A DNA stretch of 64,000 nt, taken from contig NC_086107.1 in assembly GCF_963921235.1 (NCBI RefSeq), forward strand, positions 103,480,001 through 103,544,000, written 5' to 3'. The position numbers and the translations under genes were made by a program. The notes beneath the pieces are model-generated. The model saw only the letters and a list, made by a program, of their open reading frames with translations. It was not told where the DNA came from and searched no databases. Position 1 is the first letter of the stretch, and the number at the start of each line of letters is the position of its first letter. This DNA comes from Mobula hypostoma (taxonomy: Eukaryota). Shown one piece after another: positions 1 through 64,000 of the stretch.

Positions 1-140
1 GGATAATTTCAGTTTAAATATGGGAACGCATCGACATTGATTGCCATCAGTAATGGTGCACAAAATGTAATCCTGGAGGTCAAGAATTCTGCAGAGGAAA
101 TGAACATGAGTGTTAAGTGACTGAGGAAAGAGAACTTAAT

Positions 141-362
141 TTTATTTTACTTAGAGATGCAGCACAGTGACAGGCACTTTCAGCCCGACGAGCCCGCGCC
201 ACCTAATTACACAAAAATGGGCAACTAACCTAATGACTCGCACATTTTTGGGATGTGGGAGAAAATACATGCAGTCACGGAGAGAGCTTACAAACTCCTT
301 ACAGACAGCAGCAGGAATTGAACTCAGGCTGCTGGCACTATGAAGCTGTTACGCGAATGCAG
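141..362 (-). mobile_element. HE1/V-SINE-like tRNA-derived SINE, decayed
   Basis: B-box-like GGAATTGAACTC on +; CR1/HER1-like tail (TATCTCTAAATAAA-type) on -; homologous to 38458-38759, 51580-51812 and 63685-63945. Confidence 0.65.
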
Positions 363-977
363 TATGGAGGTTATGAGAGTATATTTTGGCAGACGTAATG
401 AAAATTAAAATTTCAACGTGAAAGTTATCTCTGATAGACTACATTTGAACTAAATGGATCAAGTGCAGTCAATAACTCAAATTGTTGCTTACTTTTCTTT
501 CTGCTTAATAATTGATTAAGTAGATGCATCATGTTTGTTAGAGAAATCCCATCAAAGTTAACAGATGCACAATTCTAAATTTTTAAAAAGTTCATAAGAA
601 TCAATAGCAGCATTCTTAGCCAGCAGTAATAATTGCAACTTATTCCATTATAAACTACATGAAATAAGCTTTATAAATAATTGTTTCAGAGAGAACGACT
701 AATTACAGAGTAAATAAGGTAAATATTATGCCAAGTACACTGGATCTAACAGGATGTTTTGTAGTTGTCAATGTAACAGCAGTGATTGGTGTATTGTACA
801 TTCAGTGCATTTTCAATCACCGTTATATTCACAAAGCTGCAGCTGTGTTAATACCTCGATCACAGCCAACTCATTTTGAGAAACAGTGCATTTGGGTCAT
901 GGGATAAGTAACACTGAAAGTCATACTTAGAGCAATTTCCTGAGACTTTGGTACTATAGAATCGACCTCTGAGTAGT

Positions 978-1105
978 AACACACACAGGAAATGTCTGGC
1001 AACATCCATGGAGAGGAATAAGGAGTTAACATTTCAGAGTTCCTCCAGCATTGTGTGTGTGTTATGTTACTCTGGATTTACAGCATCTGCAGAATCTCTT
1101 TTGTT
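978..1105. mobile_element. Decayed Penelope-like fold-back insertion
   Basis: AACACACACA...TGTGTGTGTT inverted ends, CAGCATCTGCAGAATCTCTT tail, degenerate TSD TCTGAGTAGT/TCTGAATGGT. Confidence 0.5.
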
Positions 1106-1122
1106 TCTGAATGGTGAAGTTT

Positions 1123-1310
1123 TCTGTTGTCGTTGTTTTTCTTTGCACCTTGTAGTGCATCGGGTGGCAACCTTTTAGCTTTTTTTTTACGAGGCCGAGT
1201 TGCTAGCTTGACGCTCAACCCAGTATGGATGGAAAGCGTGAAAGGATCCGGCTGGATTCAAACATGAGACCATTCGCCTCGAAGTCTGAAGCGGATGCCA
1301 CACCACCACC
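1123..1310 (-). mobile_element. tRNA-derived SINE (family B)
   Basis: Reverse complement of the copies at 18191-18393 and 50187-50382 (GGTGGTGTAGTGG A-box, GTTCGAATCC B-box). Confidence 0.7.
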
Positions 1311-2489
1311 ACTATCTGAGGTCTTCTGGGGATTGCAATTTTGGATCCATTTTGATGCTGGCTTCATCCTGACTGGTTTTGAGCATGTTATTAAACTGCT
1401 GCATCTGAACACACATTTGCTGCATGATCCCTCAAAAATATTTGAAGTTATAGATGTTGGTGTAGCTTGGCTAAGAGTCAGCTGAAACGTTTCAGTTGTC
1501 TTCAAAATAATGAAAGTACAATAATAATTGACACTTTCGCCATGAGTTATAGTCCACTACAGAGGCAAAGATACTGAGATTGAAGAATAAAATATAGTTA
1601 GCAGAGGGCAATGAATAAATCAAAGGGAAAGTTAAGCCTTCCCATTTCTTCGCATTTAAAAAAAATCTTTGTGCTCAATGTGTGAGATGTTAACGCCTTA
1701 GAATGGATCTGTAGAGGTATCCAGTACCAGCATGAAGTGCTCACAGACAATGTGCTGCTAATATGTTGCATATTTTCACATAGTACATCAGCCCACATCA
1801 AACCCTGTCACTTCATCAGTCATAAATTATCCCTAAGTCCCTTTGTTAGTTGATCCATTGTCTTGAGTGAATCCAATTAGTGGTGAACAAATTATTACTC
1901 GACAAACTTATGCCAGTGACATTAAACCTGATTTTGATTCTGATGATTAGAATGCTCTAGGCCTGTGTATTTTGTGACTAGATTAAGGCAGGATCTTTGC
2001 AGTCAGCCCACGGAGGAAAATTTCTCTGAAATTCTGAGGTTGGATTTGAATTATCACTGAGGTGAAAAGCAGATGTCAAACTTGCTGCTGTATTACCTAG
2101 TTTTACAAATGCAACGTTACCTGCACACCTAATTTAGTTGTATTAGTGCTTACGGTGTAGTGATATGTAGAAACAACACATCCAAATTAAACAACATCAT
2201 AAAATTAGTCCAGATATTTTCAGTGATGCAGTCTGAAACATTGCAACATATCCTGTGTCTCTCAATGTCTCATTCCAATGTCATCAAAATTATAATACTT
2301 TTATTGAAAGATACGGGTGATGTATCATATCCCTGTAGTCATCGACGTTGCTTTCACTGGTGTAGGTTTAATCCCAGTGACTGGCTGATATATTAGAGGA
2401 GCCACTTCTATCTCATCTCCCTGCCTTTGAACCAGTATTTTGTGTGATCATCATTACAAGGCTGCCAACTCATTTGGGTTCATGAGAAG

Positions 2490-3340
2490 CTTCAAAGATT
2501 CCAACTGCATTTATTCTCAAAGTATGTCTGCAGCATACAACCCTGAAATTTGTCGTCTCAACAGACAGCCACGAAACAATGAACCGTGGAACCAGCCTGT
2601 TCAGAGAAAAACATCAATCCCCCCCCCATGTGCAAAAAATAATTGTGCAAGCTGCAACAAAAAAAGTGCAAAAACACAGAATACAAAACACAAAATCAAA
2701 AGGCATATTTCAGTTCAGCTCAGTGTTCATTACATTATCTCCAGGCCAGCCCGATTCAAAAATTGTCCAAAAGTAGCGAAAAACAAAATGAGAGACCAGT
2801 GAATGAGTCCAAATCTACAAACCGCGGCGATTAAACCTTGCTCCGGCACCAAAGTATGCTGCAGATATATTTTGAGAATAAATGCAGTTGGAATCTTTGA
2901 AGCTTCTCATAACCCAAATGAGTTGTCAGCCGAGGGAGAGAGATCACTCGAACACAAGGACCTTCCCTTGAGAGGAGCAAGCAAGAGAAGGAAAGAGAGA
3001 GACCGCCACACGCAGACTCCTTCCTCCAGCACCAGCGAGTGAGAGGCCGTAAGACAGTGCTGGACGCTTGCTTCCCCCTCTGCACCCGCCTCAATGATTG
3101 TAATCTTCCTCGGCACTTTAACCAGTGAGATCCATGAGAGATGAGGTTGATCATGGGCTCGCGCCCCTTCTCCAGGCTTCCCGGCCACCGTGCTGCAGGC
3201 TCTACTTGCAGCCTCGTGGAACTCTCTCAGAGACAGCAAACCGCCTGAAAACACACCACCAGAATGTAGATAACAGGCTCCAACAGTAGCAGAATCACAT
3301 TTGAAACAAAAAGAAGCCATAAAAGAAGTGAAAGGAGTTG
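2490..3340 (-). mobile_element. Non-autonomous Rex1/L2-tailed retroelement, decayed
   Basis: Shares the TCAAAGATTC...TTTATT tail and internal blocks (CAGAGACAGCAAA, AGAATCAYATTTGAAA) with 3830-4904. Confidence 0.5.
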
Positions 3341-3829
3341 CTTCAAGTTCTTGAGTTCATCAAAATCCGTTGATAGCTTGAAGTTGAATAGGAAGATTTA
3401 AGTGCTGTGTTGCGCGAGTTTAAGAAAAGGAGTTTTCTTAACTTTAGTGAAACTCCCACTAAATATGATACCAAGCTGAATGTTGCTATTTACTCAAGGT
3501 TCACGTTTATTTATCATGTGTACATCAAAACATGCAGTAAAATGTGTGGCCTGCATTTACAACCAACATACCTGTGGGTATGCTGAAGGCAGCCTGCAAG
3601 TATTGCCACATATTCCAATGCCAAAATAGCACTCCAAAAATGCTCGGCAGAACACGGGACACAGCAAGCTACTAAACAACACCAGCAAAAGCAAGCCCTG
3701 TTCCTCCACCCCACCTACACACATGCACACATGCACAGTCCTTTAACCCCAGAACAGGACACTCCTCTCATCCCCAAAAGTATTATTATGAACTTAAAAA
3801 AGAACAATTATAGGTCAATTTGGATAAAT

Positions 3830-4904
3830 TAAAGGATTCAAAGATTCAAAGTACATTTATTATCAAAGTATATATGCAGAATATAACTCTGAGATTCGTC
3901 TCCTGTAGGCAGCCACAAAACAAAGAAACACCATGGAACCTATTCAAGAAACATCAAACACACAGCATGCAAAGAACAAATTGCGTAAACGGCAAACAGC
4001 GAGCAAACAATACATAGAATATAAAACGTCAAACCAGCAGTCCAGTAGTACTCAGTTTAATTCAGTTCAGCGCCATGCCGCTAGCCCTCTGCAGGCTGCG
4101 GGGTCATTCTTGGCCAAAGTGCTCCAGTCTGCATTGATTGCCCCGATCAAACTGCTCAAAAACAGCAAAAAAAAGAGTATCCAGAATTCAGAAACACATT
4201 CAAAGTGAACCTTAAAGTCCCCAAAATGAGGCCACAGCCTTGCCGATCAATCTTTACAACATGGATCCCTAGACTCCTGCACTTCCCTCGGACAGCAACT
4301 AGTGAGGGGGGGAGGGAACGTCGACTCAGACCATGAGAGGCCTGCCTCGGGCATTTTCATGCCTTACAAGGCGTAGATTGGAAGTCTGTGTGGGGCGCCA
4401 CTCCTCACACAGACACTAGAGCAATGTGTGGTTAAGTGCCTTGCTCAAGGACACAAACACGCTGCCACAGCTGAGGCTCGAACTGGCGACCTTCAGATCA
4501 CTAGACGAACGCCTTAACCACTTGGCCACGTGCCCAACACAAGGGGGGAGGGGGAGAGGAAGACTGGTCAAACAGGCAGACAGTCCCAAACACCCACTCA
4601 TCCTCCGCTCTTGTCCACATCGACTTCAACCTTGCTGGATGCCTCAATCAGAGAGAAGCAATGGCGTTGAACATGGTCTCCAGGCTCCAGGCCCCAGGCC
4701 GCACACTCTGCTCCAAAGTTCATTGAACTCCCTCAGAGACAGCAAAGCACCAGATCGCTCACAATTAGCCCAAAATGTCAATCACAGGTTCCAATCTCAC
4801 GCAGCTTAGTTGTAGAATCATATTTGAAAGAAGAAGTAAAATAAGTAATTTTGTGAACTGTCTGCATGATGTAGCCATTGGTCACGTTCGTTGGCGCCAT
4901 CTTG
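3830..4904 (-). mobile_element. Non-autonomous Rex1/L2-like retroelement hosting a SINE
   Basis: Minus-strand 5' end CAAGATGGCGCC; (TTTGAATC)n-type tail with AATAAA; interrupted by the SINE at 4318-4541. Confidence 0.55.
4318..4541 (-). mobile_element. tRNA-derived SINE (family C)
   Basis: Minus head GGGCACGTGGCCAAGTGGTTAAGG (A box) and GTTCGAGCC (B box); flanking AGGGGGGAGGG-like direct repeat; head shared with 26969-27279. Confidence 0.75.
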
Positions 4905-5174
4905 AAGAGTAGATACTTCTTTTAACACTTCCATTTAAGTCACATTCCAGCAGCCTCTCCTCCATCTGGATTAATCCTTTGAATTTAGGGGGTACGAAAG
5001 GTGACCTCCTTCAAAACTATAAGATGCTAAAAGGCTTGACGTTTTGCTATTGGAAGAGTGTCAAAAGAGGGAATGTAGTTATAAAGTAAAGGGGCTGATC
5101 ATTTAAAGCCAAGGTGTATAGGAATTTGAGGCTACTGAATATCTGGAAGTCTGTGCCCCAGAATAGGTGTAAGG

Positions 5175-5412
5175 GGTGGGAAGTTCAAGGGGGATATTAG
5201 AGGAAGGTTTTTTACTCAGAGAGTGGTTGGTGCGTGGAATGCACTGCCTGGGTTGGTGGTGGAGGCAGATACACTGGTGAAATTTGGGAGACTACTAGAC
5301 TCCTAGAATATGGAGGAATTTAAGTTCGGGGGTTATGTGGGAGGCAGGGTTTGCGGGCACAACATTGTGGGCCGAGGGGCCGGTACTGTGCTGTACTGTT
5401 CTATGTTCTATG
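5175..5412 (+). mobile_element. CR1-like LINE 3' fragment
   Basis: FFTQRVVGAWNALP-coding motif, GGGCCGAGGGGCC stem, (TTCTATG)n tail. Confidence 0.8.
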
Positions 5413-6375
5413 AATTATTAGGAATATTGAAGGTGATGATAGATAAGCATTTGAATGAGTGAGGGCTGTGGGAAAGTGGCATAGGAGAGGAGTTCAAGCT
5501 ACCATAGATTATCCATGATCATACTGAATTACGGAACAGGCTTGAGGAGCCCAAGGGGCCGACTTCAGCTCCTACCTTCCTGAGCTTTTTTCCTTCATTG
5601 TAGAAGGATAAGACAGAACAGCTGTGGAGGGCAGTATAATTGGACCCTATTCTCTTCTTCTGTAGCACTTTCTGATAAAGATCAAAGAGCCTGGCTGATC
5701 TTCATTTCTCCAAGCATAATAATTCTGCAGAAATAAAGGCTGATTGTGCCAAAATATGGACTCAGACAATTATTTCAAGCACGGGACTGTTTGAGATGCA
5801 GTGCTTTCCCAGATGACAAGTCACTGTATGGACAGTTATATTAACTCTCAGTAACAGACCTAGAGGACTGGAAGAAAAAAGGATAAACATCTGTGGAATT
5901 ACTCAGAAAATAAAGAGAGGACATGATGGATTTGTTGATATTAAAAACCTTTCTTTTTTAACAAAAAAAAGAAGAGTCATGTGTTGATTAGACTTAGGCA
6001 GGCAGCTGCATGTTTACTATTTTAGTTGCATAGAGTCAGTTGTTGCTGTGTGTTGCCTGTCTTGTAAAGTGCAGACTGTGCAAGTGTTAACCTACATCAA
6101 AAATGCCGGCTACTTCTGGTGGACATCTGTCTAAACTCTTTTAATCTCTGCGATTTTTTTTTGGGATCTTCTTTCGGCTGTTAGATTATAAACAAAAAGA
6201 GACTTGAATTTTTTAAAGTGTGCTTCTGTGTGGAGCGAATCAGGTCACATGGATCAAATGTCAGGGGTTGGATCTGAAAGTTGGAGTTCTCACTGTACTG
6301 TCAAAGCTCACCACCGCGGGCAGCGGTTTGTCCTAGAAAAGCTTTGAAACTCCTTGCCTCGAGTGGCCTTTTACC

Positions 6376-6502
6376 ATGCTGGGCAAGAGCAGGAAAATCA
6401 AATCTGTCTTGTCTGAGATTCTGTCCGTCACTGGCAGCAGCACATGGAAAGGACAGTGCTGCATTGATTGTATCCAGCACGGTTACCGTGGTATAAAAAA
6501 AG
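6376..6502 (+). CDS. MRTFA: Candidate alternative first coding exon of MRTFA (MLGKSRKIKSVLSEILSVTGSSTWKGQCCIDCIQHGYRGIKK + G)
   Basis: ACCATG Kozak, 42 open codons, AAG|GTTGGT phase-1 donor whose last G completes GTA (Val) with the exon at 42330; lies in repeat-free sequence. Confidence 0.5.
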
Positions 6503-7687
6503 GTTGGTCTTCTGCTTTTCGTGAGCATTGATATAAGAGGGCAGGAATGTTTGCTACAACAGTACAGTAAATGTAAATGAACTCAAAACCCAGAGGTCTG
6601 AACTAATGATTTAGATATGCATGCCATGATGTCAGCTGTGAATTTAAGTTGGACAATTAATCAGATGTGGAATATAACACCTATTACAGTAATGGTGACT
6701 GTGTAATTGTCAGACTTCCTAAAACACCTACTTGCTCCATGAAATCCTGCTAGCTTTATCCGGTCTGAACTATGGTTGACCCATAGAAATATGGTTGAAC
6801 TTTAATTGCTTACTCAACGATTCAGGAACAGCTTCCTCCCCTCTGCCATCTGTTTTCTGAATGGACATTAAATCCATGAACACCACTTCACTACTTTTTT
6901 ATTTCTATTTTTGCACGACTTACTTAGTTCAAGTTTTTTTATATATATACACACACAATTAATGTAATTTATTTTTTCCTATTACTATGTATTGCATTGT
7001 CCTGCTGCTGTAAAGTAAACAAATTTCACAACATATGCCAATGATATTAAACCTAATTCTGATTCTGATCATCTAGTCGTGCCCATCAGGCAAAATCTGG
7101 AACATCCTACGTTCCTCTGCACTACATCATGAGGAATGATCTTGACTGAAATATTGACTAGTCTTCTGCCTGCACAGATGCTGACTTCCTCCAGCAGTTC
7201 GCTTTTTTTTGCTCCAGGTTCTAGCATCTGCAGTCTTTTGTGCTGACATCCTACATCTATACCACTGATGGGAAGCAATCATAGCAAATAGTTACATAGT
7301 TGGGAGGTGGTGGTGCCTGGTGTCCTGAATGTTGACTCTCAACCCCTTTTAGTCAAATGTAAGCAATGGACCTCCCACTGACTACCATCTACCCTTCCGT
7401 CAGCTGATGGGTCAGGACTAAACGTAACCAGAAAGGAAGAATGTAACTAACTTGGGCAGCAAATGCTGTGTGGGTGGGGAATAGTTTGCTTGTCCCACTG
7501 ACCAAACTGGCAGAGTCCTGGATGGGATATTACCAGAGGCTAACAAGAATGCAGTTGCAATGCAGTGCCTAAACTCTACTGTACTTTAGTTGCCTTAATG
7601 TAATGGAGACTGATGGGCTTAAGGCTCAGAGTGTGGAGTAGAATCAGGCACTAAGGCTAATTCAGGAATGGAAATAATTTGGTTGCA

Positions 7688-8218
7688 AGTTCAAAGTAAA
7701 CTTATCATCAGTGTACAGATATGTCACCATAAACAACCCTAATATTAATTTTCTTGCAGGCATACTCAATACATCCATTATAGAATAATAACCATAATGG
7801 AATCCGTGAAAGACTGCAGCAACGGGGCGTTCAGCCAGTGTGCAGAAGACAACAAACTGTGCAAATGCAAAAGAAAGAAATAATAATAACTAAATAAGCG
7901 ATAAATATTGGGACCATGAGATAATGAGATCTTGAAAGTGAGTCCATAGGTTGTGGGGGCGTTTCAGTGATGGGGCAAGTGAAGTTGAGTGGAATTATCC
8001 ACTTTGCTCAAGAACCTGATGGTTAAGGGGTAATAAGGTGGTGGGGATCCCTGATGATGGTTGCTGGTTTCCTGTGACAATGCTCTGTGTAGATGTGGTC
8101 AATGGTCCCGTGATGGACTGGACCATATCCATTACTTTTGATTGGATTTTCCATTGAAGGGCATTGGTGTTTCCATACCAGGCTCTGATACAGCCAGTCA
8201 ATATACTCTCCACAACCT
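7688..8218 (-). mobile_element. Rex1/Babar-like LINE 3' derivative
   Basis: ESILTGCIRAWYGN motif (ORF 7995..8213) and TTTGAAC tail. Confidence 0.7.
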
Positions 8219-8979
8219 GCAGGACATGCTGAGAGTGGTGACAAAAACAAATGGGGTCCTGAGCTACATAAGTAGAAGCACTGGGTGCAAAAGCAAAGAA
8301 GTTGTATTACATCTTTATACTAAAAAATTGCTGGTGTTGTCTTAAGTTCTGGTTGAAAGATAGAAAGTAAAAGATTAGCTTTATTTGTCACATGTACATC
8401 AAAACATACAGTGAAATGCATCATTTGCATCAAATCAGCTAGGGTTGTACTGGGCATCTTGCAAGTATCGCCACACTTTTGTCACCATAGCATACCCACA
8501 ATTCACTAACCCTAACCGTAAGTCTTTGAAATCTGGAAGAAACTGGAGCACTTGAAGGAAACTCATGTGGTTACAGGGAGAATATACAAATTCCTTACGG
8601 ACAGTGGCGGGAATTGAGTGCCAGTTTTACAACTGGCCCACAGAACTAATGTTTGAGAGGAGCGCTTTCCAAGCTAAATCAAGCTGGGGCTTGGTTGGAA
8701 TTTGTGTTTTGATCAATATGGTGGCCCATCTAGTTTTATCCTTTCAACATAGCAGTGATTGTACATATTAAAAGGTTGCTAGATCATTTTAGTGGGCATT
8801 TAAGATTCAACCATATCATTCCTTTGTAATATTGGGACATTCGGCGTAACATAGAGTTTGACTGTAAAATTGCAGAATAAATCTGTTCTATCTAATGTGG
8901 ATCAGGAGCTCCAACAGGGCACCTAATCAGCTCTGAGTAGACTTAACTATTTCTTTAACAAGTATGGGAGTATGGCAAA

Positions 8980-9676
8980 CCAGTCCTCATAGAGGGTTTG
9001 GAAATGGAGAGAGTGTGTAATTTCAAGTTCGTGGGTGTCAATTTCTCTGGGGACCTAACCTGGATGCAACATATTGATGCAGCTATAAAGAAGGCGAGAC
9101 AGCTGCTATATTTCATTCAGAGTTTGAGGAGATTTGTTTTATCGACTAAAACACTCAAAAGCTTTTGTAAATGTGCTGTGGAGAGCATTTTGATTGGCCG
9201 CATCACTATCTGGCATGGGGGTTGTGGTGGGCTTCTGCACAAGATTGAAGTAAGTTGCAGAAAGTTGTAAAATTAGCTTCATTATGGATACTAGCCTCCG
9301 TAGTATCCAGGGCATCTTCAAGAAGCAGTGCCTTTGGAAAGCACCATCCATCATTAAGGATGCCTACCACCCATGACATGCCCTCTGCTCATTGTTACTG
9401 TTGGGAAGGAGGTACAGAATCCTCAGTGATTCAGGAACAGCTTCTTCTCCTCTGCCATCTGATTTCTAAATGGACGTTGAACCCATGAACACTACCTCAC
9501 TATCTTTTTATTTCTGTTTTTTAGTATTACTTATTTTAACAACTATTCAATAGACATATATTTACTGTAATTCATTTTTTTCATGTATTTATCATGTATT
9601 TCATTGTACTGCTGCCGTAAAATTAACAAATTTCACAACGTATGCTGGTGATATTAAACCTGATTCTGGTTCTGAT
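8980..9676 (+). mobile_element. Rex1/Babar-like LINE 3' fragment
   Basis: FKFVGVNFSGDLTW...KKARQLLYFIQSLRRF...ESIL (ORF 8998..9270), ATTAAACC(TGATTC)n tail; same family at 6810-7068, 11190-11915, 39775-40186 and 54340-54990. Confidence 0.8.
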
Positions 9677-11189
9677 TATTGTAGGGTGAATATAGAACAT
9701 TTTACAGAGGAAGGGGAAAAAACAAGGCTGGTATGCACTGCCAGAATTGATGACACTGGGAGGAAGAGCACTGAGGTTCAGCGATCAGGTTAAGGAATTA
9801 AGAGATGATCTGATTGATGACCTCTGCAATGCCCTTGCTAGTGAAATGTGAAAGATGTAAGTGTCAAGTTGATGGATACCTGATGCAGTGGGACCAGTCA
9901 TCGGGCACTACAGCACAGAAATAGGCCTTTCAGCCCATCTAGTTGGTGCTGAACTATTATTTGGCAGCAGAAAGTTTGTTTAAGCTGGACAGCTCAGAGC
10001 TGGGAAAATGAATAACCTCACAGGAAGGTTAAAGCTAGTGTTTCTGTTGGAACAGCTAAATTAGTTGAGAGGTAGAAATAATAATTGGTTGCAGTTTAGC
10101 AATGTACCCACAAGGGGGAAAGGGGAGGCAACCCAAAACCAGGGCTCCACCCACAAACAGGCTGAAATAAGAGTGGGTTGAAGTTTAGAAAGCTTAGAAT
10201 GACGAATGTCACTGTGATAATGGAAGAGGAATTCAGGTTGAAAATATGTACAGGGAACTGAAAAAACAAAGTGCAAAATCATATTTGTATACAGTAATAG
10301 TAATCTCTGAAGTTTTACAGCAGAAGTGGTTTCTTAGTGTTATGAGAGTAAAATTATCCAAGGAGCAGTGGGGGTGGAGAAGAACCACGATGGAGATTTA
10401 TTACTGGAAACAGAAGGGTTGGTTTAGGTACCAGGGTCATTGTGTCAGTGTGTACCAATGAAGAGAACTTTGTCAGACCTTTAGTAAATAAGAAGGTTGT
10501 CTGTAAACTGTAACACATTCAGGTAGAAAATAGAGCTATGATAAAGTATTAAGTGGATAAGTCACTTCTTTGGGTTGAGATGATTCCTAGATGGCAGAGG
10601 GAAGAGGAAACACAATTCTGGTAGTTAACTTGAACTCTTCCATACTTCTAGGCAGTAAGTTGGTGACAAATATTATGCACCTATTCCACACAATGCAGAA
10701 GGATAAACTGGCAATTATAGGTCAGTTAATCTAATACTAATTATGGGAAAGAATTTGGACAAACATAGTGAAGGAGAGCTGGCAGAGTGATTTTTAGTCG
10801 AGGAATGGAGTGGTTGAAGGTATTGCCTAATGTTGATATGGACATTCAAAGCATTCAGGACTTGAGCCAGATATTATAGATTTTCAGCATCTCTTTGGTT
10901 CCTCTTGTCATATTTGTCTGAGGGATCAAATTTCATTCTTCTAAACTTCATTGAGTATTGGACAATTATAATCTCTCGTTGGAGGACAACTCTTCAAGAA
11001 GGTGTGAATATTTTTGCATGATAAACCCCAGACTGTACACATTACTGTAGATGAGATGTCACACAACGGTGTGTAATCACCCAAAGGTGTCCTTGCTTTT
11101 GTACTCCAAACAACTTGCAACAAAATCCAAAATACTATCTGACATTCTAATTATTTGCTAAATGCATGTTTCATGGTTGCCTGTTTATA

Positions 11190-11915
11190 TTACGTGGACT
11201 TCAGAAAGGGTAAGATGAGAAAACACACACCAGTCCTCATAGAGGGATCAGAAGTGGAAAGAGTGAGCAATTTCAAGTTCCTGGGTGTTAATATCTGTGA
11301 GGATTTCACCTGGACCCAACATATCGATGCAACTACAAAGAAGGACGTCAGCAGCTGTATTTCATTAGAAGTTTGAGGAGCGTTGGTATGTCACTTAAAC
11401 ACTCGCAGATTTCTACAGATGTACTGTGGAGAGCATTCTAACTGTCTGCTATGGGGTGCTGCGCACAGGATCGAAGTAAGCTGCAGAAAGTTGTGAACTT
11501 AGCTGCACTGTCATGGGCACTAGCCTCCGTAGTATCCAGGAGATCTTCAAAGAGCGATGCCTGAAGAAGGCAGCGTCCATCATTAAGGACCCCTCACCAC
11601 CCAGAACGTGTCCTCTTCTCATTGTTACTGTCAGGAAGGAGGTGCAGAAGCCTGAAGACACACACTTAATAATTCAGGAACAGCTTCTTTCCCTGTCCCA
11701 TCTGATTTCTGAATAGACGTTGAACCCATGAACACTACCTCACTACTTTTTAATTTTTTTTGCACTATTTTTGATTTAACTATTTAATATTATACTTACT
11801 GTAATTTACATTTTTTTCTCTATTACTATATATTGCATTGTGCTGCTGCCACAAGGTTAACAAATTTCATGACGCATACCTGTGATATTAAACTGCGTTC
11901 TGATTCTGATTCTGA
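11190..11915 (+). mobile_element. Rex1/Babar-like LINE 3' fragment
   Basis: VDFRK...VERVSNFKFLGVNI motif, (TCTGAT)n tail. Confidence 0.8.
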
Positions 11916-12649
11916 CTTCTAATACTTAAGATGCCACATTCATGATGATCAGAAATGTAGGAGTGGTGGAAGCACATTAAGTATTAACAATTAAGTGGGA
12001 GTTAGAGAACATCAAAACTATTTGGAGGGCATATTTTAAAAGAGCACGGCAGTGGACGTAATTTGATAATGTTATCAAGAAACTTAACACGTCCAATAGA
12101 CCAAGCAGTTTTCCATACTGTAGGATTATGATTTTACATTGATGTTTACTTCATTCTTATTATTAGTTTTACTGATGCCACAATAAATTAAAATAGCTGT
12201 GAAAATGTAATTATAGCTGTGCTCTGCAGCTGGTAAGTCTATACACAAGAGCTTTATAAATAGATTGTATTGATGAGAGAAGTTGACCAATGACCTGCAT
12301 GGATGACATGAAGTTATATTTGGGTTGAGAGGCCATTTTCTTCCGTCTGATTAACTCTGACCTGAGGGGGCTTGGTTTTTGAATGAGATGCTTGTCAGTA
12401 AAAGCTTTCACTGGATTGAATAACTCATTGGACGTACCATCACTAGAATTTGCAAAGAGATCCTGATTGGAAACTCTTCAGATAAAAGCAAATGTAGAGA
12501 AGAAGCAGTCTTCTAGAAAGGTGATATATTAAAGCGTTGAAGTTTATTTTTGTTCACCATCTGCCTCCTGATGTTTGAGTCATTAGACCATTTCTCAGAG
12601 ACACTTTGCTTTGCGATCTGCCATGAAAAGCTATTTTAAAACATATTGC

Positions 12650-12772
12650 AAACAAGAGAAAATCTTCAGATACTGGAAATCCAAGGGTCTTGGCCCGAAA
12701 CATGGACGTACTCTTTTTCATAGATTCTGCCTGGCTTGCTGAGTTCCTCCAGTATTTTGTGTGTGTTGCTCA
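12650..12772. mobile_element. Penelope-like insertion made of an inverted tail piece plus a forward body
   Basis: 12-bp TSD AAAACATATTGC (12638-12649) / AAAACGTATTGC (12773-12784); remnant AAGGGTCTTGGCCCGAAAC hammerhead half. Confidence 0.75.
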
Positions 12773-13330
12773 AAAACGTATTGCTTACATTTTGCCTATG
12801 GACAGTGCTCAGCAAGCCCTATAAATTGCTGTAGTTTCTACTGTGCACACTTGAAAGATGCTTTTGTGTTGTATGGTATGTATGTGTTTCCATCCTTCAA
12901 CAGTGATAGTATATCTCTATCCATTTTTTTGAAATGTCTCTTTGTGCATGTCACCTGGCAGTTTGAAGGAGACATGTATGAAGCCGATGCTCCTGTCCAG
13001 TTTGTCTGCTTGCATTTCAAAATGGAAGTTATTTATTTTGTGTGTGTGACCGTGCACTTCACAGGGCAGAATGATATGTGGATTCAATACCAATTCTGTT
13101 GGTGCAAAGGGGTCACACTAACAATGCAAATATTTAGCATGGCAGTGAACTACTCTCCCCACTACAAGAAGAAACCACAAGAAAGCAGCATCAATCATCA
13201 AGGACCCCCGTCATCCAGGCCCATGCTCTCTTCTCATTCCTGCCATTGGGAAGGAGGTACTGGAGCCTTAGGTTCCACATCACTAGGTTCTGGAAATAAT
13301 TTGGAAGATGTGTAGCTCAGGCGGTTGAAG

Positions 13331-13545
13331 GTTGGGTTGAGTTGTTCTCCAGTCTTGGCAATTTACTTGAAACGTTTCATCACCACACGAGGAGACATCA
13401 TCAGTGTGCTGTTGAACGTGGTGTGTCCTCCTTTAGGGACAGGCATTCGGAGGACACATTTAACAGCGCACTAATGATGTCTCCTCGCATGGTGACAAAT
13501 CGTTTGCAAGTGAATTGCCAAGATTGGAGAACAATTCAATCCAAC
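13331..13545. mobile_element. Second Penelope-like family, imperfect inverted repeat with hammerhead motifs
   Basis: Arms ~13331-13431 and ~13449-13545; minus strand reads CTGATGA-TGTCTCCTCGTGTGGTGAT-GAAACGTT; inserted in a Rex1-derived repeat (13165-13857). Confidence 0.7.
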
Positions 13546-14297
13546 AGTTACTACTCTTCAGCCATAAGGTTCCTGGACAAGTGTGGATCACTTCACTCAC
13601 CTCAGCACTGAACTGATTCCACAACCTATGCACTCAATTTCAGGGACTGTACAACTCATGTTCTCGGTGTTCTTTTACTTTTATTTGTTTTTTTATATTA
13701 GCACTGTGTTGTCTTTTGCACATTAGCTGTCTGTCTTCATGCATAGTTTACCATTGTTTCTATTATGTTTCTTTTTTCTTCTGTGAATGCCCACAAGAAA
13801 ATAAATCTCAGGGTAGTATATGGTGACATATTTGAAAACAAATCTGCTTTGAACTTCGATAAGGTGTAAATTGAGTTACAAGTACTTTGACAATGTGGCG
13901 AGAAAGGTAGATGTAGCAAGGTATCATTAACCTGTCCTTATTAGGCCTCTTCAGCTATGCTCTTTCTGTTATTTCTGCCAATTTATAAATAGAATACATA
14001 TTTTTTGAGCTCTTCTGTACATCTAATAAACCACTCTAGTGTATTGACTTGTTACTTAGGCAAAAAAAACTGGCTAGTATGCATTTACCAAGGTCTGGAA
14101 GTGGGGAGGAACTTGTTAATATGTTTCTGGAGGTGGCTGAGGGAGCAATCTTGGCCAACGCGCAGTGTTTCCAGAATTATTTTGAACGGTGTTGTTTGCA
14201 TCCACCTGTTGGCTGTGATTCAGCCTCATTGCTTGAAAATCAGCATGTCTTAGAGTGCTGAATTGAAGTGGCAACCATGCCATGTATCTTTGGTCCC

Positions 14298-14670
14298 AGT
14301 CAGATCCTTTACTCCCAGTTGAAGGAAGGTCAGTGAGCCCCTGCTGGGCTAAGGAAACACTTTAAAGTTAACGTTAAAATCAACCTGAAGAAATTCAGCA
14401 TTACATCTGAAAACAGGGAAGACAGTGTACAGGAAACCTGTTCGAAGGGAGCCGCACTACGCGAGTGCGATCTCCGCTGTGCCGCAGAGAACAAACGGCA
14501 GCTGTGAAAGGAGAGATTGAACAACCAGAAATCCCAACCACTAACCCCACCCACCACTTACTTGTGTCCACACTGCACCAGAATATGTGGATCCTGGATT
14601 GACCTTTGCAGCCACCTGAGGACATACCAGTAGACAATCCCTCACGCAACTCGAGTGAATCACGCTCGTG
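14298..14670 (+). mobile_element. RTE-clade LINE 3' fragment
   Basis: Encodes CPHCTRICGSWIDLCSHLRT, resembling the RTE C-terminal zinc finger; 10-bp TSD CTTTGGTCCC at 14288-14297 and 14671-14680. Confidence 0.8.
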
Positions 14671-14769
14671 CTTTGGTCCCTTACAGCAACTTATACAAAG
14701 CAGGTTTGAAAGTCAACACCAAAAATATTTCTAATAACTGAAACCATTGTCTTTTCAGATTAATTAGTC

Positions 14770-14797
14770 CTATCTATCTATCTATCTATCTATCTAT
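14770..14797. repeat. (CTAT)n microsatellite
   Basis: About 7 tandem CTAT units. Confidence 0.9.
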
Positions 14798-15471
14798 CCA
14801 GTTGTTTGTCAGTCTTAGTGTGTTGTTTTTCTTTGATTTGGTTATATTTCTTTGTTCTACTGTGAAAGCCTACAAGAAAATTAATGTCTGGGTTGTATAT
14901 GGTAATTTACAATATACTTTGATGAGTCTGACTTGAACTTTGACGCTTCTTGTTTAGCTAAAGGTGTCTCCTGTTGAGTGTATGGCCCCAGTTAACTGGT
15001 GAGCCGGAGTTTCAAACCACTTCCTACTGAGTACAGCTTCAGAGATTGAAAGGCAGTTAATAGTCATCATAACTGAAACTTACTGATACCCTCATGCAGA
15101 AATGGTTAGGGTGTGGAATGGAAACAACACTCTGCTTTCTGAGTTTGGGTTTAATTCAGTGCTTGTAAAAAGGGTTGATACCTTCTTGTAGCCAGTCTGT
15201 TAGCCCCAGCCTTTTTCCTGTTACAGAAAAGCCTACAAAAAGAGCAGAGCAAGGTCCAGTCCATTACGAGTAAAGCTCTGCCCACCATTCAGTATGCGTA
15301 CAAGGAGCGCTGCCACAAGAGTGCAGCATCACTCTTCAGGGACCCCCACCATCCAGGCCACGCTCTCTTCTCACTGCTGCAATTGGGAAGGAAGTACAGG
15401 AGATTTATGTCCCACACACACCACCGGGTTCAGGAACAGTTATTACCCTTCAACCATCACGCTCCTGAACC

Positions 15472-15742
15472 CTTCAGAATTTTCTCTAATTCTGCATAAA
15501 TAGACCTAAAATGTGATCAGATCTTCACATGTCCTAAAACTAGATAAAAATAACCCAATTAAATAAATAACACAAAAACATTATACTTGTTCATTTATTT
15601 GTTGAGAAAAATGATCCAATATTATATGTATTTGTTGAAAGTATGTGACCCTTTGATTTCAGTAACTGGTGTGGCTCCTCTGTAACAGCAATAACTTCAA
15701 CCAAATGTTTCTGCTAACTGTTCCACAATTCTGCACATCGGC
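15472..15742 (-). mobile_element. Tc1/mariner transposon terminal fragment
   Basis: Minus strand resembles the Tc1 transposase C-terminus (VIA...GGAT) followed by an AT-rich terminal region; interrupts a Rex1-derived repeat. Confidence 0.5.
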
Positions 15743-15899
15743 TGCCATCAAGTAGGAGGTACAGGAGCCTCAGGACCCACGGCACCAGGTTCAGAAACAG
15801 TTATTACCCCTCAATTATCAGGCTCTTGAACCAGAAGGAGGGAACTCAACTTCACTCACCCCAACAGTGAACTGTTCCCACAACCTGTAGACTCATTTT

Positions 15900-16050
15900 A
15901 AAGCAACACGCACAGCACGCTAGAGGAACTCAGCAGGTTGGGCAGCATCCATGGAAACGTTTCCACGGATGCTGCCCAACCTGCTGAGTTCCTCCAGCGT
16001 GTTGTGCGTGTTGCTTTGACCCCAACATCTGCAGAGTATTTTGTGTTTAC
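15900..16050. mobile_element. Penelope-like fold-back palindrome (59-bp arms, 3 mismatches, no spacer) plus tail
   Basis: Arms 15900-15958 and 15959-16017; 14-bp TSD GACTCATTTTAAAG at 15890-15903 and 16051-16064. Confidence 0.85.
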
Positions 16051-16622
16051 GACTCATTTTAAAGGAACTCTTCATCTCATCCTTGATATTTGTTGCTTAT
16101 TTATTTATTATTATTTTGTTTTCATTTTTTATTTACACGGTTTGTTATCTTGTTTATCTGTCTCTGTGTGCAGTTTTTCATTAATTCTTTTGTGCTTCTT
16201 TGTATTTACTGTGAATGCCTACAAGAAAATGAAACTCAAAAGTTGTATACGGTGACATATATGTACTTTGATAATAAATTTACTTTGAACTTTGACTTCT
16301 ATCCTCAAAATCAATGCCACCATTCTTCATGTTATCTGCAGTTTTACTAATCTGACCACAGAGGAAACACTTCCTGTGAACATTTGCATCTCCCTGGAAC
16401 TATTATTAGAATCTGAATTTTAAAATGGCAGATTTTTAAGAAAATATGAAATGATTGTGCTGGAATTGCATCTTTTGAGCAGGGAATATCCTTGGCATTG
16501 AACAACTTCACTTTTGCAGCCTGAATGGGACCTACTTCAACAGCTCGTTAATCTTTGACACTTTGCACTGTGCAGTTTACACAAGTAAGTCAAGTACTTA
16601 CATTTTTTAGTTCAGAATTTCA

Positions 16623-16957
16623 GCAGGGCAGCAGAGTCCCAGAACAATTAGCACAATCGCTTTACCGCACCAGCAATCGCGGATTGGAATTTGGTCCCTG
16701 CTGTCATGTGTAAGGAGTTTGTAAGATCTGTCCATGACTGTAGGGGTTTCCTTTTCTCCCATGACTGCCAGGTATTCCTCTGGATGCTCGGGTTTCCTTG
16801 CACATTTCAAAGCCGATGGTTAGGGTTTAGGTTAGTAAGTTGTGGTCAAGCTATGTTGGCAATTGAACTGCAGCAGCACCTGCAGGCTGTTCCCAGCGCA
16901 ATCCTCACACTGTGTGGCTGATGCAAAAACAACACATTTCACTGTATATTTTGATGT
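16623..16957 (+). mobile_element. V-SINE-like SINE, decayed
   Basis: TGTAAGGAGTTTGT...GGGTTTCC core shared with the other V-SINE-like copies. Confidence 0.55.
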
Positions 16958-17318
16958 GCCGTGTTGTATGACATGGATGATCATAGTCTTTCCATGACCA
17001 CGACAGTTCTTGGTAAATTTTTCTGCAGATGTGGTTTGCCATTGTCTTCTTCTGGGCAGTGTCTTTACAAGACGGGCGACCTCATTGTCAGTTGTCGATA
17101 CTGTTCAGAGATTGTCTGCCCGGTGGCAGTGGCTGTATAACTAGGGCTTGTGATATGCACCAGCTGCTCACACGGGCATCCACCGCCTGCTCCTGTGGCT
17201 TCATGTGACCCTGATCCGGGGACTAAGCAAGTGCTACATTTTGCCCAAGAGTGACCTGCAGCCCAGCAGAGTGAAGGAATGCCTTACACCTCCTTTGGTA
17301 GAGATCTATCTCCACCAC
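16955..17318 (-). mobile_element. Dispersed SINE-like repeat (family D)
   Basis: Reverse complement of 60139-60493; partial copy at 32605-32810. Confidence 0.65.
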
Positions 17319-17880
17319 GTCACCCTATATTTTGATGTACATGTGACAGATAAAAGATTATCTTATAAACTTGACCCAAACCACCTTCCCATTTGTTTGC
17401 TTGCCAAAGAATATACACTCCTTGGTCACTTTATTAGATACACCTGTAGACCTGTTATAGCATTCAAGCCCTGCCGCAGCTGTCAAGCAAATGGGATAGC
17501 ATTCTATTGATAAGTGACAATGAAGTTTATAGGACTACAGTTATTTATTGTAAAGGAAGCTTTAACAGCTTGCAAGTGTCTCAGTCAGAAAGTCCCATTC
17601 TAAGACTTGCAGTGAATAATTCAGACTGATTCAGCAGTGTTGTACTTGAGACCTGACACAGTATCAGAGGAGTCATCTTTCAGATTAAGCCAAAGTGCAT
17701 CATGCTTATTCAGCTGGGGACAGAAATTCCCAAAGGCACTTTTTGAAATGCAGGGATTGCTCCTGGCTTGCATTCAGTCTTTCATTGGAATAGCTAAATT
17801 AAGCCAGCTCAACATATTACATTTATAGCCTGCAAAACATGACAAAGACTACAAAGTACTGTGATTTTGTATCCAAATGT

Positions 17881-18038
17881 AAACAACAGGAATTCTGCAG
17901 ATGCTGGAAATTCAAGCAACACACATCAAAGTTGCTGGTGAACGCAGCAGGCCAAGCAGCATCTATAGGAAGAGGCCTCTTCCTATAGATGCTGCTTGGC
18001 CTGCTGCGTTCACCAGCAACTTTGATGTGTGTTGCTTG
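17881..18038. mobile_element. Penelope-like perfect 126-bp palindrome plus 32-nt tail
   Basis: 17913-17975 is the exact reverse complement of 17976-18038; TSD TTGTATCCAAATGTA at 17867-17881 and 18036-18050. Confidence 0.9.
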
Positions 18039-18190
18039 TATCCAAATGTACTTGCTTGTGTGATTAGTTGTGAAGCTGGGGGGAGGGGTGTACCCATGAA
18101 AGGTACTAAAATGCAAGACAATTTTTTTTGTGCGGCCATAATTTGTCGAAATAGTAATTTCCACCCCCCCCCCACCCTAAAGCTCAAGCT

Positions 18191-18393
18191 AGCCGGTGGT
18201 GTAGTGGCATCAGCATCGGACTTTGAGGCGAATGGTTCCGAGTTTGAATCCGGCCGGGTCCTTGCACGCTTTCCAACCAAGCTAGGTTGAGTGTCGAGCT
18301 AGCAACTCAGCCTCATAAAAAACAGTCAAAATACTATGGAAATGACAAAAGTGCCTCCTGATGTGCCACATGGCACGAAAAAGGAACAACAAC
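18191..18393 (+). mobile_element. tRNA-derived SINE (family B)
   Basis: GCCGGTGGTGTAGTGG A box, GAGTTTGAATCC B box, (AAC)n tail. Confidence 0.75.
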
Positions 18394-19043
18394 CCAAAGT
18401 TCAAAGTAGTTCACAGTAAAGTTTATTATCACCATATATGTCACCACATACAACCCTGAGATTCTTTTTTCATTGAGGACAAAGAGAAAGTGGACCCATG
18501 TTCATTGTTTCTGTTTCTGGTTCTCGTACAATAATGCAGATCATTCAGACCAACTCGTCCTTGCTGGTATCTATGCTCCTCCCATTCTAATTCGATCAGC
18601 CTTTCCTTTCACTTCCTTCTTCCTCATTCAAGATAATTTGCCCCTAATTAAATGCGGTTGAAGTTGCATTGTATCCATTAATACTACCAGCAAAGATTTA
18701 CATAGAATTTCACTTCAGTGATTTGTTTTAAAAGGGAAATGAGTTGTCTCAAAGGTCCAGACACTTCTTTATTGTTCTTTGTTTAATTCTGTGCGTTGGC
18801 TGCCCTATATAAAGTTATTGGAATTGAAACTTGTTGATAAGCAGTTACTTATTATGATGCTTATTCTCCAGTTTTTCAGTGATTCTGTGTTAACTTCATC
18901 GGCTTTACTTAATGTCAGCGTCACCCGGCAATGATACAAGCCTCCATGTGCTATCAAAGAAAAAGAATTATAACTTCGGTGTTTTCAAAGTTGAAATCTA
19001 ATCAAGTTTGATAAGCTTGTTCTGAGTGTAATCCCTTCTCAAT

Positions 19044-19127
19044 CATAGAACATAGAACAATACAGCACAGCACGGGAACAGGCCCTTCAGCCCACAGTGT
19101 TGTGTTGTACCAGCTAAAAAGCAAATC
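19044..19127 (-). mobile_element. CR1-like LINE 3' tail, left part of the host split by L1
   Basis: CATAGAACATAGAAC tail; continues at 25050; an uninterrupted relative lies at 45508-46028. Confidence 0.85.
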
Positions 19128-19482
19128 TTTCTTTCTTTTTAAATCTTTTTATTGAGTAAGTATACAAAAAAGGTAAGCCATATAAACATTAATACAATGT
19201 TAAAGTATAATAAAATTCCAAAAGGTAACAATACCAAAAAGAAAATACTACAAACAATGTAATTTAAGCATAAGAAACCAAGATAACATAATAGTATACT
19301 AGATTTTATATATATCAATGGAAAAAAAGAAAAAAAAACCCCCAAAAAAAACCCACCGTGCAACTAACTAAAAGCAAAGCAAAGCAATGGGCTAACTTGA
19401 AACCAAACAGAGTTAAACTTAAAATCACGTCCTCAATCCCGACCTCCATTAAAACAGTGAAAAAAAACAAGAAGGGTAAATA

Positions 19483-22400
19483 TTACATTAAATGAAAATA
19501 TCGAATAAAAGGTCCCCAAATCTGTTCAAATTTAAATGAAGAATCATAAAGGTTACTTCTAATTTTCTCCAGATTCAAACATAAAATCGTCTGAGAAAAC
19601 CAAAAAAAGGTAGTTGGAGCATTAAGCTCTTTCCAATGTTGTAAAATACATCTTTTCGCCATTAAAGTAAGAAATGCAATCATTCTACGGGCTGAAGGGG
19701 AAAGATTACTAGAAATTTTAGGTAGTCCAAAGATAGCAGTAATAGGGTGAGGAGAGATATCTATATTTAATACCTTAGAAATAATATTGAAAATATCTCT
19801 CCAAAAAGTTTCCAAAGTAGGGCAAGACCAAAACATATGAGTTAAAGAGGCTATCTGCCCCGAACATCTATCACAGAAAGGATTAATATGCGAGTAAAAA
19901 CGCGCTAACTTATCTTTGGACATATGTGCTCTATGCACCACTTTAAATTGAATTAGGGAATGTTTAGCACAAATAGAGGAAGTATTAACTAATTGTAAAA
20001 TCTGCCCCCAATCATCCACAGAAATGGTAAGCCCCAATTCCTGTTCCCAATCTACCCTAATCTTATCAAATGGAGCTTTCCTGAGTTTCATAATAATATT
20101 ATAAATCATAGCCGATGCACCTTTCTGACATGGATTAAGGTTAATTATCGAATCTAAAATATATATAGGAGGAAGCATTGGAAAGGAAGGAAGTATAGTA
20201 CTTAGAAAATTTCTAACTTGTAAATATCTAAAAAAATGTATTCTTGATAGGTTATATTTATTAGATAATTGTTCAAAAGACATAAGGGAACCATCTAAAA
20301 ATAAATCCAAAAACCGTAAAATACCCTTAGTCTTCCAAGTTTGAAAAGCGCGATCCGTAAAAGAGGGAGGAAAAAATATGTTACCTAAAATAGGAATCGC
20401 TAACCCGAATTGATTAAGATCAAAAAATTTTCTGAATTGAAACCAAATACGCAAAGCATATTTAACGATCGGGTTAGAGACCTGCTTAAGGCGTTTCGAA
20501 TCAAAAGGAAGAGATGAACCTAAAATAGAACCAAGTGTATAACCCTGAACAGATTGTAATTCCAATGCTACCCATTTAGGAATAGATAGTATATCCCGGT
20601 CAAGTAACCAAAATTTCATATGTCGAATATTAATAGCCCAATAATAAAATCTAAAGTTAGGTAATGCTAAACCTCCATCTCTCTTAGCTTTCTGTAAATG
20701 TATTTTACCCAGTCTCGGATTCTTATTCTGCCAAATAAATGAAGAAATTTTAGAGTCGACTTTATCAAAAAAAGATTTAGGAACGAAAATTGGTAATGCC
20801 TGAAACACATATAAAAATTTTGGCAAAAAAAACATCTTAACTGCATTAATACGACCAATCAAAGTTAAATATAAAGGAAACCATTTAGATGAAAGTTGAG
20901 TAATATGGTCTATTAATGGTAAAAAGTTAGTCTTAAATAAATCTTTATGTTTACAAGTAATTTTAATCCCAAGATATGAAAGGTAATTATTAATCAATTT
21001 AAATGGAAATTTATAATATAAGGGAAGATGTTTATTAATCGGAAAAAGTTCACTCTTACTAAGATTTAATTTATAACCTGAGAAAAGACCAAATTGTGCT
21101 AATAACTCTAAAACAGCAGGAATAGATCTCTCAGGATTAGAAATATATAAAAGTAAATCATCAGCATAGAGTGATAATTTATGGGACTTTAATCCCCGAG
21201 TTATCCCAGTAATATTTGAAGATTCTCGAATAGCAATTGCAAGAGGTTCTAATGCAATATCAAATAATAGGGGACTAAGAGGACAGCCTTGTCGAGTACC
21301 ACGAAAGAGAGGAAAAAAAGGTGAGTTTAAAGAGTTAGTACGAACCGAGGCTACAGGGGAGTGATATAACAGTTTAATCCAGGATATAAATTTCAGGCTA
21401 AAATTAAACATTTCAAGCACCTTAAATAAATAAGGCCATTCTACTCTATCAAAAGCTTTCTCGGCATCTAAAGAAATAACACACTCAGGAACATTTTGTG
21501 AGGGAGTATAAACGATATTTAACAATGTACGAATATTATAAAAAGAGTAACGACCTTTAATAAAACCCGTTTGGTCTTCCGAAATAATAGAAGGAAGTAC
21601 TTTTTCTAGTCTATTTGCTAATAACTTAGAAAAAACTTTAGAATCAACATTTAATAAAGATATTGGTCTATAAGATGCACATTGAGCAGGGTCTTTATCC
21701 TTCTTTAGTATTAAAGAAATTGATGCTCTATTAAAAGATTCCGGAAGTTTACCAAGTTTCAAAGAAGCCTCAAAAACCTTATAGAGCCAAGGAATCAATA
21801 AAGAAGCAAAACATTTATAAAATTCAACGGTAAACCCATCAGGGCCAGGAGCTTTCCCCAGATTCATAGAAAAAATAACATTCTTAATCTCATCCATTGT
21901 AATGGAAGTATCTAATAAAGAAGACATATCCTGTGAAATCTGAGGAAAGTCTAACTTATCTAAAAAATCATTCATATATTTAGAATCTCGAGGAGACTCC
22001 GATTGATATAAAGAAGAATAAAAATCACAAAAGGTTTGATTAATCCCCACATGATCCAATATCAATCGATCATTTTGGTTATAAATCTGATTGATTTGAG
22101 ATTTAACATAATTAGATTTCAATTGATTAGCCAGCAACTTGCCAATTTTATCACTGTGAACATAAAAATCACTTCTTGTTTTCTTTAATTGGTTTACAAT
22201 CGAGGACGAGAGTAGTAAACTGTGTTCCATTTGGAGTTCAGTTCTTTGTTTGTATAGCTCCTCAGAAGGAGCCATAACATATTTCTTATCAATTTCTTTA
22301 ATCTTGTCCACAATTGCCATCTCCTCCTGCTTCTGTTTCTTCCTCAAAGCAACGGAATACGAAATAATCTGACCCCGAATATAGGCTTTAAAAGTGTCCC

Positions 22401-23259
22401 AAAGAGTGTTAACCGAAATATCTTCTGTATGGTTAATTATAAAAAAAAGCTCAATCTGTTCATTCATAAAATTAACAAAGTCCGAGTCCTGAAGCAACAG
22501 CGAATTAAAACGCCATTGTCTATTGTTTGGTATATTGGCCATAATTTTAATAGAAAGCTTAAGTGGAGCATGATCCGAAATGGTTATAGAATCATAATCA
22601 CATTTAATCACTGAAGGAATGAGACGAGAATCAATAAAAAAATAATCAATTCTTGAATAGGAATGATGAACATGTGAAAAAAAGGAAAAATCTTTTTCCT
22701 GAGGATGCAGAAAACGCCAAATATCCGTCGACCCAGAATCAGAAAGGAAAAAATTAATCAAATTTGCAGATTTATTAGGTAAAGTCCGTAAAGGAGCCGA
22801 ACGGTCCAAAGCTGGAGATAAACAGGTATTAAGATCTCCGCCCCAAATCAATGAAAACTCGTTCAAATTCGGAAACTGATCAAACAATGATTTATAAAAT
22901 TCCGGACAATCCATATTAGGAGCATAAACATTAACCAAAACTACTTTTTTATTAAATAGTAAACCACTAACCAATAAAAATCTACCATTCGGATCAGAGA
23001 TAATATCCTGTTGTATAAAAGTAACTGAGGAATCTATAAAAATAGAGACGCCTCGAATCTTAGCATTGGAGTTCGAATGAAATTGTTGGCCCTTCCAGAA
23101 TTTGAAAAAACGTAGTCTGTCCCCCCTCCGTACATGGGTCTCTTGTAAAAATAAAATTTGTGCTTTAAGTCTCCGGAACACTTTAAAAACTTTTTTTCTT
23201 TTAATAGGATGATTAAGACCATTAGTATTCCAGGAGACAAAATTAATAATAGACTCCAT
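19483..23259 (-). CDS. L1 ORF2p: APE endonuclease, reverse transcriptase and C-terminal CCHC (1258 aa from MESIINF)
   Basis: SWNTNGLN, LQETH, YAPN, GGDLN, SRIDY, SDHAP; GPDGF, YRPISLLN, DAEKAFD, QGCPLSP, LYADD, YLGI; CDRC-X8-H-X4-C. Confidence 0.96.
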   Translation of the reverse strand: MESIINFVSWNTNGLNHPIKRKKVFKVFRRLKAQILFLQETHVRRGDRLRFFKFWKGQQFHSNSNAKIRGVSIFIDSSVTFIQQDIISDPNGRFLLVSGLLFNKKVVLVNVYAPNMDCPEFYKSLFDQFPNLNEFSLIWGGDLNTCLSPALDRSAPLRTLPNKSANLINFFLSDSGSTDIWRFLHPQEKDFSFFSHVHHSYSRIDYFFIDSRLIPSVIKCDYDSITISDHAPLKLSIKIMANIPNNRQWRFNSLLLQDSDFVNFMNEQIELFFIINHTEDISVNTLWDTFKAYIRGQIISYSVALRKKQKQEEMAIVDKIKEIDKKYVMAPSEELYKQRTELQMEHSLLLSSSIVNQLKKTRSDFYVHSDKIGKLLANQLKSNYVKSQINQIYNQNDRLILDHVGINQTFCDFYSSLYQSESPRDSKYMNDFLDKLDFPQISQDMSSLLDTSITMDEIKNVIFSMNLGKAPGPDGFTVEFYKCFASLLIPWLYKVFEASLKLGKLPESFNRASISLILKKDKDPAQCASYRPISLLNVDSKVFSKLLANRLEKVLPSIISEDQTGFIKGRYSFYNIRTLLNIVYTPSQNVPECVISLDAEKAFDRVEWPYLFKVLEMFNFSLKFISWIKLLYHSPVASVRTNSLNSPFFPLFRGTRQGCPLSPLLFDIALEPLAIAIRESSNITGITRGLKSHKLSLYADDLLLYISNPERSIPAVLELLAQFGLFSGYKLNLSKSELFPINKHLPLYYKFPFKLINNYLSYLGIKITCKHKDLFKTNFLPLIDHITQLSSKWFPLYLTLIGRINAVKMFFLPKFLYVFQALPIFVPKSFFDKVDSKISSFIWQNKNPRLGKIHLQKAKRDGGLALPNFRFYYWAINIRHMKFWLLDRDILSIPKWVALELQSVQGYTLGSILGSSLPFDSKRLKQVSNPIVKYALRIWFQFRKFFDLNQFGLAIPILGNIFFPPSFTDRAFQTWKTKGILRFLDLFLDGSLMSFEQLSNKYNLSRIHFFRYLQVRNFLSTILPSFPMLPPIYILDSIINLNPCQKGASAMIYNIIMKLRKAPFDKIRVDWEQELGLTISVDDWGQILQLVNTSSICAKHSLIQFKVVHRAHMSKDKLARFYSHINPFCDRCSGQIASLTHMFWSCPTLETFWRDIFNIISKVLNIDISPHPITAIFGLPKISSNLSPSARRMIAFLTLMAKRCILQHWKELNAPTTFFWFSQTILCLNLEKIRSNLYDSSFKFEQIWGPFIRYFHLM

Positions 23260-23981
23260 AAATCCTAAAGTCAACCCACAACAAGGAGGATTGACAATAG
23301 GCGCGACCCACAAACCCGGAGAGGAAACAGAACATACAAAAGATACCGGGGAAAAGGACGCAACCAGTACTTCAATAATGTATATAGCCCAAAGAAAAAC
23401 AAACTAAAACGTGAAGCCCCTCCCGCCACCCCCCAACCCAAGATCCCAAGGCAAAATCTAAAGCAGACCCGCCAGAAAGAAGCAAGCGCTAAAACTACCC
23501 CCATGACTTCCGGTATACGCTCCCTAAAAAAAAGGTATAAATATGAAAAGGATCAGCTAATTGTAAAACAGTAAAAAAATAAGTAAAAAAAAGTTAGCTC
23601 AATTAGAATACACACAGAACAGAACAAAAGCCGGAAAATATATATTAAAAAAAAACCACAATAAACCTCAAACTCATGAATAGACACAGCAACAAAAAAA
23701 ATAGGATTATTAACATAAAGTGATTATAAAAAGCAAAACAGAATAAAATTTAAACAAAAACTACAAAATTTAAGGCCGCACAGGAAATACGTAAGATGAC
23801 AAAAGGGAAGTAACCACCCAGAATCCCCTGGGAAAAGAAAGAAATGACGCAGTTAAAAAGAAAGTTTAGTAGCCATATTAAGAAATCGAAAGTAAACTTT
23901 TCTGCCCAAATAGGGCACAGAAAAGTTAAAACCAACCAATTCACAGCCTCCGATCGACGGAGAAAATTAAAAAGAAAGCAA

Positions 23982-24881
23982 TTAAGATGTTGGAGATGAA
24001 AGTTGATCCAGATAACTCTGGGCATCCGATGGAGAATCAAAAAAACGAAGGGCTCCATCTGACATGCGAATCCTTAGACGTGCAGGGTACAGCAGCGCTG
24101 GTCTTAAATCCCTCTTATAGAATTCCGACATCACGGATCTGTAACGGACCCGTTGGTCCCAGATTGGTTTACTGAAATCTTCCACGAATCGGAACTTAAG
24201 ATCCGAAAAATCAATGAAACCTTTAGATCGAGCGAATCGAAACAGTCTCTCCTTGTCTTGAAAGTAATGAAAACGTAAGATAACATGCCTAGGTCTATCT
24301 GACCTAGACGAGTATGATGGGATTCTGTGAACACGATCCAGTAGCGGTGGTTGGTCAGGAAATACAGTAGGGAATGCATCTTTTAAAAGTTGGGAGAAAT
24401 ATTTCATGGGGTTGTTACCTTCAACGGCTTCCCTCACGCCAATCATTCGTAAATTCTGCCGTCGCATTCTAGATTCCAAGTCAGAGTTTTTAAAAGTCAA
24501 AAAGTCAAGTTTCTTCTTCATTACATTAATTGTTTCTTCGATTTTCCCCATCTTAAGCTCACTTTGTTGCGCGAATTTTTGAAGATCAGATATAGCCGAC
24601 TGATGTTCCGCAATACATGTTTGCATCTTATCAATTAAATCGGCAATTTTCTGGAAATTAGTTGAGATTTCCGTATGAATCAGGTCTTTAACAAAGCCTG
24701 CAATTTCCGTACGAATCATCTCCCTAACAGAGGTTGAAATTTCCCTCTGAATTAACTCCGATATCGCTTTCAAAGTCACCGGTGATTCAGTCGGAGGGAG
24801 ATCCGTAGCTTTCGGTTTAACCGGAGGTTTACCATCCTTGCCGTCTTTCTCGTTCTTAGACATAGCAGATCTAAGTTCCAT
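23982..24881 (-). CDS. L1 ORF1p (coiled coil, RRM, CTD; Transposase_22-like), 299 aa
   Basis: Heptad-rich region, then LESRMRRQNLRMIGVRE, LDRVHRI, RPRHVILRF, EDFS, LYPARLRI motifs typical of vertebrate L1 ORF1. Confidence 0.93.
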   Translation of the reverse strand: MELRSAMSKNEKDGKDGKPPVKPKATDLPPTESPVTLKAISELIQREISTSVREMIRTEIAGFVKDLIHTEISTNFQKIADLIDKMQTCIAEHQSAISDLQKFAQQSELKMGKIEETINVMKKKLDFLTFKNSDLESRMRRQNLRMIGVREAVEGNNPMKYFSQLLKDAFPTVFPDQPPLLDRVHRIPSYSSRSDRPRHVILRFHYFQDKERLFRFARSKGFIDFSDLKFRFVEDFSKPIWDQRVRYRSVMSEFYKRDLRPALLYPARLRIRMSDGALRFFDSPSDAQSYLDQLSSPTS

Positions 24882-25038
24882 CCAGTTGTCGGAGAATTCA
24901 GTTTAATTCAAAGTATTGTAAGAGTTGATGCCTTAATGGTTAATTAAAGTATAGCTGACCATAGAGAAAAAAAAAACTCAGAGGTAATGGAGCGAGTCAA
25001 GAACGCGACTTCACTCCATGAGCGCTACCGGAAGTTCC

Positions 25039-25750
25039 AAAAGCAAATCAAAAAGACCCAAACGCTAATCCCTGTACCTACACAATGTCCATATCCCTCC
25101 ACCTTCCTTGTACCTATGTGCCTATCTAAGTGACCCTTAAAAGCCTCTAATGTGTTTGCCTCTACCACCATACCAGGCAGCACATTCCAGGCATCCACCA
25201 CTCTCAGAGTAAAAAACTTACCTCTCACATCCCCTTTGAAACTACCCCATCTCATCTTCAATGTGTGCCCTCTGGTATTAGACATCTTGACCCCCGGGGC
25301 ACAGATACACCCTGTCTCCTCTATCTATGCCTCTCATAATCTTATAAACCTCTATCAGATCTTCCCTCAGCCTTTGCCACTCCAGAGAAAACAACCGAAG
25401 TTTATCCAGCCTCTCATGATAGCACATGCCCTCTAAACCAGGCAGCATCCTGGTAAACTACTACTGCACCCTCTCCAAAGCCTCAATATGCTTCTGATAG
25501 TGAGGCAACCAGAAATGTATGCAGTACTCCAGATGTTGCCTAACCAGAGTCTTATAAAGTTGCAACATAACCGCTTGACTTTTGAACTTAAAAACAAGCA
25601 TTCTATCAGCCTTCTTCACCACCTTATCGACAAGGAGCTATGAACTTGAATCTCTCTGCTCAGCAACACTGTTAAGGATTTTGTCCATAACAGTGTACTA
25701 TCTCCTTGCATTAGCCCTACCAAGGTGCAACACCTCACATTTATCTGGGT
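25039..25750 (-). mobile_element. CR1-like LINE 3' fragment, right part of the L1 host
   Basis: TRGHTLK...FFTLRVVDAWNVLP...FKGHLD (ORF 25025..25285). Confidence 0.85.
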
Positions 25751-26138
25751 TAATTCATGTAATCATTGTTTCAGACTTAAATACAACTTCCACATTAGTA
25801 GGGGATCTTCTGGCAATTTGCGTTATTGGACAGAGTGTGTTGGAAGATGATTTGGTAGATGACCATTGTCTTTCATTGTTCTTCGGTTTTTACTTACAGC
25901 TTTCTCTCTGTGTCCATTAGCAGTTGCCTTCTGCAGTCTAAACCTCAACTTATACTTTCAGTGGCCACTTTATTAGGTACACCTGTACACCTGCTCATTA
26001 ATGCAAACATCTAATCTGCCAATCATGTGGCAGCAACTCAATGCATAAAAGCATGCAGATATTGTCGAGAGGTTCATTTGTCATTCAGACTAAACATCAG
26101 AATGGCAAAGAAATGTAACCTAAGTGACTTTGTCCGTG

Positions 26139-26654
26139 AACAAATCTCTTACTAACTCTTCCTTCAGTTAGTCCTGACAAAGGGTCTTGGCCTGAAACGT
26201 CGACTGTACCTCTTCCTAGAGATGCTGCCTGGCCTGCTGCGTTCACCAGCGACTTTGGTGTGTGTTGCTTGAGTTTCCAGCATCTGCAGAATTCCTCTTG
26301 TTTGCATTTTTAAAATTTACTACTGCGAAGCCTCTTTCGGTGATGCCTACACCGAAGAAGTTTAGATCCTCTCTTCGACGGGAGTTCAGTGAAACCATCT
26401 CTCACTGCTCCCCATCTGTAATTTCTTCGGCTCTTCAACTTTTCGACCACATTTTGACTCAGACTCGCTATCACAGCCATATATCTTCTCTTATATTTTG
26501 GATCTCCCCCTCCCCCTCCCACTTTCAAATCTCTTACTAACTCTTCCTTCAGTTAGTCCTGACGAAGGGTCTCGGCCTGAAACGTCGACTGTACCTCTTC
26601 CTAGAGATGCTGCCTGGCCTGCTGCGTTCCCCAGCAACTTTGATGTGTGTTGCT
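26139..26654 (+). mobile_element. Internally deleted Penelope-like element with tandem pseudo-LTRs (385-nt period)
   Basis: Direct repeats 26141-26272 and 26526-26657; ORF start MPTPKKFRSS...RYHSHIS at 26343; 14-bp TSD TGACTTTGTCCGTG at 26125-26138 and 26655-26668. Confidence 0.85.
26554..26591 (+). ncRNA. Minimal type I hammerhead ribozyme, intact core
   Basis: Stem I TAGTC/GACTG, CTGACGA core, stem II AGG..CCT, GAA, palindromic ACGT stem III, predicted cleavage after GTC (26586); paralogue 26169-26206 has G8->A. Confidence 0.85.
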
Positions 26655-26968
26655 TGACTTTGTCCGTGGAATGATTGTTGGTTCTAAACAGGTTGGTTTG
26701 AGTATCTCAGAAACTGCTGATCTCCTGGGACTTTCACACACAGTGGTCCCTAGAGTTTACAGGGAACGTGCGAAAAACTAAAAACAAAATCTGGTAGGTG
26801 GCAGTTCTGTGGGCAAAGACGACTTGTCTTTGAGAGGGGTCAGGGGAGAATGACCAGACTGGTTCAAGCTGACAGTAACTCAAATAAACATATGTTACAA
26901 CAGTGGTGTGCAGAGAATATCTGGGGTACAGCAGCAGAGCCAACGAACATACACTCAGTGTTACTTTA

Positions 26969-27279
26969 TTTATAAAGGCATCCGTTAGTCTTGCGAGACC
27001 ATGGATCTGGGCCTGGAAAGTCTTCACCCTCCAGGGCCTGGGCAAGGTTGTATGGAAGACCAGCAGTTGCCCATGCTGCAAGTCTCCCCACTCCACCACA
27101 CCGATGTTGTCCAAGGGAAGGGCATTAGGACCCATACAACTTGGCACCAGTGTTGTCGCAGAGCATTTTGTGATTAAGTGCCTTGCTCAAGGACACAACA
27201 CGTTGCCTCAGCTGGGGCTCGAACTCACGACCTTCAGGTCGCTACTCCAATGCCTTAACCACTTGGCCACGTGCCCACA
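26969..27279 (-). mobile_element. tRNA-derived SINE (family C head)
   Basis: Minus head GGGCACGTGGCCAAGTGGTTAAGG, GAGTTCGAGCCC; TSD TTACTTTA at 26961-26968 and 27280-27287. Confidence 0.8.
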
Positions 27280-28224
27280 TTACTTTAAGTACCTAATAAA
27301 GTGGCCACTGAGTGTAGCTACTTCACTAAACCTTTTCTTTTTTAATCTATATTTTAAGTATCTTGATCTTTGTAAGTTATTCAATTTTACGGGTGTGCTT
27401 GTTACTACCATTTATTTCCCAAACTGATTGCGCCTGAGGTGGTAGTCATGAGTTGCCACCTAGATATACCTCGTGACTTGGAGGAGGATGTTATGTTTTG
27501 TAACCCCAAACTATAAAATTAATTTGAAGAAAAAGACGGGAGCTCAAGTTAGGAGAGTGTTAATTTTTTCTTTACTTTAAGAGAGGCACACACTTATCAC
27601 ATGGTAGTGCCATGGCACATTCAATTCACGTATTTTTACATAGAACCCATAATGAATTATTTAATCAAATAAAGAATGCTTAATCAACAACATATTTACA
27701 ATATTACTCAAATATTACTGATAATGCGTAAAGGAACAGAGGAGTTCCAGGATTTAGACCCAGCTACCATGTTCCCCCATTAGGTTAATGTGTGATTTGA
27801 AGGGGAGTGTGCAGGTGTCCACACCTCCCTCCTGCCATTGCTCGGTGGTAGAAGTCACCCAATTTGAGAAGTACTAAATGAGTAATTGAAGTGCATTTTA
27901 TAGGGAATAGTGGGTTGAAGCTGATGCATAGAATGGCTTCCACTGGGTTGAATCAACCTAGAAGGTTTTCAGCTTGTCTTGGCGGCCCTCATCCGGACAA
28001 GTAGAATTTTCCGTTGTGCTCCTAATTTGTGTCTTATAGATATGCTGGAGATTTTGAAGTGACAGTAGGTGTATCAGGTGCTACTAGATAACCAACTTAT
28101 GCCTGGCTCTTGTAGTCACAGTATTTATGTGGCTGGTCCACTTTTTAATGAAATTGAATCTATTGATTCGGAGTCCTATATTGTAACTTGGAATCTAAAG
28201 TAGTGTTGTAGCATGGTTTTCCTT

Positions 28225-31045
28225 CCAAAGTTAAAGTTCATAAAAACAAAGTTCAAAGTAAATTTATTATGTGTCACCATATACAACCCTGAGATTGATT
28301 TCCTTGTGGGCATTCATCCTAAATACAAAGAAATGCAATTGAATTAATGTAAAGACCTCACCCAACAAGACAACCAATATACAAAAGACAACACATTATG
28401 CAAATCTAATAAGAAAAAATAAATAAACAATAAATACCCAGAACATGAGATGAAGTGTCCTTGAAAGTGAGCCTATAGATTGTAGGAACAAATCAGTGAT
28501 AGTGTGAGTGAAATTATCCCCTCTGGTTCAAAAGGCTGATGGTTGAGGGATAATAACTGTTCCTGAACCTGGTGGTGTGAGTTGTGAGGCTCCTGTACCT
28601 CCTTCCTAATGGCAGTTACGAGAGGAGAGCTTGACCTGGGTGGTGGGGTTCCTTGCTAGTAGACGCTGCTTTCCTGCGACAGCGCTCCTTACAGATGTGC
28701 TCAGTGGAGGACAGGCCTTTATCCGTGATGGACTTGGCCGTATCCACTACTTTTTGCAGGCTTTTCCATTAAGGGCATTGGTGTTTCCAAAACAGGATGT
28801 GCTGCAGCCAGTCAGTATACTCTCCACCATGCATCTGCAGAAGTTGGTCAAAGTTTTAGATAACATGCCAGATCTTCACAAACTCCTAAGGAAGTAGAGG
28901 TGCTGCTGTTCTTCCTCTGTAACGGCCCTTACGTGCTGGAGCCAGGACAGGTCCTCGGAAATTAAAGCACCAAAGAAATTTTAAGTTGCTGCACCTCTCT
29001 GGCTTCCTCCTCTTGTAGTCAATAAACAGCTTCTTGGTCTTGCCGACATTAAGAGTTTTTTGCGGCATCACAGCCAGATTTTCAGTCTCCCTCCTATATG
29101 CTGATTCATCATCACCTTTGATTCGGCAAACAATAGTGGTGTCATCAGCAAACTTAAATATGGCATTTGAGCTGTACTTGGCCTTACAGTCATAAGTATA
29201 AAGCAAGTAGAACAGGGGGCTAAGCCTTGTGGTGCATCTGTGCTGATGGAGATTGTGGAGGAGAAGTTGTTGCCAATCCAAACTGACTGGGATCTGCAAG
29301 CAAGGAAACTGATGATCTGGTTATACAGGGAGGTATTGAGGCCAAGGTCTTGAAGTTTATTGATTAGTTTTGAGAGGATGATAGTATTGAATGCCAAGCT
29401 GTTGAGGGTAAAGAACATCTTGATGTATGCATTTTCACTGCCCAGATGTTCCAGGGTTGAGTGAAGAGCCAATGAAATGGCATCTGCCGTTGACCTATTG
29501 CTCTGGTAAACAAATTGGAGCAGATCCAAGTTGCTTCTCAGGCAGGAGTTGATATGTTTCACCACCAAACTCTCAAAGCACTTTATCAGAGTGGATGTAA
29601 GTGCTGTTGGACGATAGTCATTGAGGCTGATTACCATATTCTTCCTGGGCGCTAGTATAATTGAAGCCTGCTTGAAGCAGGTGGGTACCTCAGAGTGCCA
29701 AAGCAAGAGGTTAAAGAAATCAGTGAACATTCCAGCTAGTTGATCAGTCCAGCTAGTTGATCAGTCCAGGTCTTTAGTACTAGTCTGACCATCTGAGCCA
29801 AATGCTTTCCATGGATTCACTCTCCTGAAGGATACTCCCATGTTGGAGACTGAAATTACAGGGCTATCAGGGGCTGTGGGAGTTTGTGAAGGTCCCTCCA
29901 TGTTTGATGGTCAAAGAGAGTATAAAGGTATTGAGTTCATTTGGGAGCAGAATCTTGTTGTCACGTAAGTTGCTTGGTTTCACTTTGTAGGATGTGATAG
30001 CATTCAAGCCCTGCCGCAGCTGACGAGCTTCCTTCAGTTTGGTCTGGAATTACCATTTTGCATGTGAGATGGCTTTCCAGAGATTGTACCTGGACCTCTT
30101 GTATCTTACTGGGTTGCCAGAACTGAATGCCACTGATCTAGCCCTCAGCTGATTGCAGATTTCATGTTTCATCAGGGCTTCTGGTTGGGGAAGACTGAAT
30201 GATTTTGTGGGCATGCATTCAACTATGACTGTTTTTATAAAGTCTGTGACAACAGTGGCATATTTGTTCAAATATTCTGATTGAGTCCTTGAATTTGGCT
30301 CAGTCCACCAACTCATAGCAATCCCACAGCCGCTGCTCTGCCTCCCGCGACCACCCCTTTGTTGTCCTTACCTCTGGAGCCACTGCCTGTATGCAGGTAG
30401 GAGGATAGCCAAATAATAGATATTCCAAAATGTAGACTAGAGATTCATTCCTATTTATAGCATAACAGTAGTTGAGTGTGTTGGGACCCCTGATGCTGCA
30501 AGTGATATGCTGATGATAAGTGGGCAGAGATTTCTTCAAACAAGCCTGATTTAAGTCCCCGGCAATAATTCGAAAGGCATTGAAGTAGGCTGTTTCTTGT
30601 TTGCTGATTGCATCACTGGGTACATTGAGTGCCTGCTTAACATCGACCTTTGACAGTATGTAAAATGTGGTCAGGATCACAGAGAAGAATTCTCTTGGTA
30701 AGTAGAATAGTTACTTCATTAGATCATTTGATTTTCCAGGTCAAGGGAACAAGACTGCGACAGGATCACTGTCTGAGCACCATTAAGAGTTTATCTTGAA
30801 ACACAGACTCTACCCCCTCCCCCCCACCTTTTGCCTTCTCTGAAACAGCAGTCCAGCTCATCCAGCATATCTGGCATGTCTTGAGTGAGCCATGTCTCCA
30901 TAAAACACAGAACAGAGTAATCTCTCATTTCCTTCTGATATAGCAATCTTGCCCTTAGGTCCTCAATCTTGTTCTCCAGTGACATTTGCTAACCAGATAC
31001 TGGGTAGAGGAAGTTGCATACCTCATCATTTTAGTACCATCCTAC
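28225..31045 (-). pseudogene. Decayed long Rex1/Babar-like LINE (APE and RT remnants)
   Basis: Frameshifted ORFs: SLENKIEDL..CFMETWL, IAGDLN, LNDYRPTALTS..KCFE, RSTADAI, KFADD; TTTGAAC tail. Confidence 0.9.
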
Positions 31046-31201
31046 ATGTTGCTCTTTCTGTTCCTTACAGCTCCATTGTAGTGAAATTGAAACTGCAGGT
31101 CTTTTCATCTTTCCAATATTTCCTCACGTAACTTATAAGCCTCAAAGGCCTTTGAACATTTTCTCTCCACTGCCGGTCTCTGTGTCTTTTGCTGTACCAT
31201 T

Positions 31202-32231
31202 CATAGTCATAGTCATACTCATACTTTATTGAACCTGGGGGAAATTGGTTTTCGTTACGGTTGCACCATAAATAATAAATAATAGTAAAACCATGAATAG
31301 TTAAATAGTAATATGTAAATTATGCCAGGAAATAAGTCCAGGACACGCCTAATGGCTCAGGGTGTCTGACCCTCCAAGGGAGGAGTTGTAAAGTTTGCTG
31401 GCCACAGGCAGGAATGACTTCCTATGATGCTCTGTGTTGCATCTCGGTGGAATGAGTCTCTGACTGAATGTACTCCTGTGCCCAACCAGTACATTATGTA
31501 GTGGATGGGAGACATTGTCCAAGATGGCATGGAACTTGGACAGCATCCTCTTTTCAGACACCACCGTCAGAGAGTCCAGTTCCATCCCCACAACGTCACT
31601 GGCCTTAGGAATGAGTTTGTTGATCCTGTTGGTGTCTGCTACCCTCAGCCTCCTGCCCCAGCACACAACAGCAAACATGATAGCACTGGCCACCACAGAC
31701 TCGTAGAACATCCTCAGCATCGTCTGGCAGATGTTAAAGGACCTCAGTCTCCTCAGGAAATAGAGACGGCTCTGACCCTTCTTGTAGACAGCCTCAGTGT
31801 TCTTTGACCAGTCCAGTTTATTGTCAACTCGTATCCCTAGGTATTTGTAATCCTCCACCATGTCCACCCTGACCCCCTGGATGGAAACGGGTCACCGGTA
31901 CCTTAGCTCTCCTCAGGTCTACCACCAGCTCCTTAGTCTTTTTCACATTAACCTGCAGATAATTCTGCTCACACCATGTGACAAAGTTTCCTACCGTAGC
32001 CCTGTACTCAGCCTCATCTCCCTTGCTGATGCATCCAACTATGGCAGAGTCATCAGAAAACTTCTGAAGATGACAAGACTCTGTGCAGTAGTTGAAGTCC
32101 GAGGTGTAAATGGTGAAGAGAAAGGGAGACAAGACAGTCCCCTGTAGAGCCCCAGTGCTGCTGATCACTCTGTCGGACACGCAGTGTTGCAAGCACACGC
32201 ACTGTGGTCTGCCAGTCAGGTAATCAGTCAG
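31202..32231 (-). pseudogene. Rex1/Babar-like LINE 3' portion (younger family)
   Basis: TGALQGTVLSPFLF, KFSDD, KTKELVVDLRR, YKYLGI, RLYFLRRLRSF; (ATGACT)n tail, also seen in the short copy at 46900-47000. Confidence 0.9.
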
Positions 32232-32321
32232 TCATTCGTCATTGCCCACAGATACCGTAGGGGAAACTCAAGTCTTGATGCTGGCATTGTTGTTTGTTGT
32301 CCCTTTCCGTGCATTGGGCGA

Positions 32322-32462
32322 TGACCTTGCCGTTCCTTTTGCTTTTGTCTGTTTTTTACAAGGCCGAATTGCTAGCTCAGCACTCAAGCCAGCAGGGATG
32401 GAAAGTGTGCAAGGAGCCGGCCGGATTCAAACCTGGGACCACTTGTCTACAAGTTTGGTGTG
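32322..32462 (-). mobile_element. tRNA-derived SINE (family B), partial
   Basis: GCTAGCTCAGCACTCAAGCCAGC...GGATTCAAACC matches 1123-1310. Confidence 0.65.
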
Positions 32463-33480
32463 GCTGGCAGATGCTGGCACTAGGAGCAACATAAAGTGGT
32501 GGAGGAACTCAGCAGGTCAGGCTGAGTTACAGATGCTGCCAGACCAGAGTGCCTGCAGTGCTTTTTGTGGTCACTATATCTTTGTCTCTCCATCCAAGCT
32601 CTCAGGTTCGTTCGTTTGTTATGTGCCGTGTCGTATGACGTGGGCGATCATGGTCTTTCATGACCATGATTGTTCTTGGCAAATTTTTCTACAGAAGTAG
32701 TTTACTGTTGCCTTCTTCTGGGCTGTGTCTTTACAAGACAGGTAGACCCCCCCCCCCCCCAGCTATTATCAGTACTCTTCAGAGATTTTCTGCCTGGCTC
32801 AGGATGTGATAAAAGGTCTCAGGAGGTTGCTTAAAAGCCCAGTTTGTCCAGCTTTTAGTCACTCTTCGCCTCAGTGTCCATTTCCCTCCGAATATTTTTG
32901 AAACATCCTTCTACTTGCCCTCTATTCTATTATGCCCTCAAAGTTACAAAAAGCCGAAGAAAATTAAAATGCAGTGATATTATTTACACAAAAATGAGCA
33001 AGGCCAGTCTATTACTCATGTGCATTCCAGAAAGATGGTTGAGTTATGGAGTCTTAAGTACAGAAATGAGCCCCATCAGTGCACTTTGTCCCAATTTACA
33101 CAAAAAATACCCATTTACTCTTAATCCTTTGTACTTCCATTTTATTTTATCTACATTACAATCGATTTTCACTAGATTCTACCTGTCAGTTCTATACTAG
33201 GAATAATTTATATTGTCAACCTAACCAAATCACACAGCCTTTAGGTGTGGAAAGGAATCGGTGGAACCCGAAGGAAGCACTTGTGAACAAGGGGAAAGGT
33301 AACTCCACTCAGACTGTAGCCAAGGTCATGACTGAACCTGTTGTTGTGAGGCAACAACTCTGCTAGCTGTGGCACCGTGCTGCCTGACAATTACCCTCAG
33401 TGATCTCTGCAGCACAATACCGCAATGATATAGTTCCATCATTCCCCAAAAATAAAGTTCTTGTAGGCAGGACACCAGTA

Positions 33481-34265
33481 TGTGTTGAGCATCCCTTGTC
33501 TAAAATCTAAAAACCTCTGAAATCGAAAATCCGAACTTTTTTATGAGTGTTGGCAGGATGTCACAAATGGAAAATCCCACAAGGCACTAGGAGGTTCCCA
33601 GGTGATGTACAAGGTCTCTGTGCACCACAGGCAATTCTGAGAAGTGACCTCAAATATGCAATGAACAGAAGTTAATGAAAAATAGTAAAACACAGCATAA
33701 AACGAAAAATGAAGATCTCAATCTTGTATTGAAAGAGTGGATTTGTCAGTGTCGAAGTGAAGGTATGCCGCTTAACATGAAACAAGCAAAGATCTATTAC
33801 GACAAACTGAAAATTGAAGGTAATTGTGAATATTCAGCGGGCTGGTTGCAGACATTTAAGAAAAGGTGCGGCATTAAATTTTTAATGATTTGTGGTGATA
33901 AAGCACCTGTTGATCATAAAGCAGCAGAGAAATTCATTGATGAGTTTGCCAAGATCGTCACTGATGAAAATCTAACACGCTGAATGGCTGCATCAGTACA
34001 TATGTGTGATGAACAAGTGTAAGACAAAGACAGCTTACCAGTTACACATAAATTCAGTGTTGGGAATGATGGCAATGCCAAATAGCTACTGATTGTCCAG
34101 CTGGCAGCCAAGGTAGTGGTAGCTATTAAAAATATTATATAAAACCACCTTCTGTATGTGTGTGTATATATATGTATCCACACAATCCAAAATCCAAAAT
34201 CCAAAATCTGAAATGCTTTCAGCCGCAAGCATTTCAGATGGTAGGGGTGGGGAGCTTAACCTGTA
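33481..34265 (+). mobile_element. Tigger/pogo-like non-autonomous DNA transposon with a CENP-B-type HTH fragment
   Basis: ORF 33675..33983 (LKEWICQCRSEG..KQAK..SAGWLQTFKKRCGI..CGDK); TIR remnants GTTGAGCATCCCT / GCTTAACCTGTA. Confidence 0.8.
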
Positions 34266-35797
34266 ATCTGATGCATCTGCTTAATAAAATAGGAAACAAT
34301 GCCAAGCAGTCAGAACAAAGATGCACCATTTGACCATCACTTGGTGACATTCCAAGAGAAATGTTATGTAGTGAATACTGAGGGAAAATTGCAGACACAT
34401 TCTAAGTAACTAAGGAGTTAATTGGAAGCTTCAGTTATCATGAGTTAATGACACTTTAGAAGGAAGGTAAAGCCAGATGGTATCAGTCTACCAACAAAAT
34501 CTGAGGTTTGACAGCTTTGACACTTCTGCATTTTTTTTTGCAAATTCTTCTGCTGCTGCCATTATTTTCCTGCACTGCTCTAAGATATGAGAAGCTATTT
34601 TCTGTGAAGTAAATGCAGTTAGGATGGGATCATTCAGATAGGATAGGGGCTGTTTCACGGAGAGGTGCACTGCTTTTTGTCAAAAGACTTGCACATGAGT
34701 GTGAAGTGAAACTTTGCTTCGTTGTTCGGCATTGAGCAGGGCATGGAGCCACGTGAAGTTCGCTAAAAGATAACTACCTCTTAAAAACAAGATTATCGCT
34801 CCAATGAATCGCAGTTAGTGATCGGTATAGTTAATACCAATTTAGTGGGTAAGCTGTACTCCTGTGACTTAGCAGTATGGACCTATGTGAATCCTAGGAA
34901 ATCTACCTGCCATTATTTTCTTTCAGTGAATGAGCTGATTGTATAATGTACCCTAGCTTTTGAAAAGATTTTTCATAGCTGTTACCCTTCAGTAAGACTC
35001 TTGTTTTGCAGAGCTGCCCTTTGAAACCAGGGCTGGCATAAACATTTTTTCACATGGTGTATGGGATGGAGGAGGGGCAGAGGTTATATATGCAATATGC
35101 CTTAGACAGAGGGGTATCAATGAATTCCCTTGTCTGTCCACAGGAGTTGAGAGCCCTTCCCATACTTCCAAAGCTGTAGTTGTATTGTCAGGGGCCTTCA
35201 AGCAGCAAGAACAGTAAGCTGTTAAACAGGCAGATACTTTTTCAGTCACTTTCCGAAGTAAAGATAGTACATTTGTATGTTGGTATTCAGTAGCAAGGCT
35301 GAGAACCTTTGATTTTTTTTCTTCTTCCTTTCAGATGCTCTGTTCCTTATTTTTGATTGTTATTAGTTGGCATAGGAAACTAAGGAAGTTAAGGCCATTT
35401 TTTGCTGTAATGTTTATAGTTCTAAGGATAGAGGTATTTAAAACCTTAACGGCAACGGCTCTAGAAGGCATGCATCTGCAATAGTAAACAGTAACTGGAA
35501 TAGTAAATTTCAGTATTATATTGCTTTACTGTTGAGATATTGGGTTTTTTTTAGCAACAAGAAAAGAAAGCAGTCAAAGGTTAGTTCAGGGAATTGTAGA
35601 GAGAAGTGCTAAAAGTAAGGTTGCCAGTGATAGAGCAATTACCTTGGTAGGTCTTAACTTTCAGAACCTTAGAGAGTTGGAGAGATGGAGCAGCAAATCC
35701 ATGGGGAAGGTGAGAGCAAGAATCAAGCACACTATGGGGCAGTGTGGATGAATAACAGGGTTGTACCAGTGTGCTTTTACACCACAACAGTCTGCCC

Positions 35798-36180
35798 ATT
35801 ACACCACTGACAGCATTGAAGGTCCTCCATCTCGGGCAGTGTTCAGGGCTTCCTTCATCATGTCAGTAGCTTTCTCTTGGTTTTCACTAGTGTCAGCCAT
35901 GCAAGTCCCAGGTGGAGACTCAGGAATACCGGCACACTCAGATGTAGAAGGGTTCTTCATTGCTGCTTCCATAACAATTTTGTTTACCAATGGGGGTTGA
36001 TAGTCCAGAGCTGAACCCCCAAACCTGGAGGACCGGTGGACTACTCTTAGTCTGTGCTCTACCCTTTGACCTGTTTGACCTGTGACCCTACCAAGAGCCA
36101 AAGCACAATGCCCTGACTCCAGCCAACATCGCTCTCTAGGTCATTGAGGCAGTCAGGTCTCCAAACCACGACAAGTTTGT
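35798..36180 (-). mobile_element. RTE/Expander-related non-autonomous repeat
   Basis: AACCCCCAAACCTGGAGGACC and GACCCTACCAAGAGC motifs resemble RTE 5' UTRs. Confidence 0.45.
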
Positions 36181-36379
36181 GGCCCTGTTGGTGGTTTGAT
36201 GCTACAAGTGCTACCTTGATGTCAAGGGCAGTCACTCTCACTTCATCTCAAGAATTTGGCTTTCTGGTTCTTACTTGGACCAAGGTTGTGATAAAGTCTA
36301 GAGATGGTTGATCTTGGCAAAACCCAAACTGGACATCAGTGAGCATAATGTTCGTGAGTAAGTGCCACCTGATGCCACT

Positions 36380-36960
36380 TCAAAGGTTCAAAGGTTCATT
36401 TTATTATGAAAGTGCAGTAGGTACACAGAATACAACTCTGAGATTCGTCTTCTCCAGGTAGCCATGAAATACGTAAAAACCATGGACGTCGTTGAAAGAA
36501 AAGGTATCAACCACCATCCCCCCCCCCGCATGAAAAAGAAACAAAACTCTCAAAATCCAAGTCCCCCCACCCCCTCCCTTGCACAAAAACTAACAGATCA
36601 TCCCACCCGGAAAACAGTAGCTGAAACATCAAACCCTGAACCCCCTGTCTCGCACACAAAAGACTAACAGATTGTCCACATGGAAAAACCCCAACAAGAA
36701 CATCAGACACCAAATCCCCAACCCCTCCCTCACCCAAAAAATAACATATCGCCCACCCACCATTCGGCAACAAGAAAGAAGACACAGAAGACTGAAGGAG
36801 ACTAATATAAACTACAGTCCACACCAAAGTCACATATGTCTTGGAATTTCAAAAACAACCTCCATCAGCATTGAGGGGAGTGACAGCTCGAACTCAGTCC
36901 TTCCATGGGAAGTGACTGCTGGCCCACAGTTCCCATGGAGAGCGACCACTTTCATTGACA
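36380..36960 (-). mobile_element. Non-autonomous Rex1/L2-tailed repeat
   Basis: TCAAAGGTTCAAAGGTTC tail and AACTCTGAGATTCGTCT block shared with 3830-4904. Confidence 0.5.
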
Positions 36961-37369
36961 CTGGGTAGTATATAACTAGAAGTGATTTGTCTTGTGCTGT
37001 CAGTGTTGTAACTACTAAGCTCGATGCATAGGTAGTTCTGGAGCACAGGTTCAGTACTGCAACCAAGATACTTGTGCATCCTCCGTCTTTCTGCATTCAA
37101 TAGACTCACACAGTAAATTGAGTTGGATGAAGACTGGCTTTCTTGCTAGGGATCTGAGGGAGTAGGCTGAGTTTGAATACTAACCCAGTACATCTGGTTG
37201 AACTTGCTGACTGCTTCAGCCTTTGCCTATCATATGCTAGGCCCTAACATTGTTGAGAGGAACATTCTTTAAGTAGCTACCTTCTTTTCAGATCAAGCAC
37301 AGCTATAGTCAAATGGTGCAGCGTTTTGATTGACAAAAATTGTTAAAATTGGTTTATTATTGTCCCGCT

Positions 37370-37563
37370 GTTGCCTGTATGTTCTCCTCAGGACCATGTG
37401 GGTTTCCTCAGGGTGCTCCAGTTTCCTCCCACAGTCGAAAGACATACCGGTTAGCAGGTTAATTGGTCATTGTAAATTGTCCCGTGATTAGGCTAGGATT
37501 GAATCAGGGGTTGCTGGGTGCTGTGTGCTGTATCTCAAATAAATAAATAGATAGATAAATAAA
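37370..37563 (+). mobile_element. HE1/V-SINE-like SINE, partial
   Basis: GGGTTTCCTCAGGGTGCTCC...AATTGGTCATTGTAAATTG core and TAAA tail. Confidence 0.75.
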
Positions 37564-38457
37564 TGTGCTGAGGTGCGGTTAAACATTTATTTTGCATACC
37601 ATTCACATGGATCAGTTTGTTGTAACAGTGCTTTGAGGTGGTACAAGATAACTTAGTAACAGGGTGCAGAATAAAATGGTACAGCTAGAGAAAGTGTAGT
37701 GCAGATAGATTATAGCTACTGAGTGGACATCAGGGGAAGTAGTTATAGGAATTTCTGTCCCTATAATTGAAACAAGGCAAGTGTGGTGCTTCCTTGTTAA
37801 GTGAATATTGTGCATTGCTGGGGGAGGATGGTGTGTTCAACACTGTCAAAAACAGAAGAAGAGTGCAGAAGGATCAGTTAACTTATGGTGCTAAACAGGA
37901 TGTCCTTTGACTTGAAACCCATTTTGATGCAAGTGTTTAATTTCAAGAACTTGAAGAAACTCCCTTCCCTTTTTGAAGGCCGTGAATCTGGTTGACGTTC
38001 CTTGGAGAGCCTACCTTTATCTATCTATTTGGCTGCAGTTGACTTTGTGGCACACATTAACACTGTAGCTGTTAGCTTGTGCAAGTGCCGTTATTTTCTC
38101 TGGACTTTCCTCTGTTGGTCAATGTTTTTGCCTAGTGGTATTTGTCTGAGGAAACGTAATCCAAATTCCCAACCTCATTGGATCTGATCAAAAAAAGGAA
38201 CACAGGTTGACTTATTCTCACCATTCCCCCTCCCAACCCCAACCACCCCATACCCACATGTAACCAAGCCAGTTCTAATGCCCAGACTGGGAAAGGCTCA
38301 TCCAAGGTGGCATGGAACTGTGTCAACGTATTGATGCCAAATTCTGCTTTGGTTCATTTCAGTGGAGCTCAACTTGAAGAATTAATGTGATGTAAACAAC
38401 CATGTTCCATCAGAGATTTCTCACAATCGAGTGAAACACCTTAAAATCAATACCAGT

Positions 38458-38759
38458 AATTTATTTATTTATTTAGAGATAGAGCATGGAACAGGCTCTT
38501 TTGGCCCCAACGAGCCACACCACCCAGCAACCTAACTAGTTAATCCTAGCCTAACCACAGGACAATTTACAGTGACCAATTAACTTATTAACCGCTATGT
38601 CTTTGGACTGTGTGAGGAATCCAGAGCACCCGGAGGAAACCCATGCATTCATGGGGAGGATGTACAAACTCCTCACAGAGGCGCTGAAATTGCGCTCCAA
38701 ACTCAGAAGCCCCAAGCTGCAATAGTGTCCCGCTAGCTGTGACACTATGATGGCGCCCA
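38458..38759 (-). mobile_element. HE1/V-SINE-like SINE
   Basis: (TTTA)n tail, GAGCACCCGGAGGAAACCC core, tRNA-like head. Confidence 0.8.
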
Positions 38760-39132
38760 AGAGCATGGATTCCATTGGTTGCTTTCATTGCTGCTGTCAT
38801 TACACTCTGTGTGGGAGATGTTACTAAGGGAGATGAATTTGTATGTGTCACTTGACAATTCAGGAAGAAGGAGGCAACTTTTCTCTTTCTATTTGTGATC
38901 CATCCTTAAGATGCAGTTTGAAGTGCTAGCAATCTGGCTAAGCTCTTCGGCATCAGCCATTACAGCTAGTTAATGTGGATTGGTTTCAGAGGTTTTATCT
39001 CTTATTCAGAAGTGGTATTTATGTCTTTCTCAAAAGCATTCTGAATGTAGAATTGTCTTGTGTGACTCTAAGGTTGCTCTCCTTTCCAAGTCTGTGGTAC
39101 ATTGACAATTGTTAGAAGCCACCATATTAATG

Positions 39133-39342
39133 CCCAACACACAAAGCACTGGAGGAACTCAGCAGGTCAGGCAGCATCTATGAAGCCAGTTGACATTTTG
39201 GGACAGGACGGGGGTTCCCAACCTTTTTTATGCCATGGAGCCTTACCATTAACCAAGGGGTCCATGGACCCCAGTTAGGAAGTCCTGATCTAGATACTTT
39301 ATCTATGTTGCTCCGGATTCCAGCATATACAATCTCATGTCT
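39133..39342. mobile_element. Decayed Penelope-like fold-back insertion containing a short hAT-like MITE (~39204-39287)
   Basis: 11-bp TSD CCATATTAATG at 39122-39132 and 39343-39353; GGAGGAACTCAGCAGG body; GGGGTTCCCAACCT hAT-type TIR motif. Confidence 0.65.
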
Positions 39343-42329
39343 CCATATTAATGGTCAACTTGTTTTTGTTCCATCACAACTGTCAGATCACTGACACCTA
39401 CAAAAAGAAAAGGAGAAAAAATATTGTTATTTATTCCCTGCTGGAAACCCCAGGAGCCAGATCGAGGATCAGCTTTATTCACCATGTACATTTACTCTAA
39501 TAGGAATTTGCTGTGGTGTGCTGGTGCAACAAGCAACAAAAAAACATTCAGCAATTATATAAATACATAATTAGAAGTACCGATATAGAATTAAATGTGT
39601 ATAAATACATAAATCCCAGCACATATTTACTGTGTAAACAGCATTATAAAAAGTGGTTTAAAATGTTTACAGTGCAGTAGTGTCTGAGGTAATAGAGAGT
39701 GCAGTAGTATCTATCCAACTAAAATGATTGATCAGATTAACTGTGGGAAGAAACTTTAAAGATGGTGTGAAGTTGTAAAATCAGTCAGGTCCATCATGGG
39801 CACGAGCCTCTATAGTATCCAAGACATCCTCGGAAAAGCAGCTCCCATCATCAAGTACCCTCATCACCCAGGACATGTCCTCTTCTCATTGTTACCATCA
39901 AGGAGGAGGTACAGAAGCCTGAAGGCACGCACTTAGCAATTCAGGAACAGCTTCTTCCCCTCTGCCATTTTATTTCTGAACAGACATTGAACTCGTGAAC
40001 ACTACCTCACTGCTACTTTTAATTTCTGTTTTTGTTCTACTTATCTTAATTATTTAATGTGTGTGTGTATATATATATATACTTTTATTCAGTTTTTTTC
40101 TGTACTTATCATGTATTGCATTGTACTGCTACCACAAAGTTATCAGAATTCATGACATATGCCGGTGATATTAAACCTGATTCTGAAGTTTTTGTTTTAA
40201 TAATTGGGTTTTAATCTGACTCTATAACTGATAACAGTTGGTGCTTGTGGTGTTAGCTGAAACAATAGTACCACCTGGATCCATGATTGTGTATTAGTCT
40301 GATTTGTGCTAATTAATATTAATACCAAATTTAGTATGAATAAACCAACTTGAGTAATATTCATCATAAACTCACTAATATTTTTTAGACATTGTACGAG
40401 TTAACTTGGAATTGCATGCATTTATGAAGCTACCAATTTCAAAAACCTATTTGTAGAAAAGTAAGGATTTAGTGAAAGTAATATTGAAATTTGAGGGCTT
40501 CAAATATTTATCTAATCTTTGATTTTACAGTGTGATTGTGAAATTGAAACCCAATTTGTAATAAGTATGACAAAAATGTAACCTCTTTTGTTGTAGAACA
40601 TAGGACATAGAAATTTACAGCACTTTACAGGCCCTTCGGCCCACAATGTTGTGCTATTTTGACATCCAAATGAACACTGAGTTACATTGTTTGAAAAATT
40701 AAGATCCCATTCATTCAACAGAGAATGAGCCTCCCTAGGAAAAAATGAAATGGCTGAAGAAGCAAATTAGGATTTACAAGGTGAAGCTGTGCTTCATCTA
40801 CCCCAACCATTCTGTAGATTATGTAGAAATTTGGTAGTCCCTGACCCTTGATTTAAGACTGACACATAGTTTTGTATTTAACTCTACTCTTCATAGCTAA
40901 TTTTACATGTGCTCACTTTACAAATGCTTTACAAACTATCACTGGACTTGATGAGTGGGGAACTTGCATTGTCACTAGCCTCATTTTAAAGGATCACCAA
41001 TCAATCAACAGGGGTTGGGGGGGGGGGAATCAGGTTTTAAGGAATATATGGAATGACCAGTCTGTGACAATACTTCACTCACTATCTCCTCTTCTGAGCA
41101 TACATGAAATAGCTAGTTTCCTTTTAAACTGGACTTGATTCAAACTTTGAAGTTCAGAGTATATTTATTTATTATCAAAGTACATATTTGCCACCATATA
41201 CAACCCTGAGGTACATCTTCTCATGGGTATACTCAGCAAATCTATAGAGTAGTAACTAGCAGGCTCAATGGAAAATCACAGAAGACAACAAACTGTGCAA
41301 ATGCAAGTATAAATAAATAGCAATAAATAGCGAGTACATGGGATAATGAGATAAAGAGTCCTTAAAGTGAGATAATTGGTTGTGGAAACATTTCAGTGAT
41401 GGGGCAAGTGAAGGGTGTAGTTATCCCCTTTTACTCAAGAGCCTGATGGTGCTGCTGCTGAGTCTTGTGGTTAGACTCGTAGTCCTTGTATCAGACAGTG
41501 TGGAATGTTGAATTGTCAAAACTAGAGGAAATTAGTGAGCTGCAATGATAATCTGCTTCCAGTTTTGGTCACTAACCCTCTTCAGCACTCAAATCACATG
41601 CATCTCAGAGTAGATGCACGGGCATGGTCACACAACCTAAGCTAATGGCGGATTGGGTGTCTTAAGCTTGAAAGAAAGGAACAAAGAATATAAGAGAGGC
41701 AAGAGAACATTTAGGATTAGCATAAATTTCAATTTCAAACTTGAGTTTGGTCATTAATGAAGTAGAGCAATAATTCAACTGGGATGAAACCTGGTGCTGG
41801 AGTGCAGGTCTGATGGAGTGGTCAACAGACTGCCTGGGCTTTCTGGGTCACTATGGAAGGAAACAAACTGGGATTTCAGGCTTGTCCTTCTACAGAGTGA
41901 GACTGTGTTTCATCTCCCGGAGCCATCCTGTGGCTAATGTCAGAGGCTGATGGTAATCTCCGACCCCTGACTCAAAATTTCAGGTCCTGTACTGCTGCTG
42001 TGCGGGGCAGTACTTGGCCGACTATCATCACTTTCTTGTGGTTTACATACGTCGAAGCAGCATTTTTCTCAAGTGTCGTGCTGAAAGGAGGAGTGGGGAG
42101 AGAACTTGAACCCTCAAGGTTTATTTATAACAAAGTTGTAAAATCTCATTGTAGAGCTTATCAGAACGACAGACGGCTTTTGTTATTTCCTACATAGAAG
42201 CAGCTGGGCGGAAGCACTCGATCTGTTACCACTTCTGCAAAAAGTGAAGTTAGGAATGGAGAACTTTCTGAAAGTGGTGCATTGTAGCACTTACTGGCAC
42301 TAACCATGTCTCTCCCTCTTCTCTGGCAG

Positions 42330-42395
42330 TATTGCAACTGAAGCTTCAGCAACGGCGGACGCGTGAAGAGCTGGCCAGCCAGGGAATCATGCCAC
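42330..42395 (+). CDS. MRTFA: MRTF-A (MKL1) internal exon encoding the first RPEL actin-binding motif
   Basis: Pyrimidine tract + CAG acceptor, GTAAGT donor, 66 nt phase 1/1, translates (V)LQLKLQQRRTREELASQGIMP(P); LKL..TREEL is closer to MRTFA than to MRTFB or myocardin (LRL..EQL). Confidence 0.93.
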
Positions 42396-42789
42396 GTAAG
42401 TACTAGCTGTTCATAGAGTCATAACAAGAGCTGGGGGCTGTTCTTTCCAATTTAAATTAAGTTTATGGTACCATTTTGACGCAGCGTGCTTGGTTGTAAA
42501 AGTGGTTGCATTTCGTTCTTCATCTTTGTTTTTTTTTCCGTCTGCTAAATGTTACTTCAGCACAGAGGTTGAACTACGCTGAACTGCATTGTCTTTCACT
42601 TTCCGTAAGCACGTGCAGTTTTGGCTTCCTAGGGTGTCTGCAGCACGGTAGAGTTGGTTTTGATAAAAGTGCAGATGTATGAAAGCAGAGAGTTGCTACC
42701 TTCACGGATGTTGTTGAGTGTGGGGACATTAATATTAAATTTAACGATTAACACAGAAGTCATTACCCCTTTTTCTGCAGCCTCAACCC

Positions 42790-42970
42790 CCTCCCCAAGC
42801 CCCGCCTTTTTAGAGATGGGCTTGTGACAGGTGACTGAGTCAGTTCTTCCTCCTTTAGCTTGCTTTGTCAGAGAGTAAGTCTCCCTGAGTTGGAGGACAC
42901 GTACAAGCCGAATGGGCTTCTTATCCGGAATATATAAAGCATCACCTGAGACCAAGGCTAGTGATTCACT
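42790..42970 (+). promoter_or_regulatory. Candidate internal promoter
   Basis: GC box CCCCGCC (42800), AP-1 TGAGTCA (42836-42842), Ets CCGGAA (42925-42930), TATATAAA (42931-42938), Inr-like TCACT about 35 nt downstream. Confidence 0.5.
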
Positions 42971-44747
42971 CTACAGCATTTGTGGTGTTGAGGATGCCAT
43001 GGCATTATCGATTGTTTTACTGGAATTGTAAGATAAATTGCTGTTAACCGATAGCAACTGGTATGGTGGTGCTAATTGGAGCAACTGCAAAATGTCTACC
43101 AGTGCTGAGTACAGGTAAGCCTTGCACTTTTAGCCTGGTGCACTCTGCATGGTAGAAAGAACTTAGTGGTGTAAAGGACTTCAGTTTGGCCTGATGTTGT
43201 CAGCTAAAATAGATATATATATATATTTTTTTTTTTGCAGCCTTTCACTGGAAAAAGTATTTTTGAGCCTTAATGTCGAGATCAGGCTTGGGGATCCTAG
43301 GACTTGCCCTTTGTCCATTTCTGCCCATGTTCTGATCTGGAATGTAGGCATTTTCCATCGGGAAGAAGCTGTGCATCCCACATGAGGAGAACACAAACTC
43401 CACTTCTCCAGATTTTTTTTTTAAGAATTTGGCCCGGAAGCTCCTGAACTTGGGTCGAGTCGCCATGCCTGTGGTGCACCCAAGAGACTAATCATGAAAA
43501 ACCGTAATTCCCTTCAGTAGAGTGTTGAAGCTTCATCGACGTTCTTCACAGGAATTAGTTGCACTTGCTTGGGAAGATATTTGATTAGCAGTGGTATTCT
43601 TAATCATGTTATATATCAAGAAAAACTGATGGGCAGAGTGGAAAGGAGAAGGCCGGGAGGTGGCCAGATAGGGTTTTGATCATTTAAATTTGAGTTTGAG
43701 ACCACATTTCTGTTTTATGATTTCTAAAGTAAATAATTCAGGACGAATCTTTATGCCCAGTGTGAGTATGGAATGTGATTCATGCTAATGTTATGAGATA
43801 ATTGAAGCAGATGGCATTGGTGAATTCAAGATGAGGCACTTTATGTCCACAGAAGAATGTAAGAATATGTAGATATTAAATGGGCGCATGTGAAGCATAA
43901 ACAGTGACATTGCTGTGGGACAAATGGACTTTTTAAATACTACATAATTCTGTTTGGTTCCTCCCTTCCCACTCCTCGCTTGCAGAATTTTTTTCAAAGG
44001 AGAAAGAAAGAAATTAACTTTTGTACTCTGATCTGGAGCTGGCTCATCATACAAAAAGAGGCTGAGTGTACTCCCCCACCTTTGGCGTTGTGATGGAAAC
44101 TGGAACCAATTGGATGCCATGCCTCAGATCCTTGTTGGAAAATTGATTTTAAGTGTTTTTATATTTTCTTCTAGAAAAGTGTGCATTGAATGAAATGAAT
44201 ATCCCCACTCACATCATTCCTTTCTGTACTCCTGGAATAGTTGGAAGATTCTCCCAATGACCTTCTGGATCCCCCACTTCCTCACCAAAGCCGAACGGTT
44301 AGGGTTAGTAAGCTGTGGGCTTATTACCAGAAGCATGGCGACACTTTCAGGCCTCCCCTAGCACAATCCTTGAACTGTTGGTGGCTGATGCAGAACAATG
44401 CAATGATCTTTCATCTTTAGATTCAGCAGTAGAATCCAGAGTGGGGTAAAATCATCCTTTCATTTCTGAAACCGAAAGATGGGTTGAGATTTTGAGCGCA
44501 AATTCCTGTCAGCTTGAGTGAACTGTGGCTTTCAGCTCCAAGCCAGCATTTGTGGCCCTGATCCCATCTTGTAGACTCGTGTCTGCCTCCTTGACTGGTT
44601 TAGGCGGGTGTTGATCCTGTGGAATTTTTCAAAGAACAGCAAGTTTCCCTTGGCGGAGTACTGTGCTTCTGGAAACAGATAAGCATCCTGTAGTGTATAG
44701 AATGGCTAATGAGCCTCCTTTTGGAGATGCAACAGGGTGGTAAATTG

Positions 44748-45020
44748 TCCATAAGACGCAGGAGCAGAATTAGGCCATTTGGCCATTGAGTCTGCTCTAC
44801 CATTGCTACATGGCTCATTTATTATCCCTCTTAACCCCATTTTAAAACCTATCAACATCTGATTTAAATATACCCCATGATTTGGCCTCCACAGACATCT
44901 GTGACAATGAATTACACAGATTCACCGAGCTCTGGCTAAAGGAATTCCTCCTCATCTCCGCTCGATGGGAGCATCCTTGTAATCTGAGGCTGTGCCCTCT
45001 GGTCCTACACTCCCCAACTA
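44748..45020 (-). mobile_element. CR1-like LINE 3' fragment
   Basis: Homologous to 53540-53836 (RGHSLR..RRNSFSQSSVNL). Confidence 0.75.
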
Positions 45021-45507
45021 TTGTATCTTTAAGAGTGGTTTCTTGCCATAGGTTCAGACTGTTGCATCTGGTGATTGTGTATGTATAAACACAAGCACTC
45101 TGTTACAGTTACTAAACTGGAAAAGCCGAGGAGCAATTTAGACCAAAATACTTAGAGCCACTGCTGCCTAAAAACTTGAGCCAGCATTTCTACTGAATAA
45201 TGCAGTTTTTCCTCTCTGCACTGTTACACCTCAGTATACAATGTGCCTTGCAAGTTGCTGTCAGAAGCAAGATGGGGCATAAAGTTGAATGCCAGTGGCT
45301 AGCATTGGTCAAGATGCCATATATCCAATGGATAAGGCAGAAGAGGTAAACAGTCCTAATGCTGTATTCCTGATGCTGGGCCCGGGTGCAGGGAGTGAAA
45401 TCAAGAAAGAGCCAAAAGTAACTGCTCATTCCCCAAAATGCAACGTCATCAAAAGCCAATCCACCTCGTATTAAAATTACATCATGGTTTGTGACTTTGG
45501 AGTTTTG

Positions 45508-46028
45508 AACATAGAACAGTACAGCACAGGAACAGGCCCTTCAGCCCACAGTGTTTTGCTAAACCAGCTAAAAAGTAAATCAAAAGCCACTCAAACACGA
45601 ATCCCTCCTATCTACATAATGCCCATATCCCTCCTTCCTCGCATCCATTGCCTGTCTGTCTCATAAAAGCCTCTAATGTATTTGCCTCTACCATCATACC
45701 AGGCAGCGTATTCCAGGCATCCACCACTTCGAGTAAAAGAACCTACCCCTCAGATCCCCTTTGAACCAACCCCCCTCGCACCCTCAGTGCATGCCCTCTG
45801 GTATTTGACATTTTAACTCTGGGAAACCGATAACTCCCTGTCTACTCTATGTCTGTCATAATCTTATAAACCTTTATCAGATCTTCCCTCAGCCTCCACC
45901 GCTCCAGAAAAAACGACCCAGGTTTATCCAGCCTCTCCTGATAGCACATGATCTGTGAACGGGGCAGCATCCTGTTAAGCCTCTCCTGCACCCTCTCCAA
46001 AGCCTCAACGTCCTTCCTATAGTGGGGT
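45508..46028 (-). mobile_element. CR1-like LINE 3' fragment (uninterrupted relative of the L1 host)
   Basis: PHYRKDVEALERVQ...LREDLIKVYKIM; matches 19044-19127 joined to 25050-25500. Confidence 0.85.
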
Positions 46029-47020
46029 CTTTTTGCAAGCTTTAAGCTTTGGGATACTTTACACTGTCTCATTAGCAAACTAAAATGCTTAATTCTGAGT
46101 ACAGATGGTCAAAATGAATGTTTAAAGCAGAAGTATTAACAGCAGACTATTCATTACAAGAGGTCAGCCTGCAGTTCTGCACGGTGGACACTAGCCATCT
46201 GATGTATGTATCCCCCACTGATTTAGCTGCTGGATTGCAGAACCATCGACTGCCCTCAGCTGTTAAAGGTAAATTTTATTTTCATTGTGTATTATAAACC
46301 TAAAATATAATGGCGCATATAGATTTGACAAAGATAAGCAAGGCTGACGAGTAATGTGGACGCTGCAAGCAATTATAACGCAGACGTCCATGCTAATGAG
46401 AAGGAATAAAGCACAAGAGTGGTTTGTCTGCAAGTTGTGCTTCTAGACTAAGGGAAATAAGTATTGGGAAAAAGAGATATACATTGACTAACTGGTTGAG
46501 AAACACCCCTTGCACAGAGATTGTTGTGCCAATGTTTTTCTTTGAACATCTATCTTTGGTAAGATTTCCCCTATCAAGAGAAAAGACCCTGGTGTTCAAA
46601 CTGCTTTTTTTTTAAGAAAGCAGTTTCAATCTATTTTTGATTTTATGGGCTTTAGTTGTTAATGAAGCAAATTGGTTGGGCGTTAACCTGTGGTATCCTG
46701 AACTTTGTTGTACTCATTGAACACACTTATCTGCATGATTTTGTGCTGTGCCTCCGACTGCCGGGAAGCTGACGGTAACCCTCAGTGCAACCCTAATGCT
46801 GCTGAACCTCTGCTTCCTGGGGTGGATGTAAAAGATTTCATCACTTGGTTCCAGGCACAGCAGTGTGTTCTGATGTCTTTTTCCCCCCTTAGTAAACATA
46901 AGTCATAGTCATACTTTATTGATCCCGGGGGAAATTGGTTTTCGTTACAGTTGCACCATAAATAACAAATAGTAATAGAACCATAAACAGTTAAATAGAA
47001 AAGGAGTAATCAGGACATTT

Positions 47021-47592
47021 ATACACTCAATGGCCACTTTGTTACATACGCCTGTACACCTGATGGCTAATCCAAATGTCTAATCAGCCAATCACATGAC
47101 AGCAACTCAAAAGCATAAAAGCACAACAGATGTGGTCAAGAGGTTCACTTGTTCAGATTAAACATCAGATTGGGGAAGAAATGTGATCTAAGTAACTTTG
47201 ACTGTGGAATGATTGTAGGTACCAGCTGGGGTGGTTTGAGTATCTTAGAAACTGCTGATCGTCTGGAAATTTCACACACAACAATCTCTAGGGTTTACAG
47301 AGAATGGTGCGAAAAACAAAAAATAACATCCAGCGAACGGCAGTTCTGTGGGTGAAAACATCTTGTTAATGAGAGAGGTCAGAGGAGAATGGCCAGACTG
47401 TTTCAAGCTTACAGGAGGGCGATAGTAACTCAGATAACCTCAAGTTACGACAGTGTTGTGTAGAAGAGCATCTCTGAACACATAAGATGTTGAACCTTGA
47501 AGTGGATGGACTACAGCAGCAGAAGACTACAAACGCTCAGTGGCCACTTTATTAGGTACAGAAGCTACCTAATAAAGTGGCCACTGAGACTA
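47021..47592 (+). mobile_element. Non-autonomous Tc1 element with an HTH remnant
   Basis: TIRs CACTCARTGGCCACTTT / AAAGTGGCCACTGAG; GKKCDLSNFDCGMIVG..ISRVYREW (ORF 47149..47355). Confidence 0.85.
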
Positions 47593-48597
47593 TATCATTG
47601 GATATCCTTGCTGCTTGTGTGAATAGCAGTTTTCTTTGAATTCTAAAAGTAAATGTACTTAAAAAATTAAGAAATAAAAATAGAAAATCCTGGAACCATT
47701 CAGCAGATTGGGTACATTTTGTTGATGTGTCTCAGACCTGAAACTTTAACTCTTTTCTCAAGTGTTTCTAGCACGTTCTGTTTTGCTTTTAGATTTCCAG
47801 CATCTCAGTTTGCACTTTTAAAAATAATTGGTGGTAAAGTGGATTAGGACATACAAGGTTGTGAAATGATCATTGTAAGGTCAATTCATTCTTCCTCTTT
47901 CTCTCTGTCCTAAGAAAACTGACTTGGAGTGAAGCTTTGATACTCGTGCAGTAATTGATCTATTTACCCTTGGGTAGGAAAGGAAGATCCAGGGAGTGAC
48001 CTTTCAGTCTCTGGCTAGCAACTGGTGGGATCGATCTGCCTGCCTTAATGAAATGGATTTGTGTTCATTGTTTCTGAGAATAGACAACACCTCTGAAGGG
48101 GTCCTGAAATTGAAGGATGTGCAATATGAAACTGAAAATACAGTATGTTGTGTGTTTGTACAGTTGGATACCAGGTCTGTGGCTACAGAAAGTCATTTTC
48201 CAAAAAACTTAACATCTGGGGGTATTGTCCCACTAAGATGTTTTTTATTTTAAAAAATCCCTTTCAAATAAAAGATCCCATGTTAAAAACCCTAAAATTC
48301 AGGGTAATGGTGGGAAAATACCTGATATTATAAGCATCTTTTGGTGACTGTTTATTGAAAGTTCACTAGCCAACCTATCATGAAAGTAACACATTGATTC
48401 ATATTTAAGTTGCTATTGCAAATCATCTGTACTAGGAAACAGCCACTATGTAGGTTCTTCCCCAGTGGAGCATCCAGAGGAAACCCACGAGGTCATGGGG
48501 AGACTGAGAAACTTACAGAGGAAACCCATGCCAAAATGGGGAGAACGTACAAACACCTTTCAGACAGTGGTGGGAATTGAACCTGGGTCGTTGTATA

Positions 48598-49001
48598 TGG
48601 GAGTCTGTTATAGGAGTCAAACTGAACACACTGGAGGCTGTGGCAGAACCAAAGACCCTATGGGAAATCCTAGCAACTCTGGACAGTGTTTCCCACCCTG
48701 TGCATGCCACCTTGGCTGAACAGAGGAGCACTTTTAGTAACAGACTAAGACAAGTGCACTGCTCCAAAGAGCGCGATATGAGGTCATTCTTACCCTCAGT
48801 CACTGGGCGCTATAATGAGTCAGCCTATAACCAGGGAAGTGATGACCCCCCCCCTCCTATTAGACTGTTTGAAGTAACTTATCTTTTATTCTTTCTTTCT
48901 TCTCTTCTAATATTTGTATATCTGTGCATTTGTAATGCTACTGTGACTCTGTAATTTCCTTTGGGATCAATAAAGTAGCTATCTATCTATCTATCTATCT
49001 A
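48598..49001 (+). mobile_element. Rex1/Babar-like LINE 3' end inserted in a V-SINE-like SINE
   Basis: SVIGVKLNTLEAVAE..SHPVH..RSFLP; AATAAA plus (CTAT)n tail; relative at 58264-58872. Confidence 0.8.
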
Positions 49002-49387
49002 TTAATGGTATGCTAACCACTACCCTAAATTATTTCCTCGAGCCTTTATCTGGCCTGTTTCACTGCGCTCTCAGATAGTCTTCTACTTGGGATATTGCAG
49101 GCTGAGGCTAAGATGCTTATAATAGAACGCACATTTAAAAGTGCTGCAGTTTCAATCCTCATGACAGAAGGCAATGTTTCAGCCTGCTTCTGCTGAGCAC
49201 CCACAATTTTCATTTAGTTAACAGAACTGGGTGGGTGTAATGCATACTGAGAAATCCTTGTGTGCATTCCCAAAGATCTGCTGATCTCAACTTTAGTCTT
49301 TTGGCAGAGGTTTGTGTGTCAGAGATTACTTTAGGGCACTGTGGGTGCTCCCCTACACCTGCCCCTGTTCGCTGTCCCAAACACTCT

Positions 49388-49975
49388 TTAGAAACAGAAA
49401 CATAGAAAAACATACAGCACAATACAGGCCCTTCAGCCCACAAAGCTGTGCCGAGCATGTCCCTACCTTAGAACTACCTAGGCTTTACCCATAGCCCTCT
49501 ATTTTTCTAAGCTCCATGTAGTCATCCAGGAGTCTCTTAAAAGACCCTATCGTTTCTGCCTCCGCACCGCCGTCGGCAGCCCATTCCACACACTCACCAC
49601 TCTCTGCGTAAAAAAAATCCCTGACATCTCCTCTGTACCTACTTCCAAGCACCTTAAAACTATGCCTTCTCGTGCTAGCCAATTCAGCCCTGGGGAAAAA
49701 CCTCTTTTGATTATCCACATGATCAATGTCTCTCATTATCTTGTACACCTCTATCAAGTCACCTCTCATTCTCCGTTGCTCCAAGGAGAAAAGGCCGAGT
49801 TCACTCAACCTATTCTCATAAGGCATGCTCTCCAATCCAGGCAACATCCTTATAAATTTCCTCTGCACCCTTTTTATGGTTTCCATATCCTTCCTATAGT
49901 GAGGCGAACAGAATTGGGCACAGTATTGCAAGTGGGGTCTGACCAGGGCCCTACATAGCTGCAACATTACCTCTC
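49388..49975 (-). mobile_element. CR1-like LINE 3' fragment
   Basis: ORF 49485..49979 LVRPHLQYCAQF..RVQRKF..RGDLIEVYKIM. Confidence 0.9.
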
Positions 49976-50186
49976 TCATTACCTCTTTGTATTCAGGCAG
50001 TCTGCTAATTTTTGTATACTAGGTTTACCATGAAAGGTTTGGGTGTGAGATGATGTACCAAAATGATGCAAATTGGCCTTAACCAAGAATGGAAAAAAAT
50101 GAGGGAAGGGATAGTTGTCATCTGATAATTGTCATATTAATGCAGAAGTAGTTGAAGTTTAAATATCTGAACAGATAATGACAATA

Positions 50187-50382
50187 GCCAGCTGGTGGTG
50201 TAATGGCTTCCGCACTGGACTTTGAGATGAGTGGTTCCAGGTTCGAATCCGGCCGGCTCCCTGCATGCTTTCCATCTGTGCTGGGTGAGTGCCGAGCTAG
50301 CAACTGTAAATAAATGTGAAAAATGCTAAAGAAACAGCAAGGTTGCCACCCAATGCACCATAAGGTTCATAAAGGAACAAGA
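50187..50382 (+). mobile_element. tRNA-derived SINE (family B)
   Basis: GGTGGTGTAATGG A box, GGTTCGAATCC B box. Confidence 0.75.
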
Positions 50383-51579
50383 ATAGTGACAAGACATTTC
50401 ATACCAAAAGCACTACTTGGACAATTGTGCTGCCAAGAACCAGTTATACCTTGTCCAATTTCCCAGCCACAGAGCAGAAGATAATGTGAAATAATCTACT
50501 TGGATTGAAGTTGCAAATAAATTATATGCACGCAGGCATTCAGACATAATCGATTAAAGCAATGACTTGAATGAGGAAGTAGTTCAAGCTATTTCATTGC
50601 CGGTAAGATCAATAGAATACCCATTTAGATCCTTCCACTGCATCAACAGTTCTGGGGAAAGTTTGATAAGCAGTGATATCCATGTGCATCAGGGGCATAA
50701 AGTGAGGTTGCAAAATATAATCTGTGTTACCTTACATTTAGAAGGTTGTATGTTGATCTAATTGTATTCAATATGATACAGGTTAACAACAGAGCAGACA
50801 CTCTCTCTGCTATAGATATCCCTCTGTTTATGAAAGAAAGATATCTATACCAGAGGAAGCATTCCAGCATTCCTGGAAAATATTTTACATGAATTATGAA
50901 TATTTTGAAGTCATGTACTGCTTTGGGCAGACTGGTATATTTTGTAATTCTGTGTAATTTGTTATGGCAAAAAATGGATTTGTAATTTATTCTTTGCTAT
51001 ATCTGAAAGAGTCTGTAGTGTTATAATGAGAATTCACAATGGTACACTTGTAAATGGAGGAATCCTCACTTAGGTGGCACCATTTTTAAGTAGAAGGACC
51101 AGTAGTCCCCAGTTTATGACAGGGTTTCATTGCTGAGAATCGTTCATGACTTGAACTGTTTGCAAGTCAGAAATGACTTATGGGAGAGGAGCGGAGAAAC
51201 AGCTTGATGGAAAAGCAAGTGGGCATGGGAAGAGCATCTGCTAGCTGGCCTCAATAATTCAGCAAGTGCATGAGTTTGTTCATTGTTCCCAGCTTTGCTT
51301 TGCTCAACCAGCCTCTGATAGTTGTGATTCTGGGAATGGGGAGAAAAGACAGGTGGAAATGGCCCGTTTCCACCCAACAGACCGTACCTACAGCCCTAGA
51401 GAAGCCAGCAAAACCATCCCAATGATATGTATGAGATGGTGTTTGTAACTTGGAGAGGACTTATAGTGTTCAGTAGTGAAACTGGGAACCATATTTTCAC
51501 CATATTAGAATTCTGAAAAGGTGTAAAATGCAAAAAAATGTTTTTTTTCAAAATACTCCTTGCAGGATTATTGAATTTT

Positions 51580-51812
51580 TTTATTTATTTGTTGAGATAC
51601 AGCATGGAATAGGCCCTTCCCGCCCTTCGAGCCGCACCATCCAGCAGACCGACTGATTTAATCCTGACCTAATCACAAGACAATTTACTATGACCAATTA
51701 ACCTACCAATCGGTTCATCTTTGGACTGTGTGAGGAAACCGGAGCACCCAGAGGAAACCCATGTGATCACAGGGAGTACGTACAGGTTCCTTACTAAGCA
51801 GCAGCAGGAATT
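51580..51812 (-). mobile_element. HE1/V-SINE-like SINE
   Basis: Same core and tail as 63685-63945. Confidence 0.75.
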
Positions 51813-52784
51813 CAAGAGATAAATAGTTTTGCTCCTGATTGTAGAGCTTAACACATTGAAGACTGGCTCCAGTAATTCTAGTCTACCTAGTAGAATTGTT
51901 GAATTAGAGGTAAAACTGCCCTTCAAGAGTTAAAGACCAGAAGTTTAGAGAGAGGAGGGAATCAGTTTTAAAATATTTCAAGTAATTGAAGTAAGTGTCA
52001 TTGATTGGTTGCAACAGTCCAATCATCTCTCCATGAAAACCAATGTGACCAGAATAATTGAGGAAGTTCAACTGGAGGGTATTGTTAATGTTCTGAACGC
52101 TTACAAGAGACAGCATTGTAATCTTTTAGCTTGCCATATTTTGTGGTATTAATAGTTTGACTTGGTTCTCACAAGACAAGTTTTACAAGAAATTTGGACT
52201 ACTGCTGCTTGGAAGTTTGCTAGCCTGCTAGGATTCCCCATTTCCTCATGAAATTAAATATTAGTGTCTGGACAGCATTTCAAGAAACTAGAACAATTGT
52301 GGGGGCATTAATCAGGTGGATAAACATAACTTTAAAACTTTGAAGATGAGCATTTGCTGACTTAATTAGAAACCCTCGCTAGTCTTTGGGGCATTAATAG
52401 TCCACCTCTGAAGTTGGTCACTGCAGTCACAAGTTTGGAAGTAGGAGGATCCCATTGATGGGGTGGATATTTCTGAGTAGGTAGATTTGATGGAGTGCTA
52501 TTCCACCAAAATTGTTACTCCGTGCACAATCTAACATTAGGGAAGGAACTAAAGACCACTTGTCCTTTGTTTATAATAAAACCTATCTTATTTCCCCCTG
52601 GTAAAAGTTGATGTATTTTTGAGAATCTCTTTTGGACACATTTGTACTCGTTGTAGCTTCTGCAACTGGATTAAGTTGTTTCAAATTTTATTTGGGATGT
52701 ATTTTTCATCACCTTGCAACCCTTTCACTGCTGCTGTGGTGGAGGAATGAGGACTTTCACTGGCTCTGGTATGTATTAACGTTT

Positions 52785-53836
52785 CATAAAAAGGGAGCCT
52801 TTTCTGGTTGGCAGCCAGTGACTAGAGCTGTTCCACAGGGGTCTGTGCCGGCACTGCTTTTTTTTACATTATATGTCAATGACTTTGATGACAGAATTGA
52901 TCGCTTTGTGGCCAGGTTTGTGGACGATAGGAAGATAGGTGGAGGGGCAGTTAGTTTTCAGGAAGTAGAGATGCTACAGAAAGACTTAGACTAATTAGGA
53001 GAAAGGGCAAAGAAGTGGCAGCTGGAATACAGCAAAGTGTATGGTCATGCACTTTGGTAGAAGAAATAAAAGGGTAGACTATTTTCTAAATGGAGAGAAA
53101 ATTCAAAGATATGAGGAATAACAAGGGGACTTGGGAATCTTCGTGCATGATTCCCCAAAGGTTCATTTGCAGGTTGAGTCAGTGGTGAGGAAGACAAATG
53201 CAATGTTAGCATTAATTTCAAGAGGACGAGAATATAAAAGCTCGGATGTAATGTTGAGGCTTTATAAAGCTCTGTTGAGGCCTCACTTGGAGTATTGTGT
53301 GCAGTTTTGGGCCCCTTATCTAAGAAAGGATGTGCTGACATTGGAGAGGGTTCAAAAGAGATTCATGAAAGTGATTCCGAGATTGAAAGGCTTATCGTGT
53401 GAGGAGCAATTGATGCCTCTGGGCCTCTACTGACTAGAGTTCAGAAAAATAAGTGGTAACCTCACTGAAACCAATTGAATGTCGAAAGGCCTCGAAAGAG
53501 TAGATGTGGAGAGGATTTTTTCTATAGTGGAGGAGTCTAAGACCAGAGGACACAGTCGAAGAATACAGAGGCATCCTTTTAGAACGGAGATGAGGAGGAA
53601 TTTCTTTAGCCAAAGAGTGGTGAATCTGTGGAATTCGTTGGCACAGGCAGCTGTGGAAGCCAAGTCACTGGGTATTTTTAAGGCAGAGGTTGATAGATTC
53701 TTGATTAGTCAGGGCTTGAAGTGATATGGGGAGAAGACAGAAAATTGGGGCAGAGAGGGAAAATGGATCAGCCATAATTAAATGGCAGAGCAGACTTGAT
53801 GGGCCAGGTAGCCTAACTTTGCTGCTGTATCTTATG
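52785..53836 (+). pseudogene. CR1-like LINE RT 3' portion, frameshifted
   Basis: VPQGSV, RFVDD, RPHLEYCVQFWAP, FFSQRVVNLWNSL. Confidence 0.9.
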
Positions 53837-54339
53837 ACAGTGCAAAGAAAGGGGTATGCAATTCATATGCCATCATAAGTCAACACAGGATTTTACAGGC
53901 TCATTCTTAGTGATCTAGAATATAAGTCAGTTGATAAATCAAAATCTTTCCAGACTTATGTTGAGTGGAATCTGCATCGGGTATGTTCAATGAATTTGGT
54001 CTCATACTGTTCAGATTAGTCTTCAGCGTCTCGTTTTCTGTCTTTTATTAATGGTGGATTAGCTCTGGAAAGTGAGAATGGCCTTGTAATATGGACGCTT
54101 ACATCCTGTTTCAAGCTAGCTGCGTTCTTGTGCTGCTTCCTTATCAGATGGATATTTTGTGCAGTTTCCTGTATGCTCGTACAAGAACCTAAATTACAAC
54201 AGCCTGTTTGAGGAAGGCCAAACGAAAAGGAATATGCAGATAGGGCCAAGGTTTACAATTGCATTGCATGAATGTGTTTGTTATATTGCTAATCACCTCA
54301 AGAGTCCTTTTGAGTATAAATGGAAATGGAACACTGGGC

Positions 54340-54990
54340 TTAATCCTCATAGAGGGATTAGAAGTGGAGAGAGTGAGAGGGTGTCAATATCTGTGAGGAC
54401 CTAAACTGGTCTCAACATATCGATGCAGCTACACAGAAGACAAGACAGCAGCTATATTCCTTTAGGAGTTTGAGGGGCTTTGGTTTGTCATCTAAAATAC
54501 TCGAAAACTTTTACAGATGTACCATGGAGAGCATTCTGACTGGCTGCATCACCATCTGGTATGAGGAGGCTACTGCACAGGATTGCCTCCGTAGTATCCA
54601 AGACATCTTCGAGGAGCGGTGCCTCAGAAAGGCAGTGTCCATTATTAAAGACCCCACATCACACAGGCCATACCCTCTTCTCATTGCTACCATCAGGAAG
54701 GAGGTACAGAAGTCTGAAAGCACATACTCAGCGATTCAGGAACAGCTTCTTCCCCTCTGCCATCCGATTTCTGAATGGACTTTGAACCCTTGGGCACTAC
54801 CTCACTTTTCTTTTATTATTTCTGTTTTTGCACTACTATTTTTAATTTAACTATTCATTAATCATACATTCTTGCTGTAATTCATTTATGTATTTATTTT
54901 TCTATATTAATCATGTATTGCATTGTACTGCTGCCGTTGTTAACAAATTTCACGACATAAGCTGGTGATATTGAACCTGATTCTGATTCT
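54340..54990 (+). mobile_element. Rex1/Babar-like LINE 3' derivative
   Basis: FYRCTMESILTGCITIWY, RFRNSFFPSAIRFLN, (TGATTC)n tail. Confidence 0.8.
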
Positions 54991-56810
54991 CATGTTAATT
55001 GGGAGGTGACATTTCTCCTGACAGGCATTGCAAGTAATCTGGATTGTAAAATTGACTTGCCCTGCAGAAACAATTGTACACCACTCCATTAGAGCAAAGT
55101 ATCCCATGAGGTGGTCTGCTGCTGTCCCCTCTGGAGCCTTCCATTGTTTCTCACCAGAGAAAGTTTTCAGACTGTTTTCGTCTGCAGCAACTTTTTGTCC
55201 CTGATGTATGGAGTGAAGTGCAACAGCGTCTATTTTTAGACTTAAACCATTACGTGTCTTGGGCAGAGAGTTTGCACTTTATCAAATGAGACATGCGCTG
55301 AAGTAGGAGAGTGAAGACCTAAAATAGCCAGCTTCAGATCGAAAAGCAGAAACTGTCCAAAAATGGCTGGGACCCAGTAGCCACGGGGCGGTGGGGGGTT
55401 GTTGTTGGTGGTTGTAGTGAGGAGATACAGTTCATGTAGGTCATATTTGGACGCTAGTAATAGGCAGCATCAGAATCGGAAATAATTGTATTTTAACGTA
55501 ACAAGGAATAATAAGTGATGCGCAGTTTTCTATTAAGTAGGTTGTAACTAAGGTTTGAACCTCCGGATTTTCCATTTGTGGACCTCATCTCTGCAGTTAA
55601 CACTGCTGTGTCTATGTCTATAAAATCTTCAAGTACTGTTGCGGGTTGCAAAGGAAGGTCATAACTCGAAGTGGACGTCAGCCATTAATTTAGCTTCCAA
55701 TATGTTATTGGTGAGCTCGCAGTTGGGCTGGGTTTTGAATCGGTTTGCTTTTCAGTTTTACTTTAAAATGATCCTTTGTTGTACTTAAGTATCATATGAT
55801 TAAAGTGCGACTTGGAAGCACACAATCCATCAATAACTAAGTCCCTGAAGTATATAGAATTCCTGGCTTGCATTATACACAGCGTTCCTTGGCTGGCATT
55901 TCGCTCTGGAAGTCATGATGACTGCATAGGTTTGGTATTGGCTTTGTAGGGATTGGTATCCCTGAGAATGAAAGCATGGCATGAAGTTACACACTTCAGC
56001 CTAGTTAAGGAAAATACCTAGCAGGTCAGGTAGTATCTGTGGGGGGGAAGAGAGAAACAAAGTTTTTAACTGACATCCTATCTCGAGGATTGTCCAGTTT
56101 CTGATGCAAGCTGGAGAGGCTGGTTGTCCAAGGTTGTTGAATTTGCTGTTTAGTCTTAAGGGCTGTACATGCCTGGTTGGTGTTCCTCAAGCCCAAGCGT
56201 TGTAATAGTGCTGTTGGTCTAATGGCAGTTTCCTCCAGGTGCTCCGGTTTCTTCCCACATTGCAAAGACACAGTTAAGGTTAGTGAGTTGTGAGCATGCT
56301 TTGTTGGCACCAGACGTGTAGCAACAATTGTAGAGTGCCCAGCACAATCCTTGCTGATTTGATTTGATGCATGTGTTTCGATGTATGGTGATTTACAGTA
56401 ACAGGTGACTGAACTCAAGGCTACTCCTGGACTGACTGTCAGAAATGGTTATTTCTCTCTAGATTGCTAATAGTCAAGGCCCATGAATACAGATAGAGTT
56501 GACAAATCGTGATTGCTACAGGCTTGGGTTTTGGGAAACTTGATGATCACAAAAAGAGGGAAGCAACTTTTTATGTCTAAAATGTCTTTCTCTCTTTGTC
56601 AGCCGCTGAGTCCTCTCAATTTCAATAAGATCTTCTGCCATTCTTCTAAAGTTCTGTGAATACAAGTCTAGTCAATCTAATCTAATGTGCAGGAAGTTGC
56701 AATTTGGTGGAACAGCCCTCCATCAAACTCAAGAGTAAACTCCAGCTACCTACTCAAAAATATCCACCCCACCAATGGGATCCTCCTACTTCCAAACTTG
56801 TTTCTACAGT

Positions 56811-57036
56811 CAACATACATCAAAGTTGCTGGTGAACGCAGCAGGCCAAGCAGCATCTATAGGAAGAGGCGCAGTCGACGTTTCAGGCCGAGACCCTTCG
56901 TCAGGACTAACGAAGGGTCTCGGCCTGAAACGTCGACTGCGCCTCTTCCTATAGATGCTGCTTGGCCTGCTGCGTTCACCAGCAACTTTGATGTATGTTG
57001 CTTGAACTTCCAGCATCTGCAGAATTCCTGTTGTTT
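56811..57036. mobile_element. Penelope-like fold-back insertion: perfect 90-bp arms, 10-nt loop, 36-nt tail
   Basis: 56811-56900 is the exact reverse complement of 56911-57000; TSD TTGTTTCTACAGT at 56798-56810 and 57037-57049. Confidence 0.92.
56872..56909 (-). ncRNA. Minimal type I hammerhead ribozyme, intact core
   Basis: Minus strand TAGTC-CTGACGA-AGGGTCTCGGCCT-GAA-ACGT-C-GACTG, identical to 26554-26591. Confidence 0.85.
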
Positions 57037-58263
57037 TTGTTTCTACAGTGACCGCCTTCAGAGGTGGACTACTAATGCCCCTAAGACTAGTCAGGTTTTC
57101 AACATTCGGGTTTGTAATTAAGTCAGCAAATCTAATCTCTCTCCAACCTACTGTCCTGCTCTCCCAGAAATCAATATGAACCCTTGAACTCCTTTTTTCT
57201 GGCAGATATGTACTTTCTTGAGTAAGGAGCCTATAATTGTACCCAGTTCCGGGTGTCATTTCACCAAGGACCTATATAATTATAGCTAGATGAAGGGTCT
57301 CAACTGGTAACATTGACTGGCCATTTCCCTCTCCAGATTTTGCCTGACCCACTGAATTCTGGTGATTTTTCCTCCTACATTCCAACATCTGCAGTCTTTC
57401 CTATCTCCATCTTAATTGTTTTTAGACTTCCTTGTTCCTGTACGCAAAACCTCTTGAATTAAAGACTAAAGTCCACACAAGATTATTAATCCTTTCTCAT
57501 TGTACATTGTCCAATTTAGTCTGTCTACTTGTTCTGTTTGCTACACTTAAAATGAAGGAGTTCACAGTTGTCAGTACACCACAAGACCTAGGTGACATAA
57601 CTAGTCATTTTGAGCCAGACAGTGTTCACACCACAAGTGCCAGGTAGTTGTCTTCAAAAGTAAGTCTAGTCTTGTACCTTCAATATTCTCAGTGTTACCC
57701 CAAGCTGAGTCCAACATCCCCATCCTGAGGAGTGATGGGAAATGGTAAGAAATAACCATATTTCACCTGAACTGCCTCAACTACAAGAATAGGCGTTGCC
57801 AGTGTTTCCGGTGGTGAGGGTATCATCCTATGACTCCAGCTCTCCCCCCCCCCCCAGACTTTCCCGCAATCTCAGAATGCCTGTTGGAAGTAAGATGGAA
57901 TTGCATGGATGAGTGCAACTCCAACAATGCTGTACAATCTCAGCCCCATTCAGGACATATCAGCCTGTTTTAATTGACATCTCATCTGCCTTCCTAAATA
58001 TTAATCCCCTCCGGACTGTGTAATACTTAGAAAATGCACTGCAGCTTTTTGTCTCGGTGACTGTGACAGGGCCACTCAAATACCTTTGCCTCCTAGACAA
58101 ACATGGAAGCCTCTTCAAAGTTCAAACTAAATTTATTATCAACATACCGATATATGTCATCATATCAGAATCAGGTTTAATAGTATGTCGTGAAATTAGT
58201 TAACTTTACGGCAGCAGTACAATGAAATGCGTGATTAATAACTATAGAGAAAAAAAACTGAAT

Positions 58264-58872
58264 TAGGTAGATAGGTAGGTACTTTATTGATCCCAAAGGA
58301 AATTACTGTATCACAGTAGCATTACAAGTGCACAGATATATAAATATTAGAAGAGAAGTAGAAAGAATAAAAAATGATTTACTTTGAACAGTCTAACAGG
58401 AGGGGTTCATCACTATGCCGGCTATAGGTTGACTCATTATAGAGTCTAATTGCCCAGGGTAAGAATAATCTCATATAGTGGTCTTTAGAGCAGCGCAACT
58501 GTCTTAGTCATTACTACAAGTACCCCTCTTTTCAGCCAAGGTGGCCTGCAGAGAGGGTGAGAAACATTGTTCAGAATTGCCAGGATTTTCCATAGGGTTC
58601 TTTGTTCCACCATAGCCTTCAGTGTGTCCAGTTTGACTCCTATAACTGAGCCTGCCTTTCTAATCAGTTTATTGAGCCTGTTGTCATCACCCTTGTTGAT
58701 GCCATTGCCCCAGCAAACCACTGCACTGAAGATTGTACTGGTGACAAAAGACTGGCAGAACATGTGAAGGAGGCCTGCATATTCCAAAGGACCTCAGTCT
58801 CCTCAGGAAGCAGAGGCGACGCTGGCCCTTCTTGTACACAGTCTCTGTGTTGGTGCTCCACTCAAGTCGGTC
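58264..58872 (-). mobile_element. Rex1/Babar-like LINE 3' fragment
   Basis: AVVCWGNGI..RLNKLIRKAGSVIG (ORF 58485..58787); nested in a TCTGAT-tailed repeat. Confidence 0.8.
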
Positions 58873-59194
58873 ATTTTATATATACATAGTTAAGTTAAAA
58901 TGTGTGTTCGTCCATTGTCAATGTCGATGAGGACCTCGACACCATTATTGATGGTGTCGAGACTAGCGCATGACTTGGATTTAAGTGAGGGAGAGTTGTG
59001 CAGCGTCAGCCTCACTCTCTCTTCCCAATTCCCATTCGGATCCAGTGGCAAGCCAGAGTTTAGACGGCTTAAGTTAAAATAAGTAGTGCAAAAAAACAAT
59101 AAAAAAGTGGTGAGGTGGTGTTCATGGGTTCAATGTCTATTTAGAAATCAGGTAACAGGGGGGAAGAAACTGTTCCAGAATCACTGAGTGTGTG

Positions 59195-59950
59195 CCTTCT
59201 TTATAAGTATAAAGTGAGTAGAGCAGGGGTTAAGTACAAATCTTGTAGTGCACCTGTGCTGATGCTGATTGTGAGGAGATGTTGCTTCATGACCAATCTC
59301 TCAAAGCTCTTCATCACAGTGTATGTAAGAAGGATAGTCATTGAAACTGGTTACCATGTTCTTCTTGAGCTTGAAGTCTTTTTGAAGCAGTTTGGTACCT
59401 CAAACTGCTGAAGAGAGAGGTTAACAATGTCAATAAACACTCCAGCCACTTGATTAGCACAGATCTTCATTATTTGGCTAGGTACACTGTCTGGGCCAGA
59501 TCCTTTCTGTCAGTTTACTGTCTGAAGAGTTCTTTCATGTTGGCTTCAGAAACAGAAATCACAGGGTCGTCGGGAGCTCTGGTAGTCTGTGAAAGTGCCA
59601 CCCTATTCTGTCAGTCAAAGCAAGCATAAAAGACATTGAGCACATCGGGAGCAAAGTGTTGTCACATGTGTTGCTTGTAAGATGACTTTCTGGAGGTCAC
59701 ACCTGGGCCTCTTCCTTGGATCGCGTGTCCTGAACACCACCAATCTAGCCCTCAGAAGATTGTGGTTCATCTAGGGGCTCTAGTTGAGGAAGACTTGGAA
59801 AGCTTTTATGGGGACGTGCTTGTCCACAAGTGTCTTTGTAAAGTCCATGACAGGTGTGGCATATTCATTCAGGTCATCTGAGTCCTTGACCATGGCCCAA
59901 TCCTGTAGCTGCTCCTCTGCTTTCTGTAAACACCTCTTTGTTGTCCTGTA
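59195..59950 (-). mobile_element. Decayed Rex1/Babar-like LINE internal fragment
   Basis: Homologous to 29200-30370 (DLNEYAT..DFTKT). Confidence 0.65.
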
Positions 59951-60138
59951 GTTTTCCCTCCAAGTTGCACACTTTTCTGGCATGCAGATATACCCTTGTT
60001 CCTTCACCTTTGCTGGACCTAATCTGAGACAACCTTCTCAGTATTACTGTGGAATACCTTCACTAGAAGGATTGTTACATTTCAAAATTACAGCCCACCA
60101 CAGTTGTGGACAATAATTGCTAATCATACTGGCAACAG

Positions 60139-60493
60139 AGTGGTGGGGTGGAGATCCGTCTCTACCAAAGGAGGTGTAAGGTGTTCCTTCCCTCCGCTAG
60201 CCTGCAGGTCGCCCTTGGGCAAGGTATAGTACCTGTTTAGCCCCCCCCCACCCCCGATCAGGGCCATGGGAGCAGTTTGTGGGTGGCCATATGAGCGGCT
60301 GGTGCAGATCACAAGTCCTGGTTAGGCAACCACTGACCCCAGGCAGACAATCTCTGAAGAGATGGCTGGGGTTACCCATCTTGTAAAGACAATGAAGAAG
60401 GCTTTCTGTAGAAAAATTTGCCAAGAACAGTCTTGGTCATGGAGACCGTGATCGTCCATGTCATACAACACAACACATAATGATGATGATGAT
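60139..60493 (+). mobile_element. Dispersed SINE-like repeat (family D) with (GAT)n tail
   Basis: Reverse complement of 16955-17318; terminal (TGA)n. Confidence 0.65.
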
Positions 60494-63400
60494 AATAGTT
60501 TGAAGGAAAGACTGGGGTAAGATCTCCTCCACTGTTTGGAGGTTAGGGAGGGAAAATATCAATTGGGAATAAAATACCCTGTAGAGTCTTGATTTCATTT
60601 ACCCAAATATACGGAAGAGGAAGCACATTAGGATAGCATATTGTACTGAACAAATGATTATGAAGTTTCCGGCCGGCACTGTAGTACTAGTTAAAGCTAA
60701 AGAAGGCAGTGGAGAGAAGTTTAAAGTCAGAGGATGACGGGTAATAATTTGATCTTTCCTCCAGACCTAAGATTTTTTTGTGGAAGCAGATTTCAAGGAT
60801 TTCAGAATTTTAGAATTTGATTCTGAGATCTTTTAATGCAACTGGTGTAAAAACAAAGCCAAGTCTGTAAATCACATTGAAAGATAATGTGAAAGAAGAT
60901 GAGTAATCAAATGTTTATTGTTGAAAATTTACTGGGAGTGGCTGCTAATGTGGCAGCAGGGTGGAGCAGCTGATACAGCTGCTGCCTCTTAGCTCTGGCA
61001 ACCTGGGTTTAATTCTGATCTCCAATGTTGTCTGTGTGCACTTTGCACACAATGCCAGAGACCACAAGGGTACTCCACCTGCCAAGAACTTCTCAGTCGG
61101 TAGATTAATTGGCTGCTGGTGAGGGTGGATGATATCATCTTGGAGAAGTTAATGAGCTTGTGGCAAGGACAGTTTACCAGAAAAATTAGTGGGGAGAATT
61201 GGGTTGTTCTTTTGGTCTGGTACACTTCAGGTTGATTGATCTCATTCAGCTAAGAGTATGCAGGATCAAAAGAACAGCACCATTCTCCCTCTGATGTTTC
61301 TGGTAAGCTTCCCTTGCCGTAAAAAAGGGGAAAGGTGTTGATGATTCTTGAGAAATTAGAGTCTCCTAGCTGAAGATCATGTGGCATTGCTTCAGGATGT
61401 GGTTGTGGCCATTGAGGACAAAGATGAAAAATGTTCTTTATGCAATGCATGGTAAATGTTTGAATTCTTTACCTTAAGAAAGTTTTAGATAGTAAGTTGT
61501 CAAGTAAGTTAAAGATTGAGGTGGACCTTTAGACACAAGAGAGAATCGGTCATGATACAGTTTGAGCAGTAAATGGATCTCATATTTAAGAGGTGTATTC
61601 CTCCCTGATAGCTTCCAACTTGGATGCCAGGAACTTCACAATTTCTTTAATGGATGGTAACCACTCCGCTGTGTCTACAAATCAGATAGCAGAATTGAAG
61701 ATAACTTTTCTTCTAGACTTCAAGAAGGACAACTGAGAAATTGACCTTGATTGTAGGGTCTTTATTGGCCAGAATGCTAAGGAATGAGAACAAAAGAATG
61801 AAGAACCTAGGTAGACCAACTGACCATCTTGAACCTGCTCAGCCATCCATTGGAATCATGGCTGATCATCTTCTTGGTGCCATTTTCCTGCACCTCAAAT
61901 CCCTTGATCCCTTTATCAGAAATCTTTCTCTTTCTTTTCAGTGAACTCATTGACCAAGCCTCCATGGCCTTTCAGGGTAGAAAGTTCAAAAGGCTCGTCA
62001 CCCTCTAAATGGTTAAACTGCTTATTTCAGAGTGGAACAGTGACCTTACACCAGGCTGCTATGTACCATCAATCAGAGTTTGGAAGCAGCTGGTCCAGGG
62101 AACTCCTGAGATTCCAAGGGAGTCTGATTGCCTGAGGTGATTTGGGTTGTCTAAGTACCAAATGTCAGTGCCACCATCCTTTGTGGGCAATAGGATGCCA
62201 GGTCACTGTTAACTTGACCTGTAGTTTTAATGTACTGCCAGCAGAAGATAAGGGTTGATGATTCTTGCTGGAATAATTTAAGTAGCTACTATGAATTTAC
62301 AGAGAAAAAAGATGAAATAAAAGAGCAACATAACTAAAGCAGATCAAAGTTAAATGATTTAAAAAATTAGCAGGAAATTAATTGTGACAGATGTTAGGTT
62401 TCCTGTACAAGTTGAAGATTATCAAAGTACATGGAAAAATAAGGAGAAAAAGACACACTGAAGTGAAAATGTTGAAACCATATGAAGAAGGTAGAAGTCA
62501 TAGAAGTTACTAATTACTGAACTTAAGGGGAAGGCCTCATCTATGGTCTGTAAACTGCTGCGGAAGTCCGAGTTAAAGTGAGAAACAGAAGTCTGGTCTG
62601 CAGAGTTGCTCTTTGATGTAACGAAAGAATTCAAAAGTAGGGTTTGGTGGCCATCATTACTAGAGCATGCTTCTGCCCAGTTCTGTGTTCAGTACAGTTT
62701 GTTGTCTAATATGATATCCAAGGGCACGGTAACATGAGAAACCCAGCTATTCGGTCAAGTAACAGAATGAATGAATTACTGGACCAATCTATGAAGAGAC
62801 GGACCAATGTCTCAGAAGCAGGGTTTGGAATCCTGTTGGGGCGGTTGGGAGTTTTAAGTTTGGTTACTTATATTTTAATGGTCAAAGAATGCAGCTGTTT
62901 CATTAATAATTCTTCAGGAAAGAAATCAGGTGGACTATGTGACTCCTTCAACCAGTATGGTTGATTCTTAAGTACTGTCTCGAATTTTTGAGCAAGTTGT
63001 GTAATTTAGGACAAGCAGTAGTTGCTCATTTAGCAAAAGATTTTCATTCTGTGAAGGAGTAAAATTTTTGCTTTCAGTTCTGCATGCTATACTTTTCTGA
63101 AGGAACAGTTACCCAGATGAAAGAGTAGTTTTATCTGTGGTGACCACATGACTAACTCCTGGGGTGATGGAAGAAAATTGTTCAAGAGTTGTGCAACCAA
63201 ATTGGTGCTGGTTTGGAGAAAGAGAGAGTAGCATCTAAGTATGATTATTAGTGAAGTAGAGAAAAAGTTTTTTTTAAAAAGGTGTTTAATAACTTCTCCA
63301 AAACATTGGAGCCTTCCGGTGGAGCTTGGGTGAAAATGATGATTCATTTCCCTGAAGCAAGTGCTCTGCCCACTTCCCATGTTATGTTTCGGGTTCATAA

Positions 63401-63684
63401 TGTTTTGGTCCATTTGAGAAATGGCTCTGTAACTGATCTGCCGTTCTAGGTTTTATAGCAGTGTAGGTCTGTGTGTATGCACTGCAGTAACTCATTTGCT
63501 TTAAACCTCTGATCTCTTCTCTCAATTAACACTCTATAGGGTATACAGTCTTGCATGGTGTACATGTGATTAAGAGTGGGCCTCTTTGTGGGATATATCT
63601 ATTACGTCATTTGCCACATATAGATTCACTCCTCTCATTCCACCTGAATGTTGGGGTTTGCAGATGGTATATCTGCTAGAGGGT

Positions 63685-63945
63685 TATTTATTGAGATACA
63701 TTACAGAATAGGCCCTTCCGGCCCTTCGAGCCATGCCAACAGCAATCCCTGGATGTAATCCGAGCCTAATCACGGGACAATTCACAATGACCAATTAACC
63801 TACCAAGCAGTATGTCTTTGGGCTGTGGAAAGAAACCCACACAGTCACAGGAGAAGGTACAAACTCCTTACAGGCAGCGGTGGGAATTGAACCTGGGTCA
63901 GCTATGTAAAGCGTTATGCTAACCACTATGCTACCGTGCCGCCCC
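63685..63945 (-). mobile_element. HE1/V-SINE-like SINE
   Basis: Minus head GGGGCGGCACGGTAGCATAGTGGTTAGC, GGTTCAATTCCC B box, HER1/CR1-like tail. Confidence 0.8.
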
Positions 63946-64000
63946 AACTACGGTGAAGTAGCCTAATTGTAAGCTCTAATTTCTGTATACTATTTGCTGT

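Follow-up and report, generated by a model that had tools for sequence, protein, structure and literature searches.

A short two-hammerhead insertion derived from a Penelope-like element in Mobula hypostoma

The window analysed here is the whole 64-kb stretch of Mobula hypostoma DNA, and its region 26125-26668 carries an insert of 519 nt which, by sequence comparison, corresponds to 1.34 copies of a 385-nt unit. The insert, whose features are described on the plus strand, sits within an older MITE-like element (25953..27316) that we take to be Tc1/mariner-like. This host MITE is bounded by 28-nt terminal inverted repeats (25953-25980 and 27289-27316) and has a paralog at 47020-47594, with which it is identical at 345 of 448 positions once the insert is removed. 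At 47537-47594 the paralog ends in two facing copies of its terminal repeat, which make a short palindrome. A second insertion in the host MITE, presumably SINE-like, occupies 26969-27279 between 8-bp direct repeats (TTACTTTA), and related sequence (87%) is found at 4418-4536.

The initial annotation placed the insert within a clean 14-bp target-site duplication (TSD). The 14-mer TGACTTTGTCCGTG is present at 26125-26138 and again at 26655-26668, with all 14 positions identical, and the chance of a given 14-mer is about 4e-9. The duplication is real, because the paralogous MITE at 47020-47594 represents the empty site, holding TGACTTTGTCCGTG once with both flanks contiguous. The word clean requires refinement at each border. 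The final 3 nt of the downstream repeat (TGA) are common to the element and the target, and two extra nucleotides, AA at 26139-26140, lie at the 5' junction, where they are probably untemplated, as the unit has TT at the matching 26524-26525.

Two direct repeats 385 nt apart make up much of the insert, as had been annotated. They extend over 136 nt (26141-26276 and 26526-26661) at 96% identity, which rules out chance repeats. Their element-derived part, described earlier as about 132 nt with about five mismatches, spans 26141-26272 and 26526-26657 and contains exactly five differences (26179, 26188, 26245, 26251 and 26258 against their partners), giving 127/132 identical positions. The upstream copy is a pseudo-LTR, a terminal repeat truncated at its 5' end, and the downstream copy stops at the family's usual 3' end (GTTGCTTGA). 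A repeat copy at 17882-18038 has its 3' end at the same place, also with a 3-nt overlap. Both repeats of the insert carry the identical letter at 8 of the 8 family-polymorphic sites examined, for which the product of shares is 0.064, a loose figure. Two unrelated insertions side by side are ruled out by the one TSD and the shared subfamily letters, and asymmetric decay between the repeats was rejected (4 against 1 changes, p 0.375).

The family was followed in contigs of four public runs (X1, X5, X9 and X12, which are 4 of 24 runs and cover three coded organisms; X9 is RNA by guess only) using positions 26277-26960 at 85% likeness. Those considered individually were 32 of 205,442 pieces (the longest, none of which comes from this locus), 15 of 487 joints and 24 of 2,149 loose ends. 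In the four runs the repeat has a summed depth 101, 202, 400 and 184 times that of the ORF start, a ratio that is not a copy number and that fits massive 5' truncation. The joint 26657->26277, at which the repeat end runs into the 5'UTR, was found in 25, 22, 4 and 4 contigs, and because it occurs in all four runs, the succession of repeat, UTR and ORF is the normal tandem junction of the family. The optional tail and the 5'UTR occupy 26273..26342, and summed depth drops steeply across 26277-26345. Among 40 of 71 letter differences, the letters of the insert at 26353, 26365 and 26369 are the majority in X1 and X5 and reach at most 7% in X12, a pattern that places the insert in a young subfamily. 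The contig sequences point to a Penelope-like family that is very abundant and has been recently active.

Decay of the insert amounts to about 6-8 changes in 517 nt, or ~1-1.5%, on the basis of 40 of the 71 letter differences. Four of the changes lie in the first repeat and two near the junction, and the remaining two are at 26337 and 26630, where the letters differ from nearly all of the family depth among those 40 differences. With the TSD matching at 14/14, this low level of sequence decay indicates that the insert is young. The TSD bounds a single insertion of Penelope-like origin, from which nearly all of the ORF is missing.

Further repeat fragments of the family number four in the window, and two of these are fold-back insertions with TSDs of 13 and 15 bp, whose arms reach either the tail end or a point at, or a few bases from, the usual 3' end. 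The fold-back insertion at 56811-57036 has a 13-bp TSD, with one arm near the usual 3' end and the other stopping at the tail end; its minus arm has an intact hammerhead core, and its subfamily letters differ from those of the flagged insert. The one at 17882-18038 (TSD 12-15 bp) turns just downstream of the hammerhead position, and so is without a ribozyme. The fragments at 12633-12770 and 15900-16045 are older or related-family fold-back repeats, about 76-79% alike.

A minimal hammerhead had been noticed in each repeat, and both copies have the sequence anatomy expected of the minimal type I motif, a call based on comparing motif anatomy with the description in PMC4209133. Each repeat has in order a 4-5 bp stem I with one G.U pair, a CUGANGA box, an unpaired A and a weak stem II, followed by GAAA, the palindrome ACGU and the cut-site C. 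Hammerhead 1 (26169..26206, predicted cut after 26201) reads CTGACAA and bears the annotated CpG-type G8->A change, G8A, at 26179. Hammerhead 2 lies at 26554..26591, with CTGACGA at 26559-26565, GAAA at 26579-26582 and a predicted cut after 26586. Its description as intact is right for the core, which is complete, but not for stem II, where U at 11.1 replaces the conserved G10.1-C11.1, a pair conserved in minimal Penelope hammerheads (PMC4209133). Position 11.1 is U in both hammerheads, which leaves stem II with a G.U closing pair or as a 3-bp stem. Neither hammerhead was recognised by Rfam at either threshold.

At 26578, position 11.1 of hammerhead 2, C accounts for 32% of family depth in X1 and 83% in X12. 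The subfamily dominant in X1 has U at position 11.1 (26578, 26193; 68% of depth), and C prevails in the more distant organism. That a subfamily with a weaker stem II has been successful hints that cleavage is not under strong selection.

A nested fold with 22 standard pairs can be drawn for the double hammerhead, and this fold would need a dimer. The minimum-energy fold contains 0 of the 22 hammerhead pairs, a weak result as the model omits core contacts, and constraining the RNA to the double hammerhead carries a penalty of 26.8 kcal/mol that is uncalibrated and given little weight. The present copy would be unable to release a monomer, because in the cis-dimer core 1 serves site 2 and carries G8A; the base-pairing topology predicts that this substitution blocks release. 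Published work on related ribozymes includes an anole Penelope element in which G8C abolished cleavage and no RNA-seq reads ended at the hammerhead cut site (PMC11167929). Minimal hammerheads are described as cleaving poorly even as dimers (PMC4209133), and one of nine predicted Xenopus hammerhead dimers was cut in vitro (bioRxiv 2026.07.22.740005).

The segment following the 5'UTR had been read as roughly the first 49 codons of an ORF, and an ATG at 26343 does open 48 codons (26343..26486) with relatives in sharks. A profile search with these codons gave nine matches. Seven are shark proteins of one family, six of which start at the same Met, and the other two (P0001 and P0009) were dropped as repetitive false matches. 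Six relatives were aligned, with P0007 left out. The shark proteins are 48-58% identical to the ORF start, and judged by these comparisons the ORF fragment is genuine. Read-through beyond the junction meets a stop at 26538-26540 and gives a 65-aa product; it is absent from the protein collection and has no homologue of near length there, which is a weak test. No match was obtained in a word-based search with the 48 aa and no usable match in the Atlas, and among 72 and 28 pattern matches to the ORF alignment in viral and prokaryote contigs, no relative was confirmed.

Pfam searches of the shark relatives gave no RT and no GIY-YIG match. Searches with P0008 gave no RT-bearing relative, and its Atlas match was to DUF8422; its terminal stretch we take, by eye, to resemble the pre-RT DKG motif. 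P0008, a whale shark gene model, breaks off near codon 42-46 and resumes ~100 residues later, which reflects either an internally deleted copy or a gene-model artefact. As there is no domain match, the Penelope assignment draws on the ribozyme together with terminal structure and patterns of insertion.

On the minus strand, 1.2 kb from the flagged insert, a LINE occupies 19483-24902; it looks young and possibly intact, its two long open frames measure 306 aa and 1306 aa from stop to stop, and it is presumably L1-like, judged by its motifs. The insert had also been described as sense to its host gene. A single host exon could be identified in the window, the RPEL1 exon of an MKL1/MRTF-A-like gene at 42330..42395 on the plus strand (Pfam RPEL, E 7e-6), which begins with a split codon and has 21 of 22 residues identical to MKL1 in PDB 2v51. 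The orientation stands, as this exon is on the same strand. The intronic position is indirect, because no exon upstream of the RPEL1 exon was found within the 64-kb window, and the insert likely lies in an intron of the MKL1/MRTF-A-like gene.

The Penelope-like traits present are a pseudo-LTR partial tandem, a minimal hammerhead with palindromic stem III, an optional 30-40 nt tail, 5' truncation, inverted forms and variable TSD. Endonuclease Penelope-like elements (Cervera and De la Pena 2014, PMC4209133; Craig et al. 2021, PMC8557442) have in common with the insert and its family a minimal type I hammerhead in which the base after A9 is unpaired and stem III carries the ACGT palindrome, partial-tandem repeats, an optional tail, the inverted forms of the window and heavy 5' truncation; insertions of such elements are described as partial tandems with an optional tail (PMC8557442). 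Because the terminal repeat normally continues into the 5'UTR and ORF start, two hammerheads in a direct repeat are the ordinary layout, and only their short spacing is unusual in the insert: 385 nt, against about 3 kb in those elements. The insert differs from them also in its mere 48 ORF codons and in the G.U at 10.1-11.1, and the RT/GIY-YIG of the parent was not recovered.

The anole element PAc (Poseidon, Anolis carolinensis; Frangieh et al. 2024, PMC11167929) has been studied in vitro. Its reverse transcription starts inside the RNA at two sites bounding the tail, its protein needs the ORF start downstream of the initiation site, and its hammerhead mutants insert normally (PMC11167929). 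Like PAc, the family studied here has two preferred 3' ends with a short tail between them, and a hammerhead near the repeat-ORF junction; by analogy, the two ends are consistent with internal initiation as in PAc. The hammerhead and 3' ends lie upstream of the ATG here, whereas in PAc they lie in the ORF start.

In the insert the ORF start is joined to the family 3' region upstream of the repeat, which family contigs identify at 26484..26525. The junction is placed at 26484 because the family's own 3' region continues upstream there. Loose ends before 26495 number 258, 162, 29 and 84 contigs in the four runs (among 24 of 2,149 loose ends), and in them other members continue upstream with their own 3' region through ...CCTGTCTTCTCC, ending ...CCTGTCTTCTCCTATC. 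One contig tracks the ORF side to 26485, and the residue after codon 48 is Phe in five of six aligned relatives. A TCTT microhomology at the junction (26484..26487) is therefore probable, its 5' side being reconstructed from the shark relatives and not from family DNA. Splicing was rejected as the cause of the gap on the evidence of its 3' side, since the family sequence upstream of the 3' segment ends CCTG, not AG.

No second copy of the junction was found in the 64-kb window, and no contig bridges it among the 32 listed of 205,442, where a junction-only contig would be ~70 nt, shorter than any listed. The exact junction pattern gave 0 matches in JGI metagenome contigs, and the hammerhead-repeat pattern 0 each in viral, prokaryote and metagenome contigs, none of which is a place where vertebrate DNA is expected, so that these blanks carry no information about copy number. 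For the junction to be repeated, the upstream copy would have had to extend 42 nt further, so the insert holds no internal proof of a pre-shortened template. Positions 26484-26657 and 26273-26483 form one contiguous stretch of the natural repeat-to-ORF tandem junction.

On balance we favour a one-off insertion by the abundant Penelope-like family in which a template jump, made in the course of target-primed reverse transcription, shortened the copy. A staggered target cut produced the 14-bp duplication inside the older MITE, and cDNA synthesis would have started at the family's usual internal site (26657), helped by the 3-nt target match. After 174 nt the enzyme would have jumped at the TCTT microhomology to ORF codon 48, either by skipping forward past the remaining ORF, with a tandem or circular full-length RNA as template, or by looping back on the same RNA to sequence 215 nt downstream from where synthesis began. 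Both jumps would give the same sequence, because 26484-26657 and 26273-26483 are contiguous in the natural junction, and the insert can equally be described as the product of an ORF-middle deletion or of a 385-nt duplication, the sequence being identical. Copying proceeded through the 5'UTR and a further 132 nt of repeat sequence before ending at 26141, which left 1.34 copies of the 385-nt unit with two hammerheads; these have since decayed by ~1-1.5%, including G8A.

The single TSD and the verified empty site favour this template jump, and the 3' end and the TSD length match those of other family copies in the window. The run from repeat to 5'UTR is general in the family, a partial tandem with an optional tail is the described norm, and the 8/8 shared polymorphic letters fit a single source. 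Neither end of the insert is a ribozyme end, because the insert runs on for 71 nt beyond cut site 2 and begins 61 nt upstream of cut site 1. A weak hint comes from joints of the same topology with other breakpoints in the family contigs. Among 15 of 487 joints these are 26296->26605 (depth 221, X1), 26302->26631 (X1 and X5) and 26304->26541 (X9); their short sides measure 20-28 nt, and such joints can arise from other repeats. In them the tail end is joined inside the repeat, which hints at very short head-to-tail units, possibly amplified mini-tandems. At the 26296->26605 joint the depth reaches 221, compared with 5-41 in the long DNA pieces listed, and its unit contains no hammerhead at all.

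Several points tell against the template jump. The 5' side of the microhomology depends on shark proteins that are 48-58% identical, and a 1.34-unit insert with near-identical repeats is also what copying round a 385-nt circle would be expected to leave. Any cis signals that mobilisation in trans requires may be present in the retained piece, and the joint of depth 221 suggests that some short units do multiply.

It is possible, though unlikely, that the element arrived here as a full-length partial tandem and that a microhomology-mediated DNA deletion removed its middle afterwards. Deletions of this kind disable many Penelope copies in Adineta vaga (PMC3846280), a 2.8-kb deletion within the ORF is known for a Chlamys copy (PMC8557442), and the putative TCTT overlap with two further changes beside the junction would fit repair. 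The Adineta vaga Pen2 derivative (PMC3846280) and Chlamys-3_cRei (PMC8557442) resemble the insert in keeping both ends, with microhomology, an interrupted ORF and a TSD; unlike them, the insert is far smaller and retrozyme-sized, with its hammerheads brought close, and was possibly shortened at insertion. Against a later deletion, copies with an ORF start are rare, with summed depth 100-400x below the repeat (not a copy number), and an insert as young as this one (~1-1.5% decay, TSD 14/14) would have left little time for a multi-kb deletion.

Less credible still is descent from an already shortened tandem master, copied from an uncleaved linear transcript by the protein of intact elements, which would make a non-autonomous Penelope family with the ribozyme as a passenger. 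Non-autonomous Penelope-like families with pLTRs and head-to-tail copies exist (MRC1 and others, PMC8557442). Repeat, tail and 145 nt of the ORF start are all retained in the unit; the anole element requires the first 172 nt of its ORF, and uncleaved RNA is its main substrate (PMC11167929). Against such a master, the junction occurs once in the insert and has no second copy in the 64-kb window.

The most doubtful origin is the one that the initial annotation had proposed, in which an ancestral RNA was cut by the double hammerhead to a 385-nt monomer, circularised and reverse-transcribed 1.34 times in trans. The hypothetical monomer (26202..26586, between the predicted cut sites, 47% GC), together with the long TSD and type I hammerheads, fits animal retrozymes (PMC7229834), and the nested fold of 22 standard pairs can be drawn. 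In one chondrichthyan genome the average length of retrozyme families is 363 bp, and in Xenopus 24 of 57 such families match known elements, nearly all Penelope (bioRxiv 2026.07.22.740005); PMC4209133 proposes circles for Penelope elements in general. A linear copy without a signal downstream of its 3' repeat would moreover need a circle or tandem for further movement. Against this, Tandem Repeats Finder detected no tandem array, only one hammerhead core is complete, the minimum-energy fold has none of the 22 pairs (weak, as core contacts are omitted from the model), and the subfamily that is the majority in X1 has G.U in place of G10.1-C11.1. The poor cleavage of minimal hammerheads, the single Xenopus dimer cut of nine and the lack of anole reads at the cut site point the same way.

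Nor is the circle exceptional in its folding. At -80.2 kcal/mol it has a z of -1.13, 15 of 100 shuffles fold as well, and 56% of it is paired against 52% in shuffles. A self-processed ancestral monomer or circle is accordingly unsupported: the layout is that of an ordinary partial tandem, its ends are off the cut sites, the junction is not repeated (42 nt short), the circle is not unusually self-paired, and hammerhead cleavage is dispensable for insertion in one Penelope element in vitro (PMC11167929).

Of the proposal that the insert is a retrozyme arising from a Penelope-like element, what is supported is a single insert with nearly all of the ORF missing and two minimal hammerheads; the 385-nt circle mobilised in trans is not supported. 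Non-LTR retrozymes of animals (Cervera and de la Pena 2020, PMC7229834; Li, Clavereau and Pollet 2026, bioRxiv 10.64898/2026.07.22.740005) resemble it in their 150-450 bp unit, type I hammerheads in a direct repeat, a GC content under 50%, a TSD >4 bp, the lack of a complete protein and derivation from Penelope terminal repeats. All the retrozyme features of size (~150-450 bp), composition (GC under 50%), TSD (>4 bp) and missing complete protein are seen in the insert. It differs from these retrozymes in being 1.34 units long with no array, in having minimal hammerheads with one core mutated, in keeping a recognisable ORF start and in showing no highly self-paired fold.

A retrozyme tandem with at least two consecutive complete-hammerhead units is absent, the insert having 1.34 units with G8A in the first core. 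A canonical type I hammerhead, which with its stem III and loop 1-loop 2 contacts forms part of the retrozyme description in PMC7229834, is also absent: there is no stem III loop, stem I has 4-5 bp and 10.1-11.1 is G.U. The bioRxiv study 2026.07.22.740005 admits minimal motifs among retrozymes too. Animal retrozyme circles are described as highly self-paired with canonical hammerheads (PMC7229834), and a highly self-paired circular monomer is not borne out by the comparison of the fold with shuffles. In size and shape the insert is like a retrozyme, but a single origin is most likely, and that it is a mobile retrozyme is improbable.

A literature search, mostly without subscription journals, returned no paper on short two-hammerhead Penelope units in rays, none on template jumps as the origin of such units and no biochemistry of this family. 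The kind of parent, its hammerhead and shortened copies have already been described, and a single decayed insertion matters little in itself. That retrozymes arise from Penelope terminal repeats has already been proposed in print, and for their birth in animals at the level of single events the insert is a useful test case.

We think it doubtful, if conceivable, that the insert is the offspring of a mobile 385-nt unit, and so a snapshot of retrozyme birth by way of a loop-back jump, dimer cleavage, a circle and copying in trans. If this were true, one loop-back jump would bring together, within a unit of retrozyme size, two hammerheads, an initiation site and the ORF start that binds the protein, and the huge family would throw off units with many breakpoints, some of them amplifying. 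This would provide a base-level route from Penelope-like elements to retrozymes, which in bioRxiv 2026.07.22.740005 is inferred only from phylogeny.

What the first reader, a model, noticed from the sequence alone, without database searches (positions are those of the whole stretch)
56798..57049. Young ribozyme-containing fold-back element: 90-bp perfect hairpin, arms share private variants
Seen: exact 90-bp arms, a 10-nt loop, a 36-nt tail and a 13-bp TSD. The minus strand holds a complete hammerhead, while the + arm begins inside the core (CGA...). Both arms share variants absent from the other copies in the window (CATAC vs CACAC; GCGCC vs GTACC). Established: Penelope-like insertions often have an inverted 5' pseudo-LTR and a short tail. 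Inference: both arms were copied from one template in a single event, and the hairpin would sequester the ribozyme. With the copies at 978, 12650, 15900, 17881 and 39133, this suggests an abundant class of non-coding, MITE-mimicking retro-hairpins.
Basis: partly seen in the sequence, partly recalled or inferred. Interest (0 to 1): 0.72.

Follow-up and report, generated by a model that had tools for sequence, protein, structure and literature searches.

The report
Head-to-head Penelope retrotransposon insertion scar
This 226-base DNA hairpin is a recent insertion of two clipped ends of a very common Penelope-like retrotransposon joined head to head, a published layout; it is not a self-spreading hairpin element, and its sister copies suggest it likely forms when both cut strands of the target DNA each prime a copy of the element's RNA.

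Summary
It is a real, recent insertion: the orthologous site is empty in a related species.

Both arms are identical to the terminal repeat of an intact 3.5-kb Penelope-like element (1042-aa RT + GIY-YIG ORF, Neptune-type zinc finger). The family has over 51,000 tail-bearing copies. In 140 copies chosen without regard to junction, 72 carry an inverted arm; 55 are short hairpins with 52 different junctions. So this is an insertion outcome, not a MITE or a transposing hairpin unit.

Arms agree at 95% of subfamily sites (63% if shuffled), so 'single event' holds, but the named variants are subfamily markers, not private. The tail sits on one arm only, either arm can be longer, and this exact junction (231 copies) occurs in both polarities. 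This favours two separately primed cDNAs over simple fold-back. Why arms stop just past the ribozyme is unresolved.

The layout is published; this scan has already reported it repeatedly on other DNA of this genome.

The parts
56798..56810 (+). 5' copy of the 13-bp target-site duplication
   Evidence: single copy at the empty orthologue and at the paralog
56811..56911 (-). Tail-less inverted arm = element positions -101..-1 (0 = first tail base); inferred cDNA primed at the proximal start site
   Evidence: 0 mismatches to the 3' pLTR of intact copy L233
56873..56908 (-). Minimal type I hammerhead motif (helix I AGTC/GACT, CTGACGA, helix II, GAAA, loop-less ACGT helix III); predicted cut between 56877 and 56876; activity untested
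   Evidence: architecture as in PMC4209133; no Rfam match
56910..56911 (.). 2-nt microhomology (AC) joining the two arms; this junction occurs 231 times in the genome
56910..57000 (+). Sense arm = element positions -91..-1, starts inside the ribozyme core; inferred cDNA primed at the distal start site
   Evidence: 0 mismatches to L233
57001..57036 (+). 36-nt Penelope tail; in the full element it is the beginning of the ORF (first ATG at -6)
   Evidence: 1 mismatch to L233
57037..57049 (+). 3' copy of the 13-bp target-site duplication

Best explanation
The hairpin is a one-off insertion of two 5'-truncated ends of an autonomous Penelope-like retrotransposon joined head to head, likely made when both strands of a staggered target cut each primed reverse transcription. 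Shown: element identity, TSD, empty orthologue, one-sided tail, variable junctions, arm agreement. Inferred: the endonuclease nicks both strands about 13-15 nt apart. One 3' end primes at the distal end of the tail, the other at its proximal end (the two start sites shown in vitro for the anole element). Each cDNA runs uncut through the hammerhead and usually stops 85-126 nt upstream. The two cDNA 3' ends are joined through 0-4 nt of microhomology and repaired. The ribozyme is carried along; any read-through RNA is predicted to pair it away. No host function is implied.
For: Full-length parents with pLTR-ORF-pLTR-tail; open 1043-1044-codon frames in 5 of 20 fetched loci. Inverted arm starts within -10..+7 of the tail boundary in 51 of 61 and carries the tail in 0 of 61, matching two RT start sites that flank the tail and extension of both strands in PMC11167929. 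Tail-less arm longer in 42, tail arm longer in 20, equal in 4 of 66; extreme case 863 vs 9 nt (L047). Among 40 copies chosen only by this exact junction, the tail is on the hammerhead-complete arm in 24 and on the other arm in 16, with 8 haplotypes among the 20 fully typed, concordant loci. Zero-spacer palindromic junctions in 3 of 66 plus window 17975; spacer of 2 nt or less in 9 of 66 (16 not evaluable). TSD of 10 bp or more in 58 of 68 hairpins, 50 of them 13-15 bp. Only 1 of 189 5' ends lies at the predicted cut site.
Against: No biochemistry on this family; the two-site data are from a Poseidon element, a different clade. Junction microhomology is predicted equally by fold-back. A hybrid (two primings, then fold-back of the longer cDNA) fits most loci. 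Zero-spacer centres could come from later repair. Arm agreement cannot tell one RNA from two RNAs of the same active source; 5 of 95 loci disagree at 2 or more diagnostic sites. The sample is the first 90 and first 50 matches on one contig and needs an intact tail. The cause of the stop zone is unexplained.
Confidence: 0.7

Rival explanations
1. Fold-back self-priming: one cDNA (or an antisense template) folds on itself and copies itself, and the endonuclease then resolves the intermediate to leave the tail on one side. This is the published suggestion.
For: Proposed in PMC3846280 (self-priming on an antisense template) and PMC8557442 (tail from EN-mediated resolution). Explains arm identity directly. 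At this locus CTAAC can pair 4 of 5 with GTCAG. Fits the 20 of 66 loci where the tail arm is longer.
Against: A fold-back of the tail-primed cDNA cannot make a tail-less arm longer than its template, yet that is the commoner case (42 of 66; 27 by 10 nt or more). Same junction in both polarities. Zero-spacer junctions. Window 12650-12770 joins a bare tail to a tail-less arm with no inverted overlap.
Confidence: 0.2
2. The hairpin is itself a mobile unit (SINE-like retro-hairpin or MITE) copied from one or a few hairpin masters.
For: 40 best hits were near full-length at 95-100% identity, most of those aligned with the same loop; 231 exact junctions.
Against: Those hits were selected by likeness to the query. 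Junction-blind, 52 different junctions in 55 short hairpins and this one in 1 of 140. Same-junction copies span 8 haplotypes and both polarities. No terminal inverted repeats at the ends; TSDs are long and variable. A few secondary copies cannot be excluded.
Confidence: 0.06
3. Arms look alike because inverted repeats are homogenised after insertion (conversion or hairpin repair), not because of a shared template.
For: 13 non-diagnostic variants are shared by both arms, 5 of them non-CpG.
Against: 182 non-diagnostic differences are arm-specific; only 23 of 95 hairpins have perfect arms. Shared rare variants are expected from rare sources among over 51,000 copies. It does not explain the one-sided tail.
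Confidence: 0.03
4. Read or assembly fold-back artefact.
For: Perfect palindromes are a known artefact type (own knowledge). No contig spans the whole hairpin, and junction-crossing contigs reach only 20-24 bases into it.
Against: 13-bp TSD; flanks not duplicated; empty orthologue and paralog; many independent loci each with its own TSD.
Confidence: 0.01

Closest known systems
Inverted-pLTR insertions of endonuclease-positive Penelope-like elements (Adineta vaga Pen2a, PMC3846280; general scheme in PMC8557442)
   Same: 5'-truncated inverted copy at the 5' end, head-to-head junction, 30-40 bp tail at one end only, one TSD round the unit, tail overlapping the ORF start.
   Different: Here both halves are cut down to about 100 nt, so only pLTR tips remain; very high number; ends pile up just upstream of the hammerhead.
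Poseidon element of Anolis carolinensis, PAc (PMC11167929)
   Same: Hammerhead in the pLTR, tail between two end points, template apparently uncleaved.
   Different: Other clade; here the first ATG lies 6 nt before the tail, not at helix II. In the text I read, the paper does not derive head-to-head insertions from two primings and leaves later steps open.
Minimal hammerheads of metazoan PLEs (PMC4209133)
   Same: Short helix I, loop-less palindromic helix III, extra base before helix II; the paper already notes pairs 100-700 bp apart on opposite strands in Schistosoma.
   Different: Only one arm here has the full core; activity untested.
Non-LTR retrozymes (10.64898/2026.07.22.740005)
   Same: Non-coding, hammerhead-bearing, PLE-derived.
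   Different: Retrozymes are direct tandem repeats with a ribozyme per unit; this is inverted, single and not a propagating unit.
L1 twin priming (recalled, not read here)
   Same: Second target strand primes internally, giving a 5' inversion inside one TSD.
   Different: L1 inversions do not duplicate sequence; here both cDNAs copy the same stretch and the second start site is fixed.
MITEs and foldback DNA transposons (own knowledge)
   Same: Short, non-coding, palindromic, numerous.
   Different: No terminal inverted repeats at the true ends, no fixed short TSD, variable centres, retro-type parent.

Membership tests
EN+ Penelope-like element | Single ORF with RT and C-terminal GIY-YIG endonuclease | tested here: met
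   1042-aa ORF in L233 and L234. On the 602-aa C-terminal part of L173, RVT_1 E 2e-5 and GIY-YIG E 5e-4, both below Pfam's curated cut-offs; 956 homologues.
EN+ Penelope-like element | Partial-tandem pLTRs with a hammerhead motif | tested here: met
   9 of 20 long loci have a 5' direct copy running into the ORF; unit 3513 nt.
EN+ Penelope-like element | Inverted 5'-truncated copy and one-sided 30-40 bp tail | tested here: met
   72 of 140 with inverted arm; tail on it in 0 of 61.
Neptune clade | CX2-5CxxC zinc-finger linker between RT and EN | tested here: met
   CKRNKCYTC before the GIY-YIG; motif definition in PMC8557442. Shared with Nematis.
Neptune clade | RT phylogeny groups with Neptune references | not tested
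   No named reference set was on hand; no tree built.
Minimal hammerhead ribozyme | Conserved core and helices I-II, palindromic helix III | tested here: met
   By inspection, minus strand. No Rfam match; predicted fold of the lone motif is not the hammerhead fold.
Minimal hammerhead ribozyme | Self-cleavage | not testable with these tools
   Needs an assay.
MITE | Terminal inverted repeats, uniform structure, fixed short TSD | tested here: not met
   36-nt one-sided tail; 52 junctions in 55; TSD 9-17 bp.
Non-LTR retrozyme | Direct tandem units each with a complete hammerhead | tested here: not met
   Inverted and single; both arms complete in only 13 of 55.
SINE-like non-autonomous unit | Copies descend from fixed master units | tested here: not met
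   Same-junction copies: 8 haplotypes, both polarities.

The most novel reading that the evidence does not exclude
Penelope-like elements integrate by symmetric double target-primed reverse transcription: two RTs of one dimer start 36 nt apart on the same uncleaved RNA, one on each target strand, the trailing one displacing the first cDNA. No conventional second-strand priming is needed, and the tail, the inverted pLTR and the TSD all follow from one step. The longer tail-less arm (42 vs 20) would be the leading enzyme's mark. The roughly 20,000 hairpins here would be a natural read-out of this step.
Probability: 0.35. Interest if true: 0.62.

Novelty: new member of a known kind. Interest (0 to 1): 0.32.

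Why it matters
The locus itself is an ordinary transposon scar. The family is useful: how Penelope-like elements finish integration and why they form inverted ends with a one-sided tail is still open (PMC11167929, PMC8557442). The copy statistics here separate double priming from the published fold-back idea and give a direct in vitro test. For annotation, such hairpins will be mis-called as MITEs or microRNA precursors (one search gave sub-threshold miRNA matches). Thousands of near-perfect 60-100 bp hairpins could also be a source of double-stranded RNA; that is untested.

Tried and rejected
Hairpin as a transposing unit: the first search suggested it, but the hits were selected by likeness; junction-blind sampling rejected it.
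Ends set by ribozyme cleavage: 1 of 189 ends at -66, 9 in -61..-72; rejected.
Transcript start as cause of the stop zone: Inr-like words lie at -113, -102 and -98 (by eye, consensus recalled). No extra G at -99: 23 of the first 100 of 2,254 listed matches, counted by hand. None of 9 full-length copies begins in the zone; 8 of 8 that reached it passed, against 50 of 113 tail arms (Fisher p 0.002). Not supported, not excluded for a separate short RNA.
Splice acceptor at -100 (pyrimidine tract plus CAG): no recurrent upstream exon in 30 loci; L324 is not a GT-AG junction.
Rfam: no hammerhead match.
Expression: no RNA holder listed; runs are contigs of guessed type, so no statement on transcription.
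Polymorphism within organism A: no joint skipping the element among the rows shown for four other samples; output was cut, so inconclusive.
Literature searches for a double-priming model or a hairpin class in Penelope-like elements listed none by title or abstract; the library lacks most subscription papers, and I read no supplements, including those of PMC11167929, which may bear on this.
Rows left out: 17 of 140 ran off the fetched stretch; 6 of 72 hairpins with junction gaps over 12 nt; L169 had no anchor; the classifier missed at least one hairpin (L067, seen).

Full report
Observation. The coordinates are right: exact 90-bp arms, 10-nt loop, 36-nt tail and a 13-bp direct repeat. The hairpin is far beyond chance (z -28.7). 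The minus strand carries a complete minimal-hammerhead motif and the plus strand starts inside the core. Rfam does not detect it, and the lone motif is not predicted to fold as a hammerhead, which fits the loop-less helix III that PMC4209133 describes as needing a dimer. The repeat is a true TSD. A flank paralog in the window has one target copy, and one contig of organism B runs from 56797 directly to 57037 (runs X9, X10, same sample). The insertion is therefore real and younger than that species split. Contigs of organism A cross the junctions by only 20-24 bases, which is weak on its own.

What it is made of. A search with the element returned 40 near full-length copies at 95-100%, which first looked like a hairpin family. 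An exact 30-mer across the arm/tail boundary occurs 10,926 times with CATAC and 40,360 times with CACAC. Long copies extend upstream into an ORF. Full-length copies are partial tandems, pLTR-ORF-pLTR-tail, 3513 nt per unit; 5 of 20 fetched loci have an open frame of 1043-1044 codons. The protein has RT and GIY-YIG matches below Pfam's cut-offs, a CX4CX2C linker typical of Neptune and Nematis (PMC8557442), and 956 homologues, the best named one at 73% in a bamboo shark. A cartilaginous-fish host is an inference from that. Both arms match the pLTR of intact copy L233 with no mismatch, and the tail with one. The true anatomy is a tail-less arm of 101 nt and a sense arm of 91 nt plus tail, overlapping by AC.

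Unit or outcome. I took the first 90 CATAC and first 50 CACAC matches on contig C1, chosen without regard to what lies upstream. Of 140, 72 have an adjacent inverted arm, 51 are direct only and 17 ran off the stretch. 66 have clean junctions and 55 have both arms of 140 nt or less, with 52 distinct junctions. Scaled by subfamily this is roughly 20,000 short hairpins, from one contig's sample. Longer copies show the same layout up to kilobase arms. This locus's junction occurs 231 times but in 1 of 140 blind loci. In 40 of the 231, the tail is on the hammerhead-complete arm in 24 and on the other in 16, and 8 haplotypes occur among 20 fully typed concordant loci. A master hairpin cannot give that. 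The junction is a hot spot formed again and again.

Shared variants. Arms of a locus agree at 298 of 313 diagnostic sites in the blind set (shuffled mean 63%, maximum 76% in 2000) and 243 of 255 in the same-junction set (65%). Arms then decay separately: 182 arm-specific against 13 shared non-diagnostic variants. So the arms date from one event. This does not prove one RNA molecule, because few sources may be active at a time, and 5 of 95 loci disagree at two or more sites.

Mechanism. PMC11167929 (main text and methods read, parts 1-3 of 4) shows for the anole Poseidon element two internal RT start sites flanking the tail, cleavage and extension of both strands, a predicted dimer, and uncleaved RNA as the main template. 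Here the inverted arm starts at the tail boundary in 51 of 61 and never carries the tail. The tail-less arm is longer in 42 and the tail arm in 20 of 66 (binomial p 0.007). A fold-back of the tail-primed cDNA, as suggested in PMC3846280 (passages read), cannot make an arm longer than its template; a fold-back of the tail-less cDNA cannot supply the tail. Zero-spacer palindromic centres (3 of 66, plus window 17975) need two ends or later repair. Two primings are thus the simplest reading (0.7). A hybrid with fold-back of the longer cDNA remains open, and nothing was tested biochemically.

The stop zone. 63 of 113 tail arms that reach -85 end by -126, a per-base rate 4 to 13 times that elsewhere. 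Junctions at -98 number 2,254 against 243 at a control position near -50, with patterns of unequal stringency. Ends do not fall at the ribozyme cut (-66). A splice acceptor got none either. I leave this unexplained; a stall on leaving the ribozyme fold, or a separate short RNA, are the candidates.

The ribozyme. In a read-through RNA of either strand the motif is predicted to be paired away (plus strand folded). But 25 of 55 short hairpins have no full motif and 13 have two, so nothing suggests selection for a caged ribozyme.

Comparison. The inverted 5'-truncated copy with a one-sided 30-40 bp tail is described as typical in PMC8557442 and PMC3846280 (passages read). Opposite-strand hammerhead pairs are noted in PMC4209133 (part 1 of 4 and passages). 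Retrozymes are direct tandems (10.64898/2026.07.22.740005, part 1 of 5 and passages). Eight searches listed no paper deriving these insertions from double priming; supplements were not read. Earlier notes of this scan reached the same reading on other loci of this genome; I had stated it before opening them, and they are not independent support.

Verdict. Real, recent, ordinary as a locus; a new family of a known kind; moderately useful as evidence on an open step of Penelope integration. Interest 0.32.

Noticed in passing
window 26141-26661 (+): Internally deleted mini-element: pLTR from -127, tail, 222 nt of ORF start, then pLTR -170..+8 without tail; a 14-bp repeat seen by eye on both sides. 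A direct copy ending at the proximal start site.
   Followed up: partly
window 17881-18041: Same-family hairpin with zero-spacer centre, 60-nt arms, CACAC in both arms, 15-bp TSD.
   Followed up: yes
window 15900-16050: Hairpin with tail and 14-bp TSD from a more distant related family (no BLAST match to the L233 unit at E 0.01), so the layout is not limited to one family.
   Followed up: partly
window 12650-12770: Old copy made of an inverted bare tail joined to a tail-less arm, with no inverted overlap; the limiting case for two primings.
   Followed up: partly
window ~52300-52540 (-) vs ~56680-57100 (+): Inverted paralog of the insertion site about 4.3 kb away, about 76% alike; nature of this repeat not determined.
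   Followed up: partly
L170 and L226/L227: Large palindromes of the same element: about 1.9 kb at 98% in L170, and one centred inside the ORF in L226/L227.
   Followed up: no
140 blind loci: 21 of 140 run 4 or more bases past the tail into ORF-start sequence, in short (13 of 91) and long (8 of 49) copies alike, so templates include tandem or circular RNA.
   Followed up: partly
L324: ORF sequence ending near -2309 joined to about -102; internal deletion, not GT-AG.
   Followed up: yes
window 49485-50018, 52623-52994, 54377-54850: Short ORF remnants that look like LINE reverse-transcriptase fragments by eye; not scanned.
   Followed up: no
51 direct-only loci: Only 20 of 51 show a TSD of 10 bp or more at the aligned ends, against 58 of 68 hairpins; unexplained, may hide rearranged 5' ends.
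   Followed up: no
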